Positions 1 through 64,000 of a DNA stretch of 64,000 bases are shown here, in pieces. The stretch lies in NCBI GenBank assembly GCA_963718525.1, contig OY970355.1:2656001-2720000 (forward strand). Direction: 5' to 3'. The DNA is from Candidatus Dormiibacterota bacterium. GTDB taxonomy: Bacteria; Chloroflexota; Dormibacteria; Aeolococcales; Aeolococcaceae. Made by a program: the position numbers and the translations under genes. The notes under the pieces are model-generated. The model was not told where the DNA came from. It worked only from the letters and a program-made list of their open reading frames with translations, and searched no databases. The first letter of the stretch is position 1. Every line of letters starts with the position of its first letter.

Positions 1-333
1 GCGCTGCGCGTTACTGACAATGATGGCTATTTCACCGACGTGTGCGTAGTGTTTCCCGGCTCGCCGCTGGACCATCAGGTGGCCGGCGGGAACGCCGTCC
101 ACTTCGAGTGTCAGGCTGAGCCCACCTTCGAGCGCGATCGAGACGAGCCGGGAGCTCTGCTCGATGGTGTCGGGCTCGCCTGGCACCGCGGCAATGAGCT
201 CGCCCTCCCCCGCCACCGCCTCGATCAGGGCCGCGAGATCCGGTGCGTCGCCATCGTGCGACGGGCGGATCGAGTACGGACGTCCGCCAGGCGTCACCCC
301 TTCGCGTCGAAGTGACGGCCGCGGACCGCTCAT
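1..333 (-). CDS. GNAT family N-acetyltransferase (3' end outside window)
   Basis: Hand-translated from ATG at 333: MSGPRPSLRREGVTPGGRPYSIRPSHDGDAPDLAALIEAV...AGHLMVQRRAGKHYAHVGEIAIIVSNAQR. GNAT-like pattern; ATGA overlap with the upstream gene's stop. Confidence 0.7.
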   Translation of the reverse strand, partial: MSGPRPSLRREGVTPGGRPYSIRPSHDGDAPDLAALIEAVAGEGELIAAVPGEPDTIEQSSRLVSIALEGGLSLTLEVDGVPAGHLMVQRRAGKHYAHVGEIAIIVSNAQR

Positions 334-1379
334 ACGGCGACGGAGAGACCTGACTCCTCGTGCATCGTGGTTGCGCTGTCCGCGATGCGACGCGCGATCC
401 CGCTCGCGCTCATCACGGTCATGTGACCGTGTGGATAGGTCCAGAGATCCGTCTGCCAGGCGTTGGCGAGCTCGGTCACCGGATCCGGACCGACCACCAG
501 GTCCTGCATCGCACGCACCAGGGTGATCCGGTCGCCGGGCGTCCGCGGCGTGTGGTTGCGAGCCACCAGCGGGGCGAGCGTCGACTGGAGGAACCGGCCG
601 GCGCTCGCGCGGTCCGGACCCCAGGAGCCGCTGAACTCGCCGATCATGCCCAGGTGGCGCAGCGAAGGCGTCGGGGGACGCTGCGAGAGGGTCGTCGCCG
701 GATCACAGAACGGTGCCACAGCGATGACCCGGTCGAGCTCAAGCTCTGCGGCCAGGAGAGTGGCGATCAAGCCGCCGAGGCTGACACCCACCACCGACAC
801 GTGCGGACTCACCTCGGCGCGAGCCCAGGCGATCACCGCCGCAGCGTCCTCGACCGATTGGCGAACCACGGCCCTGATGTGAGCCGGATCGAGACTGAAG
901 TACCCATCGCCGCTTCGCTGACCGTGCAGCGTGCGCCGGAGGTGATACGGCAGGTCGAGGCGCGCGGTATGTGCCCCGCGCAGGCGCATCTGCTTGGCGA
1001 GCCACCGGTCATAGGTCGTCTGCGGGACCGCATACCCATGCAGCATCAGCACGAATGGAGCAGGTCCGGGATCCCGGCGCACGTGGGCGGTCGCAACCAG
1101 GCGGCGGCTGCCCCAGTGCCCACCTGGACCCGCGCTGTCGCCCTCGAGCTCGAGCTCGCGCCATCGCGGGCCCCCAAAGGATTCCCACTCGCGATTCACC
1201 CGGATGGGGCGAGGATCGTGAACGCGGCTCTGCTCCCAGAACTCGACAGGATCGGCGGGGGTCCGGTCGATCACATCAGGTCGCGAGAGTCCGACCGCTG
1301 TCAGGCGGACATGGACCATCCGATCCAGGATCAGCGAAACCGTCCCGATGAGCCGGTCGTGCGGAGTCTCGGAAGCCAT
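330..1379 (-). CDS. Alpha/beta hydrolase
   Basis: LMLHGY oxyanion motif, GVSLGG nucleophile elbow, C-terminal HGH. Start moved to MASETPHD (GAGGG upstream). Confidence 0.8.
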   Translation of the reverse strand: MASETPHDRLIGTVSLILDRMVHVRLTAVGLSRPDVIDRTPADPVEFWEQSRVHDPRPIRVNREWESFGGPRWRELELEGDSAGPGGHWGSRRLVATAHVRRDPGPAPFVLMLHGYAVPQTTYDRWLAKQMRLRGAHTARLDLPYHLRRTLHGQRSGDGYFSLDPAHIRAVVRQSVEDAAAVIAWARAEVSPHVSVVGVSLGGLIATLLAAELELDRVIAVAPFCDPATTLSQRPPTPSLRHLGMIGEFSGSWGPDRASAGRFLQSTLAPLVARNHTPRTPGDRITLVRAMQDLVVGPDPVTELANAWQTDLWTYPHGHMTVMSASGIARRIADSATTMHEESGLSVAV

Positions 1380-1422
1380 GGCAATACCCTCAGGGCTAAT
1401 CATGACCCGAAACACCGATTGC

Positions 1423-1447
1423 GTAACTTCCTTGCGTAGAACCTGAT
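1423..1447 (+). promoter_or_regulatory. Candidate ECF (SigD-like) autoregulatory promoter GTAAC-N17-GAT
   Basis: GTAAC at 1423-1427, GAT at 1445-1447, 5 nt before the sigma GTG start (leaderless geometry). Confidence 0.35.
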
Positions 1448-1452
1448 CGAAC

Positions 1453-1983
1453 GTGGCCGTGCCCGAGTCGCCGCCCCCGCTGCGCGTGGTTGCCGCCCCA
1501 GAACAATCCAACGACTGGGAGCGCGTCTACCAGGAGCATGTTGCTCCCCTCTATCGATACGTCTACTCGAGAACCGGCAACACCCCGGATGCTGAGGACG
1601 TCACATCGACCACCTTTCTCAGAGCGATGCCCCGGCTGCGGTCCGATGTCTCGGCCGCGGAGATCCGGGCATACCTGCGCGCCACCGCTCGCACTGTGCT
1701 CGCCGACGTCTGGCGTCAGCACCACGGCACGATCCTCGTGGAGTTCGATGATCAACGGGACGCCACTCCGCCCGTCGAGCAGGAGGACGACGTCGACGTG
1801 AGCCCCATTCTCGAACGGCTGCCTGCCAACTACCGGAGCGTGCTTGAGTTCAGGTTCCTGCGCGGGTACTCGATCCGCGAGACCGCGGCGGCCATGGGCG
1901 TGAGCGTCGCTAACGCCAAGGTGCTGCAACTGCGCGCGCTCCGTTGCGCCGCGACCACGGGGGTTCGTGATGTCGAAGGCTGA
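1453..1983 (+). CDS. ECF RNA polymerase sigma factor
   Basis: Region 2 (LYRYVYSRTGNTPDAEDVTSTTFLRA) and region 4 (LERLPANYRSVLEFRFLRGYSIRETAAAMGVS); 176 aa. Confidence 0.92.
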   Translation: MAVPESPPPLRVVAAPEQSNDWERVYQEHVAPLYRYVYSRTGNTPDAEDVTSTTFLRAMPRLRSDVSAAEIRAYLRATARTVLADVWRQHHGTILVEFDDQRDATPPVEQEDDVDVSPILERLPANYRSVLEFRFLRGYSIRETAAAMGVSVANAKVLQLRALRCAATTGVRDVEG

Positions 1984-2641
1984 TCGCCGCCTGGCGCGTT
2001 TCGTCAAGGCGCTCATCGCCAACCGGAGGCCGCCGCGGTCGCCTGCGGGTGACAACTCAGCAGCCATGCAGATGGCCACGCGTCTTCGAGCCGCGCATCC
2101 AGGCGGTTCGACCCCATCCCCGGCATTCGTCGACAGGCTCGGCCGCCGGCTGCGTGAGGCGTCGGATCACGAACCCGGCTGGACCGAGGCGGGGATCCAA
2201 CGCCGCCGCTTCCTGATCGGAGGCCTTGCCACGGTTGCGGCGTCCGTCGCTGCCGGGGTGGGGGTCGAGCGGATCCGAGAGGTGATGACCGAGCCGGCCG
2301 ACGGTTCGGGCGCGATCCAGCCCTACGTCAGCAAATGGGTGGCGGTTGCGACCCTCGCTGAGGTCACGCCCGGAAAGATCAAGCAGTTCGCCGCAGGTGG
2401 CCTGCAAGGTGTCGTGTTCACGCTCGAGGGCGAGATCCGTGCTCTGAGCTCGGTGTGCACGCACCAGGGATGCACGCTGGTACCGGAGATGCCGAACAAG
2501 CTGGTCTGCCCCTGCCATCCCATGAGCTTCAACCTCACCGGCGCGGCCAACCCGGGTGAGTACCGGCTGAACCCGCTCCCCGCGATCCACACACGTGTGA
2601 ACGCGGGAAGCGTCGAGGTGCTCGTCCCCGACTGGGTCTGA
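1967..2641 (+). CDS. Rieske [2Fe-2S] protein with N-terminal extension and internal twin-arginine/TM segment (putative anti-sigma)
   Basis: CTHQGC and CPCH Rieske boxes; QRRRFLIGGLATVAASVAAGVGV near residue 80; overlaps the sigma stop. Confidence 0.85.
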   Translation: MMSKADRRLARFVKALIANRRPPRSPAGDNSAAMQMATRLRAAHPGGSTPSPAFVDRLGRRLREASDHEPGWTEAGIQRRRFLIGGLATVAASVAAGVGVERIREVMTEPADGSGAIQPYVSKWVAVATLAEVTPGKIKQFAAGGLQGVVFTLEGEIRALSSVCTHQGCTLVPEMPNKLVCPCHPMSFNLTGAANPGEYRLNPLPAIHTRVNAGSVEVLVPDWV

Positions 2642-2775
2642 CGCATGTTCGTGCCGGCGCGACGGCGCGACTTAGCCAGTGATCCGCCGCCCTGAGCCCT
2701 CCGTACCAAGCGGTGACAGGGCGGAGTCAAGACGGCCACTCGGATCGCCAACGACCGCCCCAGCGAGGTGAACAC

Positions 2776-3045
2776 ATGGCCAAGGTGACACGGCGAACGT
2801 TCCTCTCCACGACGGTAGGGGCGGCGGGCGGAGTGGCCGCGATGGGGCTGATCGCGGGACCGAGCACTCTCGCGGAGGCGGCCCAGAACGTGGCCCGCGC
2901 AAGTGACGGTCCGGTATCCAGCGAGCCGATGACCGCATATGTGCGGGACGCGACGACCGGCGAGATCTCGGTGATGGTCGGTCATCGCGAGGTCGTGAGC
3001 AAGGACCCGCAGCTCATCCGCCGTCTGCAGCGCGCAGCGCGCTGA
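2776..3045 (+). CDS. Small Tat-signal protein
   Basis: MAKVTRRTFLSTTVGAAGGVAAMGL..., GAGGTG RBS, 89 aa. Confidence 0.8.
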   Translation: MAKVTRRTFLSTTVGAAGGVAAMGLIAGPSTLAEAAQNVARASDGPVSSEPMTAYVRDATTGEISVMVGHREVVSKDPQLIRRLQRAAR

Positions 3046-3088
3046 CGCGGCGCTTACAACAGCATTCACAACCTCACGAGGGGTACAC

Positions 3089-4468
3089 ATGTCTTCGCAC
3101 CGTGAAGCGCCGGGCATCTCGAAGGACCCGGTTGCAGACAGCACTGACCTTTACGCGTTCACCAGTCCCGATCATCCCGACACCGTGACGCTGATCGCCA
3201 ACTACATCCCGCTCGAGGGACCCGACGGCGGCCCGAACTTCTACAACTTCGGCGACGACGTCCTCTACGAGATCGTTGTCACCAACGGTGGCAGCGTGGC
3301 CGACGCCATCACCTACCAGTTCAAGTTCACCACCGAGTACACCAATCCGAACACGTTCCTCTACAACACCGGGCCGATCACCAGCCTGACCAGCTCGTCC
3401 TGGAACGTCCGTCAGTTCTATTCGGTGACGCGGATCGTGCACGGCCACGCCGAAGTGCTCGCCGGCAAGCTCGCGTGCCCGCCTGTGAACGTCGGTGTCC
3501 GCTCCACCCCCGACTACGCCAAGCTCGCGCGCGCCGCGGTGCATCCCCTCGACGGCGGCTGGGTCTTCGCGGGCCAGCGACGTGAGGGCTTCTACGTCGA
3601 CCTCGGCTCGATCTTCGATCTCGGTGCGCTGCGCCCGTTCCAGAACCTGCACCTGATCCCGCTGCCCGCGGTGGGCGGCGTCGATTCGACCAAGCCGCTC
3701 AATGTGCACACCATCGCCATCCAGGTCCACAAGACCCATCTCACCAAGAACGGTCAGATGCCCACCGATCCGGCCAGCGCCGAGTCAGTGATCGGTGTGT
3801 ACACCACCGCCAGCCGGCGCAAGTCCACCGTGCTCGAGCACGGCGGCCGGGCCATGGACGTCGGGCCCTGGGTGCAGGTATCGCGCCTTGGCATGCCCCT
3901 GGTCAACGAGGTCATCATCCCGATCGGGAAGAAGGACTTCTGGAACTCCACCAAGCCAAGCCTCGATGCCCAGTTCGTGGCCAGCTACGCGCATCCTGAG
4001 CTCGCCGGCCTGCTTCCGGTCCTGTACCCGGGCGTGTTCCCGCACCTCGCGGCGTACACCCCCGCGCGTGCCGACCTCGAGGCAATCCTGCTCACCGGCA
4101 TCCCGTCCGGCATCGTCTCCGGCTTCCAGAACTCAACCGGATCGACCCCGGCGGATCTGCTCCGCCTCAACATGGCGATCCCCCCGGCAACCTCTCCGAG
4201 CGTCAACGGCATCTTGGGCGGAGATCTCGCCGGATTCCCGAACGGGCGCCGGGTCTTCGACGACGTCGCGACGATCGAGATCCGCGCGGTCGCCGGCGCA
4301 ACCATTCCGCTGGTCGACTCCAGCTATACGGCGGACGGCGCCGCCAGCCTGGTCAGTGACTTCTCGGCCGCCCAGTTCAGCGGTGGCGCGGTGCCCGGCA
4401 ATGGCCGGTACATCGATCACTTCCCGTACCTGGGCACGCCGCACAACGGATTCGACACCCCGAGTTGA
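3089..4468 (+). CDS. DUF4331 domain protein
   Basis: SSHREAP...DLYAF, QVSRLGMPLVNEV, GFPNGRR..DD and FPYL motifs; GAGGGG RBS. Confidence 0.88.
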   Translation: MSSHREAPGISKDPVADSTDLYAFTSPDHPDTVTLIANYIPLEGPDGGPNFYNFGDDVLYEIVVTNGGSVADAITYQFKFTTEYTNPNTFLYNTGPITSLTSSSWNVRQFYSVTRIVHGHAEVLAGKLACPPVNVGVRSTPDYAKLARAAVHPLDGGWVFAGQRREGFYVDLGSIFDLGALRPFQNLHLIPLPAVGGVDSTKPLNVHTIAIQVHKTHLTKNGQMPTDPASAESVIGVYTTASRRKSTVLEHGGRAMDVGPWVQVSRLGMPLVNEVIIPIGKKDFWNSTKPSLDAQFVASYAHPELAGLLPVLYPGVFPHLAAYTPARADLEAILLTGIPSGIVSGFQNSTGSTPADLLRLNMAIPPATSPSVNGILGGDLAGFPNGRRVFDDVATIEIRAVAGATIPLVDSSYTADGAASLVSDFSAAQFSGGAVPGNGRYIDHFPYLGTPHNGFDTPS

Positions 4469-4779
4469 CCGAGATCGAGCCCGCCGGTCCCGCTCCGAGC
4501 GGGCCGGCGGTCCTCGACATCGGTGGGGGGACCGGGGCGCTGCTGGTGATCGTGCCGGCAGCGCTCCTCAACACCGAGATCGAGGTCAGCCCCGACCAGC
4601 GGCCCGAGGCCCGCACGCACACCGGGGTGCATGAACGGCCGATGAACGGCGAACCGGTTCCGGTCGCCCTTTTCCCATCGCTCGGTGCCGGCACCTGGAG
4701 GCTGTGGGGATCGGGTCCGTGCACCACCCTGAGCGTCGAGATCGTGGACGGTCAGGTCACCGAGATGGACTGGCGCTGA
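4465..4779 (+). CDS. Small hypothetical beta-rich protein
   Basis: Overlaps the DUF4331 stop (TTGA); VLDIGGGTGAL...EIEVSP...HTGVHER...ALFPSL pattern; GC3-rich codons. Confidence 0.7.
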   Translation: MTEIEPAGPAPSGPAVLDIGGGTGALLVIVPAALLNTEIEVSPDQRPEARTHTGVHERPMNGEPVPVALFPSLGAGTWRLWGSGPCTTLSVEIVDGQVTEMDWR

Positions 4780-4786
4780 GGGCACC

Positions 4787-4845
4787 TTGACGGTCCCCTG
4801 GGTTTGCGTCTAACGTAGCCGGATTCTACAGGCGTTCAGTAGAAT
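4787..4845 (+). promoter_or_regulatory. Sigma70-type promoter TTGACG-N18-TAACGT with downstream palindrome ATTCTAC-N9-GTAGAAT
   Basis: Hexamers at 4787-4792 and 4811-4816; perfect 7-bp inverted repeat at 4823-4845. Confidence 0.55.
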
Positions 4846-4883
4846 TCTTTGCATCCGCACGGGCTGCCGGAGGGACCTGGTCG

Positions 4884-6254
4884 ATGGGGTTGTCTTTGGA
4901 AAACGTCGACTCGGATCGGGTCGCAACGCTGACCGCTCGCGAGGAGGCCGAGTTCCGGGCGCGGCGTACTCGGTCGAAGGAGCTCTGGAAGGAGGCCACG
5001 GAGTACATCCCTCGTGGGGTGCCGAGCTCCTTCCAGGACACGCCCCCGCAGCCGGTCTTCATCGACCACGGCAAGGGCAGCCGGGTGTGGGACGTGGACG
5101 GCAACGAGTACGCCGACTTCCACAACGGGTTTGGCGTGATGGTTGTCGGCCACGCGCACCCGGCGATCGTCGCGGCCGTGGAATCGCAACTGCATCGAGG
5201 GACCCATTTCGCGCAGCCGGTTGCCGAGAACATCGTGGTCGCGCGCGAGCTTGCGCGCCGTTTCCATCAGCCCCAATGGCGCTTCACCAACAGCGGCACC
5301 GAGTCCACCCTGGATGCGATCCGCCTGGCACGTGGCTTCACGGATCGCGAGCGGATCATCAAGATCGAAGCGTCCTACCACGGGCATCACGATGCGTTGC
5401 TGGTGTCGGTCGAACCCCCGGTGGACGCGATGGGCGACGCCGACTTCCCGAATTCGGTGCCCATGAGCGGCGGGATCCCCCAATCCACAGTCGACCTCAC
5501 CACCGTCGTGGGCTTCAACGACCTCGCCTCGCTGGAGCGCGCGTTCGCGGCGTATCCCGGAGAGGTCGCCGCAGTCATCGTCGAGCCGGCGATGATGAAC
5601 ATCGGCTTCGTGCTCCCCGAAGACGGGTACCTCGCGGGGATGGTCGAGATCGCCCACCGGCACGGCGCCGTGGCGATCTTCGATGAGGTGAAGACCGGCG
5701 TGACCATTGCGCCCGGCGGTGCCACCGAGCGCTTCGGCGTGGTGCCTGACATCGTCTGCCTCGCCAAGGCGATCGGCGGCGGGCTGCCCTGTGGCGCCGT
5801 GGGTGGTCGCGCCGACATCATGGCGACGATCACCGATGGCAAGGTCGCGCAGCTGGGCACCTTCAACGGCAATCCGCTGACCACCGCGGCCTCCCGGGCG
5901 ACGCTGCTCGAAGTGCTCACCGGCCAGGCCTACTCGCATCTCGATGCGCTCACCGAGGAGATGAGCGGCGGCCTGCGCGACGTGATGGGTGAATACCATC
6001 TGCCGTTCCATGTGGTGTCGATGGGAGCACGCGGCTGCGTGACCTATCGCAAGGACCCCGTGCGAAATTACCGGGACTACGCGGCCATGGACAAGTCGCT
6101 CGCCTACGTGTCCTGGCTCTTCCAGACCAATCGGGGTGTGCTGATGGCGCCTGGCGCCGAGGAGAACTGGACCTTGTCAGTGCAGCATTCGTCCGACGAC
6201 ATCAGGCGCTACGTCGCCAACTTTCGTGAGTTTGCGCGGGATCTCACAGCATGA
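4884..6254 (+). CDS. Class III PLP aminotransferase (GSA-like subgroup, probably amine/polyamine)
   Basis: SGTESTLDAIRLAR, YHGHHD, IFDEVKTG, AKAIGGG, GTFNGNP. Confidence 0.88.
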   Translation: MGLSLENVDSDRVATLTAREEAEFRARRTRSKELWKEATEYIPRGVPSSFQDTPPQPVFIDHGKGSRVWDVDGNEYADFHNGFGVMVVGHAHPAIVAAVESQLHRGTHFAQPVAENIVVARELARRFHQPQWRFTNSGTESTLDAIRLARGFTDRERIIKIEASYHGHHDALLVSVEPPVDAMGDADFPNSVPMSGGIPQSTVDLTTVVGFNDLASLERAFAAYPGEVAAVIVEPAMMNIGFVLPEDGYLAGMVEIAHRHGAVAIFDEVKTGVTIAPGGATERFGVVPDIVCLAKAIGGGLPCGAVGGRADIMATITDGKVAQLGTFNGNPLTTAASRATLLEVLTGQAYSHLDALTEEMSGGLRDVMGEYHLPFHVVSMGARGCVTYRKDPVRNYRDYAAMDKSLAYVSWLFQTNRGVLMAPGAEENWTLSVQHSSDDIRRYVANFREFARDLTA

Positions 6255-7693
6255 GCACGGTCGCGACCCGAGTCCTGCGCAACTTCGTCGACGGTGACTA
6301 TCGCGATGCGAGCTCTGACCTCACGACGCCGCTGATCAACCCGGCGACGGGCGAGGAGTTCGCCCGGGCGCCGCTCTCGAGCCCCGCCGACGTCGACGCC
6401 GCGCTCCAGGCGGCGCAGCGGGCCTTCCGCGGTTGGCGCGACACGACACCGAAGGACCGCAGCCTCGCGCTCCTCAAGATTGCTGACGCTTTCGAGCGGC
6501 GTGCGGAGGAGTTCGTCGCTCTCGAATGCGAGAACACCGGCAAGCCGATCTCGATGACCAGGAGCGAGGAGATCCCGCAGCTGATCGACCCGGTGCGGTT
6601 CTTTGCTGGCTGCGCGAGGATCCTCGAGGGTGCGAGCGCAGGCGAGTACATGGCCGGCCACACGTCGATGATCCGCCGCGAGCCGGTGGGTGTCTGCGCG
6701 CAGGTCACACCCTGGAACTACCCGATGCTCATGGCGGTATGGAAGTGGGCGCCGGCCATCGCCGCGGGAAACACCGTGGTGTTGAAGCCGTCGGACACGA
6801 CGCCGGTGACCACGTTGTTGATGGCCGAGATCATGGCCGAGTTTCTCCCCAAGGGTGTCTTCAACGTCATCTGCGGAGATCCGAGCACCGGAGCGGCGCT
6901 GGTCTCGCATCGGATTCCAGCCATGGCGTCCATCACCGGCAGCGTGCGCGCCGGCATGGAGGTCGCGCGCCTGGCAGCAGGCGACCTGAAGCGGGTCCAC
7001 CTCGAGCTCGGTGGCAAGGCGCCGGTCATCGTGTTTGATGATGCGGATATCGCCTCGACCGCCGAGATGGTCGCCATGGCCGGGTACTTCAACGCAGGGC
7101 AGGACTGCACCGCCGCGACCCGGGTGCTGGCTGCATCGTCGATACACGACGAACTGGTGGCCGCGCTCGCCGAGCAGGCGGCGGTGAACAAAACCGGTGC
7201 CCCGGACGATGACGACATCGCGTTCGGGCCGCTCAACAATGCCAGGCAACTCGATCGCGTCCGCGACCTCGTCGGAGGCGCACCATCCCATTCCGACGTT
7301 GTGGCGGGCGGGCACCGGGTCGGGGACCGCGGCTACTTCCACGAGGCGACGGTCATCGCCGGGCTGCGACAGGACGACGACCTCATCCAACGGGAGATCT
7401 TCGGCCCGGTCATCACCGTGCAGCGCTTCAGCGACGAGGAAACCGCTCTCGAGTGGGCCAACGGCGTGGAGTACGGACTCTCAGCCAGTGTCTGGACGCA
7501 TGATCACGGCCGCGCGATGCGCATGGCGCGCGCACTGGACTTCGGTTGCGTCTGGATCAACACGCACATCCCACTGGTGTCGGAGATGCCACACGGCGGG
7601 TTCAAGCATTCGGGGTACGGCAAGGATCTGTCCATGTACGGGTTCGAGGACTACACGCGCATCAAGCATGTCATGAGCAACAACGACGCCTGA
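6251..7693 (+). CDS. Gamma-aminobutyraldehyde dehydrogenase family
   Basis: PWNYP, LELGGKAP, NAGQDCTAATR, EIFGPV; EDYTRIKHVM C-terminus typical of the PatD/Prr group. Confidence 0.88.
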   Translation: MSTVATRVLRNFVDGDYRDASSDLTTPLINPATGEEFARAPLSSPADVDAALQAAQRAFRGWRDTTPKDRSLALLKIADAFERRAEEFVALECENTGKPISMTRSEEIPQLIDPVRFFAGCARILEGASAGEYMAGHTSMIRREPVGVCAQVTPWNYPMLMAVWKWAPAIAAGNTVVLKPSDTTPVTTLLMAEIMAEFLPKGVFNVICGDPSTGAALVSHRIPAMASITGSVRAGMEVARLAAGDLKRVHLELGGKAPVIVFDDADIASTAEMVAMAGYFNAGQDCTAATRVLAASSIHDELVAALAEQAAVNKTGAPDDDDIAFGPLNNARQLDRVRDLVGGAPSHSDVVAGGHRVGDRGYFHEATVIAGLRQDDDLIQREIFGPVITVQRFSDEETALEWANGVEYGLSASVWTHDHGRAMRMARALDFGCVWINTHIPLVSEMPHGGFKHSGYGKDLSMYGFEDYTRIKHVMSNNDA

Positions 7694-7734
7694 TCTCTCA
7701 GGCGCGGTCAGGAGGATACGGTGAGGAGGATCAC

Positions 7735-9348
7735 ATGGCGACGTTAGCGGAGCCGATCGTTCACGGGAAGCCGGTCGAATCGGAGCTCAAAACCAACACA
7801 CTCACGCTGTTCGACACCACGGTGATCGCGACATCCAGCGTGGCGCCGGCATACACGCTGGCTGCCACGATGGGGTTCCTGGTCGCGGCGGTGGGGCTCG
7901 CGTCGCCGGCAGCCATCCTCGTGGGTTTCGTTCCGGTTCTCTGCATCGCCATCGCGTACTACTACCTCAATCGTCAGGACCCGAACTGCGGCGCTTCGTA
8001 CTCGTGGGTCAGCCGGACGCTCAGCCCACACATCGGCTGGCTCTCGGGCTGGATTCAGCTCGCGGCGAACGTGCTCTTCTGCGCGGCTGCTCCGCTGGTT
8101 GCCGGCGTGTACACGCTGCAGCTCCTCAACAGTCTGTTCCCCAGCTGGATCACCGCGAACATCGCCGGCGACAATCGTTGGATCGCGTTCGTTGCCGTCC
8201 TGTGGCTGGCCCTCGTCACGTTCATGGTCGTCCGAGGCATTCGTATCACCGCGAACTTTCAGTGGATCCTCGTATTCATCGAGTACGTGATCGTGCTCGC
8301 CTTTGCGCTCTGGGCTCTCGGGAAGATCATCGGCGGTCAGCACGCCGTGACACCACTTGCGGGCTGGTGGTTCAGCCCGACCGCGCTGGGAGGGCTCAGC
8401 GGTATCGCCACCGGCTCGGCGCTCGCGGTGTTCTTCTTCTGGGGCTGGGACACGGCGGCCAACGTCAACGAGGAGTCCAAGGACGCCGACACCTCCCCGG
8501 GCCTCGCCGGCATCTACAGCATGTTCATCCTGCTGTTCATCTTTCTGCTGGCCGCCATCGCGATGCAGGCATACCTCGGGTCGGACGCGCTGACGAATTC
8601 GGCCAATCAGAACGACGTGCTCTACTTCTTTGCCCAACAGATCGCCGGGACGCCGCTCGCATATCTCATGGTGCTTGCGGTCCTCTCCTCCACCGTTGCA
8701 ACCACGCAGACGACGCTGCTCCCGTCGAGCAGGCTGACGTATTCAATGGCTCGCGATGGCGTCTTCCCACACTGGTTCAGCACCGTTCATCCCGCGTGGC
8801 GGACTCCCTGGGTCGGCACGATCATCTCGTCCGTGCTCGCCTTTGTCGTCATCATCCTGGATGTCGTCCTCTCGACGACCGTCGTGGGTGGGATCTTCTC
8901 GAGCCTGATCCTCGACATCGGCGTTCTGGTCGCGCTGTATTACGGAATCACGGGTATCGCCTGCACGTGGGCGTTCCGCAAAGTGCTCCTGACGAGCATC
9001 ACCCGCTTCGTGTTCGCCGGGATACTGCCATTCCTCGGCGGCCTCTTCCTGTTGTTCATCGCCTACGCTGTGGTTGCTCCGAATACGCTCCCATTTGGCC
9101 AGTCGCCGGACTGGGCAACCAGCCTGCCGATCCTGATCACGGTCGGCGTCGGCGTGCCGCTGCTCGTCCTCGCCATGGCTTCGAATAGCACCGGTTTCTT
9201 CCGCGAGAAGACCGTGTCGTACGTATTGATCAAGGATCAGCTCATGGCGTCGATTGGCGGCGCGCGGCCCGTGGAGCTGGCGGTTGCCGCCGTCGGCGTT
9301 GGCCCGGCGGTCGACCCCGCTGATCAGAGCCGATCGAGCAACCCGTAG
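7735..9348 (+). CDS. APC family amino acid/polyamine permease
   Basis: About 12 TM segments; FWGWDTAANVNEE and SMARDG motifs; GAGGAGG RBS before MATLAEP. Confidence 0.88.
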   Translation: MATLAEPIVHGKPVESELKTNTLTLFDTTVIATSSVAPAYTLAATMGFLVAAVGLASPAAILVGFVPVLCIAIAYYYLNRQDPNCGASYSWVSRTLSPHIGWLSGWIQLAANVLFCAAAPLVAGVYTLQLLNSLFPSWITANIAGDNRWIAFVAVLWLALVTFMVVRGIRITANFQWILVFIEYVIVLAFALWALGKIIGGQHAVTPLAGWWFSPTALGGLSGIATGSALAVFFFWGWDTAANVNEESKDADTSPGLAGIYSMFILLFIFLLAAIAMQAYLGSDALTNSANQNDVLYFFAQQIAGTPLAYLMVLAVLSSTVATTQTTLLPSSRLTYSMARDGVFPHWFSTVHPAWRTPWVGTIISSVLAFVVIILDVVLSTTVVGGIFSSLILDIGVLVALYYGITGIACTWAFRKVLLTSITRFVFAGILPFLGGLFLLFIAYAVVAPNTLPFGQSPDWATSLPILITVGVGVPLLVLAMASNSTGFFREKTVSYVLIKDQLMASIGGARPVELAVAAVGVGPAVDPADQSRSSNP

Positions 9349-10637
9349 TACACGCCGACGAGTGGCAGAAACCAGGGGCGCCCCCGGTACAACGGGATCC
9401 GCGGAAAGCGGAGATCCGAGAAGGCCGGCTGGGCACCTCTGGCGATCCACTCGGCTGCGAGCGTCCCCATCCAGCTGCCCAGCGCGACCCCGCTCCCGCA
9501 GTAGCCCATCGCATAGGTGATGCCGTTCGAGCGGGTGAGGTGGGGCAGCTGGTCGAACGTGAATCCGACATTTCCGGTCCAGGCGTGGGTGACGGGAACC
9601 CCTGCGAGCTGCGGGTAGATGTCGATCATCGCCGCATAGAGGCGGTCGCGGGCGGTCTGCACGGTGACCGGGACAAAGCTGGTGCGGCCACCGAACAAAA
9701 GCCGACCATCGTGCGACAGCCGCCAGTAGTGCAGGAAGTTTCGGGTATCGCTCATCATCCGGCGTTGCGGACTCACGTCGGCGGCGCGCGCGTCACCGAG
9801 CGGCTCGGTGGCGATGATATAGCTGCCAATCGGGATGATCCGGCGCCGCGCCCACGGCGCCGCGTCATCCGTGTAGCCATTGGTCGCGACGAGGACGTCC
9901 CCGGCCGTGATATCGCCGCGCGTGGTGAGGACTCGCGATCCGCTGCCCGTCGATTCGGTCGAGATCACCCGGGTGTGCTGATGCACGGACGCGCCATTGG
10001 CAAGCGCGAGGCGTGCGAGGCCCGCCAGGTACCGGGCGGGATGAATGCTCGCCCCATCGTCGGTGAGCATCCCGCCGGAGAAGCCGCGGCAGGGTGCCTC
10101 ACTTTCGAGAGCGGCTTCCTCGAGCATCACGGTCGATTCGCCGAGCCGCTGCCGGCGCTCGGCTTCGTCCTTCCGCAACGCCTGCATCCTCGACTTCCGG
10201 TGCGCGAGGTGCAGCCACCCGGACTGCGTGAACATGGCATCCGGCGCGGCCGCGGCGGCGGTTTTGGCGACAAATGCATAGGCGTCCACGCTGGCGTCAT
10301 GAAGGGCGCGACCGGCATCCCCGTACTTGCGCTCGAGAAAGTCGAGGTCACGCCGCACTCCGGCGTGGACCATCCCCGCGTTGCGTCCGCTCGCTCCCTC
10401 CCCGAGTGCGCCGGAGTCGACCACCACAACGTGCTTGCCATGCGAAGCGAGCCGTGCAGCCGCGGCAAGCCCGGTGAAACCAGCACCGACGACGACGACA
10501 TCGGCGGTTGCGGGAAGCGGCGATTCGCCGAGTGTGGGAAACGCGGTGTCGTCCCACCAGAGCGGGGTCTCGCGATAGTTCTCGGCGAGCGGCGCGGTCC
10601 GCTTGCCAGGCGGACCGGGGGGCGACCAGAGGCTCAT
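9324..10637 (-). CDS. FAD-dependent oxidoreductase (PuuB/DadA-like)
   Basis: VVVGAGFTG, GASGRNAG, IIATEPL, GYCGSGV. Confidence 0.88.
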   Translation of the reverse strand: MSLWSPPGPPGKRTAPLAENYRETPLWWDDTAFPTLGESPLPATADVVVVGAGFTGLAAAARLASHGKHVVVVDSGALGEGASGRNAGMVHAGVRRDLDFLERKYGDAGRALHDASVDAYAFVAKTAAAAAPDAMFTQSGWLHLAHRKSRMQALRKDEAERRQRLGESTVMLEEAALESEAPCRGFSGGMLTDDGASIHPARYLAGLARLALANGASVHQHTRVISTESTGSGSRVLTTRGDITAGDVLVATNGYTDDAAPWARRRIIPIGSYIIATEPLGDARAADVSPQRRMMSDTRNFLHYWRLSHDGRLLFGGRTSFVPVTVQTARDRLYAAMIDIYPQLAGVPVTHAWTGNVGFTFDQLPHLTRSNGITYAMGYCGSGVALGSWMGTLAAEWIARGAQPAFSDLRFPRIPLYRGRPWFLPLVGVYYGLLDRL

Positions 10638-10718
10638 AATCTACTCAACAGTGACAAGTTCGACTGGGTCGGACAGCGTACCTGCTGCCCGCCTCGTGTC
10701 GTGTCGAGGAGTGTCCAC

Positions 10719-11495
10719 GTGGACGACATCCGCATCGGCGAGGTGGCCCGGCGAGTTGGCGTGAGCCCGTCGACGCTGCGGGCGTGGGAGCGCAAAGGGC
10801 TGATCCGACCGATGCGCGCGGGTGGGCGTCACCGCCGGTACTCGTCCGAGGACATCACCCGGCTCCGTGATGTTCACGCCCTGCTCACGCGCGGGTTCGC
10901 GCCGCCGGCACTGCAGTCGCTGATCGCCGGCGAAACCGTGCCCGAGGATCCCGCCGTGGGCAAGCGGCTGCGCGCAGCACGCACCAAACGCAGCCTCTCG
11001 CTGCGGAGCGCGTCGGAACGAGCCGGCATCTCTGCGTCGTATCTGAGTCTCGTGGAGCGCGGGCTCGCCGAACCGTCGGTATCCCTCCTCCAGCGAGTTG
11101 CGTCGGCGTACGGCGGCACGCTGCTCGAATTCTTCGGCGCGGCCTCGGCTGGAGCTGCGGGACCGAAGCTGGTGCGCAGCACCGAGCGGCGCAGGCTGCG
11201 CGGTTTCGACCGCGTGGAGATCGAGGACCTCGTCACGTTTCCCAATGCCGTGCTGGAGATAGACATCTTCAGTGTTGCGCCCGGAGGTGGCAGTGGCGGC
11301 GCGTATTCCCACGACGGCGAGGAGGCGATCTACGTGCTCAGCGGCGAGCTCGACGTCTGGCTCGACGAAGCCGAGCACTATCACGTCGAGGCAGGCGACA
11401 CGTTGTATTTCCGCAGCCCGCAGCAGCATCGCTGGATGAATCAATCCAGCACGACGACCCGGCTGTTCTGGGTCAACACACCGCCAACCTTCTGA
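10719..11495 (+). CDS. MerR-HTH + XRE-HTH + cupin transcriptional regulator (PuuR-like)
   Basis: IGEVARRVGVSPSTLRAWERKGLI; GKRLRAAR...ISASYLSLVERG; HDGEEAIYVLSG...HRWMN; GAGGAG RBS before the GTG. Confidence 0.88.
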   Translation: MDDIRIGEVARRVGVSPSTLRAWERKGLIRPMRAGGRHRRYSSEDITRLRDVHALLTRGFAPPALQSLIAGETVPEDPAVGKRLRAARTKRSLSLRSASERAGISASYLSLVERGLAEPSVSLLQRVASAYGGTLLEFFGAASAGAAGPKLVRSTERRRLRGFDRVEIEDLVTFPNAVLEIDIFSVAPGGGSGGAYSHDGEEAIYVLSGELDVWLDEAEHYHVEAGDTLYFRSPQQHRWMNQSSTTTRLFWVNTPPTF

Positions 11496-11510
11496 GAGGA
11501 GCGCGCCCCC

Positions 11511-12800
11511 ATGGACACGGTCGAGAAGTACCGCCGCTACATCAACACCAGCGCGTTCGCCGGAATGGAGCCGATCACCGTCGAGCGCGCTCGCGGGGCG
11601 ACCGTGACCGCCGCCGACGGCACCGAATACACCGACCTCTACTCCGGCATCGGTGTGGTCAACGCGGGTCACGTGCCGCCGAAGGTCGCGGAAGCCGCCA
11701 AGCGGCAGATCGACAAGGTCGTGCACTCCTGCTCGTATGTCTATCACGTTCCGGTCGTCGCGGACCTCGCCGAGCGCCTCGCGGAAGTGACCCCGGGCCG
11801 TCTCCAGAAGACGTTCTTCGGCAACAGTGGCGCCGAGGCAGTCGAAGGCGCGCTCCGCCTCGCTCGAGCTTTCACCGGCCACCGCGAGATCATCGCGTTG
11901 CGGAGCTCGTTCCACGGGAGAACCGCGGGTGCTCTTGCCGTCACCGGCAACGCGCTGCGCAAGCGCCGGGGCGGCGCTCAGATCGCGGGGATCGCCTTCG
12001 CGCCGACCCCGAATCCATATCGCTGCCGCATGTGCTCGGGTTCATGCTCGCTCGCCTGCGCCGATGCGGTGGACGACGTCATTCGCTACGACACCAGCGA
12101 CGATGTGGCCGCGTTCATCATCGAGCCGATCATCGGCGAGGGCGGCATCGTCCCGCTGCCCGGCGGATATCTCCGCCGCGTCAAGGACATCCTCGATGCG
12201 CGCGGGATCCTGCTCATCGTCGATGAGGTGCAGAGCGGGTTCGGGCGAAGCGGCAGGATGTTCGCGGTCGAGGGATACGACGTCGAGCCCGACATCATGA
12301 CGATGGCCAAGGGCATCGCCAGCGGCTTCCCGCTCGGGGCGTTCATCGCCCGCGAGGAGATTGCCGATGCGTTCGAGCCCGGTGATCATATGAGCACGTT
12401 CGGGGGCAATCCAGTGTCGTGCGCCGCCGGCCTCGCCACCATCGACATGCTCATCGAGGATCGCCTCCCCGAGCGCGCGGCGCGGGTCGGCAGCATGGTG
12501 ATGGCCCGCCTCGATGCATTTGCCGTGGAGTTGGAACTGGTCGGCGATGTGCGCGGCAGCGGGTTGATGATCGGCGTCGAACTGGTTCGCGACCGCGTGA
12601 CCAAAGAGCCGGCCGTGACCGAGGCCGCGGCGGTCAAACGGCATTGTCGAGAACGCGGCGTCCTCATCGGAGTCGGGGGGTCGCACGGCAACGTCGTGCG
12701 GATTCAGCCGCCGCTCGTGATTGCGGAAGAGGAGCTCGACCGGGCGATCGGCGTGATCGAGGAAGCCGTCACGAGCCTGGCGGCGCAACCTGTCGGGTGA
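11511..12800 (+). CDS. Class III aminotransferase (GabT/4-aminobutyrate aminotransferase-like)
   Basis: NSGAEAVE, FHGRT, DEVQSGFGRSG, AKGIASG, STFGGNP. Confidence 0.88.
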   Translation: MDTVEKYRRYINTSAFAGMEPITVERARGATVTAADGTEYTDLYSGIGVVNAGHVPPKVAEAAKRQIDKVVHSCSYVYHVPVVADLAERLAEVTPGRLQKTFFGNSGAEAVEGALRLARAFTGHREIIALRSSFHGRTAGALAVTGNALRKRRGGAQIAGIAFAPTPNPYRCRMCSGSCSLACADAVDDVIRYDTSDDVAAFIIEPIIGEGGIVPLPGGYLRRVKDILDARGILLIVDEVQSGFGRSGRMFAVEGYDVEPDIMTMAKGIASGFPLGAFIAREEIADAFEPGDHMSTFGGNPVSCAAGLATIDMLIEDRLPERAARVGSMVMARLDAFAVELELVGDVRGSGLMIGVELVRDRVTKEPAVTEAAAVKRHCRERGVLIGVGGSHGNVVRIQPPLVIAEEELDRAIGVIEEAVTSLAAQPVG

Positions 12801-12854
12801 GCTTCGGCGCCCTGGCAGGCGTCATGCAGGGTGAAGGTATCGGGAGGTAGCGAT

Positions 12855-13274
12855 GTGGACTGGAAGCTCGAACTCATCGTCGTCCCCGTGTCGGATGTGG
12901 ACCGCGCGAAAGCGTTCTACATGGACCAGGCGGGCTTCGGGTTGGTCGTGGATCACAGCGCCGGTGAAGATTTTCGAGTCGTCCAGTTGACGCCGCCGGG
13001 CTCTGCGTGCTCGATTGCACTCATGAAAAACACGGGAGCGGCGGGGAGCCTACAAGGACTGCACCTGATCGTCTCCGACCTCGACGCGGCGCGCGCGGAA
13101 CTCAAGGCGCGAGGGCTCGACACCACGGAACCCTTCCATTTCGACTTCCATACCGGTGCACAGCTCCCGGGCACCGATCCCAACCGCTCCGACTACAACT
13201 CCTTTCTGGCATTCAGCGATCCGGATGGCAACCAATGGATGGTCCAGGAGGTCGGTCGAGCGACGCCTCGATAG
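12855..13274 (+). CDS. VOC/glyoxalase family protein
   Basis: VPVSDVDRAKAFY, VQLTPPGSACSI, FSDPDGNQW; GGAGGT RBS. Confidence 0.88.
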   Translation: MDWKLELIVVPVSDVDRAKAFYMDQAGFGLVVDHSAGEDFRVVQLTPPGSACSIALMKNTGAAGSLQGLHLIVSDLDAARAELKARGLDTTEPFHFDFHTGAQLPGTDPNRSDYNSFLAFSDPDGNQWMVQEVGRATPR

Positions 13275-14043
13275 CCCGAACGTCGCCGTCGTCGTCGGTG
13301 AGGATGTCGCGGACGGCGTAGCCGAGGCGAGCCAGGTCGTCCGCCAGGAGCTCGGCCTGGTCACCTCCGAGCTCGAGCAGGACCACTCCGCCGCGGCGAA
13401 GAAACGGCCGGGCCTCGTGGAGCACGCGCCGGAGGATGTCGGTGCCGTCCGGACCGCCGTCGTACGACATTGGCGTCTCGAACGTGAACGTGTCTCGCTG
13501 AAGGAGAGGCAGCTCGGGGGTGGGCACATACGGAACAACCCCCACGACCAGGTCGGTGCGGCCTACGAGCTCCGCAGGCAGCGGCGCGAAAAGATCGCCC
13601 TGATACACATCGACGCCGTTCGCACGCGCACATGCGACGGCACGCTCGTCGATTTCGGACGCAGCGACACGGGCGCCGGGGCGGTGCGCGCTGAGGACCG
13701 TCGCGATTGCACCGGATCCTGTGCAGAGGTCGATGGCCACCCCGTCATACGGCAGCCGTTCGACGGCCCGTCGTGCCAGCGGCTCGCTGAGCCATCGGGG
13801 GACGTACACGTTCGGATCAACTCGAACGCCCACCCCACAGAACGTGACCTTGCCGACAATCCATGCCAAGGGCTCGCCGGTGAGCCGGCGTCGAACTGCC
13901 GCATCGAGGAGTTCGAGATCACCGCCGGCATAGTCGAGCAGCTCGCGCGACTCCTCTTCGGCCGCGATGAAGCCCTCGCGAGCCAGCAGTGTGCTGAGCG
14001 CCCCCGGGTCGTGCCCGATCCCTCGGTCAGGGAAGCTTGAAAT
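13213..14043 (-). CDS. HemK/PrmC-like SAM methyltransferase (start uncertain)
   Basis: RRLTGEPLAWIVG, VYVPR, DLCTGSGAIA, DGGPDG, LELG; NPPY position reads VVPY. Confidence 0.75.
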   Translation of the reverse strand: MSSFPDRGIGHDPGALSTLLAREGFIAAEEESRELLDYAGGDLELLDAAVRRRLTGEPLAWIVGKVTFCGVGVRVDPNVYVPRWLSEPLARRAVERLPYDGVAIDLCTGSGAIATVLSAHRPGARVAASEIDERAVACARANGVDVYQGDLFAPLPAELVGRTDLVVGVVPYVPTPELPLLQRDTFTFETPMSYDGGPDGTDILRRVLHEARPFLRRGGVVLLELGGDQAELLADDLARLGYAVRDILTDDDGDVRAIEASLDRPPGPSIGCHPDR

Positions 14044-14069
14044 GTCGGTTCTCGATGACGCCCAGGGGG

Positions 14070-14180
14070 TCAGCAGCAGGCGTCCGGCGGACTCGCGATC
14101 GCGATGATGCCGCCGATGACCAGGAAGCCGAGCGCGATCAGCAGCAGGGCGGCGATCACCAGCTTCGTCTTCGTGTCCAT
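14070..14180 (-). CDS. Putative single-TM microprotein
   Basis: MDTKTKLVIAALLLIALGFLVIGGIIAIASPPDACC; basic N-terminus, one hydrophobic helix, GC3-rich codons. Confidence 0.55.
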   Translation of the reverse strand: MDTKTKLVIAALLLIALGFLVIGGIIAIASPPDACC

Positions 14181-14364
14181 GAGCCAACGCATGATGCACA
14201 AAGTTGTCGGGCATCGGCTGAGGAGCGCCTCCCCGTGTGCTCGGTGACCCGAAAGAATCGCGGCCCGGCCGGGGTCGGCCTCTGCGTTCTCAGGCTTGAC
14301 CTGCGTGACGCGGCGGTGCGATTTGATCAAGCACCGCGGGGTCCATTAGCCCGACGGACCCACC

Positions 14365-14598
14365 TCACGGACCACCGGATCCGGAGCGCGAGGCCCGAGC
14401 ATACCGCTGCGGCTCTGCCTTTGTGGTGTGGCGCGGCGAAAGATCGGCTCGGACGAGATGGTGCCGGCACTGGAGGCACTTGAAGATGGGGGCGTCGGAA
14501 GGGTGCGGCCAGCCGCCGCGAAGCCGGTCATCGCGACGAGCGGGAGTGAATGTCAGCGGGATCAGACGATCCGTACCGCATCTACCGCAAAGGATCAA
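14365..14598 (-). CDS. Small CxxC-X33-CxxC zinc-ribbon-like protein (copy A)
   Basis: CGRCGTDRLIPLTF...PIFKCLQC; paralogous to 14879-15073. Confidence 0.65.
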   Translation of the reverse strand: MILCGRCGTDRLIPLTFTPARRDDRLRGGWPHPSDAPIFKCLQCRHHLVRADLSPRHTTKAEPQRYARASRSGSGGP

Positions 14599-14740
14599 CG
14601 CCGCGGGATTGTTCCACGCTGTCTAGGGACGGTGTGTTCGCAAGCGGACCTTGTCGTGGTGCTCCGTCGAAGGTGCCGTCGCATCCGCGAGCCCAGCGCG
14701 CAACGCTGCTGTCCGCCAAGCCCCAGATTTCGTACGCTGC

Positions 14741-14835
14741 AGGGCAGACGCGCAACCGCTTCTGCCCTCACGCTAAAGGACAGGGTCGGCGTCCTGCGCT
14801 TTGCTCCACCAAAGCACGCCGACCCTCTCTCTTTT
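14741..14835 (+). ncRNA. Putative two-hairpin small RNA with terminator-like tail
   Basis: TACGCT at 14733; stem AGGGCAGA/TCTGCCCT; stem AGGGTCGGCGT/ACGCCGACCCT with inner GCTTTG/CAAAGC; tail CTCTCTTTT. Confidence 0.4.
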
Positions 14836-14878
14836 CGACCACGTCCGGACTGATCGATCTGCCAGTATTGCGAGCGCG

Positions 14879-15073
14879 ATGGTCTGCCCCGGTTGCGGAG
14901 CCGACAGGCTCAAGCCGCTCAGCTTCCCTATTTATCGGCGTGAGGCCGGCGACCCAATGCATCCCGAGGTACGACTGACCCGACCTGTCGCCAGGTGCGC
15001 TGCATGCGGACAGCGGATCTTTGCGCGCATCGTTGCCCGGTCGCGGCTGCCGATCGACATCGAGTTCGACTGA
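14879..15073 (+). CDS. Small CxxC-X33-CxxC zinc-ribbon-like protein (copy B)
   Basis: MVCPGCGADRLKPLSF...PVARCAAC; paralogous to 14365-14598. Confidence 0.65.
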   Translation: MVCPGCGADRLKPLSFPIYRREAGDPMHPEVRLTRPVARCAACGQRIFARIVARSRLPIDIEFD

Positions 15074-15197
15074 GCGTCCCCCCGCTCACCGAGGTGGTCT
15101 CCACGCGCGGCGGACGCATGTCGCCGACCAGATATTGCTTCGGCGGCTTCGCTATACTCGCCCGTCTCTGGGCAGGGATTTCAAGGAGGCGGAGGCT

Positions 15198-15677
15198 ATG
15201 GAGCAGCAAATGATCACCCGCCGTAAGGCCTTTGGCATCGCGGGAGCGGCCGCGGGTGCGCTGGGTGCAACCGCCGCGCTGAGCGGGGTGCGCGGTGTGC
15301 AAGCCGCGTCGGGCGCGGTAGGCGATCCAGTTGCCGGGACCTGGGATCTCATGGTCACAGCTGCCGTCAGCGGTCAGTTCACGTCGCTCGTGGTTTTCGC
15401 CCCCGGGGGCACGCTCGTCACGACCGACAGTCAGGCACAGGGCGACGTGTCTGTCGGAGTTTGGGAGCGGGACCGCGAGGGGTTCCGGGCAGTCTTCCAA
15501 AGCTTCGCCTTCGACCCTAGTGGGACATTCGTTGGCACGGCAATCATTCGCCCGAAAGGCACAGTCGACGGCGACCGTACGCACGGCACCTTCACCGTCG
15601 ATTTCCGGCCGCCGTCCGGGCCCACGCAGCACGGCATCGACCACGGCACCTTCACCGGCTCGCGACTCGAGCCCTGA
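15198..15677 (+). CDS. Tat-exported beta-rich hypothetical protein
   Basis: ITRRKAFGIAGAAAG...VQA signal; GTWDL and GVWER lipocalin-like GxW motifs; GGAGG RBS. Confidence 0.8.
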   Translation: MEQQMITRRKAFGIAGAAAGALGATAALSGVRGVQAASGAVGDPVAGTWDLMVTAAVSGQFTSLVVFAPGGTLVTTDSQAQGDVSVGVWERDREGFRAVFQSFAFDPSGTFVGTAIIRPKGTVDGDRTHGTFTVDFRPPSGPTQHGIDHGTFTGSRLEP

Positions 15678-15702
15678 GGGCTCACCTCCCAGGCTCGATC
15701 CA

Positions 15703-15727
15703 TGCGACGCGCAGCGCGCGCGTCGCA
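15703..15727. terminator. Hairpin between the convergent Tat gene and tRNA-Leu
   Basis: 10-bp perfect inverted repeat TGCGACGCGC/GCGCGTCGCA with 5-nt loop; no U tract. Confidence 0.35.
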
Positions 15728-15771
15728 GTACCGCGCGGGACGCCCCCTCGCGGCGCCGCTGAGAAATCGAG

Positions 15772-15856
15772 TACCGGGCCCGGGAATTGAACCCGGACGA
15801 GGGTTTCCCCCCAGCGGTTTTTAAGACCGCCGCGTCTGCCATTTCGCCAGCCCGGC
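15772..15856 (-). tRNA. tRNA-Leu(TAA)
   Basis: Acceptor GCCGGGC/GCCCGGT, anticodon arm GCGGT-CT-TAA-AA-ACCGC, long variable arm, T-arm CCGGG-TTCAATT-CCCGG, discriminator A, CCA not encoded; TAGAAT 6 nt upstream. Confidence 0.95.
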
Positions 15857-15944
15857 ACGCGGATTCTATGGGTCGGCGTGCCCGCATACCCGGCGCAGCA
15901 CCGTCCGGGCGCTGGCTCGGGGCCGGCCGTATACTCCGGAGCAG

Positions 15945-16493
15945 ATGTTCGGTCGACGACCCGATGCCACCTACCGTCGGAGTCAGAGTGCGACAGGGCT
16001 GCCAGTGCAGCCCAGCCCGGTCGCCAGAGGGCTCGCGCTCCGTATCCTCGACGCCACCGAGGACCCCGTTGAGCGCAAGCGGTTCGGTCAGCTTCTGCTC
16101 GATGAGCTCGATGCTCTCGCGCGACTCCCTCACTGCGATCTGGTCGTCGCAGACCGAGCGCAGGTGCATTCGCACAACGGCCAGCGGTTGCAGAGCAAGA
16201 CATACGGTTACTACCGCTGCACGTTCAGCGAGGGCGAGGTGAAGACGGCTCGCATCCGCATCTATCACAGGACCGCTGTACGTCAGCAGGTGATCACGAC
16301 AAAGGTCTTCCTCAACACGCTGCTGCATGAGTGGGAGCACCACCACGACTTCGCCGGGCTCCATCTCCCCCGCTCACCGCATACGGCGGGGTTCTACGCG
16401 CGCTTGCGAGCGCTCGCCAATGCGCTGGAGGTGTCCTTCGTCATGCCCCCGGAACCTGGCGCAACAGGCAGCACGCAGACGTCAGCGGCCTGA
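15945..16493 (+). CDS. HExxH zinc metalloprotease-like protein (SprT-like)
   Basis: LNTLLHEWEHHHD...PHTAGFYARL; TATACT 9 nt upstream. Confidence 0.7.
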   Translation: MFGRRPDATYRRSQSATGLPVQPSPVARGLALRILDATEDPVERKRFGQLLLDELDALARLPHCDLVVADRAQVHSHNGQRLQSKTYGYYRCTFSEGEVKTARIRIYHRTAVRQQVITTKVFLNTLLHEWEHHHDFAGLHLPRSPHTAGFYARLRALANALEVSFVMPPEPGATGSTQTSAA

Positions 16494-16525
16494 CCGGACA
16501 TCGCCTCCGCGTCCGACAACCGCGA

Positions 16526-16687
16526 TTACGGCGCTACCAACCCCTGGCTCACGCCGTTGAAAAGGTGTGCGACTGCATGACCGCCAACCTGCACGATGAT
16601 GACGGCCACGGCGATCGCGACCACGATGAACCCATACGTCGCCAGCGCTTGTAACCGCTGCCGCCGACGGCGAATATCGACCGACAT
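16526..16687 (-). CDS. Flp/Fap pilin-like microprotein (degenerate cleavage motif)
   Basis: MSVDIRRRRQRLQALATYGFIVVAIAVAVIIVQVGGHAVAHLFNGVSQGLVAP; 53 aa; GGGGG upstream. Confidence 0.55.
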   Translation of the reverse strand: MSVDIRRRRQRLQALATYGFIVVAIAVAVIIVQVGGHAVAHLFNGVSQGLVAP

Positions 16688-16872
16688 CGTCAACCCCCAC
16701 CCGAACCAATCCCCTTCCGGCGCCCAGCGCCACGTTCTCTCAGTATTGTCGATCGCGGCAAAAGGTGCAAGCGCCAAGATGGCGCCGGCAGCGCGGGAGA
16801 CGAGCACGACCGACAAGGACTTCCTCCGTCATGGCACTCTTGGCGCATCCGGCTGGGGGAAGAGCGCTCCAA

Positions 16873-16946
16873 GGCGACGTAGCCAAGTGGTAAGGCACGG
16901 GTCTGCAAAACCCTGATCGTGGGTTCGATTCCCACCGTCGCCTCCA
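16873..16946 (+). tRNA. tRNA-Cys(GCA)
   Basis: Acceptor GGCGACG/CGTCGCC, anticodon loop CT-GCA-AA, T-arm GTGGG-TTCGATT-CCCAC, U73 discriminator, encoded CCA. Confidence 0.96.
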
Positions 16947-16965
16947 TGCCGGGTATCCTCACGGC

Positions 16966-18198
16966 GTGTCTGTGACCGAGTCGGTGCACACGCGCGCCCA
17001 CATCGACCTGGCGGAACGGGCACGCCGGGTGCTCCCGGGTGGCGCCACCCATGCATCGCGCACGTACGATCCGCGCATCTACGTGGCTCGATCGAGCGGC
17101 TCGAGGAAGTGGCTCATCGACGGTACCGAGCTGATCGACTACACAATGGGCCACGGAGCCCTGCTGCTCGGACACGCGCATCCCGTGGTGGTGCAGGCCT
17201 TGCGCGACCAGGTGGCACAGGGCACGCACTACGGGGCCGCCCATCCGCTCGAGGTCGAGTGGGCCGAACAGATCGTCTCGCTCGTCCCGTCGGCAGAGAA
17301 GGTGCGGTTCACCGCGTCGGGGACCGAGGCGGCGATGCTCTCTCTCCGGGTCGCGCGGGCCGCCACCGGCCGGGACCGCATCGTCAAGCTCCAGGAACAC
17401 TTTCACGGCTGGTCGGATGCGGTGACCCCCTTCCTCGACGGCGCCGGCACCATCCGGACGCCGGTCGGCGTGCCCGCTGCACTCGGAACCCTCACGACTG
17501 TCGTCCGCACCAACGACCCAGCAGATCTCGAAGCGACTGTGGCTCGCGGTGACGTCGCCGCTGTGATCATGGAACCATCTGGCGCGCACTACGGTCAGCT
17601 GCCGCTTGAGTTTGCGTTCATCGCCGCGGCGCGCGCCGCGTGCACGGCGAGCGGCACAGTGCTCATCTTCGATGAGGTGGTCACCGGTTTTCGCATCGCC
17701 CCGGGCGGAATGCAATCGACGCTCGGAATCACGCCGGATCTGAGCATCCTCGGCAAGGTGATGGCGGGTGGGCTGCCGGGCGGCGCGGTCGCAGGGCGGG
17801 CGGATCTGCTCGAGTTGCTGGCGACGACGATCGCGCATCCAGGCACCTTCAACGCCAACCCGCTCAGCGCCGTGGCCGGCATCACGACCTTGCGGTTGGT
17901 CGCCGACGGCTTCCCGCAGCGGACTACCGAGGCGTATGCAGTGACGCTCGCCGGAGAGTGGTCCGCAGTGCTCGCCGCCGCCGGCATCCCGGGAACCATC
18001 CGCCGCCTCGCGAGCATCCTCCATATATCCCTTGACGATCCCAAGGCACAGGCGAGGATCGCGAATGCGATCCGGGCCGAGGGTGTGGACGTCCTCAACA
18101 CGAGCGCCTTCTGCTCTTCAGTACACACGCTCGTCGACCTCGAACAGTCGATCGCAGCGTTCGCTCGAGCGATCGTCGTCGCGTCCACGCCCGGGTAG
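16966..18198 (+). CDS. Class III aminotransferase (glutamate-1-semialdehyde aminomutase-like)
   Basis: VRFTASGTEA, FHGWSD, IFDEVVTGFR, GKVMAGGLP, GTFNANPLS; TATCCT 6 nt before the GTG. Confidence 0.85.
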   Translation: MSVTESVHTRAHIDLAERARRVLPGGATHASRTYDPRIYVARSSGSRKWLIDGTELIDYTMGHGALLLGHAHPVVVQALRDQVAQGTHYGAAHPLEVEWAEQIVSLVPSAEKVRFTASGTEAAMLSLRVARAATGRDRIVKLQEHFHGWSDAVTPFLDGAGTIRTPVGVPAALGTLTTVVRTNDPADLEATVARGDVAAVIMEPSGAHYGQLPLEFAFIAAARAACTASGTVLIFDEVVTGFRIAPGGMQSTLGITPDLSILGKVMAGGLPGGAVAGRADLLELLATTIAHPGTFNANPLSAVAGITTLRLVADGFPQRTTEAYAVTLAGEWSAVLAAAGIPGTIRRLASILHISLDDPKAQARIANAIRAEGVDVLNTSAFCSSVHTLVDLEQSIAAFARAIVVASTPG

Positions 18199-18222
18199 CG
18201 CTCTGGCGGCCGGCACCCGCCC

Positions 18223-18864
18223 TTAGATGATCCCGTGGCGCTGCGCCCAGAGCGCAGCCTGCACGCGGTCCTCGACACCCAGCCGATCGAACACCGACCC
18301 GAGGTGCGCCTTGACCGTCTTCTCGCTGATTCCGAGACGCCATGCGATCTGCTTGTTGCTCATTCCCCGCCCCACCAGCGTGAGCACGTCGAGCTCGCGC
18401 TGGGTCAGATCGTCGAGCGGCCGGCGCTTGATGCGATCCCGCAGCAACTCCTTGGCAGCCTTTGGCGAGAGCGGCGTATCACCCTTGGCGGCGGAGCGGA
18501 TCCCGTTCAGCAGCTCCTGCGGCTCGGTGTCCTTGAGGAGGAAGCCGACGGCGCCATTGTCGATCGCCTCCACCACCATGTCGTGCTCGGAGTACGACGT
18601 GAGCATCACGACCTTGGTTCCGGCGACTGCCTTGAGCATCCTTCGGAGCGCCTCGAAGCCGTTCATGCCCGGCATGGAGATATCCATGAGCACGATGTCG
18701 GGATGCTCTTCGACCGCATACGCGACGGCTTCCTCTCCGTCGGACGCAGCACCGACCACCTTGATATCGGTAGTGCCGTTCAACAGGGAAGTCAGCCCTC
18801 GTCTCACCAACGGGTGATCATCGACGATGAGCACTCGAATGGGAGTGGGGTGCGTAACGTCCAC
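18223..18864 (-). CDS. NarL/LuxR family response regulator (no kinase adjacent)
   Basis: IRVLIVDDH, LMDISMPGMNG, LTQRELDVL...GMSNKQIA...TVKAH. Confidence 0.92.
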   Translation of the reverse strand: MDVTHPTPIRVLIVDDHPLVRRGLTSLLNGTTDIKVVGAASDGEEAVAYAVEEHPDIVLMDISMPGMNGFEALRRMLKAVAGTKVVMLTSYSEHDMVVEAIDNGAVGFLLKDTEPQELLNGIRSAAKGDTPLSPKAAKELLRDRIKRRPLDDLTQRELDVLTLVGRGMSNKQIAWRLGISEKTVKAHLGSVFDRLGVEDRVQAALWAQRHGII

Positions 18865-18900
18865 AGTTGTAGCCCAGCCTAACCGATATCTCTCACTCTG

Positions 18901-19050
18901 GAGAAAGAAGTCGGCGGTGGCACCGACCCAGCAGAACCGCGATACACCCGGTGCCGCGGGGAGGGGGAGCCCGCGAGGGTAAACCACTGAACTGGGTCGG
19001 CGCCCGCCCGCCTATCAGGGGGACTTGCGTTTTGAAAGAGGTGAATTCCC
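18901..19050 (-). ncRNA. Putative structured RNA with C-rich loop and U-rich tail
   Basis: 13-bp stem 18919-18931/18992-19004 (G-U wobble on the minus strand), inner CGCGGG/CCCGCG stem with C-rich loop, tail CTTCTTTCTC, upstream TATCGT. Confidence 0.4.
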
Positions 19051-19102
19051 GTCGCGACGATAGTCTGCCAACAGGTGTCCCGGCGCCGCTAGGTCGATCG
19101 TC

Positions 19103-20476
19103 TTAAGACCCGGGGTGGCGGCGAGACAGCTCCTCGCGATTGGCGGCGAGCCGGTCGGCGACCGCGCGCTCCGCTCCATGGGTCGACGGGTCGTAGTACT
19201 GGCGCCCGGAGAGGGAATCGGGCAGGTGCTGCTGCTCCACCACTCCGCCTTGGTGGTCGTGCGCGTACCGGTACCCCGTCCCGAATCCCATCGCGCGACC
19301 GAGACCGGTCACCGCATTGCGCAGATGCAGCGGCACCGGCTGATGCAGCGTTTCGGCCACATCCGCCGCCGCGGCGACATAGGCCCGAAGCACGCTGTTG
19401 CTCTTCGGGGCTGCAGCCAGGTAGAGCGCCGCCTCGGTGAGCGGCAGGAAACCTTCCGGCATGCCGATGAAATGCGCCGCCTGCTGCGCTGCAACCGCGA
19501 CGCTCAATGCCTGTGGATCGGCCAGTCCGATGTCCTCCGCGGCCAGGATGACCATGCGGCGGGCCACGAACAGCGGGTCTTCTCCGGCCTCCAGCATCCT
19601 CGCGAGCCAGTACACGGCGGCATCGGGGTCGCTGCCGCGGACGGATTTGATGAACGCGGAGATCAGCCAGTAGTGCTGATCGCCGGCGCGATCGTAGAGC
19701 AGCGCCGGGTTCTGCAGCGCACCTTCCACATCCGCGGCCGTGACCCGCACCACCCCCGCCGGATCCGGGATCGCGGCCTGGACCGCGAGCTCGAGCGAGT
19801 TGAGCGCAATCCGCGCGTCGCCACCGCAGAGGGACACGAGCCGGTCGACCGCATCCGCGTCGACATCGACGTGCTGACCGCCCAGCCCCCGTTCGGGGTC
19901 GGCGAGCGCCCGCTCGATCAAGCTGCGGAGATCCTCCGCCTCGAGCGCCTCGAGCCGGATCACCCTGCTGCGGGACAGCAATGCCGCGTTGACCTCGAAT
20001 GAGGGGTTCTCGGTGGTCGCCCCGAGCAGCGTGACCGTCGCATTCTCGACATGGGGCAGCACGGCATCCTGCTGACTCTTGTTGAACCGGTGGATCTCAT
20101 CGATGAACAGCACCGTGCGCCCTCCGGTGCGAAGGCGCTCGCGCGCTCGTTCAACCACCTTGCGCAGGTCGGCGACCCCTGCGCTCGTGGCGCTGACGGC
20201 CTCGAACGTTGCGTTGGTCGCGCCCGCGATCAGTGCCGCGAGCGTGGTCTTGCCGCTGCCGGGCGGACCCCAGAGTATGAGCGACGGGACTTCACCGGCA
20301 TCGACCGCACGGCGGAGCACGGTCCCGACGCCGATCGCGCGATGCTGTCCGACGAACTCGTCAAAGGTCCGTGGCCGCATCCGCGTCGCGAGCGGAGCGT
20401 GGCTCGCGGCAGGGTTCGGGGACTCAGCGCTGCCAGGGTCCGCACCGAAGAGCGAACGCTGCGCTGCCACCGGCAA
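19103..20476 (-). CDS. rarA: Replication-associated recombination protein A (MgsA/RarA AAA+ ATPase)
   Basis: PLATRMRP, WGPPGSGKTT, FIDEIHRFNKSQQD, GATTENPSF, SAFIKSVRGSDPDAA, PKSNS. Confidence 0.96.
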   Translation of the reverse strand: MPVAAQRSLFGADPGSAESPNPAASHAPLATRMRPRTFDEFVGQHRAIGVGTVLRRAVDAGEVPSLILWGPPGSGKTTLAALIAGATNATFEAVSATSAGVADLRKVVERARERLRTGGRTVLFIDEIHRFNKSQQDAVLPHVENATVTLLGATTENPSFEVNAALLSRSRVIRLEALEAEDLRSLIERALADPERGLGGQHVDVDADAVDRLVSLCGGDARIALNSLELAVQAAIPDPAGVVRVTAADVEGALQNPALLYDRAGDQHYWLISAFIKSVRGSDPDAAVYWLARMLEAGEDPLFVARRMVILAAEDIGLADPQALSVAVAAQQAAHFIGMPEGFLPLTEAALYLAAAPKSNSVLRAYVAAAADVAETLHQPVPLHLRNAVTGLGRAMGFGTGYRYAHDHQGGVVEQQHLPDSLSGRQYYDPSTHGAERAVADRLAANREELSRRHPGS

Positions 20477-20484
20477 GGGTTCGC

Positions 20485-21450
20485 TCAGCTGGAGGCCGGC
20501 GGCACGGTGACGACGGTCGGAGGCTCGAGGCCGGGCGCATCACCCAGCACACTTCGGAGCACCTGCGCCGCGCCGAGCAATCCGGAGGTCTCAGCGGGGA
20601 CGACGAGCTTGGCGTTGGGGCTCTCTGCGAACTTCGTCAGGGTGTCGAGCTGCAGGATCGCGACCAAGGTGGGATCCGGAGCCGCCGCCTTGATTGAGCC
20701 GTACACGGTCGAGATCGCCTGCGCGCGTCCTTCCGCTTCGAGGATCGCCGCCTGCCGGTTGCCCTCAGCGCGGAGGATGGCCGCCTGCCGCTCGCCTTCG
20801 GCCTGCTTGATGGCTGCCTGCCGGTTACCGTCCGCAATGTTGACGGCCGACTGCTGCTGACCTTCCGACTGCAGGATGCGGGCCCGCTTCTCCTGGTCTG
20901 CCTGCTTCTGGAGGGCCATCGCCTGGAGGATCTGCACCGGTGGGGAGATATCGACGATCTCGATCCGGTTGATCCTGATCCCCCACTTGTCGGTGACCTG
21001 CTCCATCTGCTGCTGCATCGCCGCATTGATCTGCTCGCGCGAGGAGAGCGCCTCATCGAGGCTGACGTTGCCGAATGCGTTACGAAGCGTGGTGCGCGCC
21101 TGCTGATCGATCGCGACGAGGTAGTCGGACACGTTGAACAGCGCCGCCCTCGGCTCGATGACCTGGCTGAAAATGGTCGCGTTGACCGCGACGGCGACGT
21201 TGTCACGGGTGATCACGTCCTGGCGATCTCCGGTACGTGGCGTCTCGCGCATGTCGACGCGGAGCAACTTGTCGATGAACGGCGTGATGATGGTCAGGCC
21301 GGCTTGCGATTCCCGCCGAAAGCGTCCAAAACGAGTGACCACGCCGGCGAATCCCTGCGGCACGACGCGCACGGCGCCACCGATAAGAATCGCGACCACG
21401 ATGAGCAGGACGACGACGATGATCGCCGTGACCAGACCACTGTTGTTCAC
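20485..21450 (-). CDS. SPFH/stomatin domain protein (QmcA-like)
   Basis: N-terminal TM, QDVITRDNV, KWGIRINRIEI, AEGxRQAAIL repeats; GGAGG RBS. Confidence 0.92.
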   Translation of the reverse strand: MNNSGLVTAIIVVVLLIVVAILIGGAVRVVPQGFAGVVTRFGRFRRESQAGLTIITPFIDKLLRVDMRETPRTGDRQDVITRDNVAVAVNATIFSQVIEPRAALFNVSDYLVAIDQQARTTLRNAFGNVSLDEALSSREQINAAMQQQMEQVTDKWGIRINRIEIVDISPPVQILQAMALQKQADQEKRARILQSEGQQQSAVNIADGNRQAAIKQAEGERQAAILRAEGNRQAAILEAEGRAQAISTVYGSIKAAAPDPTLVAILQLDTLTKFAESPNAKLVVPAETSGLLGAAQVLRSVLGDAPGLEPPTVVTVPPASS

Positions 21451-21454
21451 TGAG

Positions 21455-21913
21455 TCAGCCTCCCTTGGGGGGCGCGACCACAAGGGTGGTGCCGCGCACT
21501 TCGACGACGGTGACCTGCTGATGCGCGGGCACGCCACCGGGGTTGGTGGTCACCGCCAGCCAGCGTTCGTTGAACAGCCGCGCATGCCCTGGGTGGTTCT
21601 CGTCGCCGACCGGCTCGAGTGTCAGTGCCGGCTGCCCGACAAGATTGTCAGACGCACCCGGCATCGTCAGCTTTGGGCCCAGATGGCGGGCGGAAATCCG
21701 AGCCAGGGTCGGTCGAACCGCCATGGTCCCGACAATCGCCACGGCTGCGCCGACCACCGCCTGCACCCATACCTGCGTCGGGAACAGCGCGACGACCGTC
21801 GCTGCGAATGAACCCAGCGCAAGGAAGAGCGCGTAGAACGCCTGGCTGTGGACTTCGAGTCCCACGAGGACGAGGCCGGCGATCAGCCAGACCACCCACA
21901 TCCAGGTCAACAT
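21455..21913 (-). CDS. nfeD: NfeD family protein (short form)
   Basis: TM N-terminus, LVGQPA, ERWLA, VTVVEVRGTTLVV; standard partner of SPFH genes. Confidence 0.88.
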   Translation of the reverse strand: MLTWMWVVWLIAGLVLVGLEVHSQAFYALFLALGSFAATVVALFPTQVWVQAVVGAAVAIVGTMAVRPTLARISARHLGPKLTMPGASDNLVGQPALTLEPVGDENHPGHARLFNERWLAVTTNPGGVPAHQQVTVVEVRGTTLVVAPPKGG

Positions 21914-21942
21914 GCAGCGAGTGTACCCGGCTTATGAAGCGG

Positions 21943-22500
21943 CTACACAATCGAATCGACGGCCATCCTGGCCCCGGCGGCTCGGAGCAGCGCGAGCGCC
22001 ACCAGCCCGCCGAGCGTCGCCCACGCTGCCAGGCTGATCGCCAGCTGGCTGAAATCAGTTCCTGCCAGCTGTGCGTGGATCAGGAAAATCCCGAACATCG
22101 GGTAGCTCAGGCGATGGATCCAGCGCCACAGGACCGGCTGCATCGCGCGCCGGAGCGCCGAGCTCACGCCGATCAGGACGAGCAGCAGCAGCCCGATCGT
22201 GCCGAGCCCGATGGCGAGCTGTGAGCCCGCTCCTTCGTTGACGCGAAACGGCACGAGCAGGTCGAGCGGCGTGATCCGCGACGTCGAGTCGAGCAGGAGC
22301 GATGTGACGTGCACCATCACCAGTGGCACCCAGAACCAGGTGAGAAACCCATGCACCGCAAGCACGGCGCGGTTTCGTGCCAGTGGCGCGAGCAATGCCG
22401 TGCGTATCGCCATGCCGGTGAGAACCGACGCGGCAAGGATGAAGAATGCTGCAAGTGCCGCGGCGCGCGCGGCGTACCAGAGGATCAGGTCGGCGCTCAC
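21943..22500 (-). CDS. Ferric reductase-like (MsrQ-like) heme b membrane protein
   Basis: About 5 TM helices, two His pairs (VHGF...VMVH; WRWIHRLSY...LIH), GTD motif. Confidence 0.85.
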   Translation of the reverse strand: MSADLILWYAARAAALAAFFILAASVLTGMAIRTALLAPLARNRAVLAVHGFLTWFWVPLVMVHVTSLLLDSTSRITPLDLLVPFRVNEGAGSQLAIGLGTIGLLLLVLIGVSSALRRAMQPVLWRWIHRLSYPMFGIFLIHAQLAGTDFSQLAISLAAWATLGGLVALALLRAAGARMAVDSIV

Positions 22501-22501
22501 G

Positions 22502-23365
22502 TCAGGCTACCAGGGCGACGGCTGACGGCACGATCGCGTGGCAGGCGGCTCCACGAGCTTCGACCCACCCACGCGCGGCCGAGGGCCCGATCAGGCACCC
22601 GCCCTTGGCGAGCACGTCGGCGCGCAGCGCGTTCGCCGCGATCACCGAGAACGCACCGACCCCGGTGGTTGTCGGTGCGCCCGTGCGTGGGTCGATGAGG
22701 TGGTGCCCGCCCAGCCAGCGCCGGCGTGAAATCCCGGACGTAGCGATCCCTGCGTCGCACACGGTCACCGAGAGGCCGTCGCACAGCACGACGTCCCAAC
22801 CGCGCCGCTGTGGTCCTGCGCCCCTGGTCCGGATATCGCCGCCGAGATTGATCGCAGCGTTGTCGAAGCGCTCGCACAGGCGGTCGGCGAGCCATCCCTT
22901 ACCGACGCCGCCGAGGTCGATCGAGCACTCGTGAGTGAGGCGAGCCCAGCCGTCGCCCACCTCGAGCACGTCTGGGAGAGCCGGGACAGCCGTACATGGT
23001 GACGGGCGATTGCGCGCCATCGTGGCGGCGCGTAGCTCGGTGAAGGAACGGTCGTACCCGGCGTCCATGAGCGCCGGCAGGCAGGCGGCATTCACCAGCC
23101 CATCGCTGAGTTCGTACGCATCGAGACAGACCCGGAGCAGCTCGGCGAGGAGTGGTGACACCGCCACTCGGGCGCCTGCTCCGGTGTTGAATCGCGAGAG
23201 CTCACTGTCCGAGTCAAACCTGGTGAGTGCCTGCTCGAATGCGTGCGTGTCTGCGATGGTCGCTGACACGTCGTCCTGGTTTGACTCGCAGACGATCACC
23301 TCGCATCGGGCCCCGCCGAACGCGGTGAACACGTGGCGGATCGGCGGGTGGTGCACGCCGATCAC
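22502..23365 (-). CDS. apbE: FAD:protein FMN transferase
   Basis: TRFDSDSELSRFN, IDLGGVGKG, INLGGDI, ATSG, HHLIDPRTG; no signal peptide. Confidence 0.92.
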   Translation of the reverse strand: MIGVHHPPIRHVFTAFGGARCEVIVCESNQDDVSATIADTHAFEQALTRFDSDSELSRFNTGAGARVAVSPLLAELLRVCLDAYELSDGLVNAACLPALMDAGYDRSFTELRAATMARNRPSPCTAVPALPDVLEVGDGWARLTHECSIDLGGVGKGWLADRLCERFDNAAINLGGDIRTRGAGPQRRGWDVVLCDGLSVTVCDAGIATSGISRRRWLGGHHLIDPRTGAPTTTGVGAFSVIAANALRADVLAKGGCLIGPSAARGWVEARGAACHAIVPSAVALVA

Positions 23366-23835
23366 GACACGTACGTGCTGATGAGGGGGTTGGCCGACGG
23401 CGGCGCGGCGACGACCGATGGCACGATCGCGCTGCCCGCACCGGTGGCCGCGCTGCCGGCGCAGCTCGCCGCGGTGCCGTTGGTTATTCGCTGCAGCCCA
23501 TGCAGATACGCCTCAACGGCGAGCCGCTGCGACGCGGTCAGCGGGGCCAGGATGCTTCGTCGTTCGCTCGCGGTGTTCGCCTGGCGCAACTGCTGCACGA
23601 CAGGGAGCAACGACGGATCGAGCGCAGCAGACGAACTTCCCGCGTTGATGCCGGCTCCCCCGCAGGATGGTGGGATGACAAGCGCCGCGGCCTTGGTCGA
23701 CGAGCCGCTCAACGAGGGGCGCAACGGTGCCGCCGCCGGCTTCGGGTCGCTCGCCACCAGCACTCCGCTCACGCCACACACGGCGACTGCGCTCACACCG
23801 CTGACGATCTTGAGCGCACGCGTACCGAGTGTCAT
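23362..23835 (-). CDS. Secreted or anchored Ser/Ala-rich hypothetical protein
   Basis: Hydrophobic N-terminus; GTGA overlap with apbE; 3 nt from the DUF1501 stop. Confidence 0.75.
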   Translation of the reverse strand: MTLGTRALKIVSGVSAVAVCGVSGVLVASDPKPAAAPLRPSLSGSSTKAAALVIPPSCGGAGINAGSSSAALDPSLLPVVQQLRQANTASERRSILAPLTASQRLAVEAYLHGLQRITNGTAASCAGSAATGAGSAIVPSVVAAPPSANPLISTYVS

Positions 23836-23838
23836 TGA

Positions 23839-25074
23839 TCAGGCGGTCTGGATGATCGGAAGCTCGGGAAACGAAGCACCGAGCACCGAGGTTGGATCCG
23901 CCTGCAACCAGTCGCGAATGAGCGTCTGATACACGCTGCGAAAGTCGACGTTGTACTTGAGGTTCCCCGAGTCCACGGTGCTGGTCAGCGACGGTTGCTC
24001 ACCGAAGACCCCACCCTTGACCGGCTTGCCGACGACGAACACCGGGGCGGCCGCGCCATGGTCTGTGCCCTTGCCGCCATTCTCGGCGACCCGCCTGCCG
24101 AACTCCGACCAGGTCATGAGCACGACCCGATCGGCCATGCCGTGGTTGGCGATGTCCTGCATGAACGCGCTCACCGCACTGTCGACGTAAGCGAGCAGCG
24201 CGTGCTGGCGCGTGTCCTCATCCTGGTGCGTGTCAAAGCCACCGAGGACGACGTGACAGATCTTGACGCTCGGCTGAGTCACGATCATCTCCGCGGTGAG
24301 CTGGAGTGATGTCGCCAGGCTATTCTTGCTCCCGTACACGGTGCTCTGAGGTGTGTATGTCACCGACGGCGTGTACCGGGTTTGCAAGTCTGCGAGCGCG
24401 GCGATTCCATACTCCGCGGTCGACAGGGCCTGGTCGAACAGCGCACCGTAGATGCCCGGCGTCTTCGTATAGAGCGCGGGAGCTGCCACGCGGCGCCCGG
24501 CTCCGCCCTGCACCTGGTAGGCGGGAACGGAGTCGATGACGCTCACCGTGGCGCTTTGCGCGAGCAGCTCAGCGGGCGCGCTTGCTTGACCGAGTGCGCA
24601 ACCGGTGAGCGGATGTCCCTGCGAGTCGAGCTGGCTCGCGAGCAGCTTCCCGAGCCATCCCTCGGTCTGCTGCATCGTCGGATCCGCGTGCTCCCAGATG
24701 TACAGGCCCTCGAAGTGCGAGTACACGGGATTCGGATACCCCACGCCCTGCACGAGCGCGACCTCGCCGGCGTCGAAGAGCTTTTTGATGCCGGGCATCA
24801 CTGGGTTCAGCCCGACCGCCGCATTGAGAGGGAGCAGCTTGTCCGCGGGGATGCCGATGGTTGGTCGTGCCTGCAGATAGGCGGGATCCGCGAGGGGCAC
24901 GACGGTGTTCAACCCGTCGTTGCCGCCGCCGAGCTGGAGGATGACGAGCACGTGGTCGTTGTGCACGTCCTCCATGGTCGCGGCGAAGACCGACTTCGCA
25001 AAGACCGGCGGCACGATGATGCCAACGCCGGTCGCCGTGATGCCGCTCACCATGAAATCGCGTCGCGTGATCAT
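23839..25074 (-). CDS. DUF1501 domain protein (Tat signal)
   Basis: MITRRDFM; LGGGNDGLNTVVP, SHF, GGFDTH, SEFGRR...GTDHG, DFRSVY. Confidence 0.92.
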   Translation of the reverse strand: MITRRDFMVSGITATGVGIIVPPVFAKSVFAATMEDVHNDHVLVILQLGGGNDGLNTVVPLADPAYLQARPTIGIPADKLLPLNAAVGLNPVMPGIKKLFDAGEVALVQGVGYPNPVYSHFEGLYIWEHADPTMQQTEGWLGKLLASQLDSQGHPLTGCALGQASAPAELLAQSATVSVIDSVPAYQVQGGAGRRVAAPALYTKTPGIYGALFDQALSTAEYGIAALADLQTRYTPSVTYTPQSTVYGSKNSLATSLQLTAEMIVTQPSVKICHVVLGGFDTHQDEDTRQHALLAYVDSAVSAFMQDIANHGMADRVVLMTWSEFGRRVAENGGKGTDHGAAAPVFVVGKPVKGGVFGEQPSLTSTVDSGNLKYNVDFRSVYQTLIRDWLQADPTSVLGASFPELPIIQTA

Positions 25075-25084
25075 CTCGTTGGCC

Positions 25085-26533
25085 TCACTTGAGCTGAAAT
25101 TCGGGGCTGGCGAGCAGCGCGTACCACCTGTCGGCATCGCTCATGCTCGCGTTGAAGACCGCGGCGGTATCGGGGCCCACGACACCATCGAGCTGGGTGT
25201 GGACCGCGGCGATCGGATCAGGAAGGCTGTTCTGGCCGGCCACGGCGCCGGCCGCGAAGTTGAGCCGAGCCAGCCACGCTCCAGACGAAACCCATCCCTG
25301 GTTGGAGGGCCAGCCGGCCACCGTTGGCATGTCGTAGAGGATCTGGTCCATACCCGCGCCCGACTGAACGCCCGTGGCTGCAAGGGCGGGACGGTTGAGC
25401 GCCCGCATGGTGGCGACCATGAACTCCGCCGGACCGCGCACGAGGGAGCGGAACGCGCTCGGCGTCGTGAACGCCTCATCGGTGAACACGGCGCGCATCA
25501 ACGTCTTGATGTCGTAGTTGCTGCTCTTGAATTGTGTCGCGACGCTGTTGATGAGCTGGGCCGATGGATCGGGGGTGCAGAACTGCACCAGCGCACTGCG
25601 CGCGATGTGGGGCGCGCACGCAGGTTGCGACAGGATGATGTCGAGCGCCTGCCCAGGATCCAGGTTCCCGGTGTGGCCGAGAAACGTCTTCACGCCCGCG
25701 TCGTGCTGATTGGCTGCCAGGATGCCCTTGAACGTCGCGCCCTGGGCGATGAGCTGGTCCAGCGCCTGCGCGTACGCCGCCGGCGTCGAACCCTTGATTC
25801 GCGGCGCCTCGATCCGCCTGCCGCTCGCATCGATAAGGACCGTGCGGATCCCCGAGAACGCGCGCGCCCCCTCGCGGACATCGGTCTCGGTGTAGTTGCC
25901 GACGCCGAGCGTGAAGAGCTCCATGAGCTCACGGCTGTAGTTCTCGTTGGGGGCCGCGGCCGTGCTCTCCTCGAGGTCGAGGTAGCGGATCATCAGCGGG
26001 TCAAACGTGACCGCGTTGATGAGGGTGCGGAAGTCGCTCTGTCCGCTGGTCCGGTAGAGCTCGTTCTGCTGCAGTACCAAGGGAAGACGCGCAGCCTTCC
26101 GATAGTCGCTCGTGAGCAGCCCGTGCCAGAAGAGGGTCATCCGTTCGGGGAACTGCCCCGTCGTGGTCGCCATGTGCTCGTACCAGGCGCGGACAACAGC
26201 CTGATAGCTCGTCGGGTCGGCGACCTGGGGCAGTGGCTGCGGCTCCTGATTCACCACCATGTCGACCAGGTCCGTGTAGGACATCGAGGCCGCGGCATCA
26301 AGCTCCGCTGCCGTGTAGCCGAAGGTCGCCCTGCGGAGGAGGTGCGCGGCGAGGCCCCCCGGCGTTCCCAGGGGGCTCGTCCAGGCACCGCTCGCACCCG
26401 CCTCGGAAGCGACGGCTGGCGACCCGCCCGGAAGCTGCATCGTGAGGTAGCGGAAGCCCACCGCCCCGGCCATTCCTCCGGCGGCGATGCCGAGCACCTG
26501 GCGCCGGCTGAGCTTGGGGTTCGCACCACGCAT
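25085..26533 (-). CDS. DUF1800 domain protein (Tat signal)
   Basis: LSRRQVLG; HLLRRATFG, ERMTLFWHG, PNENYSRELMELFTLG, SPEFQ. Confidence 0.92.
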   Translation of the reverse strand: MRGANPKLSRRQVLGIAAGGMAGAVGFRYLTMQLPGGSPAVASEAGASGAWTSPLGTPGGLAAHLLRRATFGYTAAELDAAASMSYTDLVDMVVNQEPQPLPQVADPTSYQAVVRAWYEHMATTTGQFPERMTLFWHGLLTSDYRKAARLPLVLQQNELYRTSGQSDFRTLINAVTFDPLMIRYLDLEESTAAAPNENYSRELMELFTLGVGNYTETDVREGARAFSGIRTVLIDASGRRIEAPRIKGSTPAAYAQALDQLIAQGATFKGILAANQHDAGVKTFLGHTGNLDPGQALDIILSQPACAPHIARSALVQFCTPDPSAQLINSVATQFKSSNYDIKTLMRAVFTDEAFTTPSAFRSLVRGPAEFMVATMRALNRPALAATGVQSGAGMDQILYDMPTVAGWPSNQGWVSSGAWLARLNFAAGAVAGQNSLPDPIAAVHTQLDGVVGPDTAAVFNASMSDADRWYALLASPEFQLK

Positions 26534-26724
26534 GCCGGGCAGTTTCGGCAGCCCATCTGAGAATTACCCAGGGCTCACGTGCCTCCGAGGCATGTCTCAG
26601 CCAACTCTCAGCGCCGGATAGCTGACGCGAGCGCGTCGTCCGGCGCCTCCCCACACTCGGTAGACTGGAATCGAGCTGGCACGTCGCCCGCTGCATGCAC
26701 GTCAGTTTTCAAGGAGCACCCACG

Positions 26725-27051
26725 ATGCCGTCCACTCCGGCCGAAATCTTCAGCGAGATCAATTCCCGCATTGCCGCCGATCCCGCCAAAACTGCTGGGA
26801 TGAACGCCGTCTACGCCTTCGAGCTGAACGGCGAGTCGCCCGGGCAGTATCACATCGCGCTCAAGGACGGCAGCGCCGACGTCGGTGAGGGTTCGCCGGA
26901 GAACCCCAACATCACGATCACGATGAAGTCAGAGGATTTCGTCGACCTCGCCACCGGCAAGCTCGACGGGACGATGGCGTTCATGAGCGGCAAGATCAAG
27001 ATCAAGGGCGACATGGGCCTCGCCATGAAGCTGCAATCGGTGCTCCGCTAG
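26725..27051 (+). CDS. SCP2 sterol/lipid-binding domain protein
   Basis: GKLDGTMAFMSGKIKIKGDMGLAMKL; AAGGAG RBS. Confidence 0.92.
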   Translation: MPSTPAEIFSEINSRIAADPAKTAGMNAVYAFELNGESPGQYHIALKDGSADVGEGSPENPNITITMKSEDFVDLATGKLDGTMAFMSGKIKIKGDMGLAMKLQSVLR

Positions 27052-27069
27052 GCGCCACCGGTAGCGCCG

Positions 27070-27387
27070 GTGTCCATCGATCTTCGGCCCGTGCGCTTCG
27101 ACTACGACGAGCAGCATCGGGCGCTGCTCATCGAGTGGTCGGACGGCGCCGCCCATCACATCCCCTTCGATGTGCTCCGCCGAGCCTGCCCGTGCGCAGC
27201 GTGCAAAGGCGAGCCTGGATATCGCGGCCGGTTCAGTTCGGACCCGCTGCTCCGCCCCGGTGAGGACGAGCTCGCGGATATCTCGTTGGTTGGGGCGTAC
27301 GGCCTGAACACGGTCTGGGCCGACGGCCACAACACCGGGATCTACACGTACCAGCGGCTCCGCGAGCTCGGCGCCGCATCAGCGTAG
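27070..27387 (+). CDS. DUF971 / GBBH-like N-terminal domain protein
   Basis: IEWSDG, LRRACPCAAC, VGAYGL...WADGHNTGIY. Confidence 0.9.
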   Translation: MSIDLRPVRFDYDEQHRALLIEWSDGAAHHIPFDVLRRACPCAACKGEPGYRGRFSSDPLLRPGEDELADISLVGAYGLNTVWADGHNTGIYTYQRLRELGAASA

Positions 27388-27399
27388 AGTTCGGCGCGA

Positions 27400-28200
27400 A
27401 TGACCGCTGAGGCGACCCCGGCGACCGCTCCCCAACTTCTCCAGTCCGTCATCGACGGCGTCCTCACGCTCACGCTCAACCGGCCCGAGGTGCTCAATGC
27501 GATCACCCCGGCACTGCTCGATGCGGTCACAGTCGCTCTTCGCGACGCGGCAGCGGGCCGAAGCGTCGGGGCCGTGATCATCACCGGTTCCGGGAGGGGC
27601 TTCTGCAGTGGTCAGGACCTTCGTGCGGCGGCGAGCGACCAGGGCCTCGACGTGGGCGCGGTGCTGCGTGATCACTATGCGCCGGCGATCCGTGCAATTC
27701 GGGCGATGGACCAGCCGGTGATCGCCGCCGTCAACGGCGTTGCGGCAGGTGCAGGCTTCTCGCTCGCCCTCGCGTGCGACATGCGCGTCGCCGCCGAGTT
27801 GGCGACGTTCGTTCAGGCATTCGTGCGCATCGGGCTCATCCCCGACCTCGCGAGCACGTACTTTCTGCCGAGGCTCATCGGCCCGGCGCGCGCTGCCGAG
27901 CTCACCATGCTCGGCGAAACGGTGGATGCCGCACGAGCGCTGGAGCTGGGCATCGTCAACCGGGTCGTCCCCGACTCAGAGCTTGCATCGGTCGCCGCCG
28001 AGCTCGGCAGCCGGCTTGCGAACGGACCTCGCTCGATTGGGCTCACCAAACGCGCGCTCGAGCTGTCGCATGAGAACGATCTGGAGGCGCAGCTGGCCGT
28101 CGAGGAGCGCCTCCAGATCGAGGCCACGACCACCGGCGATTTCGCCGAAGGGCTCCGCGCCTTCCTCGAAAAGCGTCCAGCCACGTTCACCGGCTCGTAG
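27400..28200 (+). CDS. Enoyl-CoA hydratase/isomerase (PaaG-like)
   Basis: LNRPEVLNA, FCSGQDL, NGVAAGAG, IGLIPD, AFLEKR. Confidence 0.9.
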   Translation: MTAEATPATAPQLLQSVIDGVLTLTLNRPEVLNAITPALLDAVTVALRDAAAGRSVGAVIITGSGRGFCSGQDLRAAASDQGLDVGAVLRDHYAPAIRAIRAMDQPVIAAVNGVAAGAGFSLALACDMRVAAELATFVQAFVRIGLIPDLASTYFLPRLIGPARAAELTMLGETVDAARALELGIVNRVVPDSELASVAAELGSRLANGPRSIGLTKRALELSHENDLEAQLAVEERLQIEATTTGDFAEGLRAFLEKRPATFTGS

Positions 28201-28210
28201 CAGCCTGCGC

Positions 28211-29614
28211 ATGCTCGGTGCCGTCGACAGGCTCACGGCGCTGCTCGGGCCCGCGAGGGTCCTGACCGGCGCCGACGTCAGTGAGGACGACTGGCATGAC
28301 GAGTCACTGGTGGCCCATTGGCATGCCCCGGACGTTGTGGTCCTCCCCCACTCCGCCGCTGAGGTGGCCGAGGTCATCATCATCGCGCGGGAGTACGCAA
28401 TGCCGGTCACTGCTCGCGGCTCCGGCACGGGGCTCGCCGGTGCCTGCGTCCCCCGTGCGGGCGGGATCCTCATCGCATTTCGTGAGATGAGCGCCATCGT
28501 CGAGATCGACGTCGACAACCAGGTTGCGGTCGTCCAGCCGGGTGCGAGCCTTCGCGAACTCGACGAGGTTGCGGCTCGGCACGGTCTGATCTACCCGGTC
28601 TACCCCGGTGAGAGCAGTGCCAGCCTGGGTGGTACCGTCGCGACCAACGCGGGCGGGATGCGCGCGGTCAAATATGGAGTGACGCGCCACCAAGTGCTTG
28701 GCCTCGAGGCGGTGCTCGGGACCGGCGAGGTCATCCGCACCGGTGGCAAGTTCGTCAAGGCGACGTCCGGGTACGACCTGACTCAGCTGATCGTCGGTTC
28801 CGAGGGAACGCTGGCGGTGGTCACTGAGGCGACCGTGCGTCTGTACCCGCGTCAGCCGCACGCGGCAACGATTCTGGCGCCGTTCACCTCGGTGGCGGAG
28901 ATCGCGAAGGCGGTCCCTCGCATCGTCCAGAGTGGCCTCGCGCCGATGATCCTCGAGTACATCGACACGATGTCGATGGCGGCGATCACCGCTGCACGTG
29001 GGCTGGACCTGGGGATCGGAGCGGCCATCAAAGACGCTGCGCTCGCGTACCTGGTCGTCGTCCTGGAATCGCGCGACCAGGGTCGGCTCGACGAGGATAT
29101 CGAGCGGCTCGGCGATCTGATCACGACACTCGGCGCGCTCGACGTCTTCGTGCTCCCGCCGCGCGCGGCATCGGACCTGATCGAGGCGCGCGAGCGTGCG
29201 TTCTTCGCCGCCAAGGCCGCCGGTGCCAACGAGATCATCGACACGGTCGTCCCCCGTGCGCAGATCCCCGAGTTTCTGGCACAGGTGTCCATAGTTGCGG
29301 AGGCGAGCGGGTCGATGGTGATTGGTTGCGGACATGCGGGCGACGGCAACGTGCACCTGTCTGTGTTTCAGTCCGACCCCGAACGCCTCGAGCAGATGCT
29401 GCGCAGCGTCTTCGCCGCGGGCGCCGCACTGGGCGGCGCCGTCTCGGGCGAGCATGGCATCGGCACCGACAAACGCAGTCACTTCCTGGCTCTCGAGGAT
29501 CAGGCGAAGCTCGCGCTCATGCGGCGGATCAAAATGGCGTTCGATCCCGATGGAATCCTCAATCCTGGAGCCATGTTCGAGCCGCCATCGGCGTTGACGG
29601 CGAGCGCCCGATGA
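28211..29614 (+). CDS. FAD-linked oxidase (GlcD/D-lactate dehydrogenase family)
   Basis: ARGSGTGLAG, ATNAGG, GSEGTL, GHAGDGNVH, SGEHGIG, DPDGILNPG. Confidence 0.9.
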   Translation: MLGAVDRLTALLGPARVLTGADVSEDDWHDESLVAHWHAPDVVVLPHSAAEVAEVIIIAREYAMPVTARGSGTGLAGACVPRAGGILIAFREMSAIVEIDVDNQVAVVQPGASLRELDEVAARHGLIYPVYPGESSASLGGTVATNAGGMRAVKYGVTRHQVLGLEAVLGTGEVIRTGGKFVKATSGYDLTQLIVGSEGTLAVVTEATVRLYPRQPHAATILAPFTSVAEIAKAVPRIVQSGLAPMILEYIDTMSMAAITAARGLDLGIGAAIKDAALAYLVVVLESRDQGRLDEDIERLGDLITTLGALDVFVLPPRAASDLIEARERAFFAAKAAGANEIIDTVVPRAQIPEFLAQVSIVAEASGSMVIGCGHAGDGNVHLSVFQSDPERLEQMLRSVFAAGAALGGAVSGEHGIGTDKRSHFLALEDQAKLALMRRIKMAFDPDGILNPGAMFEPPSALTASAR

Positions 29615-31164
29615 TCGGCGGCGAGGCGGTGCTCCGCACGCTCGTCGCGTCGGGCGTGGACGTTGTGTTCGCCAACCCCGGTACGTCGGAGATGCACTTT
29701 GTCGCGAGCCTCGACGCGGTGCCGGAGATGCATGGAGTGCTCGCCCTCTTCGAGGGAGCCGCCACCGGCGCCGCCGACGGGTACGCACGCATGCGCGACA
29801 CGCCTGCTGCCGCCCTCCTGCACCTCGGCCCCGGCCTTGGTAACGGCCTCGCCAACCTTCACAACGCACGTCGCGCGCGCTCGCCTGTCGTGGTGATCGT
29901 CGGTGATCATGCGACGTACCACAAGCCGTACGACGCCCCGCTCGAGTCCGACATCGACACCGTGGCGAGGAACGTGTCGACGTGGATTCGGCGGAGCACG
30001 CGTCCGGAGGATGCCGGCGCCGACGCGGCTGCCGCGGTTGCCGCTGCGTTCGGCCCGCCAGGGCAGGTGACGACGCTGATCCTCCCGGCGGACGTCTCAT
30101 GGTCGGACGGCGGATCGGTGGCGGCGCCGTTGGAGCGGGCTGCCCGCGCGCCGGTGCGGGCGTCGGTCCTCGAGGAGGCTGTCGCGGCGCTGCGCTCCGG
30201 CGACGGTGTTGCCTTGCTGCTCGGCGGGAGCGCGCTTCGCGACGCGGGGGTCCGCGCCGCGACGCGGATCGGGAACGCCGCCGGGGCCAGCGTGCTTGCG
30301 GAGACATTCCCGGCACGTGTCGAGCGCGGCGCCGGGGTTCCGGTCATCCCGCGCCTCGCGTACCTGGCCGAGATGGCCGCGGGGCAGCTCGAGGGGTTTC
30401 GCCACCTGATCCTCGTGGACACCAAGTCACCGGTGTCGTTCTTCGCGTACCCGGGAAAGCCGAGCGACCTCGTGCCGGAGGGCTGCAACGTCCTGGTGCT
30501 CGCTGCAGGCGGCGACGATGCCGTGGGGGCGCTGGAGTTGCTCGCGACTGAGCTCCGCGCCGAGCCTGATCTCGCGGTGCGCGACGCGCCGCGACCCGAG
30601 AAACCCACCGGCGAGCTGAGCGCCAACTCGATCGCCCGAGCCATCGGCGCGTTGCTTCCGGAGGCCGCGATCGTCTCCGACGAGGCCAACACCAGCGGCA
30701 CCTTCCTTCCCAGCTACACCGCGGGCGCTCGTCGTCATGACTGGCTCACCCTCACGGGCGGATCGATCGGCCAGGGTCTGCCGGTTGCGCTCGGCGCCGC
30801 TGTTGCGTGTCCCGATCGACCCGTGCTCGCCCTCGAGGCGGACGGCTCGGCGCTCTATACGCTGCAGGCACTCTGGTCGATGGCTCGAGAGGAGCTCGAT
30901 GTCACCACGGTGATCTTCACCAACCGCCGGTACGCGATCCTGCGCATGGAGCTCGCTCGCGTCGGTGCCACTGCATCCGGTGCGCGCGCGCTCCAGATGC
31001 TCGACATCGCGCCCCCGGACATCGATTTCGTCGCGCTGGCCCGCGGCTTTGGGGTGCCTGCCACCCGGCCGGAGACTGCCGATGGATTCGCCGCGGACCT
31101 TGAGCGCGCGTTCGCCGAACCCGGTCCGCACCTCATCGAGGCAGTGATCCCCTCACTGTTCTGA
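29611..31164 (+). CDS. Thiamine-diphosphate enzyme (acetolactate synthase large subunit-like)
   Basis: FANPGTSEM, GAADGYAR, HLGPGLGN, EADGS...N TPP motif; ATGA overlap. Confidence 0.9.
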   Translation: MIGGEAVLRTLVASGVDVVFANPGTSEMHFVASLDAVPEMHGVLALFEGAATGAADGYARMRDTPAAALLHLGPGLGNGLANLHNARRARSPVVVIVGDHATYHKPYDAPLESDIDTVARNVSTWIRRSTRPEDAGADAAAAVAAAFGPPGQVTTLILPADVSWSDGGSVAAPLERAARAPVRASVLEEAVAALRSGDGVALLLGGSALRDAGVRAATRIGNAAGASVLAETFPARVERGAGVPVIPRLAYLAEMAAGQLEGFRHLILVDTKSPVSFFAYPGKPSDLVPEGCNVLVLAAGGDDAVGALELLATELRAEPDLAVRDAPRPEKPTGELSANSIARAIGALLPEAAIVSDEANTSGTFLPSYTAGARRHDWLTLTGGSIGQGLPVALGAAVACPDRPVLALEADGSALYTLQALWSMAREELDVTTVIFTNRRYAILRMELARVGATASGARALQMLDIAPPDIDFVALARGFGVPATRPETADGFAADLERAFAEPGPHLIEAVIPSLF

Positions 31165-31779
31165 TCAGCGAGGCAGTCGCTCGCCCGCTCGGATCGGCAC
31201 CGTGAGCCAGTTCTCACGCGGCGGCAAAGGACAGCTCCACTGGGGGTCATAGCTGCACGACGGTTGATACGAGAAGTTGAAATCGACGACGACACGACCG
31301 GTGCCGTCGGTGCCCAGGTCCGCTCCTTTCGCGGTGTCGAGGACGTACCGGCCGGCTCCATAGGTCTCGTCTCCCGATGTTGCGTCGCGAAACGAGAGGA
31401 AGAATCCGCCCGCGTAGTCGAGCAGCCAGAACATCGACAGGCTGATCGGCGTCCCGCCCAGCGAGAAACGCGCAGTGCCTGCACGTTCTGCCGTGACATG
31501 CCCCGACGTCGATCCCGGGAGTTCAAAGGTGGCGCCGTCGCCCGCATCGACGTCAGCGGCTGTGCGCAGTGCCGGGTCGTAGTCGAAGTACGCGGGCGCC
31601 GTGGCGTCGCCGCGCTCGATCGTCGGCACCGGGCTTTGCGGATGCGATCGGTAGAGCCGGTCGCGGACCTCGCGCCAGCGCATCCAGGCCGAGATGGGAT
31701 CGACGTCGGCGCGGATCGCCGCGTAGAGCTCGCTCATCTGCCGGCGCCAGTCGGCCAGCTCGAGCCGTTCGGCAATCAC
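31165..31779 (-). CDS. DUF1684 domain protein
   Basis: HPQSP, FRDATSGDETYGAGRY, DFNFSYQPSCSY...CPLPPREN. Confidence 0.9.
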   Translation of the reverse strand: MIAERLELADWRRQMSELYAAIRADVDPISAWMRWREVRDRLYRSHPQSPVPTIERGDATAPAYFDYDPALRTAADVDAGDGATFELPGSTSGHVTAERAGTARFSLGGTPISLSMFWLLDYAGGFFLSFRDATSGDETYGAGRYVLDTAKGADLGTDGTGRVVVDFNFSYQPSCSYDPQWSCPLPPRENWLTVPIRAGERLPR

Positions 31780-31829
31780 GTCTGTCCACCTGCGAGGTCG
31801 TCAGCCAAGGCGGCGAATGTACCTCGCGA

Positions 31830-32696
31830 TCATGGGCCGTCGCCGTAGACGACTCCTCCGCGAAGCTCGTCCATGCGGCGCATCCGCACATGAGCGGTTT
31901 CGCCAAGCTTGGTGAGCACGCCGGCGATCAACGCCTCGGTGAGCGCGACCGCCGAGACCAGTGAATCGAACGGCGTCACCGTCGTCTGGACTCCGGTGAC
32001 GAGCACGAACCGCGAGGAGGCAGCTGCCGGCGACAACCAGGGATCCGTGACGAGCACCACCGTGCTTCCCTTCGCCGCCGCGACCTTTGCGCTGTTGATG
32101 GTGTCGCTCTGGTAGCGGCGGTAGTCGAACACGACCAGGACGTCTCGACGTCCGAGGTCGACCAGGTGATCCGCGGGGTTGGACCGCTCCGGGTCGATCA
32201 GCTCCACGCCCGCCCGGATGAGGTGCAGCTGACTCGCAAGGTACCGGGCAACGAAGGCGCTCACCCGGCCGCCGAGCGCCAGGACACGCCGGCGCGGATC
32301 CGCCAGCAGCTCGACGACCGCGTCGAAGTCGTGCTCCGAGACCATGTCCACGCTCGTCCGCAGGGTGTGCTCATAGGTCGAGAACGCTTCGTGGAGCATC
32401 GATCCGGTCGAATCCGCGGGTCGGGTCAGCTCGTAGCGGGTCAGTGGCGAGCTCAAGCGCTCCTGCAATTCCTGGCGAAGGGAATCCTGGAACTCCGGGT
32501 AGCCACGCAACCCCAGCTTGGTGATGAATCGCGTCACGGTTGCCGGGCTCACCCCGGCGCGTTCGGCGAATCGGGTCAGGCTCTCCAGCCCGGCAACCGG
32601 GTAGAACGCAAGCAGGACCTGTCCGAGCCGACGCTCCGACGCACTCAGCGCGCCCATCCGTTGGCGGACCAGCTCGCCGACCAGGAACTCCGGCAT
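31830..32696 (-). CDS. RpiR/MurR family transcriptional regulator
   Basis: LSASER, VSPATVTRFITKLGLRGYPEF, SIS domain TDPWLSP. Confidence 0.9.
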   Translation of the reverse strand: MPEFLVGELVRQRMGALSASERRLGQVLLAFYPVAGLESLTRFAERAGVSPATVTRFITKLGLRGYPEFQDSLRQELQERLSSPLTRYELTRPADSTGSMLHEAFSTYEHTLRTSVDMVSEHDFDAVVELLADPRRRVLALGGRVSAFVARYLASQLHLIRAGVELIDPERSNPADHLVDLGRRDVLVVFDYRRYQSDTINSAKVAAAKGSTVVLVTDPWLSPAAASSRFVLVTGVQTTVTPFDSLVSAVALTEALIAGVLTKLGETAHVRMRRMDELRGGVVYGDGP

Positions 32697-32776
32697 TGAA
32701 AAGATTCTTACAGTTTGGACCGGCCGGCGTTTGTTCGATAAATCTGTTGACGCTGGCACTGACCCGCTGCTACTGT
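32697..32776. promoter_or_regulatory. Divergent promoter region with candidate RpiR operator
   Basis: TGAAA-N6-TTACA at 32697-32712; TTGACG (32747)-N18-TACTGT (32771) with TGn extension facing the permease. Confidence 0.5.
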
Positions 32777-32813
32777 GCGGCCACCACACCGGACCGCATG
32801 GGGAGATGAGCCG

Positions 32814-34361
32814 ATGACCCAGGTTATTGACAGCGATACCGAGACGCTCCACAGGCTCGGGTACGCTCAGGAACTCCTCAGGAAGATGGGGGGCTTCTCC
32901 AATTTCGCCGTCTCATTCACGATCATCTCGATCCTGTCCGGCTGTCTCACTGCCTACGGCACAGCGATGTTCAACGGCGGGCCGGTCGACATGAATATCG
33001 GCTGGCCGCTCGTCGGCATCATGGTGATCATCGTCGGTCTCGCGATGGCCGAGGTCTGCTCCAGCTACCCGACGGCCGGCGGTCTCTACTACTGGTCCGC
33101 GAAGCTCGGTGGCAAGAATGGACCCGCCTGGAGCTGGTTCACCGGGTGGTTCAACCTGCTCGGCCAGGTGGCGATCACTGCCGGTATCGACGGCGGCCTG
33201 GCGCTCTTCGCCTCAGCCTTCATGAACAACTGGTTCGGATATCCACTCGACGCCCCCCATATCCTCCTGATCTACGCAATCGCGCTCTTCCTCCACGGGC
33301 TGCTCAACACGTTCGGAGTGCGTCTGGTCGCGCTGCTCAATGACATCTCGGTCTGGTGGCACATCGTGGGAGTCGTCTTCATCGTCGCCGTGCTGCTCAT
33401 CGTGCCGAAGCACCATCAGTCCGTCTCATTCATCTTCACGAGCTTCCAGAATGGGAGCGGGGCATCGTTCCCAGGTTCGGTCGTCTATGTGTTCCTGATC
33501 GGTCTCCTCCTGGCGCAATACACGTTCACGGGCTATGACGCCTCAGCGCACATGACCGAAGAGACAAAAAATGCGGCGATCGCTGGCCCACGGGGCATCG
33601 TCCTGTCAATCGTCGTCTCGCTATTCGCCGGCTGGATATTGCTCATCGGTGTGACATCGGCGATTCAGAACTACGCGGTCGAGTCGTCGAACGCCGTGCC
33701 CGCGGCCAAGATATTCATCGACGCCGCAGGTGGTGGCCTCGGGCAGCTCCTACTCTTGATCGCCATCGGCGCCCAGTTCTACTGCGGCATGTCATCCGTG
33801 ACGGCCAACTCTCGGATGATCTACGCATTCTCGCGTGATGGCGCCGTGCCCGGCCACCAACTCTGGAGCAAGATCAACAAGCGGACGCGTACTCCAACCA
33901 ACTCGATCTGGCTTGCTGCTGTCCTGGCGTTCATCCTGTGGCTCCCTTACCTCTACAACCCCAATGCCTACTTCGCCGTAATCTCCATTGCGGTTATTGG
34001 TCTCTACATCGCGTACGGCATTCCGATCCTGCTCCGGTTGCGCGCGGGCAGCAACTTCCAGCCAGGCCCGTGGAACCTGGGCAAGTGGAGCCGCGTCATC
34101 GGCATCGTGGCTGTGGTGTGGATCGTCATCATCAGCATCCTGTTCGTGTTGCCGATCACCTTCCCGGTGACACTCGGCAACTTCAACTACACGATCGTTG
34201 CCGTCGGGGTTGTCGCGATCGGCACAACACTCTGGTGGCTGCTTTCCGCGAGGAAGTGGTTCAAGGGCCCGCAGATCATGGGCACGGCCGAGGAACTCGC
34301 ATTGATCGAGGCAGGGTTCACCCCCGCTGTTGCGCCGGTGCCGGCGGTTTCGGCAGGCTGA
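32814..34361 (+). CDS. Amino acid/amine permease (APC, GabP-like)
   Basis: LHRLGYAQEL, AGGLYYW, TGYDASAHMTEET, AFSRDG. Confidence 0.9.
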   Translation: MTQVIDSDTETLHRLGYAQELLRKMGGFSNFAVSFTIISILSGCLTAYGTAMFNGGPVDMNIGWPLVGIMVIIVGLAMAEVCSSYPTAGGLYYWSAKLGGKNGPAWSWFTGWFNLLGQVAITAGIDGGLALFASAFMNNWFGYPLDAPHILLIYAIALFLHGLLNTFGVRLVALLNDISVWWHIVGVVFIVAVLLIVPKHHQSVSFIFTSFQNGSGASFPGSVVYVFLIGLLLAQYTFTGYDASAHMTEETKNAAIAGPRGIVLSIVVSLFAGWILLIGVTSAIQNYAVESSNAVPAAKIFIDAAGGGLGQLLLLIAIGAQFYCGMSSVTANSRMIYAFSRDGAVPGHQLWSKINKRTRTPTNSIWLAAVLAFILWLPYLYNPNAYFAVISIAVIGLYIAYGIPILLRLRAGSNFQPGPWNLGKWSRVIGIVAVVWIVIISILFVLPITFPVTLGNFNYTIVAVGVVAIGTTLWWLLSARKWFKGPQIMGTAEELALIEAGFTPAVAPVPAVSAG

Positions 34362-34384
34362 TAGGCTCACAACTCAGTTCATCA

Positions 34385-34418
34385 CGCGTGCTCGCGGCCA
34401 CGGCGCCGCGAGCACGCG
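34385..34418. repeat. Perfect 14-bp inverted repeat (intra-operon stem-loop)
   Basis: CGCGTGCTCGCGGC-cacggc-GCCGCGAGCACGCG, ending just before the AAGGA RBS of the next gene. Confidence 0.7.
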
Positions 34419-34431
34419 AAGGATCCACAAC

Positions 34432-35166
34432 ATGCCCAAGCCCAGGATCGGTGTGACGTGCAGCCCACTGCGCGGACCCGCCTACTACGCGCCCTACCTT
34501 CGCGCGGTGGAGGCCGCCGGCGGTGAGCCGGTCACGCTCGACCCGAGACCGAACGGCCTTGCCTCGGGTGAGGCGACATCGATGCTCCACGGTATCGACG
34601 GCCTCCTCGTTCCCGGTGGCTGGGATGTCGATCCGCCCGCGTATGGCGAGGACCGGCAGGAGGAAACCCCCAATGTCGATACGCCGCTGGACCTCACGGA
34701 GATCGCCCTGGTGCGTGCAGCCGTCGATCAGCGGGTCCCGGTCTTCGGGATCTGCCGCGGCCAGCAGGTGATCAACGTGGCGCTCGGCGGGTCGCTCCTT
34801 CAGCATATCGACGGTCACGACCACCATGGCCATCCCCGAGACCTCCTCGTGCATGCCATCGACGTCGTGCCGGGTTCTCAGCTGTCGAAGGTCACCGCGG
34901 GCGAGCGACTGATGGTCAACAGCCTCCACCACCAGTCGGTGAAGGACGTTGCGCCCGGGCTCCACGTGACGGCGCACAGCCCGGATGGTGTCGTCGAGGG
35001 CATCGAGTCACCGGACGGGATGATCGTGGCCGTGCAGTGTCACCCAGAAGAGTTGCTCGGCCAGCAGGGATGGGCGATGTCGCTCTTCCGCAGCTTCGTC
35101 GACCGCGTCGCGGGGCACAACCATAACGGCACGGTTGCGACCGACATCTCCAAGGAGGGCAGCTAA
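34432..35166 (+). CDS. Gamma-glutamyl hydrolase (PuuD/peptidase C26 family)
   Basis: DGLLVPGGWDVDP, FGICRG, VNSLHHQ, VQCHPE. Confidence 0.9.
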   Translation: MPKPRIGVTCSPLRGPAYYAPYLRAVEAAGGEPVTLDPRPNGLASGEATSMLHGIDGLLVPGGWDVDPPAYGEDRQEETPNVDTPLDLTEIALVRAAVDQRVPVFGICRGQQVINVALGGSLLQHIDGHDHHGHPRDLLVHAIDVVPGSQLSKVTAGERLMVNSLHHQSVKDVAPGLHVTAHSPDGVVEGIESPDGMIVAVQCHPEELLGQQGWAMSLFRSFVDRVAGHNHNGTVATDISKEGS

Positions 35167-35169
35167 CCG

Positions 35170-36504
35170 ATGCTTTCGCTCGAGGACCTCACCAACTCCG
35201 TGGACGCCGGCGATGTCGACACGGTGATCGTCGCCTTCACCGATATGCAGGGTCGCCTGATGGGCAAGCGCATGGAGGCGCATTTCTTTCTCGAGGAGAT
35301 GGAGCACGACAACCCGATCGAGGGGTGCAACTACCTGCTCGCCCTGGAGATGGAGATGGATCCGGTTCCCGGCTATGAAATCGCGAGTTGGGAGCGCGGC
35401 TACGGGGATTTCTCGATGGTCCCCGACTTCTCGACGATGCGACGGATCCCCTGGTTGGAGGGGACTGCGCTGGTCCTGTGCGACGTCGCATGGAACGATG
35501 GGGCGCCTGTCCGACCCTCACCGCGCCAGGTGCTCAAGGCGCAGGTGGAGCGCGCGCGTGCCCTCGGATACACGGCGATGTTCGGCTCCGAGCTCGAGTT
35601 CTTCCTCATCAAGGAGACGTACGCGCAGGCGCATGAGCAGCATTACCGCGGACTCACGCCCTCGGTTCCCTACATCCTCGACTACCACATCCTTGCGACC
35701 AGCTACGACGAGCCGTTCATCCGCTCGGTGCGCAACAACATGCAGGCGGCCGGTATGCGCGTCGAAACGTCCAAGGGCGAGGCGTGGCCGGGCCAGCAGG
35801 AGCTGAATTTCCGGTACAGCGACGCCGTTACCATGGCCGACAACCACGTCATCTACAAGAACGGCATCAAGGAGATGGCGCAGCAGAGCGGACGGTCCGT
35901 CACTTTCATGGCGAAGCCCGACCACACGTGGATCGGCAGCTCGTGCCACATCCACTCGAGTCTCTGGGAGGGCGACAACGCGCTGTTCGCCGGGGAATCG
36001 TCGCTGTTCAAGCGGTACCTCGCGGGCATGGTCGCCGGCGCGGGCGAGTTCGCGGTCTTTCTCGCTCCGAATGTCAACTCGTACAAGCGATATGCGGCCG
36101 GAAGCTGGGCGCCAACCACGCTGGCGTGGGGGTACGACAACCGGACATGCGGTTTCCGGGTCGTCGGCCACGGGAAGTCACTGCGCGTCGAGTGCCGCAT
36201 TCCCGGCGCCGATGCCAATCCGTACCTCGCCTTTGCTGCGTTGCTCGCTGCTGGACTGCACGGCATCGAGCAGCAGCTCGAGCTGGCGCCCGCGTTCACG
36301 GGCAACGCCTATGAATCCGATGTCAAGCGATTTCCGCACACCCTCAATGAGGCGATCGGCGCGCTCGAGCACGGCACGATCGCGCGCTCGGCGTTCGGTG
36401 ACGACGTCATCGACCATTACCTGAACTACGCACGCACCGAGCAGCAGCTCTTTGACAAGGTGGTCACCTGCTACGAGCGCGAACGGTTCTTCGAGCGCGG
36501 ATGA
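35170..36504 (+). CDS. Glutamine synthetase-like gamma-glutamylamide ligase (GlnA4/PuuA group)
   Basis: DMQGRLMGKR, SWERGYGDF, ELEFF, TFMAKP, GSSCHIH, WGYDNRT, ECRIPGADANPYL. Confidence 0.9.
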   Translation: MLSLEDLTNSVDAGDVDTVIVAFTDMQGRLMGKRMEAHFFLEEMEHDNPIEGCNYLLALEMEMDPVPGYEIASWERGYGDFSMVPDFSTMRRIPWLEGTALVLCDVAWNDGAPVRPSPRQVLKAQVERARALGYTAMFGSELEFFLIKETYAQAHEQHYRGLTPSVPYILDYHILATSYDEPFIRSVRNNMQAAGMRVETSKGEAWPGQQELNFRYSDAVTMADNHVIYKNGIKEMAQQSGRSVTFMAKPDHTWIGSSCHIHSSLWEGDNALFAGESSLFKRYLAGMVAGAGEFAVFLAPNVNSYKRYAAGSWAPTTLAWGYDNRTCGFRVVGHGKSLRVECRIPGADANPYLAFAALLAAGLHGIEQQLELAPAFTGNAYESDVKRFPHTLNEAIGALEHGTIARSAFGDDVIDHYLNYARTEQQLFDKVVTCYERERFFERG

Positions 36505-37853
36505 CACTTCGGGTCGTCAACCCGGCCACCGAAGAGCAGCTGGCCGAGCTGGAGCAGGCGGGGGTTCCCGACACAGACCGGGCAGTGGCTGCAGCGAAAG
36601 CGGCGTTCCCTGCGTGGCGAGCGGTCGCGCCATCTGATCGTGCGCGCCTGCTGCGCCGGCTCGCGGCGCTCGTCGAGGAACATCACGAGGAACTTGCGCT
36701 GCTCGAGACCAGGAACGTCGGCAAGCCGATCTCCGACTCGCGCGGCGAGGTCGGCATGGTCGCCGAGGTGTTCCACTACTATGCCGGCGCTGTCGACAAG
36801 CACTTCGGCCAGACCATCCCCGTTGCGGGCGGCATCGACGTGACCTTTCGCGAGCCGCTCGGTGTGGTGGGGCTGATCGTCCCCTGGAATTTCCCGCTCA
36901 ACATCGCAAGCTGGAAAGTCGGGCCTGCCCTGGCGTGCGGGAATACGGTTGTGCTCAAGCCTGCCGAGCTCACACCGATGACCGCGATCCGGCTGGCAGA
37001 ACTCGCCCTCGAAGCGGGCATCCCGGAGGGCGTGTTCGAGGTCGTGGTCGGACCCGGTCGGGTGGTCGGCGAGCGGTTGATTCACCATCCCGACGTTGCC
37101 AAGATCGGCTTCACCGGCTCCACCCAGGTTGGCATCGGCGTGATGCGAGGCGCGGCGGAAACCATCAAACGCGTCACCCTGGAGCTTGGCGGCAAGTCGG
37201 CGAATATCGTCTTCGCCGATGCGGACCTCGACCGCGCCGCAGCCGCAGCGCCGTATGCGGTGTTCGGCAACGCGGGACAGGACTGCTGCGCGCGATCGCG
37301 CATCATCGTTCAGCGCGAGGCGTATGACCGCTTTGTGTCCCTGCTCATCACAGCCACGGGTGCGCTTCGGGTCGGCGATCCCGAGGATGCGGCAACCGAG
37401 ATGGGCCCTCTCGTCTCGGCGGGTCACCGCGCGACGGTCGCGTCGTTTGTCGAGTCCGAGCCGCTGTTCAAGGGATCGACACCCGAAGGTCCGGGGTTCT
37501 GGTTTCCGTGCACGCTCATTGAGGCAACCAACAACGATCGTGTCGCGCGCGATGAGGTCTTCGGACCGGTCGCCGCGATCATTCCCTTCACGGACGAGGA
37601 CGACGCGGTTCGGATCGCCAACGACACGCCGTATGGATTGTCCGGTTCGATCTGGACAACCAACGGCGCCCGCGCCGTGCGTGTTGCCAGGGCGCTCGAA
37701 ACCGGCGTGATCTCGATCAACAGCAATTCCTCGGTGCGAGTGTCGACTCCGTTTGGAGGCTTCAAGCAGTCGGGTTTCGGGCGCGAGCTCGGCATGAACG
37801 CGCTCGATGGCTATTCCGAGGTGAAGAACGTGTTCATGTCAACGGAGGGCTGA
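36501..37853 (+). CDS. Aldehyde dehydrogenase
   Basis: PWNFP, FTGST, LELGGKS, NAGQDCCA, EVFGPV. Confidence 0.92.
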   Translation: MTLRVVNPATEEQLAELEQAGVPDTDRAVAAAKAAFPAWRAVAPSDRARLLRRLAALVEEHHEELALLETRNVGKPISDSRGEVGMVAEVFHYYAGAVDKHFGQTIPVAGGIDVTFREPLGVVGLIVPWNFPLNIASWKVGPALACGNTVVLKPAELTPMTAIRLAELALEAGIPEGVFEVVVGPGRVVGERLIHHPDVAKIGFTGSTQVGIGVMRGAAETIKRVTLELGGKSANIVFADADLDRAAAAAPYAVFGNAGQDCCARSRIIVQREAYDRFVSLLITATGALRVGDPEDAATEMGPLVSAGHRATVASFVESEPLFKGSTPEGPGFWFPCTLIEATNNDRVARDEVFGPVAAIIPFTDEDDAVRIANDTPYGLSGSIWTTNGARAVRVARALETGVISINSNSSVRVSTPFGGFKQSGFGRELGMNALDGYSEVKNVFMSTEG

Positions 37854-37858
37854 CGCTG

Positions 37859-38626
37859 ATGGGACGCCTCGACGGCAAGGTTGCGGTGATCACAGGCGCG
37901 GCAGGTGGCATCGGCCGCGAGGCGGCCCTGCGATTCTCAGACGAGGGAGCCGCCGTGGTGGTCGCCGACATCGGAACGTCCAACGGGGCACAGACCGCTG
38001 CGGAGTGCACCCGCGCGATGTTCGTCGAGGTCGACGTGAGCAATGCCGCGAGTGTCGCGGCAATGTATGCGACGGCCGTCGTGGCGTACGGCGGTGTGGA
38101 CATCCTCTACAACAACGCCGGCATCATGCCCGCCGATGACAACTCGATCCTCGTCACCGAACCCGACGCGTGGGACCGGGTTCAGGCCGTCAACGCGAAG
38201 GGCGTCTACCTCTGCTGCAAACACGGGATCCCGCATCTCCTTGAGCGCGGCGGCGGTTCGGTCATCAACGTCGCCTCGTTCGTGGCGCTGGTCGGGGCGG
38301 CAACCTCACAGATCGCGTACACGGCGTCCAAAGGTGCGGTCCTTTCGATGAGCCGCGAGCTCGCGGTTCAGTTCGCGCGACAGGGCGTTCGTGTCAACGC
38401 GTTGTGCCCGGGACCCGTGGAGACGCCACTGCTGATGCGCCTCTTCGCCGACAACCCCGACGCATATGAGCGGCGGCGCATCCACCTGCCGATGGGTCGC
38501 CTCGCCACGGCGCGAGAGATCGCCAATGCCGCGCTGTTCCTCGCCAGCGACGAATCCTCGTATGTCAACGGAGCGACGTTCCTTGTTGATGGAGGCCTCA
38601 CCGCCGCGTATGTGACGCCGGAATAG
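37859..38626 (+). CDS. SDR oxidoreductase
   Basis: TGAAGGIG, NNAG, YTASK, VDGG. Confidence 0.92.
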   Translation: MGRLDGKVAVITGAAGGIGREAALRFSDEGAAVVVADIGTSNGAQTAAECTRAMFVEVDVSNAASVAAMYATAVVAYGGVDILYNNAGIMPADDNSILVTEPDAWDRVQAVNAKGVYLCCKHGIPHLLERGGGSVINVASFVALVGAATSQIAYTASKGAVLSMSRELAVQFARQGVRVNALCPGPVETPLLMRLFADNPDAYERRRIHLPMGRLATAREIANAALFLASDESSYVNGATFLVDGGLTAAYVTPE

Positions 38627-38730
38627 GCGCGCCTGGGCCGTCGTGTAACCCATCGCCATACTCTCCCGCATCAGGTACTCATCCGGAGCGGCCGCTGCCG
38701 ATCAGACTGCCGGTGTCATGATCCCCACGC

Positions 38731-39831
38731 ATGGTTGTTCAGGCGGCGATCCGCTCGGCGTCGCTGCCCGATCGCCGCTCCCCATGGCCGGTGCCGGCAC
38801 CGGTCGCTGTCAGGGGACTCGGCACCGCGGTGCCGCCGTATCGCGTCGGCGGCGATGAGCTGCTCCGTCTGATCCCCCAGCTCTGGCCGCGGATGGAGCG
38901 TCGGGTCAGCCTCTTCGCCAACGAGCTTTCGCAGACGCAGCGCTATCTCGTGCGCCCGATCGACGAGGCGCTCATCCAGCTGAGTCCCGGCGAGCAGGCG
39001 GTCCGATATGCCGCTGAAGCCACCCCGCTGGCCCTCGCCGCTGCCCACCGAGGCATCGCTGACGCAGCGGTCGAGATCGCCGACATTGGGCTCATCGTGG
39101 TGTCATCGTGTACCGGGTTCGTGCTTCCCGGCGTGGATGTGCAGCTGATCAATCAGCTCGGCCTCCGGCGCGATATCCGGCGCATGCCGTTCATGAATTT
39201 CGGGTGCGCAGGCGGCGCGGCGGCGCTGAGCTGGGCGTCCGACTGGGCGCGGGCTCATCCCGACGAGACCGCACTTGTCGTCGCGGTGGAGGTGCCGTCG
39301 CTCACGTTCCGGCCGGCCGACACGTCTGCCGACAACCTGTTGAGCGTGCTCGTCTTCGGTGACGGTGCGGGGGCCGCCGTGCTCCATGCCGGAGCAGCCC
39401 CCGGACGCATTGGGATCGGCAGGACAGGCCATCAGCTGGTGGCCGCGAGCACCGATTCGCTCGGCTTCGAGCGGGCCGACGACGGATTCCGTGTTGTCGT
39501 CTCGCGTCACCTGCCGAGGCTGCTCGAGACTCACCTCCCAGCGATCGTTTCGAGCTTCATCGGGCGGGCAGCCGATCTTGATGCGGTCGCTCTTCACCCC
39601 GGCGGCCACGCGATCATCGACTCCGTGGCTCGCTGCCTTCGCCTGGGCGATGCGCAGGTCGCCGCCTCGCGACGAGTCATGAGCGCAGTCGGGAACACGT
39701 CGTCCGCGGCAATCCTCTTCGTCCTCGAGGATCTCGGGAGGCACCTGACCTCCCCCTCCGGCCGCGGTCTGGCCGCCGCGTTCGGCCCGGGGCTCATGAT
39801 CGAGCTCCTCGAGTTGCTCTGGGCGTCTTGA
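38731..39831 (+). CDS. Type III polyketide synthase
   Basis: Catalytic Cys (FGCAGG), His (LHPGG), Asn (GNTSSA); FGDGA and AFGPG. Confidence 0.92.
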   Translation: MVVQAAIRSASLPDRRSPWPVPAPVAVRGLGTAVPPYRVGGDELLRLIPQLWPRMERRVSLFANELSQTQRYLVRPIDEALIQLSPGEQAVRYAAEATPLALAAAHRGIADAAVEIADIGLIVVSSCTGFVLPGVDVQLINQLGLRRDIRRMPFMNFGCAGGAAALSWASDWARAHPDETALVVAVEVPSLTFRPADTSADNLLSVLVFGDGAGAAVLHAGAAPGRIGIGRTGHQLVAASTDSLGFERADDGFRVVVSRHLPRLLETHLPAIVSSFIGRAADLDAVALHPGGHAIIDSVARCLRLGDAQVAASRRVMSAVGNTSSAAILFVLEDLGRHLTSPSGRGLAAAFGPGLMIELLELLWAS

Positions 39832-40445
39832 ACCGGCGTGCGCGCACCGCCCTGGTGCTTGCCACCGGTGCGCAACGGCTGGTCGAGTTGCGCATCTCGG
39901 CACGCAATCGCGCTCGTCAGGGGCGCGCGGAGCAGGCGTCGCCTTCCACGTACCCGCTCATGGTGGCCGCACACGTGGCCCTATTCGCCATCAGCGCATG
40001 GCCGCGGGCGGGGCGCAGAGTCCCTCGATCGATTGAGGTCGTTGCTCTCGGCGGGCTCGCCGCATCAACGGCTCTCCGTCTCTGGGCCATCCGCTCGCTG
40101 GGGTCCGGCTGGAACGTCACGGCGCACGTCGCGCCTGGGGGGCACATTCAGACCGGTGGTCCGTATCGTTACGTGCGCCATCCCAACTACGTCGCCGTGG
40201 CGATGGAATTCGCGTTCCTTCCCATGGCCGTGGGCGCCTTCCCGGAGGCGGTGGCGCTCTCCGTCGCCAACGCTGCTGTTCTCATCCCTCGCATTCGCGC
40301 CGAGGAACGCCTGCTCGACGCGCTCCCCGGATATCCCGAGGCCTTTGACGGCGTGCCTCGGTTCGTGCCACGCCGGAGCCGGCGGAGCCGTCAGATCCCT
40401 GCCAGCAGCAGCCAGTCTCGGGGTGTCACGTCCCTGAATCGCTGA
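39828..40445 (+). CDS. ICMT-family methyltransferase (SrsB/BpsB-like)
   Basis: QRLVELRIS, SLGSGWN, GPYRYVRHPNY, RIRAEE. Confidence 0.88.
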   Translation: MNRRARTALVLATGAQRLVELRISARNRARQGRAEQASPSTYPLMVAAHVALFAISAWPRAGRRVPRSIEVVALGGLAASTALRLWAIRSLGSGWNVTAHVAPGGHIQTGGPYRYVRHPNYVAVAMEFAFLPMAVGAFPEAVALSVANAAVLIPRIRAEERLLDALPGYPEAFDGVPRFVPRRSRRSRQIPASSSQSRGVTSLNR

Positions 40446-41572
40446 TACCCGCAGTTGATCGCGACCAGCTTGGACAGGGCCCGCGGGTCGGTGGTCGCTC
40501 GAACGATTGCGCGGCGGCTGAGCGCCGGCGATCGGGCCAGGAAGAGCGCGAGTTGTGTCAGGCGGCGCCGTTCACGCACCAGATCGGCGTGGTCGGCCGC
40601 ATAACGGGCTGCGGCGGCTTCGGGGGAGCTGCGACCCGTGAGGAGCTCGCCGGCGTGTTCGGCAAGGCGCTCGGCGAGGAGCATCCCGATCGCGATGCCG
40701 TCGCCAGTCGTCGGATCGTCGTATCCCGAGGCGTCGCCGATGAGGAAGACGCGGCCGTCCGCAACTGATCGCACACGCTGGTGGAAGTGCGCAGCACCGA
40801 GTGGGCCTGACACCAACTCGGCGCTCCGAAGAGCCGGGATGCTTCGCCGAGCTGCGGCCGCATACGTTCGGGGGGTCATCGCCGGTCGTCTGCGATGCGT
40901 GAGGATCGACACGAGGAGCAGCGCCGGTCCCACCGGTGCTTCGTACCACTCGTGGCCGCCTGCGAGGGTCACCGTGACCGCGTCGATGTCCCGGGTATCG
41001 ACTCTCCAGTGCCCGGCGAGCCCGTAGCGCACGCGCGTGGTTGCCGGCATGTTCAGCCCCACCCAGGAGCGCATCTGCGAGTGCAGCCCGTCGGCGGCGA
41101 TCACGACTCGAGCCTTTATCTGATCCGTCGTCGTGGTCACGCCCACGACCCGATTCGACCGATCGCGCAGCAGACCCGTGACCCGTTGGGCCTCGTACAC
41201 GCTGGCACTGCGTTCCTGTCGCACAGCGTCGACCAGGATCTCGTCGAAGCTGGTGCGTCGAACCCCGAGCCCTTCAGGTGGAGCGCCGTCCGGCGGCTCC
41301 GAAAACGGCACGTGCACCCGAGGGTACCCTCCCCGGTGCTGGTACGTCACGCCGCGCAGGGGCCGTGCGCCGCTGGCAACCACGCTCTCGTACAGGCCCA
41401 GTCTGCGCAGCGTCGCCACGCCGGGCGGCATGACGCCTTCACCACACGCCTTGTCGCGCGGGAAGCGGGCGCGATCCACTAGCACCACCTCGTGCCCGCG
41501 CCTCGCGAGGAGCAGCGCGGCCGTTGCACCGCTGGGGCCGGCTCCAACGACGACGGCCTCGGTCTCGATCAC
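40391..41572 (-). CDS. FAD-dependent oxidoreductase (geranylgeranyl reductase/flavin monooxygenase-like)
   Basis: VVGAGPSG, FPRDKACGEG, AADGLHS, IGDASGYDDPTTGDGI; start uncertain. Confidence 0.85.
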   Translation of the reverse strand: MIETEAVVVGAGPSGATAALLLARRGHEVVLVDRARFPRDKACGEGVMPPGVATLRRLGLYESVVASGARPLRGVTYQHRGGYPRVHVPFSEPPDGAPPEGLGVRRTSFDEILVDAVRQERSASVYEAQRVTGLLRDRSNRVVGVTTTTDQIKARVVIAADGLHSQMRSWVGLNMPATTRVRYGLAGHWRVDTRDIDAVTVTLAGGHEWYEAPVGPALLLVSILTHRRRPAMTPRTYAAAARRSIPALRSAELVSGPLGAAHFHQRVRSVADGRVFLIGDASGYDDPTTGDGIAIGMLLAERLAEHAGELLTGRSSPEAAAARYAADHADLVRERRRLTQLALFLARSPALSRRAIVRATTDPRALSKLVAINCGYQRFRDVTPRDWLLLAGI

Positions 41573-41637
41573 GGCGGCACTGTCGCAGATAGGCTCGACG
41601 CGGAGGCGGCGCGGGGTGACCACGCCAAGGATCCGCG

Positions 41638-42888
41638 GTGGATGATGGGTCGGTGAACTTCCTGTCGGGGTTGCACGGGGCTGTCGCGTTGGCGCTGCTG
41701 CCCGCGCTCCTCTTCGCCGAGGAGGCGGGAGTTCCCCTGCCCTTCGCTCCTGGCGAGCTGACCCTGCTCGTATCAGGCCTGCTCATCGCCTCGGGAGGGC
41801 TCAATCCGTTTGCATTCATTCCTCTCGCGCTGATTGCGTGTATCGCGGGATCACTGGTGGGGTACAGCTGGGCGCACGCCGTCGGCAGCCGCGCGCTCAT
41901 GGGGCTCGCGAAGCGCCTCCGCCAGCAGCGCAACCTCGAGCGCGTCGAGGGACGGCTCCGCACCGCGAGCTGGCAGAGGATCGCCATCAGCCGGTTGATC
42001 CCCGGGCTGCGCATCTACACCACGCTGGTGTCGGGGGCTGTCGGCGCTCCGCGGCGCTCCTTCATCCTCGCGATGGTCACATCCACGCTGGTCTGGGTCG
42101 GCGTCTACGTGGCACTCGGCATCCTGATCGGCGTGCCGGTCGAGCACTTCCTGGACCAGATCCAGAAACTCGCCGTTCAGGGAGCGATCCTCATCGTGAT
42201 GGGTGTCGGCTGCTACCTCGCCGTCCGCAAGACTCCCTCGTCGTCCGGCGCAGGGCTCGTTCGGGTGCCGCGCTGGGTTCGTGTGGTGCTCGCCGCTCTG
42301 GTCGACATCGGCGTCGTCGCGAGCATCGTGACCGGGCTTCTGGCGCTCGGCCGCCTCACCGGCGTCGGGTTCGGAAGCGGATGGGTGGACGCGGTGGTCG
42401 TCGTGCTGGTGGTTGCCGCCTTCTACGTCATCGTCGCCAGGCGCAGCGCGGGCGCGACGGCCGGCGAGGTCCTGCTCCAGACCAGCTATGTCAGCGGCCA
42501 CGGCCTGCCCCTCAAGCCACGTGCGGCTCTTGATGCCGTGCGCTCGCTGGTCAGCCGGTCGAACGACGAGCTCACCGCCACCAGTGACCTCCTCCACGCG
42601 CTCGGCGATCCCGACCGGCTGCGGATCGTGACGCAGCTGCTGGATCGTCCTCAAACGCTCGACGAGCTGGCGGCGAGAACCAAGCTCTCGGCGTTCGAGA
42701 TCCGGCACCAGCTGGATCGTTTCCAGTCAACCGGCGTGCTCGTGGTGAGCGGCCAGGAGCCCGACATGACCTACGCGATCCGACCGGACCTCCGCCACGT
42801 GCTCGCACAATTGCTGACGATCATCGAGTCGATGTCGGCCGGCGCGGCGCCGCGCGGGGCAGCGGCGGAAACCGCCGCCCAGGCCTGA
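41638..42888 (+). CDS. DedA/VTT + RDD-like + ArsR-HTH fusion protein
   Basis: AEEAGVPLPFAPGE and SRLIPGLR (DedA); RW...AALVD...FY...GATAGEVLL (RDD-like); LHALGDPDRLRIVTQL...IRHQL (ArsR). Confidence 0.75.
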   Translation: MDDGSVNFLSGLHGAVALALLPALLFAEEAGVPLPFAPGELTLLVSGLLIASGGLNPFAFIPLALIACIAGSLVGYSWAHAVGSRALMGLAKRLRQQRNLERVEGRLRTASWQRIAISRLIPGLRIYTTLVSGAVGAPRRSFILAMVTSTLVWVGVYVALGILIGVPVEHFLDQIQKLAVQGAILIVMGVGCYLAVRKTPSSSGAGLVRVPRWVRVVLAALVDIGVVASIVTGLLALGRLTGVGFGSGWVDAVVVVLVVAAFYVIVARRSAGATAGEVLLQTSYVSGHGLPLKPRAALDAVRSLVSRSNDELTATSDLLHALGDPDRLRIVTQLLDRPQTLDELAARTKLSAFEIRHQLDRFQSTGVLVVSGQEPDMTYAIRPDLRHVLAQLLTIIESMSAGAAPRGAAAETAAQA

Positions 42889-42942
42889 CCCCGAGCTGGT
42901 CGTTTCGCGCAGCACGCACCTGAGGCATCCGCAGGGACGCGC

Positions 42943-43963
42943 TTACAGAGCCCCGACGACCAGCGCACACAGGGCGGCCATGGCTGCAGTTGCAGGGATG
43001 GTGAGCACCCAGGCGACAAGAATGTTCCGCGCGACGCCCCACCGCACCGCCCCGAGCCGGCGCGTCGCCCCCGCTCCCATCACGGCGCCCGAGACGACGT
43101 GTGTCGTGCTGACTGGGAGTGCCAGCTGGGTGGCGCCTTGAATCACCACCGCGGCCATGGTCTGGGCGCAGAAGCCATCGACCGGTTCGAGCCGGATAAC
43201 CTTCATGCCGAGCGTCCTGATGATCCGCCAGCCGCCGGCGTACGTCCCGAAGCCAATCGCCGACGCGGCCAGGAGCACCACCCAGAGTGGCGGTGACGGA
43301 AACAATTTGCCTCCCGCGGAGAGCACGCCCGCGCTGACCAGCGCGAGGGTGATCACTCCCATCGTCTTCTGGGCGTCGTTGGCCCCGTGCGAGAACGACA
43401 CGAATGCACCCGAAAGGATCTGCGCAACACGGAATCGGCGGTTCATCGGACTGGGGTGCGCGTGACGGAACAGGTTGAGGGTGAGCACCGTGAACAGATA
43501 CGCCAGGACAAGCCCGATGGCGGGCGATGCCACCAGCGCGATGACAACCGGAATGACCGATCCCCACTTCACCGATCCGACCCCGTAGGCGATCACCCCC
43601 ATCCCGATCAGGGCGCCGATCAGCGCGTGCGACGAGCTCGACGGCAACCCCAGCCGCCACGTGATGAGGTTCCAGGCGATCGCGCCGACCAGCGCGGCGA
43701 TGATCATGCCGAGTGCGACGCCGTGTTTCGGAGCGACCAGAACTCCCGATTGTGTTGGCGACATGCGTGTGCAAGATCTCGATGGCGAGCAGGGCACCAA
43801 GAAGGTTGAAGACAGCCGACATCGCGACGGCCACGCGCGGGCCGAGCGCACGCGTGCTGATCGACGTCGCCACTGCATTCGCGGTGTCGTGAAACCCGTT
43901 CGTGAAATCGAAGCCGAGCGCGATGACCACGGTCGCGATCAGGAGTACGTCGATGCCCGTCAC
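42943..43963 (-). pseudogene. pit: PiT inorganic phosphate transporter, frameshifted near 43741
   Basis: NGFHDTANAVAT in one frame; PSSSSHAL, HGANDAQK and PVSTTH in another; one extra base in GGGAGTTCTG. Confidence 0.8.
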
Positions 43964-44580
43964 GCGTTCTTGATGATGATGCCTTCGATTACGTTGGCCA
44001 CGTCCTCGCAGCGATCGAGCGAGTCCTCCAGAAGTGCGTAGAAGTCCTTGAGCTTGATGATCGCCACCGCATCGTGGCCACCGCCGAACAGTTCGCCAAT
44101 CGCTCGTCGCGACTCGGAATCACCGATGTTCTCGATGCGATGGACCTCGATGCCGTGCTCGCTGATGCCGGCCTTCGAGTCGAGCTTCGAGACGGCGGCC
44201 TGGATCTGCACCGCGGCTTCAACGATCAGTGCCGCCATGGATTGTGCCGCCGGCGGGATCTCGGTGATGCCGTAGAGCAGGATCGTCTCCGCGATCTCAT
44301 CGATGTAATCAAGCACGTCGTCGAGACCCGAGCTCAGCGCGTAGATATCTTCACGGTCGAACGGCGTGATGAAGGTCCGGTGTAGCGTCTGGATGATCTC
44401 GTGCGTCAGCTCATCGCCGGCGTGCTCCAGATCCTTGATCGCGGCCTGGTGTGCGGGCATTCCCTCGATCCGATCCGCAAACGCCTCGGTCAACAGTCGA
44501 GCTGCCGCCACGACGTTGCCGGCCTGGCGATCGAAGAGTTCGTAGAACCTGCGTTCACGGCGCAGCAGACTGATCGGCAT
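43960..44580 (-). CDS. DUF47 / PhoU-like phosphate transport regulator
   Basis: LEHAGD, TFITPFDREDI, LDDVLD, DRCEDVA; GTGA overlap with pit. Confidence 0.92.
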   Translation of the reverse strand: MPISLLRRERRFYELFDRQAGNVVAAARLLTEAFADRIEGMPAHQAAIKDLEHAGDELTHEIIQTLHRTFITPFDREDIYALSSGLDDVLDYIDEIAETILLYGITEIPPAAQSMAALIVEAAVQIQAAVSKLDSKAGISEHGIEVHRIENIGDSESRRAIGELFGGGHDAVAIIKLKDFYALLEDSLDRCEDVANVIEGIIIKNA

Positions 44581-44693
44581 GGACGGGCAGATCCTACCCG
44601 AAGCACTATCGAGCTCTCGCCTCGAGGCGAAGGCCCGATGGCTGCGACGGGCATGTCACCCGCGCGGCACAGAACGCCGAATCTCACGCCCGG

Positions 44694-46529
44694 TTGCGCT
44701 GGAAGCAGCGAATCTACCGTCGAGGCTCCGCCCCGAGCCAGTGGTCATGTCATTGCGGGGAGGGGATCCCGCGGGGGGTCGGTCACATCGCCAGCGAAAC
44801 CCGGACGCCCACACCGGACGAACCTCCGGCCGGCCACCAGTGGCAGCGTCGACCGGTACTGAGCCTGCTCGTCCGCGCGGCGGTTGTTGTCGTTCCTGCC
44901 GTTGGCGGGATCGCAGCTGGAACCCTCATCACACGCGTGCTGCCGCGGCCCGACGGCTTTGGATCCGCAGCCCTGTCGTTCGCCACCGTGAGCCTCGTGA
45001 TGCTGGTGACGATCATCGCGATGGAGCGCGCGGGGCGGCGTCTCCTGCCCCTTGCGGCGTTGCTCAACCTGTCGCTGCTCTTCCCCGATCGCGCACCGAA
45101 GCGCTTCGCGGTGGCTCGTCGGGTCGGCAAGCCGCGCGATCTCCAGCGCCAGCTGCATGAAGCGCACGCCAGGGGCAACACCGGCGGAGAGGTCGCGCAC
45201 ATGCAGACCGTGCTGGAACTCGTTGCGGCGCTCAGCGTGCACGATCGCCAGACCCGCGGACATTCGGAACGAGTCCGCGTGTTTGCGGACCTGATCGCCG
45301 ACGAGATGAAGCTTGCGCCTGCTGATCGAGCGCGCCTGCGGTGGGCGTCGCTGTTGCACGACATCGGCAAGCTCATGGTGCCGGCGAAGATCCTTTCCAA
45401 GCCGGCAAAGCTGAACGAGTCCGAGATGGACACGATTCGACGCCATCCCGATGAGGGCGCTCGTCTCATCGGCCCTCCCCTGATTGCGTGGCTCGGGGAG
45501 TGGGCGGGCGCCGTCCCGCATCACCACGAGCGTTTCGACGGTCGGGGGTATCCACGCGGGCTCGCGGGGAATGAGATCTCGCTGGCCGGCCGCATCGTCG
45601 CGGTGGCTGACTCCTATGAGGTCATGACCGCGGTTCGTCCGTACCGCAAGCCGATCGGCGTTTCAGCTGCTCGTCAGGAACTCGTCAAGTGCTCGGGGGC
45701 GCAGTTCGATCCGCTTGTCGTGCGTGCCTTCCTCAACATCTCCATGGGACGGCTCTGGCGTGTTGTCGGGCTCGGGTCGTGGATTGCCCAGCTGCCGGTG
45801 ATCGGCTGGATCGACAGGCTTGGATGGAACTGGGGTGCAGCGGTCATGTCCGGGACGACGGCGATCGGCCTGACCGTGCCCGCGGCGCTCCCCAGGATGA
45901 CGCCGTTTGCCCTGCCCACGTCGGGCATTTCGACCGTCTCGACCGGCGCTCCCCCCGGTCACAGTCACATCGGATCAGATCCCGCCGTGCCGGCGGCATC
46001 GATCGGCGCCGCGCCGTCAGGACCGTCCAAGACCAGCGGATCTCCCTCGGGATCCACCGGGCCAACCGGCTCGACGGGGCCGACCGGCAGCATACCGAGC
46101 TCCAACCCCGTCCCCACCCCTGGGACGCAACCCTCTCCGTCGCGCAGTCCGGGGTCGACGCCGAGCGGCAGTCCCTCGTCGCCGACGCCGGCACCGACCG
46201 GCGGTCCCACGCCGACGCCCGCCCCCACCCCGACGCCGCAACCGGATCAACCGCCCGTGGTGACCATCAATGCCGGCGGGCTCGCCGTGCTCGGTGGCTT
46301 CAGCGGCTCAGGCAGTTTCACGGACCCCGACCCGGGCGCTGACTCCTTCACTGCGACGGTGAGTTATGACATTGGCGGCCCAACAGTGCCGCTCGCCATC
46401 ACCAATCAGACGTTCACGCTCTCACACAGGTACGGTGGGCTCCTCGGGAACCACACCGTCACGGTCACCGTGACCGACAGCGAAGGGATGTCCGGTAGCG
46501 CCACGGTAACCGTCAACGTGCTTCTCTGA
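44694..46529 (+). CDS. Membrane HD-GYP phosphodiesterase with Pro/Ser/Thr stalk and C-terminal PKD/Ig-like domain (start uncertain)
   Basis: TRGHSERV, LLHDIGK, HHERFDGRGYP, RPYRK; N-terminal TMs; PT repeats; TVTVTVTDSEG. Confidence 0.85.
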   Translation: MRWKQRIYRRGSAPSQWSCHCGEGIPRGVGHIASETRTPTPDEPPAGHQWQRRPVLSLLVRAAVVVVPAVGGIAAGTLITRVLPRPDGFGSAALSFATVSLVMLVTIIAMERAGRRLLPLAALLNLSLLFPDRAPKRFAVARRVGKPRDLQRQLHEAHARGNTGGEVAHMQTVLELVAALSVHDRQTRGHSERVRVFADLIADEMKLAPADRARLRWASLLHDIGKLMVPAKILSKPAKLNESEMDTIRRHPDEGARLIGPPLIAWLGEWAGAVPHHHERFDGRGYPRGLAGNEISLAGRIVAVADSYEVMTAVRPYRKPIGVSAARQELVKCSGAQFDPLVVRAFLNISMGRLWRVVGLGSWIAQLPVIGWIDRLGWNWGAAVMSGTTAIGLTVPAALPRMTPFALPTSGISTVSTGAPPGHSHIGSDPAVPAASIGAAPSGPSKTSGSPSGSTGPTGSTGPTGSIPSSNPVPTPGTQPSPSRSPGSTPSGSPSSPTPAPTGGPTPTPAPTPTPQPDQPPVVTINAGGLAVLGGFSGSGSFTDPDPGADSFTATVSYDIGGPTVPLAITNQTFTLSHRYGGLLGNHTVTVTVTDSEGMSGSATVTVNVLL

Positions 46530-46633
46530 CCCTCCCACACCGCCTGTATAATCGGGCCGAGCCAGAGCCAATTGCGGTCGCTCCCTTGCACTGTGGCGAT
46601 GCGAGGATCCTGACAGGCCAGTGAGGAGAAAGT

Positions 46634-47788
46634 GTGCTGCAAGCAACTCGCGCCGACCGCTTTTCGTTCGGTCTCTGGACGGTAGGCTGGCAGGGCGTCG
46701 ACGTTTTCGGCACGGCCGTGCGTCCTCCACTGGATCCCGAGGTGGCCGTCGGTCGACTCGCGGAGCTGGGTGCATACGGGGTGAGCTTTCACGACAACGA
46801 TGTCTTTCCCTTCGGCGCGACGGTCGCGGAGAAGGGTCTGGCAATCACGCGGCTGCGCAAGGCCGTTGACCACACCGGCCTGGTGGTGCCGATGGTGACC
46901 ACCAATCTGTTCTCACATCCGGTATTCCGCGATGGCGCGTTTACCAACAACGATCGGGACGTGCGTCGCTTCGCACTCCGAAAGGTGGCCGACAATCTCG
47001 ATCTCGCCGCCGAGTTGGGTGCGGGCATCGTGGTGTTCTGGGGCGGCCGTGAGGGCGCGGAGTTGGGTGCTGCCAAGGATGTTCGCGCCGCGCTCGATCG
47101 CTACAAGGAAGCCTTTGACATCCTCACCGGCTACGTGATCGAACACTGCTACACGATGCGTTTCGCCATCGAGCCCAAGCCGAACGAGCCTCGCGGCGAC
47201 ATCTTTCTGCCGACCATCGGACACGCACTCGCCTTCATCAATGAGTTGGAACATTCGGACATGGTCGGCCTCAACCCGGAGGTCGGCCACGAGGAGATGG
47301 CCAGCCTCAACTTCGCGCACGGACTTGCTCAGGCGCTCTGGCACGGCAAGCTGTTTCACGTCGATCTCAACGGTCAAAACGGCCCCCGCTACGACCAGGA
47401 TCTCCGCTTTGGCGCGGGCAATGCGCGTGGCGCCTTCTGGACCGTGGACATCCTCGAATCGGGAGGCTACGAGGGACCGCGCCATTTCGACTTCAAGCCA
47501 CCGCGAACCGAGGACATGGACGGGGTGTGGGACAGCGCTGCGGCGTGCATGCACAACTACCTGGTGCTCCGGGATCGGACGCGCGCGTTCCGATCCGACC
47601 CCGAGGTACGCGCCGCGCTGGTCGCCGCGCGGCTCGACGAGCTGGCGCAGACCACACTTGCTCCCGGAGAGACGCTCAGCTCGATGCGCTCCGAGACGTT
47701 CGATATCGACGCAGCCGCAGCACGGGGCATGGCATTCGAACGGCTGGACCAGCTGGCGCTTGACTTTCTCTACGGCATCCGTACCTAG
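46634..47788 (+). CDS. xylA: Xylose isomerase (class I)
   Basis: [49 protein letters not shown]. Confidence 0.97.
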
Positions 47789-47851
47789 CGTCGTGTCGCT
47801 GCAGTCCCGGCGGCGCCAAGGCGGTGCGTCGCGCTCGGAGCCTGCATCTCG

Positions 47852-49312
47852 ATGACGGCGTCCGCACTGGTCGGCATCGACATCGGAACCTCGTCTGCCA
47901 AAGGCATCGCCGTCGACCCCGAGTCCGGGACCGTGCTGGCCGTGGCGGAGCATGAGTACCCGGTCAGCTCACCGCGCGTGGGATGGATGGAGCAGCAGCC
48001 GGAGTTGTGGCTCACGGCGACGCACAACGTCCTCGACGGCCTGAGGAGTGCTGTGCCGGAGATTCTCGGCATCGGCTTCTCGGGTCAGATGCACGGACTG
48101 GTTTGCCTGGACGCTGACGATGCGGTGATCCGCCCCGCGATCCTCTGGAACGACCAGCGCTCCGCGCCCCAGTGCGTTGCGCTGGAGGCCGGGGCAGGGC
48201 TCGCCCGTCTGCTGCGGCTGACCGGCAACCGTGCCCTGCCCGGGTTCACCGCCCCAAAGCTGCTCTGGATGCGCGAGAACGAGCCCGAGGCGTACTCGCG
48301 GATTCGCAGCATCTGCCTGCCCAAGGACTACGTGCGCGATCAACTGGTGGGCGGGCGCCGTATGGACGTCGCGGATGCCTCGGGGACGCTGCTGCTCGAG
48401 GTCGGCAGGCGCCGCTGGAGCACCGAGTTGCTCACCGATCTGGACATTCCCGCGTCGTGGCTGCCCGAGCTGGCCGAGAGTCCCGATGCGGTCGGCGAGC
48501 TCGACGGCGTGCCGGTCGCGGCCGGGGCGGGCGATCAGGCTGCGGCCGCTGTCGGCGCCGGGATCACGAGCCCCGGACCGCTGTCGGTTGTCCTCGGCAC
48601 CTCGGGTGTCGTGCTGGCCGCGACCGATCACTTCCTTGCCGATATCGAGGGACGGGTCCACGCCTTCTGCCATGCGAGCCCCGATCGCTGGCTGGTTATG
48701 GGAGTGATGCTCTCCGCCGCCGGCTCACTCGCCTGGTACCACGACACGATGTTGCCCGGGGTCGACTACGACGCGATGCTCGGCGAGGCCGAGCATGCGC
48801 CGGCGGGTTCGAACGGGCTCGTCTTTCTTCCCTATCTCGCGGGCGAACGGACGCCCTACGCCGACCCGGATGCGCGCGGCGCGTTCTGCGGCCTTTCGAT
48901 CACGCACGAGCGTGGGACGCTCACTCGCGCCGTGCTGGAGGGTGTGGCGTTTGCCCTGCGCGACTGTCTCGACGTGGTGCATGACGTCGGCGCGATCGCC
49001 ACGCGAGGCCGGGTTTCCGGTGGCGGTTCGAGGAGCCGCCTCTGGCTGCGGATCGTCGCCAGTGCGCTCGGGATCCCGCTGGACATCATGGCGACGGATC
49101 AGGGATCGGCGTTTGGCGCGGCACTGCTCGGCGGCGTTGCGGCGGGGGTGTACCGCGACCTCGAGGAGGCGGCCACCGCGTGCGTTCGCGTGATCGAGGT
49201 CGTCGATCCGGTCGCCGAGTGGATCGAGCCCTACGAGGAGGCACGCCGCCGCTTTCGCGACTACTATCCGGCGCTTCGCTCCGTCACGTCGCCCGGCCGC
49301 TCGTCAGGCTGA
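47852..49312 (+). CDS. xylB: Xylulokinase
   Basis: GIDIGTS, SGQMHG, ILWNDQR, FTAPK, PYLAGERTP; follows xylA. Confidence 0.95.
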   Translation: MTASALVGIDIGTSSAKGIAVDPESGTVLAVAEHEYPVSSPRVGWMEQQPELWLTATHNVLDGLRSAVPEILGIGFSGQMHGLVCLDADDAVIRPAILWNDQRSAPQCVALEAGAGLARLLRLTGNRALPGFTAPKLLWMRENEPEAYSRIRSICLPKDYVRDQLVGGRRMDVADASGTLLLEVGRRRWSTELLTDLDIPASWLPELAESPDAVGELDGVPVAAGAGDQAAAAVGAGITSPGPLSVVLGTSGVVLAATDHFLADIEGRVHAFCHASPDRWLVMGVMLSAAGSLAWYHDTMLPGVDYDAMLGEAEHAPAGSNGLVFLPYLAGERTPYADPDARGAFCGLSITHERGTLTRAVLEGVAFALRDCLDVVHDVGAIATRGRVSGGGSRSRLWLRIVASALGIPLDIMATDQGSAFGAALLGGVAAGVYRDLEEAATACVRVIEVVDPVAEWIEPYEEARRRFRDYYPALRSVTSPGRSSG

Positions 49313-50521
49313 TCGCCGCTCGGCGGTCCGGGGCGGCACCAGGGTCGGCTCGTCGAGAACCCGCGTCAGGGCCAGCTCCGCCGCACCCAGCAACGGACCG
49401 TCCTCGCCAAGCTGCGTCGGCCTGATCAGGTCGTCGACGCCGAGCACCGGCGCCATGACTCGTGCGCGCAGCTCCGCGTGGACGATGTCCTCGACCAGCG
49501 GCCACATCGTCGCCAGGAAACCGCCGAGCACCACACGCTGTGGGTTGAAGACGTTGACCAGGCCGGCCAGTCCGGTCCCGAGCCAGCGGCCGACGTCCTC
49601 GACGGCTTCGACGGCAACCGGGTCGCCCCACGATGCGTCACGGAGCAGGCGGGTGACCGCCTCGGGCTTGTAGTTCCTCTCCGCAATCCCGATGCGGCGC
49701 AGCATGGCTGGACCGCCGATCTCAGTCTCCCAGCAGCCGATCGCGCCGCACCGGCAGTGGACCCCGTTCGGGTTGACCTGGACGTGCCCCACCTCTCCGG
49801 CGCAGCCCGCCGCGCCGACCAGTGGCCGCCCGTCGATGACCAGGCCACCGCCGACCCCGACCTCACTGGTGACGTAGATGAGGTGGCGCACGCCAACCCC
49901 CGCGCCCCAGGTGTGCTCCGCCAGGGCCCCGAGATCCGCCTCGTTGGCAATGACGACCGGCAGCCCGGAGCCCAGCCGGTCAGAGACCAGACGTCCGAGC
50001 GGGACATCTCGCCATCCGAGGTTCGGCGCGAAGTGCACCAGGCCGTCCGCCCGGCTGACCACTCCCGCGACGGCGATGCCGAGACCTGCGACCCAGCAGC
50101 CGGCGGGAATCGAGGCAAGGGCGGTCTGAATGAGCTTGCCGACGTCCTCGATGGTCTGGTCGACCGCCAGCCGGCGTGGCTGATGGGGCGCTCGGGCGCG
50201 GTGCAGAATCCGCCCGCCCAGGCCGACGACCGCCGCGGAGAGCGAGTTGACGGCGATCTCGGCGGTGATGACCGCTGCGCCTTGGGGATTGGGCCGTGCC
50301 ACGAGGGATGGCCGTCCGGGCGACCCCAGGCGCGCGGGGTCTCCTTCCTCGACGAGGCCGCGGGCTCGAAGGTCCGCGACGAGCTCGCCGATCGTGCTCC
50401 GTGTCATCCCGAGCGCGCCGCCGATCTCTGACCGGGAGAGAGCACCGGACTGGTGGAGATGACGGAGCAGCAGGCTCAGGTTGTGGCGCCGGACGGACTC
50501 GGGAGAGGCCATCGGGCTCAT
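49304..50521 (-). CDS. ROK family transcriptional repressor (XylR-like)
   Basis: N-terminal HTH, GRP, ANEADLGALAE, GEVGH, CRCGAIGCWE. Confidence 0.9.
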   Translation of the reverse strand: MSPMASPESVRRHNLSLLLRHLHQSGALSRSEIGGALGMTRSTIGELVADLRARGLVEEGDPARLGSPGRPSLVARPNPQGAAVITAEIAVNSLSAAVVGLGGRILHRARAPHQPRRLAVDQTIEDVGKLIQTALASIPAGCWVAGLGIAVAGVVSRADGLVHFAPNLGWRDVPLGRLVSDRLGSGLPVVIANEADLGALAEHTWGAGVGVRHLIYVTSEVGVGGGLVIDGRPLVGAAGCAGEVGHVQVNPNGVHCRCGAIGCWETEIGGPAMLRRIGIAERNYKPEAVTRLLRDASWGDPVAVEAVEDVGRWLGTGLAGLVNVFNPQRVVLGGFLATMWPLVEDIVHAELRARVMAPVLGVDDLIRPTQLGEDGPLLGAAELALTRVLDEPTLVPPRTAERRSA

Positions 50522-50550
50522 CGGACGCTCATCCCACCCACCTTCTGATG

Positions 50551-51909
50551 TCAGCCCCGGAGCTGCGCGCCGCGGCGGGAGAGGACATCGATCAGGCCGG
50601 CGGCCAGCAGCACGAGTGCGACCACGATGGCGATCCACTCGGAGGTGACTCCGAGCAGGTACAGCCCGTTGTAGATGCCGCCGATGATCAGGCCGCCGAG
50701 CACGCCGTGCAGGGTCTTGCCCTTGCCGCCGAACAGGCTCGTACCGCCGATGACCGCGGCGGCCACCGCGAGGAGCACGTAGCTGTTGGCATCCTTGATG
50801 ACGTTGGTCGTGATCGAGACCTGCCAGGACGCGAAGAACACACCCGCGATGCCGGCGGTCAGCGAGGCGAGGACGAAGCCCCAGGTGCGGATGGTGGGCA
50901 GGTTGATACCGGCTCGGCGGGCGGCCTCCGAGTTGCCGCCGATCGCATAGACATAGCGACCGAAGCGAGTGCGCTGGAGGAGGATCGTCCATCCGACCAG
51001 GACGACGAGCACCAGCGGAATGATGTAGGGCAGGCCCACGATGGTCCCGAAGTGCGCGCGGTTCACGTTGCACAATGCGACGACCACGACCCCGGCGGCG
51101 GCGCCGAGCAGGATCTTCATGGCGGTGAGGCTGGCGGGCGGCGCCACGAGACCCGAGCGGCGGCGGCGGGCATCAGCGAACCACACGACACCGCCGCCGA
51201 GCAGGCCGGCGACAGCCAGCAGGATCCAGCTGATCGTGGGGTCGAACCTCCCGTAGAAGATGTCGTAGATGACCACCTCGTTGGTGAACCGGGAGTTGCC
51301 GATGCCGACGAGGCTACCGCCGAGCACGATGATCGCCACCCCCTCGAGCACGAGAAGACCGCCCAACGTGACGATGAACGACGGCATCTTGACGCGGGCA
51401 ACCAGGGTTCCCTGAATCAGACCCACGGCCGAGCAGATCAGCAACGCGACGATGATCGCGAGCCACCATGGCCAGTTCAGGCCGGCGGGCTGCACCTCCT
51501 CGGCGACGAGGACCGCGCCCAGTCCCATGACCAGACCCACGGAGAGGTCGATCTCGCCGAGGAGCAGCGCGAAGATCTCCGCCATGGCGAGCAGCATGTA
51601 GATGGTGCTTTGCTCGAAGAGGTTGACCAGGTTCTGCGGCGACAGGAACTTGCCGTTGGCAATCTGAAAGGCGACGGCGACGACGATGATGCCGAGGAGG
51701 ACGGGAAGGACGCCGCTGTCGCCGCTGCGGACGCGCTGCCACCAGGCGCGCAGATATTGCCCGAGGGACTGGGCGAGGATCTCCGGGGGCACCTCGGCGA
51801 CGGCCGCACCCGAGGCCGCCGCGGTGAGGTCGACGATCGGCTCGGCGGGGGCCGGCTCGGCGGCGGCGATCGGCGGGTCGTTCTCTCTCCCAGCCATGGC
51901 TTCAGACAC
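50551..51909 (-). CDS. Sugar ABC permease (XylH-like), copy 2
   Basis: LGEIDLS, PSFIVTLGG, YAIGGNSEAARRAG, AAVIGGTSLFGG. Confidence 0.92.
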   Translation of the reverse strand: MSEAMAGRENDPPIAAAEPAPAEPIVDLTAAASGAAVAEVPPEILAQSLGQYLRAWWQRVRSGDSGVLPVLLGIIVVAVAFQIANGKFLSPQNLVNLFEQSTIYMLLAMAEIFALLLGEIDLSVGLVMGLGAVLVAEEVQPAGLNWPWWLAIIVALLICSAVGLIQGTLVARVKMPSFIVTLGGLLVLEGVAIIVLGGSLVGIGNSRFTNEVVIYDIFYGRFDPTISWILLAVAGLLGGGVVWFADARRRRSGLVAPPASLTAMKILLGAAAGVVVVALCNVNRAHFGTIVGLPYIIPLVLVVLVGWTILLQRTRFGRYVYAIGGNSEAARRAGINLPTIRTWGFVLASLTAGIAGVFFASWQVSITTNVIKDANSYVLLAVAAAVIGGTSLFGGKGKTLHGVLGGLIIGGIYNGLYLLGVTSEWIAIVVALVLLAAGLIDVLSRRGAQLRG

Positions 51910-52744
51910 TCCCTCTGGCGACGGCGGCTCCGAGCGTCGCCTGGGGCCGGCCGTTCGAGCCCCCGGTGGTCATGTACTCGATGACGCTCTGGCGGTCGAA
52001 GCCGGCCGCCGGCCCCTCGGCCACCATCCTGCCGAGGTGGAGCACGGCGATCCGGTCGGCGACCTCGAAGACGTCGTTGAGGTTGTGGGAGATCACCATC
52101 ACGGCCAGGCCATGGTCGCGGAGGCGGCGCACCAGGTCGAGGACCATCCGGGTCTGGACCACGCCCAGGGCCGCGGTGGGCTCGTCGAGGAGGACGACCT
52201 TGGAGTTCCACATCACCGCCTTGGCGACCGCCACCGACTGGCGCTGGCCGCCGGAGAGCGAGGCCACCGGCTGGCGGATGGACCGCACCGTGGTCACCCG
52301 CAGGCTGCTCAGCGTCTCCGCCGCCGCCCGCTCCATGGAATCCTCGTCGAGCAGGCCGCGGCGCACCCGCTCGCGCCCCAGGAACATGTTCTGGACGATG
52401 TCCAGGTTGTCGGCGAGGGCCAGGTCCTGGTACACGGTCTCGATCCCCAGACCGGCGGCGTCCCGGGTGGTGCGGATGTGCACCGGCCGGCCCTCGAAGA
52501 AGATCTGCCCATGGTCGATCTGGTGGACCCCGGCGATGCATCGGGTGAGCACCGACTTGCCCGCCCCGTTGTCGCCGCAGAGCCCGGTCACCTGCCCGGC
52601 GGGGAGATCGAGGTTGACCTGGTAGAGCGCCTGCACCGGCCCGAAGTGCTTGTCGACCCCGCGCAGCTTCAAGATCGGCTCGGCCACCGCCCCCCCGACG
52701 CTCGCCACCACCGTGGCATCCTGATTCATCTCTGTCGCCTCAGA
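51668..52744. repeat. 1077-bp direct repeat, copy 1
   Basis: Matches 53884-54960 at offset 2216 at both ends; ORFs in several frames translate identically. Confidence 0.93.
51902..52729 (-). CDS. Sugar ABC ATPase (duplicate)
   Basis: GDNGAGKS, LSGGQRQ, LLDEPT; identical protein to 54118-54945. Confidence 0.9.
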   Translation of the reverse strand: MNQDATVVASVGGAVAEPILKLRGVDKHFGPVQALYQVNLDLPAGQVTGLCGDNGAGKSVLTRCIAGVHQIDHGQIFFEGRPVHIRTTRDAAGLGIETVYQDLALADNLDIVQNMFLGRERVRRGLLDEDSMERAAAETLSSLRVTTVRSIRQPVASLSGGQRQSVAVAKAVMWNSKVVLLDEPTAALGVVQTRMVLDLVRRLRDHGLAVMVISHNLNDVFEVADRIAVLHLGRMVAEGPAAGFDRQSVIEYMTTGGSNGRPQATLGAAVARGSV

Positions 52745-52748
52745 CCCT

Positions 52749-54125
52749 TCAGACACGGGCCACGCTCCCGGTCCTGGCTCCTCGACGGGAGAGGACATCG
52801 ACCATCACCGCGATGAGCAGCACGGCGCCGGGAAGGATGTATTCCAAGGGCGTGGACAGCGCGCCCAGAGGCAGCAGCGACACGCCGTAGGCGATGCCAC
52901 CTATCAGCAGCCCACCCAGGAGTCCGTGGATTGGCTTGCCGCGGCCCCCGAACAGGCTGGTCCCACCGATGACGGCTGCCGCCACCGAGTAGAGGATGAG
53001 CTGACCGGGATCGGCCTCATTGGTGCTGTACTGCCCGAAGAAGAATGAGCCCAGGAGGATCCCGCCGAACCCGGCGGTCGCCGAGCAGAGCGCGAAGGCG
53101 GCGGTCCGGATCAGCGGGAGGTTGACGCCGGCGCGACGGGCGGCCTCCGGGTTGCCGCCGATCGCGTAGACGTAGCGTCCGTACCGGGTGCGCTGGAGGA
53201 GCAGCGTCCAGATGCCGACGATGGCAAGGACGATCGGAATCACCTCCGGGACGCCCGAGGGCAGGTTGAGCCCGCAGATGGCGACAACCGCCGCTCCCAT
53301 GGCCGCCATGAAGAGGATGCGGATCGCGATGAGCACGGCGGGTGGCGCCACCAGGCCGCTCTTCCGCCGCGATGCGGCGCGCAACCAGATCGCCGAGCCT
53401 GCGATCACCACCAGTACCGCCAGAGCGATCCAGCCGGCCAGGGGATCGATCACCCCCTGCACCAGGTTGAAGATCACGTTCTGATTCGGCACCTGCCCAT
53501 TGACCGTGAGGGTGCCATCTGCACCACCCAGGATCAGGATGATGACGCCCTGGAAGAACAGGAACCCCCCGAGCGTGACAATGAAGGAAGGGATTCTGAC
53601 GCGGGACACGAGGGTCCCCTGGATCGTGCCGATGACCGCACAGCACACCAGCGTGGTCAGGATCGCCGCCCACCATGGCCAGTTGGGTCCCGGATTCTGC
53701 TGCACCAGCTTGAACGTGATGGTGCCGCCGAGCAGCGCCACCGAGCCGATCGAGAGGTCGATCTCGCCGAGGAGCAGCACCACGATCTCGGCCGTGGCGA
53801 GCACGACATAGACCGTGCTCAACCCGAAGATGTAGACGAGGTTGCTGGGCCGGAGGTACGAATTCTCCGGGGTGATGATCTCGAAGGCGACGGCGACGAC
53901 GATGATGCCGAGGAGGACGGGAAGGACGCCGCTGTCGCCGCTGCGGACGCGCTGCCACCAGGCGCGCAGATATTGCCCGAGGGACTGGGCGAGGATCTCC
54001 GGGGGCACCTCGGCGACGGCCGCACCCGAGGCCGCCGCGGTGAGGTCGACGATCGGCTCGGCGGGGGCCGGCTCGGCGGCGGCGATCGGCGGGTCGTTCT
54101 CTCTCCCAGCCATGGCTTCAGACAC
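52749..54125 (-). CDS. Sugar ABC permease (XylH-like), copy 1
   Basis: LGEIDLS, PSFIVTLGG, YAIGGNPEAARRAG, AAVIGGTSLFGG. Confidence 0.92.
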   Translation of the reverse strand: MSEAMAGRENDPPIAAAEPAPAEPIVDLTAAASGAAVAEVPPEILAQSLGQYLRAWWQRVRSGDSGVLPVLLGIIVVAVAFEIITPENSYLRPSNLVYIFGLSTVYVVLATAEIVVLLLGEIDLSIGSVALLGGTITFKLVQQNPGPNWPWWAAILTTLVCCAVIGTIQGTLVSRVRIPSFIVTLGGFLFFQGVIILILGGADGTLTVNGQVPNQNVIFNLVQGVIDPLAGWIALAVLVVIAGSAIWLRAASRRKSGLVAPPAVLIAIRILFMAAMGAAVVAICGLNLPSGVPEVIPIVLAIVGIWTLLLQRTRYGRYVYAIGGNPEAARRAGVNLPLIRTAAFALCSATAGFGGILLGSFFFGQYSTNEADPGQLILYSVAAAVIGGTSLFGGRGKPIHGLLGGLLIGGIAYGVSLLPLGALSTPLEYILPGAVLLIAVMVDVLSRRGARTGSVARV

Positions 54126-54960
54126 TCCCTCTGGCGACGGCGGCTCCGAGCGTCGCCTGGGGCCGGCCGTTCGAGCCCCCGGTGGTCATGTACTCGATGA
54201 CGCTCTGGCGGTCGAAGCCGGCCGCCGGCCCCTCGGCCACCATCCTGCCGAGGTGGAGCACGGCGATCCGGTCGGCGACCTCGAAGACGTCGTTGAGGTT
54301 GTGGGAGATCACCATCACGGCCAGGCCATGGTCGCGGAGGCGGCGCACCAGGTCGAGGACCATCCGGGTCTGGACCACGCCCAGGGCCGCGGTGGGCTCG
54401 TCGAGGAGGACGACCTTGGAGTTCCACATCACCGCCTTGGCGACCGCCACCGACTGGCGCTGGCCGCCGGAGAGCGAGGCCACCGGCTGGCGGATGGACC
54501 GCACCGTGGTCACCCGCAGGCTGCTCAGCGTCTCCGCCGCCGCCCGCTCCATGGAATCCTCGTCGAGCAGGCCGCGGCGCACCCGCTCGCGCCCCAGGAA
54601 CATGTTCTGGACGATGTCCAGGTTGTCGGCGAGGGCCAGGTCCTGGTACACGGTCTCGATCCCCAGACCGGCGGCGTCCCGGGTGGTGCGGATGTGCACC
54701 GGCCGGCCCTCGAAGAAGATCTGCCCATGGTCGATCTGGTGGACCCCGGCGATGCATCGGGTGAGCACCGACTTGCCCGCCCCGTTGTCGCCGCAGAGCC
54801 CGGTCACCTGCCCGGCGGGGAGATCGAGGTTGACCTGGTAGAGCGCCTGCACCGGCCCGAAGTGCTTGTCGACCCCGCGCAGCTTCAAGATCGGCTCGGC
54901 CACCGCCCCCCCGACGCTCGCCACCACCGTGGCATCCTGATTCATCTCTGTCGCCTCAGA
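53884..54960. repeat. 1077-bp direct repeat, copy 2
   Basis: Matches 51668-52744. Confidence 0.93.
54118..54945 (-). CDS. Sugar ABC ATPase
   Basis: Walker A GDNGAGKS, signature LSGGQ, Walker B LLDE. Confidence 0.93.
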   Translation of the reverse strand: MNQDATVVASVGGAVAEPILKLRGVDKHFGPVQALYQVNLDLPAGQVTGLCGDNGAGKSVLTRCIAGVHQIDHGQIFFEGRPVHIRTTRDAAGLGIETVYQDLALADNLDIVQNMFLGRERVRRGLLDEDSMERAAAETLSSLRVTTVRSIRQPVASLSGGQRQSVAVAKAVMWNSKVVLLDEPTAALGVVQTRMVLDLVRRLRDHGLAVMVISHNLNDVFEVADRIAVLHLGRMVAEGPAAGFDRQSVIEYMTTGGSNGRPQATLGAAVARGSV

Positions 54961-54992
54961 TCAAAGAGTCGTCGATGGCTCACATGCGGGCA

Positions 54993-55058
54993 AGCCGGGC
55001 CGCCCCGGAGGGCGACCCGGCTGCTCCACCGAGGGGCGTCCGTACGAGACGCTCCCTC
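54993..55058 (-). other. Two stem-loops after the binding-protein gene (probable mRNA stabiliser)
   Basis: AGCCGGG-CGCCC/GGGCG-CCCGGCT (54993-55022) and GAGGGGCGTC/GACGCTCCCTC (55031-55058). Confidence 0.45.
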
Positions 55059-55064
55059 AGACGA

Positions 55065-56357
55065 TTACGAGATTCCGGCCGAGGTGCAGAGCGATGCACC
55101 AGCGATGGCGCAGATGGCCGACGCAGGATCGAATCCATCCTTGACCACCGTGGATTCCATGTTGGCCGCGTTGACCCACGTCGCGGTCAGGAGCGACGCA
55201 GGCTCCGTGACGCTGGAGTTGGTCGGATCCGTGGTGGTGCCGTTCAGCAGCGCTGTTGGCACGGTGTTACCGGAGAGGAGGATGTCAGCCATGGCGACCG
55301 CATCCTGGGCCTCCTTGTAGACCGGCTTGTACACGGAGCCGCACTGGTAGCCCTCGAGGACCCACGCCATGCCCTGGGCGGTTGCGTCCTGCCCAGTGGT
55401 CGGGATCTTCTTGGCAGGCGTGCCGCCGGCCTTGAGGTCGGTGATCACCGCGTTGGCGAGGCCGTCATTGGCCTCGATCGTCGCGTTGATGTTCGAGTGG
55501 GCGGTGAACTCCTGCGAGAAGATCGTCCCGCCTTGGGTGTTCGACCACCCCGGCGCGAAGTTCTCCCCCACCAGCTTCATCCCCTGACTGTTCGTCGCCC
55601 CGGCGGCGACCGTCTTGGCAGCCTGGCTCCAGACGATCTTGTTGTACCCGGTCGCGAACGAGATGGCGTTCGGGTCAGTGTCCTCACCACCGTTGAGCAC
55701 GAAGACCTGCGGGTTCGAAACGCCCCACGAGCTGACGCAGGTCAGGAAGCCGTTGCCGATGAGCTCACCGACAGCCTCGTTGTTGAAGCTGACGTAGTAC
55801 GTCTTGGAGCCCTGGAACGTGGCCCGGTCGTAGCTGATCATGGTGACGCCCTTGGACGCGGCCAGCTGTGCGATGGCCTTGCCGGTCGGCCCGTCGAGCG
55901 GGCACATGATCAGGACCTTGGCGCCCAGGTTGATATCAGCGGTCGCATCGTCCAGCTCGGTTGAGTCACTGCCCTGAGCGTTGTCGATGCGGAACTGATT
56001 CTGGTTGAAGCCTGCGTCCGCCAGCGCGGAGGTCAGGTACGGCTGATCGAAGTCCACCCAGCGGGTTGACGACGTTGTGTCGGGGAGGATGACCCCGATC
56101 AGCAGCGTGTTGGCGCCGTGCGTCGCATATTGCGTCAGCGGCTTGAGCAGGGACATGGTCGAGTTGATGTCCGGCGTGAAGGCGGTCACGCTGATGCCCG
56201 ATGGGACACCAGGGTTCGAGGCAGCTGGACTCGACGACCCCGTCGTGGTGCTGCCGCAGGCCGCGGCAATGAGCGCGCCCGCACCGACCAGGGTGAGCTT
56301 GCTCATTTTCGAGAGACGCTGGGACCCCCGGCCCCTGATTCCATCTTGCAAATGCAT
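55065..56357 (-). CDS. Sugar (xylose-type) ABC substrate-binding lipoprotein
   Basis: Lipobox IAAAC; LPDTTSSTRW, ISYDR, DPNA, ANDGLA, TGQD, VYKP. Confidence 0.92.
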   Translation of the reverse strand: MHLQDGIRGRGSQRLSKMSKLTLVGAGALIAAACGSTTTGSSSPAASNPGVPSGISVTAFTPDINSTMSLLKPLTQYATHGANTLLIGVILPDTTSSTRWVDFDQPYLTSALADAGFNQNQFRIDNAQGSDSTELDDATADINLGAKVLIMCPLDGPTGKAIAQLAASKGVTMISYDRATFQGSKTYYVSFNNEAVGELIGNGFLTCVSSWGVSNPQVFVLNGGEDTDPNAISFATGYNKIVWSQAAKTVAAGATNSQGMKLVGENFAPGWSNTQGGTIFSQEFTAHSNINATIEANDGLANAVITDLKAGGTPAKKIPTTGQDATAQGMAWVLEGYQCGSVYKPVYKEAQDAVAMADILLSGNTVPTALLNGTTTDPTNSSVTEPASLLTATWVNAANMESTVVKDGFDPASAICAIAGASLCTSAGIS

Positions 56358-56497
56358 CAGACCTTTGCCCTCCAGCAACCGGACCCACCGTCTGCGACGC
56401 ACTCGCCTCCGGCAGCGAACCGCGTCGCTACCAAACCTCTGTGAGGCAGCGTCCGGATGGTTGGATAAGCGACAAGGGTTTGTCAACTCCTCGAACG

Positions 56498-56523
56498 AAA
56501 AATCACCCTATCGGGGGATTTTT
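56498..56523 (-). terminator. Intrinsic terminator-like hairpin downstream of the SDR gene
   Basis: AAAAATCACCC-TATC-GGGGGATTTTT, with T run on either strand; adjacent minus-strand TTGACA (56481-56486) faces the binding-protein gene. Confidence 0.55.
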
Positions 56524-56584
56524 CGTGCTCGCCGCCCACTGACAGCGCTTCGAACCGCGCTACGGCGCCATCTCGCACGCGCCC

Positions 56585-57355
56585 CTACTCCTGGTTGGTC
56601 GGGCGGATGAGCACCTCGTTGACCCCGACGTGGCGAGGCCGCGAGACGATGTAGCTGATCGCATCAGCGATGTCCTCGGCCGCGAGCCGCTCGATTCGCG
56701 CGAAGCGCTGCTGCATCTCCGCCAGGATCACCGGCCGGTTGTGCGACCCGAGCTCGGTGGCCACGACGCCGGGTTCCACGACCGAGACTCGAACGTGGCG
56801 GGTCGTGATCTCCTTGCGCAACGCTTCGCTGAAGGCGCCGACGCCGTGTTTGGTGAGGTTGTAGACCGCGCTCCCATTTCGGGTCTCGCGCCCGGCGACG
56901 GAGCTGATATTCACGAGGTCGGCCACCCCGCGTGGGCCGTCCTCGGCGGCGCGGAGCAGGTGCGGCAGCGCCGCGTGGGTGCAGTAGAGCAGTCCAAGCA
57001 GGTTGATCCGCACCATCCGGTCCCACTCCTCGACCGGGGCTTCGAGCACCGGCCCGAGCAGCATCACGCCCGCGTTGTTCACCAGCGTGTCGAGACGGCC
57101 CAGCTCGTTCGCGGTCTGCTCCACCGCGCTGCCGGCCTGCGCCTGATCGGTGATATCGGCGGTGATCGCCACGGCGGTTGCCCCGTCCGCTCTGAGGCGA
57201 TCCGCGAGCGCATTCAGCCGGTCTGTACGACGCGCAACCAACGCGACGGCGGCGCCCAACCCCGCGAGCGAAACGGCAGTCGCCTCACCGATGCCGCTTG
57301 AAGCGCCGGTGACGAGCGCGACCGTGCCCTCGAGAGGTCGAGCCGGTGTCGCCAT
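56585..57355 (-). CDS. SDR oxidoreductase
   Basis: TGASSGIG, NNAG, YNLTK. Confidence 0.92.
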   Translation of the reverse strand: MATPARPLEGTVALVTGASSGIGEATAVSLAGLGAAVALVARRTDRLNALADRLRADGATAVAITADITDQAQAGSAVEQTANELGRLDTLVNNAGVMLLGPVLEAPVEEWDRMVRINLLGLLYCTHAALPHLLRAAEDGPRGVADLVNISSVAGRETRNGSAVYNLTKHGVGAFSEALRKEITTRHVRVSVVEPGVVATELGSHNRPVILAEMQQRFARIERLAAEDIADAISYIVSRPRHVGVNEVLIRPTNQE

Positions 57356-57424
57356 CAGCTCAGTAGATTGCCACAGCCGTCCCCATGCCACCGGCGTAGG
57401 ATCCGCCCGTGTCAGAGTACGGAC

Positions 57425-57859
57425 ATGGATAGCGACGGCTACGGCTACTCACCGGACGACCGGGGCATTGCACGCCTCATCGAGGATCTGCGCACCGTTT
57501 CACCGCTGGCGATCGAACGCATGGCGCAAGGTTGGGAGCAGCACGCGCTTCCCCACCTCGACAGGCATCACGCGGCGGAGAAGGCAGCCCTCGACGCGAT
57601 CGAACGCGCTCACCTCACCACGGAATGGGAGGAATGGCAGCGCACGATTCTCGATCTGACCGAAGGACGCACATCGCTGGTGTCCTGGAAGGTCGAGCAC
57701 GGCCGGACCGGCCACCACGCCGAGGCCGCCACGCTGAGTGCCGGGCTCGCGCTGCTCGCCGCGGACCACCTCGACCGTGCTCAGGCCGAGCTGCTCGTGC
57801 GACCAGCCGCAGAGGCGCTGCCGTGGCTGCTCACCGTGCCGCGCGGAGCGCCGAGCTAA
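57425..57859 (+). CDS. Hypothetical helical protein
   Basis: Fills the gap between convergent and divergent neighbours; GC3-rich codons; no recognised motif. Confidence 0.65.
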   Translation: MDSDGYGYSPDDRGIARLIEDLRTVSPLAIERMAQGWEQHALPHLDRHHAAEKAALDAIERAHLTTEWEEWQRTILDLTEGRTSLVSWKVEHGRTGHHAEAATLSAGLALLAADHLDRAQAELLVRPAAEALPWLLTVPRGAPS

Positions 57860-57881
57860 GAGCGTCGAGCTCGCGCCGGGG

Positions 57882-60227
57882 TTACTCGCTGACCAGCTCG
57901 TAGTCCGGGTTGAGCACCGCAAGCCGGCGTTTCCAGGAGCCGACCATCCCCTCAACGATGAGGCGCGCGCCCGGCTCGATGCCGGGAATCTTCGGGCGCC
58001 CCTGGAACACCAGCAGCAGGATGCCGGTGTCGTCGGTGATCTCGCACTCGAGATTCGCTGTCCCCTTGGCCGTCTGCACTCGCAGTGATCGGATCCGACC
58101 GGCGACGCGTACGCGCGTGCGCCACGTGACCTCGCTGATCGGGATCGTTCCGGTCGCGCGACGAGCAAGCTCTCTATCGACGCCGGCCTCGCGCATCGGC
58201 TTGCGACGCACGACGTCTGGGCGAACCGTGTGGGACCGGAATCTCCGTCGCTGGGCGGCCTCGAGGTTGAAGGGAACGATCGTCGCAGCGACATGCGCGA
58301 CACCCCCGACCGCGTCGGCGATCCGATCCGCCGTGCGGTCGTGCAGCACCCGCGCGAGTCGTGAGTGAAACGCTCGGCGCGGCAGCAGCACCGTGCACTC
58401 GGTGGTGCCATCGGCGACGATATCGGCCACATACTCGAGTGCTGCGCGTTCCAGGCGGCGATCACGGCATTCCAGGATGTCGAGTGGCAGGTGCGCCAGA
58501 CCCAGCCTGCTCCATTCCTCCTTGAGCTGCTCGGTGGCCGCCGCGTCGATGTCGAAATGCACTGCGTGCAGCTCATCCGGCCGCAACGTCCTCGCGTATT
58601 GCAGCGCGCGCGCCGTCGCCATGTCGAGCTGTCCCACGAACACCAGGACGACGTGACGCTGCAGCACCGGCGCCTCCGCCGCTTCAACGGCACCGGTCTC
58701 GAGCTGTTTCTCCTCGGCGACGTACTGCCGGTGGAGCCGGATCAGCCCGTAGTACATCGGCGGGCCGACGACAGCGACGATCCACGCTCCTTCGAAGAAC
58801 TTGGTCACCAGCAGGATGCCGACCACCGCGACCGAGAGCGTCCCCGCAAAGCCGTTGACCATCGCCCCGAGCTGCCATCGTCTGCCGCGCAACGTGAGGT
58901 GATGTTTGAGCATTCCGAACCCGGCGAACGAGAAGCCGGTGAAGACGCCGATCGCGTAGAGACCGACCAGCGAGTTGAGGTTCGCCTTGAAGACGATGAT
59001 GAGCAGGATCGCGACGGCGGCAAGCACAAAGATCCCGTTCGAGAAGGCGAGCCGGTGACCCCGCTTGGTCAGTTGTCGCGGGAGGAATGAATCACCGGCG
59101 ACAAAGCTCGCAAGGTACGGGAAGCCGTTGAAGCTGGTGTTGCCGCCGGTGAAGAGGATCATCACCGTCGCTGCCTGCACCAGGTAGAAGAGACCGGTTC
59201 CGACCCAACTGTTGCCCAGGACGTAGCTCACCTCCTGGGAGACGACGGTCGGGCTCCCCGTCGCGTACGGCACCGCGTGGGTCCAGTGCGCCAGCAACGA
59301 TGTTCCCAGGACGAGGAATCCCAGGATGCCGCACATGATCAGCAGCGCGATGCGGCCGTTTCGCGCCTCGGGCTTGCGGAAGCTCGAGATGCCGTTCGAC
59401 ACCGCCTCGAGCCCGGTCAGTGAGGACCCGCCGTTGGCGAATGCGCGCAGACAGTAGAAGATTCCCAGCCCCATGAGAAAACCGCGCTGATGACCGATCG
59501 GGTAACCGAGCGCCGCGGCGCTGGGGAGTGCGTGGGCATGGAGGCCGCCGAGCGCTGCCTTGACCAGCCCGGTGATCACGACGAGCGACAGCGACACGAC
59601 GTAGAAGTAGGTCGGGATCGCGAAGATGGAGCCGGCCTCGCGGATCCCACGCAGGTTGCCGAACAGCATGATCAGCGTGACCCCGACCGTGATCGCGATC
59701 GTGTAGGGCACCAGTGTTGGAAATGCGGATGTGAGCGCTGCCGTTCCCGCCGACGTCTGGACAGCGACGGTCACCGTGTAATCGATGAGCAATGCGACAG
59801 CCGCAACCTGCGCGATGTTCGGACCGAAATTGTCGCGTGCAACCACGTATGAGCCACCGCTCTTCGTGTAGACACCGATGACCTGGATGTACGAGATCAT
59901 CACGAAGACCATCACGGCGAGGATCGCCAGCGTGATCGGAATGACCATGTTGAATGCGGCGAGTCCGATGATCGGCACCATGACGACCAGCATCTCCTCG
60001 GTGCCGTACGCGGACGACGAGATCATGTCCGGGGCGAGCACCCCGATCGCCACCGGCGTCGAGAGCCGTTCCTGTGTGAGCTGCTCGGAGACCATGGGCG
60101 GACCGAGGATCCGGTTCTTCAACCGGTACGCCCAGGACTCAGGGTAGGTCCCCGCGCCCGACGCTCCCGGCGCTTCCGGTGCTAGCGGGCGTGAGGATGC
60201 AACCGGAACTGTCTGGGGCTCTTCCAC
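57882..60227 (-). CDS. KimA-like APC potassium transporter with C-terminal OB-fold
   Basis: APDMISSSAYGTEE, GGSYVV, DYTVTVAV, GNLRG, LTGLEAVSNG; C-terminal VAGRIRSL...LECEITDDTG...IPGIEPG...NPDYEL; CATACT 6 nt before the GTG. Confidence 0.88.
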   Translation of the reverse strand: MEEPQTVPVASSRPLAPEAPGASGAGTYPESWAYRLKNRILGPPMVSEQLTQERLSTPVAIGVLAPDMISSSAYGTEEMLVVMVPIIGLAAFNMVIPITLAILAVMVFVMISYIQVIGVYTKSGGSYVVARDNFGPNIAQVAAVALLIDYTVTVAVQTSAGTAALTSAFPTLVPYTIAITVGVTLIMLFGNLRGIREAGSIFAIPTYFYVVSLSLVVITGLVKAALGGLHAHALPSAAALGYPIGHQRGFLMGLGIFYCLRAFANGGSSLTGLEAVSNGISSFRKPEARNGRIALLIMCGILGFLVLGTSLLAHWTHAVPYATGSPTVVSQEVSYVLGNSWVGTGLFYLVQAATVMILFTGGNTSFNGFPYLASFVAGDSFLPRQLTKRGHRLAFSNGIFVLAAVAILLIIVFKANLNSLVGLYAIGVFTGFSFAGFGMLKHHLTLRGRRWQLGAMVNGFAGTLSVAVVGILLVTKFFEGAWIVAVVGPPMYYGLIRLHRQYVAEEKQLETGAVEAAEAPVLQRHVVLVFVGQLDMATARALQYARTLRPDELHAVHFDIDAAATEQLKEEWSRLGLAHLPLDILECRDRRLERAALEYVADIVADGTTECTVLLPRRAFHSRLARVLHDRTADRIADAVGGVAHVAATIVPFNLEAAQRRRFRSHTVRPDVVRRKPMREAGVDRELARRATGTIPISEVTWRTRVRVAGRIRSLRVQTAKGTANLECEITDDTGILLLVFQGRPKIPGIEPGARLIVEGMVGSWKRRLAVLNPDYELVSE

Positions 60228-60300
60228 GGCCGCAGTATGCCCCAAGCCGAACTCGGCAGCCACATCGCCCGAGGCCGGAGCGACCTGCTTGAATGGAGCG

Positions 60301-60987
60301 ATGCACATCGTCATCGTCGGCTGCGGAAGAGTCGGCTCCGGCCTGGCTCGCTCCCTGGAAGCCGAGGGTCACTCGGTCGCGATCATCGATCGAAACCGCA
60401 AGGCATTTCGGCGTTTGCCGTCGGATTTCAAGGGAATTGTGGTTGAAGGATCCGGCTTCGACCGCAATGTGCTGCACGACGCGAAGATCGAGGAAGCTGA
60501 TGCGGTCGCCGCAGTCACGTCCGGAGACAACTCCAACATTCTCAGCGCGCGAATTGCCCGCGAGACCTTCGGAGTCGACCGCGTGGTGGCGCGCATCTAC
60601 GACCCGCAGCGCGCGCAGGTGTATCAGCGCCTGGGCATTCCAACGGTCGCCACGGTCACCTGGACCGTCGACCAGGTGCGCAGCTGGCTCCTGCCCGAAG
60701 AGTTCACCCCGCACTGGCGAGACGCGACGGGCACCCTGCTGCTCATGGATCGGGTGCTCCCCGAGCATCTCGCCGGCCAGAAGCTCTCGTCCCTCGAAGC
60801 CGACGGCAAGGTCCGCCTCGTGGCGGTGACCCGGGCCGGCGTCCCTCGGCTGGATATCGGCGGCTTGGTCGGCCAGGACGGCGATCTGCTCCACCTCGTG
60901 GTCATGAAGGACGACCTGCCGGCGCTGGAGGCACTGCTCGCCATCCCCTCCCCCGTCTCCGTGGCCGTCGCCACCAAGGCGCGCTGA
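60301..60987 (+). CDS. trkA: TrkA family potassium uptake protein (CeoB-like)
   Basis: MHIVIVGCGRVG, TSGDNSNI, VVARIYDP. Confidence 0.9.
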   Translation: MHIVIVGCGRVGSGLARSLEAEGHSVAIIDRNRKAFRRLPSDFKGIVVEGSGFDRNVLHDAKIEEADAVAAVTSGDNSNILSARIARETFGVDRVVARIYDPQRAQVYQRLGIPTVATVTWTVDQVRSWLLPEEFTPHWRDATGTLLLMDRVLPEHLAGQKLSSLEADGKVRLVAVTRAGVPRLDIGGLVGQDGDLLHLVVMKDDLPALEALLAIPSPVSVAVATKAR

Positions 60988-61682
60988 TGAAAGTCGCGGT
61001 CGCGGGCGGTGGCAGCGTCGGCATGGCCGTCGCCGCAGACCTGAAGGTGCACGGCCACGACGTGTTCATCCTGGAAGTAGACCCGGAGCAGGTCGCTCGC
61101 TTCCAGCCCCACGTCGACGTCCGGTGGTTGGTCGCCGACGCCTGTGAGGTGTCGTCGTTGAAGGCCGCGGGCATGGCCGAGGTCGACGTGATGGTGGCGG
61201 CCACCGGGGACGATGAGGACAACCTGGTCATCTCGCTGCTTTCCAAGCAGGAGTTCGCCGTGCCGCGCGTGATCGCGCGGGTGAACAACGCGAGCAACCA
61301 GTGGCTCTTCACTGAAAGCTGGGGGGTCGACGTCCCGGTCTCGACGCCGCAGCTGTACACGGCGCTTGTCGAGGAGGCGGTGTCGATCGGTTCGCTCGTG
61401 CATTTGATGAGCTTCGAAGGAGCATCCGCGCACCTGCTCGAGGTGACCCTCGCCGAGGACTCGCCGGCTTGCGGACAGCCCATCGCCGAGCTCGGACTGC
61501 CACGGGAGTCGGCGATCGTCGCCATCGTCCGCCGGGAGCACATGATCATCCCCGACCCGGAGACGGTCCTCTGCGCGGGGGACGAGGTCATCGTCCTCGC
61601 CATGGTCGAGAGCGAGCGTGCGATCCAGACCATCCTGGTCGGCGACGCGCCCCCAGGCGGCCCGCCTCCGACGCCGCAGTAG
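60987..61682 (+). CDS. trkA: TrkA family potassium uptake protein (CeoC-like)
   Basis: VAGGGSVG, ATGDDEDNL, WGVD, TrkA-C domain. Confidence 0.9.
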   Translation: MKVAVAGGGSVGMAVAADLKVHGHDVFILEVDPEQVARFQPHVDVRWLVADACEVSSLKAAGMAEVDVMVAATGDDEDNLVISLLSKQEFAVPRVIARVNNASNQWLFTESWGVDVPVSTPQLYTALVEEAVSIGSLVHLMSFEGASAHLLEVTLAEDSPACGQPIAELGLPRESAIVAIVRREHMIIPDPETVLCAGDEVIVLAMVESERAIQTILVGDAPPGGPPPTPQ

Positions 61683-61817
61683 CCCCACCGGCATCTGCAA
61701 CGCCGGACACGGTGACGCTTCGGTGGCGGACATCTCACGGATCGCCTGCTTCCGTGCGGCGCGCGCGCACCGCTCGTAGGGTCAGCGCAGAGGAGTCGGC
61801 GTCGAACGAGGCAAGGC

Positions 61818-62579
61818 GTGGACAGACGGAAGGCTGTGGTTGCGACCGGGTTGGCGAGCCTGAGCATCAGCCTTGTCGCGCTGGCCGCCGGCCCCGTGGT
61901 CGCCGAGGCAGCGTTCCAAACCCTCACGTGCTCATCGGCGCCAGCCGCCGGAGGCGGCTCACCGCACGTGTGTCACATCTCGACCGCGGCATACCTGAAT
62001 GCTCCGACCCTCCACCAGGAGATGCCGCTCGACTGCGAATCTGCAGCGCTTGCGGTGGCGTTGCAAACTCGGGGCTTTGCTCTGACCCAGAACTGGGTGT
62101 TCGCTCAGCTTCCGAAGCAGCCGCAACGCGCGGTTGTTTCCCGCGGGCGTCCGGTGACCTGGGGAGATCCGTTTGCGGCGTTCGTCGGCAATGTCGACGG
62201 ATCGGAGACCAACTACACGGGCTATGGGGTGTACTACCCGCCGATCGCGGCGGCCGCTGCGCGTGCCGGGGCCACGACGGACGCTCGTACCGGCTGGACC
62301 ACGAGCACGATCGAGCTGCAGATACAGCTCGGCCACCCCGTTGTCGTGTGGACGAACTTCAATTTCGCCTACTCAGGGACCAACACCTGGACCGCCTGGG
62401 ATGGCCGCGTCGTGCACTACACGACAGCTGAGCACGCCGTGACGGTGATCGGATTCGACTCCCGTGCCGGCACGGTCACGGTGATCGACGTGGGTGTCGG
62501 TCTGCGCAGGACCATCTCCACCGCCGAATTTTCGTCGGCCATCGCGACATTCGGGGGCATGGGCGTCGCCGTCTGGTGA
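61818..62579 (+). CDS. Secreted C39-like cysteine peptidase
   Basis: Signal peptide; QEMPLDCE catalytic Cys; EHAVTVIGFD. Confidence 0.82.
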   Translation: MDRRKAVVATGLASLSISLVALAAGPVVAEAAFQTLTCSSAPAAGGGSPHVCHISTAAYLNAPTLHQEMPLDCESAALAVALQTRGFALTQNWVFAQLPKQPQRAVVSRGRPVTWGDPFAAFVGNVDGSETNYTGYGVYYPPIAAAAARAGATTDARTGWTTSTIELQIQLGHPVVVWTNFNFAYSGTNTWTAWDGRVVHYTTAEHAVTVIGFDSRAGTVTVIDVGVGLRRTISTAEFSSAIATFGGMGVAVW

Positions 62580-62612
62580 TCTCTGGCGACCGTAGACTCC
62601 GGGGCGCAGTCC

Positions 62613-63341
62613 ATGTACGTCGATGATCATGCGGGCCGCGATCCCGCAACTGTGTGGCTCCACCACGGTGTCGGCTCGACGCGCGCCTGGGATAGGTTGC
62701 TTCCGGATGCGGGTGGGGATCGCAGGACCATCGCCTTTGACCGTCGTGGATTCGGGCGCTCAAATCACGAGCGACAGTTCACCACCTCATTGTTCGACGA
62801 CGACACCGACGACCTCCGGTCGATGCTCGAGGAGCGAGTCACCGCGCCCGTCCACCTGATTGGCCATAGCGACGGAGGCACGGTTGCGCTGCTCCTCGCC
62901 GCCCGGGCTCCTGACATGGTTCGGAGCGTCGCCGTGGTTGCGGTTCACGTTCGCGGTGACGACCTGACCGTGGCTACACTCCGGCGCATGGGTCCGCCTG
63001 ACCAGTGGCCTGAGCCGTTGCGCCGCAGCCTTCGGCGCGCCCACGGCGAGGACTGGGCGGCGGTCGCCGGCGGGTGGCACGCACTCTGGACCTCACCGGA
63101 GTGGGAGCGCTGGAGCATCGTCGACGAGCTCACCGCCATCCGGTGCCCGGTCTACGTGATGCACGGTCTCCGCGACGAGCTCTCGCCCCGTCTGCACGCC
63201 GATGCGATTGCCGAGGCCGTGCCCGCGGCGCGGATCAGCTGGGTTGACACGGCGACCCACGACCCACACCGCGTCCAGCCGCAACGTTTCCTCACCGAGC
63301 TGCAGTCGTTCTGGGTTGACGCCGAGGCGGGCGGTGCCTGA
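62613..63341 (+). CDS. Alpha/beta hydrolase
   Basis: LHHGVGS, DRRGFGRS, GHSDGG, HDPH. Confidence 0.9.
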   Translation: MYVDDHAGRDPATVWLHHGVGSTRAWDRLLPDAGGDRRTIAFDRRGFGRSNHERQFTTSLFDDDTDDLRSMLEERVTAPVHLIGHSDGGTVALLLAARAPDMVRSVAVVAVHVRGDDLTVATLRRMGPPDQWPEPLRRSLRRAHGEDWAAVAGGWHALWTSPEWERWSIVDELTAIRCPVYVMHGLRDELSPRLHADAIAEAVPAARISWVDTATHDPHRVQPQRFLTELQSFWVDAEAGGA

Positions 63342-64000
63342 CCGCTTCAACGCCTGTGAATGGCTGGTTGATCGCCACGTCGAGGCCGGAGACGGCGCTC
63401 GAATCGCGCTGCTCGAGGGCGACACGACGATCAGCTATGCGGAGTTGCTCGACTCGATCACTGCGGCAGCGGGCGGTCTCCGCCGCCTCGGCGTCAGGCC
63501 CGAGGAGCGGGTCCTGATGATCCTGCGGGACGGGCCGGAGCTCGCGGTCGCGATCCTCGCGACGATGCGCATCGGAGCGGTCGCGCTGCCCGTCAATCCG
63601 CTCCTGCCACCTCGCGACCTGGTCGCCATCGCGCGTGACGCTCGCGCGCGCTGTGTCGTCGTCGCCGGCGATGCGAAAGCCCTGATCATCGCGCTGAGCG
63701 ATGAGGCACCTGACGTCACCGACCTGGTTCGAGTGGGACCCGACGCCGACGGCAACGCAACCGGACCACTTTGGTCGGACATTCTCGCGAGTGGTGGCGA
63801 TGGTGCCTGCGACGGGACGTCTGCGGAATCCCCATCGTTCTGGCTGTGCACCTCGGGCACCACCGGGCGTCCAAAGCTGGCCATGCACCGCCACGCTGAC
63901 ATCCGGACGACGTGCGCAGGGTATGCGCGTGAGGTGCTGGCGGTGCAGCTGGGTGATCGGCATCTCTCGGTCGCCCCGATGTTCCACGCATACGGGTTCG
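63334..64000 (+). CDS. Benzoate-CoA ligase family AMP-binding enzyme (3' end outside window)
   Basis: Hand-translated from GTG at 63334: PDRFNACEWLVDRH...GVRPEERV...FWLCTSGTTGRPK...MFHAYG. Confidence 0.85.
   Translation, partial: MPDRFNACEWLVDRHVEAGDGARIALLEGDTTISYAELLDSITAAAGGLRRLGVRPEERVLMILRDGPELAVAILATMRIGAVALPVNPLLPPRDLVAIARDARARCVVVAGDAKALIIALSDEAPDVTDLVRVGPDADGNATGPLWSDILASGGDGACDGTSAESPSFWLCTSGTTGRPKLAMHRHADIRTTCAGYAREVLAVQLGDRHLSVAPMFHAYGF

Follow-up and report, generated by a model that had tools for sequence, protein, structure and literature searches.

A conserved cassette of ApbE-family, cytochrome-like and anchored micro-proteins is linked to an exported DUF1800/DUF1501 pair in two families of Dormibacteria

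We analysed a 64,000-nucleotide stretch of DNA from a Candidatus Dormiibacterota bacterium (the window) and found in it a twin-arginine (Tat) DUF1800/DUF1501 pair joined to a trio of genes that encode a small membrane-anchored protein, an ApbE-family protein and a membrane cytochrome-like protein. Tentatively, and with a little less than even confidence, we read the trio as a flavin/haem electron wire that serves the exported pair. An exported pair of unknown function in an uncultured soil bacterium of the Dormibacteria thus gains a testable redox lead. The five genes occupy positions 21943-26533 of the window:

25085..26533, minus strand, DUF1800 protein, 482 aa (PF08811, 4.2e-90), twin-arginine signal LSRRQVL
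23839..25074, minus strand, DUF1501 protein of the cassette-linked subtype, 411 aa (PF07394, 1.5e-26), twin-arginine signal MITRRDF
23362..23835, minus strand, small membrane-anchored protein, 157 aa (no match in Pfam, NCBIfam or Atlas), TM helix 7-28
22502..23365, minus strand, signal-less ApbE-family protein of the Lys-type clade, 287 aa (PF02424, 4.7e-40)
21943..22500, minus strand, miniature ferric-reductase-domain-like membrane protein, 185 aa (PF01794, 22.5 bits), two bis-His pairs

The original prediction of five co-directional genes with gaps of 10, 3, -4 and 1 nt is borne out by the ORF coordinates. This spacing presupposes that DUF1501 begins at the ATG at 25074, where we set its start, directly before the twin-arginine stretch TRRDF; the longest ORF begins at 25137. 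The stop codon of the small-protein gene overlaps the ApbE start. Purifying selection acts on each of the five (dN/dS 0.05-0.43), which, together with the same order kept in related genomes, excludes a chance arrangement. The five-gene arrangement is thus confirmed as real.

A neighbourhood survey of DUF1800/DUF1501 with apbE and the cytochrome gene traced the linkage beyond the host genome, in the host's own family (f1) and in a second Dormibacteria family (f4). Within the host genus, the trio is present at 13 of 17 loci having DUF1800; at the other four it has been lost and the pair retained. All five genes stand in order at 9/9 loci from five other f1 genera and at 9/9 fetched f4 loci. ApbE and DUF1800 lie no more than 5 kb apart on one contig in 68 of the 77 f4 genomes with coordinates for both, and in the other nine the matches are on different contigs, many of them ~2 kb or less from a contig start. 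Overlapping or near-abutting genes are maintained across the two families, and DUF1501 is set off from the small gene by a spacer of 3 nt or ~25 nt. Among 301 Dormibacteria genomes, 141 of the 145 with a cassette ApbE also have DUF1800 (the exceptions being three genomes 66-82% complete and one borderline match) and 46 of the 187 DUF1800-positive genomes of the class are without the trio, counts that overstate co-occurrence because kin genomes are not independent. Being kept across two families, the linkage extends beyond this genome; the original prediction had named confinement to a single genome as a refuting result, and it is not refuted on this count. As a general property of DUF1800/DUF1501, the link was not borne out: ApbE was found within ~9 kb at none of 40 DUF1800/1501 loci in a third Dormibacteria family (f3), f5 and other classes of the phylum, two of these loci ending at a contig edge close behind DUF1501.

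This distribution also bears on a reading that we consider unlikely, namely that the trio, an MsrQ-like module sufficient in itself, has a job of its own, such as reducing metals or a substrate in the envelope, and stands beside the pair by descent. The pair outlives the trio at the four genus loci, ApbE is absent from the 40 loci outside f1 and f4, and all 30 f3 genomes retain both trio and pair on different contigs, as such a reading would have it. The downstream NfeD-SPFH genes are equally syntenic across f1, so common descent alone explains some of the linkage in that family, and the host genome carries three further ApbE-ferric-reductase modules with other neighbours. Descent fits less well with the gap of 3 or ~25 nt, which persists at an ApbE identity of only 41-46% between families. 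Nor does the trio occur alone at any of the 20 loci of the genus syntenic site, which holds five genes (13 loci), the pair alone (four) or nothing (3/3 checked). The f1 and f4 DUF1501 proteins also share an insertion (..VY[GS]SKN), a conserved cysteine (Cys159) and one deletion, none of them seen in 39 aligned full-length DUF1501 sequences from outside f1/f4, and have a clade-specific Ser/Thr-rich loop. Judged from this alignment, they form a distinct subtype that tracks cassette linkage, again arguing against mere descent.

Family f3 offers a further argument against it. Here, parted from DUF1800/1501, the orthologous trio again follows an exported oxidoreductase: at 5/5 loci it lies directly downstream of a 498-aa multi-TM Oxidored_molyb and Mo-co_dimer protein, though 127 nt part the molybdoenzyme gene from the small gene, which speaks against the module reading. 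This sulfite-oxidase-family molybdoenzyme is membrane-anchored and carries a twin-arginine motif, and the position of the trio behind it suggests a portable module for exported enzymes. MsrQ-type membrane cytochromes are known electron donors to relatives of such molybdoenzymes, which, taken with the f3 arrangement, makes an electron wire for the upstream exported enzyme reasonable. The cassette ApbEs of the three families form one clade (100/98 support, topology f1,(f3,f4)), and linkage to DUF1800/1501 is the simpler ancestral state on this tree.

The 185-aa membrane protein had been called a ferric reductase with four heme-binding histidines. The histidines stand: 36/36 orthologues keep His50 and His64 (spacing 14) as well as His129 and His142 (spacing 13). 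The family label has to be softened, as the PF01794 match from a six-frame search is below threshold (22.5 bits, cut-off 28). By hmmscan there was no Pfam match even at E=10; phmmer relates it (1e-11) to a paralogue in the same genome, for which the Pfam threshold is passed. The four histidines fit two stacked b-haems, consistent with a putative di-haem cytochrome b. A dehydrogenase domain is missing from it, whereas the paralogue at genome positions 2269090-2270673 includes FAD_binding_8 and NAD_binding_1.

That ApbE is without a signal peptide was correctly predicted, and the same is true of 25/25 aligned orthologues; the window protein has no hydrophobic segment whatever and no start codon further upstream in its reading frame. 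It matches PDB ApbE/Ftp chains at 5e-12 and retains the motifs DLGGVGKG, TSG and HHLIDP, Ser210, His221/222 and an acidic residue at position 250. The Mg-ligand threonine of the solved ApbE/Ftp enzymes is replaced by Lys254, invariant in 25/25 orthologues, and their conserved aspartate by glutamate in most cassette orthologues, so the predicted transferase activity is not assured. The MGT motif is altered as well, to FGG in f1 and LGS in f3. These replacements would suit a very unlikely reading in which the ApbE-like protein has lost flavin transfer and is an FAD-binding or FAD-hydrolysing subunit, supplying the cytoplasmic flavin of the cytochrome in place of the FAD/NAD domain of longer relatives. 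The bare 185-aa cytochrome core is in line with this, as is one of the solved ApbE relatives, a Treponema enzyme whose structure was deposited as ApbE/Ftp and which has FAD pyrophosphatase activity. The retained features (DLGG.GKG, HHLIDP, Ser210, His221/222, acidic 250) and the purifying selection on the gene argue against it, and we know of no ApbE that acts as a redox subunit.

The third protein, originally described as small and secreted, is indeed small, but its one N-terminal hydrophobic helix, together with the lack of a match in Pfam, NCBIfam or Atlas, makes 'membrane-anchored' the preferred label. Its homologues are confined to Dormibacteria, every one named hypothetical. In the protein encoded in the window, APLRP is followed by an insert of three helices (74-118) that is specific to the family; its C-terminal tail, which is invariant, closes with TYVS. 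Class-wide, where the micro-protein ranges from 46 to 185 aa across cassettes, the shared features are limited to the anchor, APLxP and the C-terminal [ST][YH][VA]S, with P37, L38, P40 and S157 invariant (Ser157 in 33/33). The [VA]-Ser of the tail is kept in spite of variation in ApbE codons 2-3, which overlap it, and the C-terminus is the same whether the genes overlap by 4 nt, as in f1, or by 11 nt, as in f3/f4; the tail is thus under selection at the protein level. An FMN-bind-like fold was considered for the small protein and rejected, as its AlphaFold2 model differs.

The canonical flavinylation motif D-x-x-[S/T]-G-A-[S/T] is present in none of the five operon proteins, and a conserved relaxed form in none of them except for S-A-V-S inside DUF1501, which sits in a helical-looking sequence context. 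A flavinylated carrier in the operon would be without this signature. Multimer modelling, suggested with the original prediction, of ApbE with FAD, Mg and small-protein residues 119-157 gave a median of 0.75, compared to 0.25 for the best of three controls; 116/157 solved complexes and 2/215 mismatched pairs reach this mark, a benchmark that applies only roughly here since own alignments were used and small molecules included. At least 70% of contacts agree between runs, and partner pLDDT is at least 48. Residues 148-157 of the small protein are placed against ApbE 8-24, 171-178, 184-195, 207-215 and 238-240, an interface that takes in NLGGD and the threonine of TSG (Thr209). From these models, we infer that ApbE would bind the tail.

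Contacts with the least error involve ApbE 171-178 and 190-195, not the FAD-motif residues 150-157 or 221-226. Docking of this kind would also be expected if the small protein were a tether rather than a substrate, its tail holding ApbE by strand addition at the cytoplasmic face, where ApbE would flavinylate either the cytochrome or, ahead of export, one of the Tat substrates (DUF1501, DUF1800, the molybdoenzyme). We regard this as distinctly unlikely. The constant absence of a signal from ApbE and the twin-arginine motifs on both kinds of upstream partner are compatible with it, given that Tat exports folded, cofactor-loaded proteins, and so is the Ser/Thr-rich loop of the DUF1501 subtype. 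However, DUF1800, DUF1501 and the cytochrome are without a canonical or conserved relaxed motif, the f3 molybdoenzyme shows no SGAT-like motif by eye, and the charge distribution, read by eye with the positive-inside rule, weakly places the tail outside the cell.

In the electron-wire reading that we prefer, a portable cassette would consist of three parts: the four-His cytochrome, a dedicated signal-less ApbE, and a micro-protein built of membrane anchor, flexible linker and C-terminal [ST]-[YH]-[VA]-Ser tail. ApbE would attach FMN to a non-canonical site in the tail, either the terminal Ser157 or Thr154; to our knowledge, replacement of Gly by Tyr/His at the second position of the motif is unprecedented. 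The di-haem protein would exchange electrons with the tethered flavin on one face and with the electron pool of the cell on the other. The net result would be a wire joining an exported enzyme (the DUF1800/DUF1501 subtype in f1 and f4, the membrane-anchored molybdoenzyme in f3) with the cytoplasm or the quinone pool. With ApbE signal-less and the tail weakly assigned to the outside, enzyme and substrate may be on opposite sides of the membrane. For the electron chain to DUF1800/1501 originally proposed, the conserved linkage and the trio behind the f3 molybdoenzyme speak in favour, the absent motif and the pair outliving the trio against. By analogy with the f3 molybdoenzyme, served by the same cassette, the cassette-linked DUF1800/DUF1501 subtype would perform, or depend on, redox chemistry.

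The export signals of the pair are conserved: the twin-arginine motif [ST]RRQ[VA]L is found in 26/26 DUF1800 proteins of f1, and RRDF is invariant in 10/10 DUF1501. The DUF1800 AlphaFold2 model (pLDDT 91.5) is all-helical, with no clear PDB relative found, and no sequence relative of DUF1501 was found in the PDB. Invariant residues in both proteins look like acid/base or metal-hydrolase sites, not a redox centre. In Kamneva et al. 2012 (PMC3542564), DUF1501 of Planctomycetes and Verrucomicrobia is genetically tied to the cytochrome-c-motif proteins PSCyt1/PSCyt2/PSD1, and the authors suggest an electron-transport role. That system resembles ours in linking a Tat-type DUF1501 to putative haem electron carriers; as described there, it differs in its phyla, in having a soluble or outer c-type-haem-motif partner instead of DUF1800, and in being without ApbE and a ferric-reductase-like protein. 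In a sample of 40 loci from across the phylum, DUF1800 and DUF1501 are adjacent at 39, and the window pair is like the canonical PF08811/PF07394 pairs in families, order and twin-arginine signals, but only the f1/f4 DUF1501 subtype is chained to the cassette.

In MsrPQ (YedYZ), the periplasmic molybdoenzyme MsrP, a member of the Oxidored_molyb domain family, is fed by the haem-b membrane protein MsrQ. Our cassette shares with it the combination of a Tat-exported enzyme and a ferric-reductase-domain cytochrome b, and in f3 also an Oxidored_molyb-domain protein. MsrPQ is not known to include an ApbE or a micro-protein, the f3 molybdoenzyme has a Mo-co dimerisation domain in addition and is anchored by several spans at its N-terminus, and the window has DUF1800/DUF1501 as partner and no molybdoenzyme. 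MsrPQ is named in Meheust et al. 2021 eLife (PMC8238504), whose main text describes clusters of MsrQ-like PF01794 proteins and apbE as a flavinylation-associated class of transmembrane electron transfer. The present cassette is a variant of these clusters, with apbE likewise adjoining a two-haem, multi-span membrane protein of PF01794 type; for the class, transfer of electrons through the membrane to extracytosolic partners is proposed. Compared to the clusters described in that text, it is without an FMN-bind, DUF2271 or DUF3570 substrate and a canonical motif, its ApbE is signal-less and Lys-type, its cytochrome is a 185-aa core without NAD/FAD domain, its third gene encodes a 46-185-aa anchored micro-protein, and DUF1800/DUF1501 are joined on. 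The filter stated there asked for a signal peptide or lipidation site on ApbE or a known substrate, so the present cluster would fall out of that survey; its main text mentions DUF1800 and DUF1501 zero times, and notes that orphan apbE genes imply unidentified substrates. The host genome also encodes a textbook MsrQ-like copy, with an FMN_bind protein that bears DIISGATFT.

The locus consists of five minus-strand genes, followed on the same strand by NfeD and its neighbor:

25085–26533, minus strand: DUF1800 protein (Pfam PF08811, 4.2e-90, 303.4 bits, full length at 1–419 of 419)
23839–25074, minus strand: DUF1501 protein (Pfam PF07394, 1.5e-26, 93.9 bits, cut-off 27)
23362–23835, minus strand: small protein of 157 aa (no Pfam or NCBIfam match, even at E = 10)
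22502–23365, minus strand: ApbE (Pfam PF02424, 4.7e-40, 138.2 bits, cut-off 25.6)
21943–22500, minus strand: 185-aa membrane protein, here the cytochrome (PF01794 at 22.5 bits, below the cut-off of 28)
21455–21913, minus strand: NfeD, following the operon 29 nt past the cytochrome gene
20485–21913, minus strand: NfeD together with an SPFH/HflK-like protein, downstream of the operon and syntenic across f1, the Dormibacteria family of this genome

Taking the DUF1501 start as the ATG preceding its twin-arginine motif, on which the gap figures rest, we reproduced the spacings of 10, 3, -4 and 1 nt described for this string in the original prediction. The next gene after NfeD and the SPFH protein encodes a RarA-like ATPase. 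A scan for promoters and terminators was uninformative, with no promoter-like sites and two terminator-like sites versus 2.5 expected from shuffles. A relative about 90% alike carries NfeD, cytochrome, ApbE, small protein and DUF1501 on one contig, from a sequencing run that was probably of DNA. Between close pairs, dN/dS ranges from 0.05 to 0.34 for the cytochrome, DUF1501 and DUF1800, and from 0.14 to 0.43 for the small protein and ApbE. The locus is a conserved, selected and tightly packed five-gene string.

We compared the operon's ApbE with characterized family members. ApbE/Ftp chains in the PDB match it at 5e-12, and the DLGG.GKG, TSG and HHLIDP motifs are retained. PMC12052999 describes a conserved Ser-His-Asp set in Vibrio cholerae ApbE (Ser241, His257 and Asp285); matched to this numbering by motif, Ser210 (from TSG) and His221/His222 are invariant in the orthologues of our protein. 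The acidic position is Asp250 in the window's protein and Glu in most orthologues, four positions before Lys254. This lysine, invariant in 25/25 orthologues, replaces the Thr of the A-D-x-x-x-T motif, which the in-genome paralogues keep and which we take to be a Mg ligand in solved ApbE/Ftp structures. The N-terminal MGT motif is retained only in f4, a second family of the class. The altered metal site could be read as the mark of a protein that is no longer a transferase; set beside the retained motifs and the invariant Ser and His residues, this seems very unlikely to us. The enzyme indeed lacks a signal peptide, as had been proposed: its sequence is free of hydrophobic segments, its frame offers no start codon farther upstream, and the first conserved strand is reached by residue 13 in all orthologues. 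It looks cytoplasmic. Signal peptides and lipoboxes are typical of the family yet not required, cytosolic ApbEs being mentioned in PMC12052999.

The 185-aa membrane protein had been described as a ferric-reductase-like heme protein with four histidines. The histidines held up, with His50/His64 and His129/His142 invariant in 36/36 sequences, but the family assignment stays below the PF01794 cut-off: hmmscan gave no Pfam match, and the six-frame match covers profile positions 2–120 of 121. Ferric-reductase domains carry a bis-haem signature of His pairs on two helices, 13–14 residues apart, and the spacings here are 14 and 13. An in-genome paralogue that does pass Pfam matches the protein in phmmer at 1e-11. 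The hydropathy profile of the 185-aa protein has four strong segments plus a weaker, His-bearing one at about 125–146, five in all; PF01794 proteins have six transmembrane helices. The cytochrome is a bare core lacking a dehydrogenase domain, and would bind two haems that together span the membrane.

In the exported pair, LSRRQVL (DUF1800) and TRRDFM (DUF1501) are conserved and followed by a hydrophobic stretch, read by eye as Tat motifs. The DUF1800 model (mbcef8a01aa5f) is all-helical, with a pLDDT of 91.5. A Foldseek search of the PDB with the whole 482-residue model returned nothing at E ≤ 0.001 (best 0.34), and searches of PDB sequences gave nothing meaningful for DUF1800 and no match for DUF1501, queried as a single sequence or a profile. 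In a wide VIA-align search the best match of DUF1800 was to phycobilisome linker domains (Z 5.2, rmsd 3.6 over 116 residues); we rejected this relationship, as the Z lies within the tool's stated chance range for helical proteins and probably reflects a common helical arrangement. The invariant residues of DUF1800 and DUF1501 are mostly acidic, basic or metal-site-like, and as we read them they do not point to a redox cofactor.

We next compared the locus across genomes, which are species representatives and in many cases incomplete MAGs. Genomes flagged as unpublished enter our genome counts (DUF1800 in the phylum, ApbE and DUF1800 in the class, ApbE outside the class, and the f3 and f4 coordinates) and none of the fetched loci. 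Within the window's genus, 17 of the 24 other genomes carry DUF1800. The small protein, ApbE and cytochrome genes, hereafter the trio, lie between DUF1501 and NfeD in 13/17 of these loci; in the other four NfeD directly follows DUF1501, one locus retaining a small-gene remnant of 31 aa. In three DUF1800-negative genomes of the genus, the entire block is absent between NfeD and the upstream gene. The site is thus found with five genes, with the pair alone or with nothing, and never with the trio alone. Nine loci from five other f1 genera contain all five genes in the same order, with identities to the window of about 60% for DUF1800, 64–75% for DUF1501, 33–45% for the small protein, 53–63% for ApbE and 58–66% for the cytochrome. 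The same five-gene order occurs in 9/9 fetched loci of family f4, where listed coordinates place ApbE and DUF1800 less than 5 kb apart on one contig in 68/77 genomes; in the remaining nine they are on separate contigs, many about 2 kb or less from the contig start.

A first sample of 40 DUF1800 loci took in 8 of family f3 and 3 of family f5, the remaining 29 belonging to different classes of the phylum; family f4 fell outside the sample. DUF1501 is adjacent to DUF1800 in 39 of these loci, and an ApbE profile search that recovered 22/22 trio loci as a positive control found ApbE within about 9 kb of DUF1800 in 0/40, two of which end at a contig boundary close behind DUF1501. The predicted association of the pair with apbE and a ferric reductase was thus kept in f1 and f4 but was absent from the sampled loci of f3, f5 and other classes. 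A class-wide search with the window's ApbE gave orthologue-level matches at 41–51% identity. At E ≤ 1e-25, matches were found in 25/84 genomes of f1, 32/43 of f3, 89/123 of f4, 1/39 of family f2 and 1/11 of f5, those of f2, f5 and two of f1 being at paralogue level (about 1e-26). The 301 class genomes divide into 141 with both the trio's ApbE and DUF1800, 4 with ApbE only, 46 with DUF1800 only and 110 with neither, a pattern rather than an association test, as the genomes are kin and the genes mostly linked. One of the four ApbE-only genomes has a borderline match and the other three are 66–82% complete.

The DUF1501 proteins of f1 and f4 have four features in common: an insertion of 7–8 residues (..VY[GS]SKN), another of a single residue, a conserved Cys (LTGCA) and the loss of about ten residues. 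The longer insertion is present in 21/21 f1 (window's copy included) and 8/8 f4 trio-linked copies aligned, and all four features are absent from 39/39 full-length DUF1501 proteins from f3, f5, other classes and the second pair of one f1 genome. They are still present in 2/2 full-length genus copies without the trio, and therefore mark a clade rather than the presence of the trio. In the f1 genome with a second DUF1800-DUF1501 pair (G263; L041 on contig C7, L036 on C2), this second pair is about 35% identical to that of the window and lacks both the trio and the signature indels of DUF1501. In another family of the phylum (L071, G409:C1), two ferric-reductase-like ORFs at about 6549–8799 on the minus strand, one passing PF01794, are divergent from a standalone DUF1800/DUF1501 pair (DUF1800 at about 8806, plus strand) that has no ApbE; they may be an independent redox neighbor or chance. 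In several assemblies of few contigs, DUF1501 or ApbE is interrupted by what look like frameshifts, possibly a result of sequencing errors. The DUF1501 alignments of L014, L016, L017, L019, L020 and L022 fall into two or three segments that differ in frame, as do those of ApbE in L019 and DUF1800 in L022. Most of these assemblies have 2–20 contigs, and indel error seems a likelier cause than decay.

We then asked what accompanies the trio in f3, the third family that carries it. The gene immediately upstream of the trio, in 5/5 fetched f3 loci, encodes a 498-aa molybdoenzyme whose Oxidored_molyb and Mo-co_dimer domains are accompanied by several hydrophobic helices and by an RRR motif. In 30/30 f3 genomes ApbE and DUF1800 are on different contigs. 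In an ApbE tree all trio ApbEs form one clade (100/98) on a long branch, with in-genome paralogues and other-class ApbEs outside it, and with the internal order f1,(f3,f4). The trio is one orthologous unit that has been relocated between exported enzymes of two kinds. Provided that gene and species trees agree, its linkage to DUF1800/DUF1501 would be ancestral, and the move to the molybdoenzyme would have taken place in f3. The closest ApbE relatives outside the class (33–41% identity) have a ferric-reductase-like gene nearby in 11/12 fetched loci, and none of the 12 loci contains DUF1800, DUF1501 or the f3-type molybdoenzyme. At orthologue level, one of about 370 genomes outside the class has such an ApbE (1.6e-52). 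The gene for this Lys-type protein (L099, G356:C86:2876–3742) is isolated on a 5.3-kb contig, with rpoB on one side and rplL/rplJ on the other; neither a small gene nor a cytochrome gene is visible there.

Linkage of this kind could also arise by shared descent, the trio merely lying beside the pair; the genus loci that keep the pair without the trio sit comfortably with this view, and the linkage kept in two families and the trio's move to a second exported enzyme in f3 sit poorly with it, so that we hold it to be unlikely. We favor the reading in which the trio works as an electron wire, and rate it, taken as a whole, at slightly under an even chance. Here, a flavin and the haems would join the cell's electron pool to the exported enzyme, and ApbE would either act on the small protein's tail or be held by it.

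Every named homologue of the small protein is from Candidatus Dormibacteria. The protein measures 144–185 aa in f1, about 55–77 aa in f4 and about 46–57 aa in f3. Common to the three families are an N-terminal hydrophobic helix, an A-P-L-x-P motif following it and the C-terminus [ST]-[YH]-[VA]-S, with P37, L38, P40 and S157 invariant in 33/33 sequences. A three-helix segment at residues 74–118 is an f1 addition and the sole part with a pLDDT above 70 in AlphaFold2. The whole prediction, a weak one (pLDDT 56.7), shows a single TM helix and three short helices, with the rest disordered; on this basis we rejected an FMN-bind-like fold. An ESM Atlas search gave unnamed clusters only, at 0.84. The stop codon of the small gene and the start codon of ApbE share an ATGA or GTGA in f1. 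The overlap is 11 nt long in f3 and f4, where ApbE begins at an ATG placed within the Tyr/His-Val/Ala codons of the small gene. Within this longer overlap, ApbE residues 2–3 vary (P/R/H/S, then P/L/R) and the small protein holds its [VA]-S, which places selection on the small protein's frame: the tail is under selection at the protein level. That the small protein and ApbE are a single split gene is ruled out by their different frames and by an overlapping start conserved in nearly all loci. The exceptions are L016, the single locus with read-through in one frame, and L018, in which a long open frame is shared. In L016 (G004, 3890–5170) the end of the small gene is out of register and reads in frame into ApbE, as a fusion or an assembly indel, and in L018 (G012, 4193–5524) the last 33 codons of the small gene are in another frame.

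The next question is which protein would carry a flavin. PMC12052999 gives the ApbE target motif as D-x-x-[S/T]-G-A-[S/T] and notes that flavinylation tags work best at protein ends. A motif scan found neither this sequence nor [S/T]GA[S/T] in any of the five operon proteins. An S-A-V-S stretch in DUF1501, the sole match to a relaxed, conservation-filtered search, was rejected as it looks helical by eye, and SGSS in the small protein is a partial match that is not conserved. The small protein's tail, [ST][YH][VA]S, retains just the [S/T]-x-x-[S/T] spacing, plus the Ala in f4. We predicted a complex of ApbE (own alignment), FAD, Mg and small protein residues 119–157 (own alignment), following the earlier suggestion of multimer modelling, and docking was predicted. 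The median score is 0.75, versus 0.25 for the best of three controls; 0.75 is reached by 116/157 solved complexes and 2/215 mismatched pairs, a mark that is only rough here, given our own alignments and the included ligands. Runs share at least 70% of contacts, with a partner pLDDT of at least 48, and the predicted interface places small protein residues 148–157 against ApbE 8–24, 171–178, 184–195, 207–215 and 238–240. We know of no solved ApbE-substrate complex, and it is thus unlikely that the score stems from a memorized structure. As a prediction, the model supports binding of the small protein's tail to ApbE, and both a substrate and a tether are compatible with it.

Flavinylation of this tail is, in our estimate, possible yet on the improbable side. 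The site would be non-canonical, either the last residue, an invariant serine, or the Ser/Thr three positions before it, and the transferase would be the dedicated, signal-less Lys-type ApbE translated from the overlapping start codon. The tethered flavin and the minimal di-haem ferric-reductase core would then form a plug-in wire, moved by evolution between exported enzymes. The full proposal, tentative and to our minds doubtful, is that an anchored protein of 46–185 aa is the smallest ApbE substrate so far, flavinylated at [ST]-[YH]-[VA]-S-COOH, with the trio a plug-in wire moved between exported enzymes and the DUF1800/DUF1501 pair dependent on redox. The small protein may instead be a tether for an ApbE that flavinylates a Tat substrate before export; the predicted docking and the signal-less ApbE would fit this, the motif scan found no target in either Tat protein, and we judge it distinctly unlikely. 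Returning to flavinylation of the small protein's tail, flanking charges inspected by eye weakly favor a tail outside the cell. The short protein might be modified prior to its insertion, the overlapping start codons placing ApbE synthesis where the tail is released; alternatively, a cytoplasmic tail would supply the entry flavin to the domain-less cytochrome.

MsrQ-like ApbE clusters have been described before (PMC8238504). That study defines a cluster by a PF01794 gene lying no more than five genes from ApbE, FMN-bind, DUF2271 or DUF3570, one or more of which must have a signal peptide or lipidation site, and it takes orphan apbE genes to imply unknown substrates. Our operon differs from this definition: an ApbE is adjacent, but it is signal-less, no known substrate domain is present and the cytochrome falls under the PF01794 cut-off. 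DUF1800 and DUF1501 do not occur in the main text of PMC8238504. The redox idea for DUF1501 is not new, as Kamneva et al. 2012 (PMC3542564) tied the domain to cytochrome-c-motif proteins in other phyla and suggested electron transport. A full-text literature search returned no description of a DUF1800/DUF1501-ApbE cluster and no functional study of the pair. A marine co-abundance cluster (PMC3597751) that might link ApbE to DUF1800 also holds unrelated domains and was not counted. Few exported protein pairs without an assigned function are as widespread as DUF1800/DUF1501, DUF1800 alone comprising 11,689 representative clusters at 50% identity and occurring in 171 of the 401 genomes sampled in the phylum. 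With the trio chained to one subtype of the pair and the same trio on a molybdenum oxidoreductase in a sister lineage, a concrete hypothesis follows, in which the pair would need or yield electrons. The trio would add a signal-less ApbE clade whose metal site is altered, along with a micro-protein ApbE partner lacking the canonical motif; both would escape published surveys restricted to signal peptides and known substrate domains.

The window's genome, a single 3.34-Mb contig, has four ApbE genes, every one near a Ferric_reduct-type gene, so the operon's module belongs to a set of several paralogous ApbE/cytochrome modules. No other member of the set adjoins DUF1800/DUF1501, a pair that is single-copy in this genome. 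The genome's only FMN_bind protein bears a canonical DIISGATFT; located at 2268652, it is the only canonical motif beside an ApbE gene here, other six-frame matches being far from ApbE. It belongs to a textbook MsrQ-like cluster outside the window (L084, G000:C1:2267784–2270673), which combines a ferric reductase with FAD/NAD domains, the anchored FMN_bind protein and an ApbE. The ApbE of this cluster (N-terminus MPSLASPPNTV...) is likewise without a signal peptide, and its absence may thus be a habit of the lineage rather than a trait of one operon. A further module (L082, G000:C1:1129572–1134531), in whose neighborhood neither FMN_bind nor a canonical flavinylation motif was found, encodes a 195-aa ferric-reductase-like protein, a NuoF-like protein, a Fer4_15 ferredoxin, a GT2 glycosyltransferase and ApbE. 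Its NuoF-like protein is seemingly split across two frames, Complex1_51K/SLBB and then NADH_4Fe-4S, and a YceI protein is encoded on the opposite strand.
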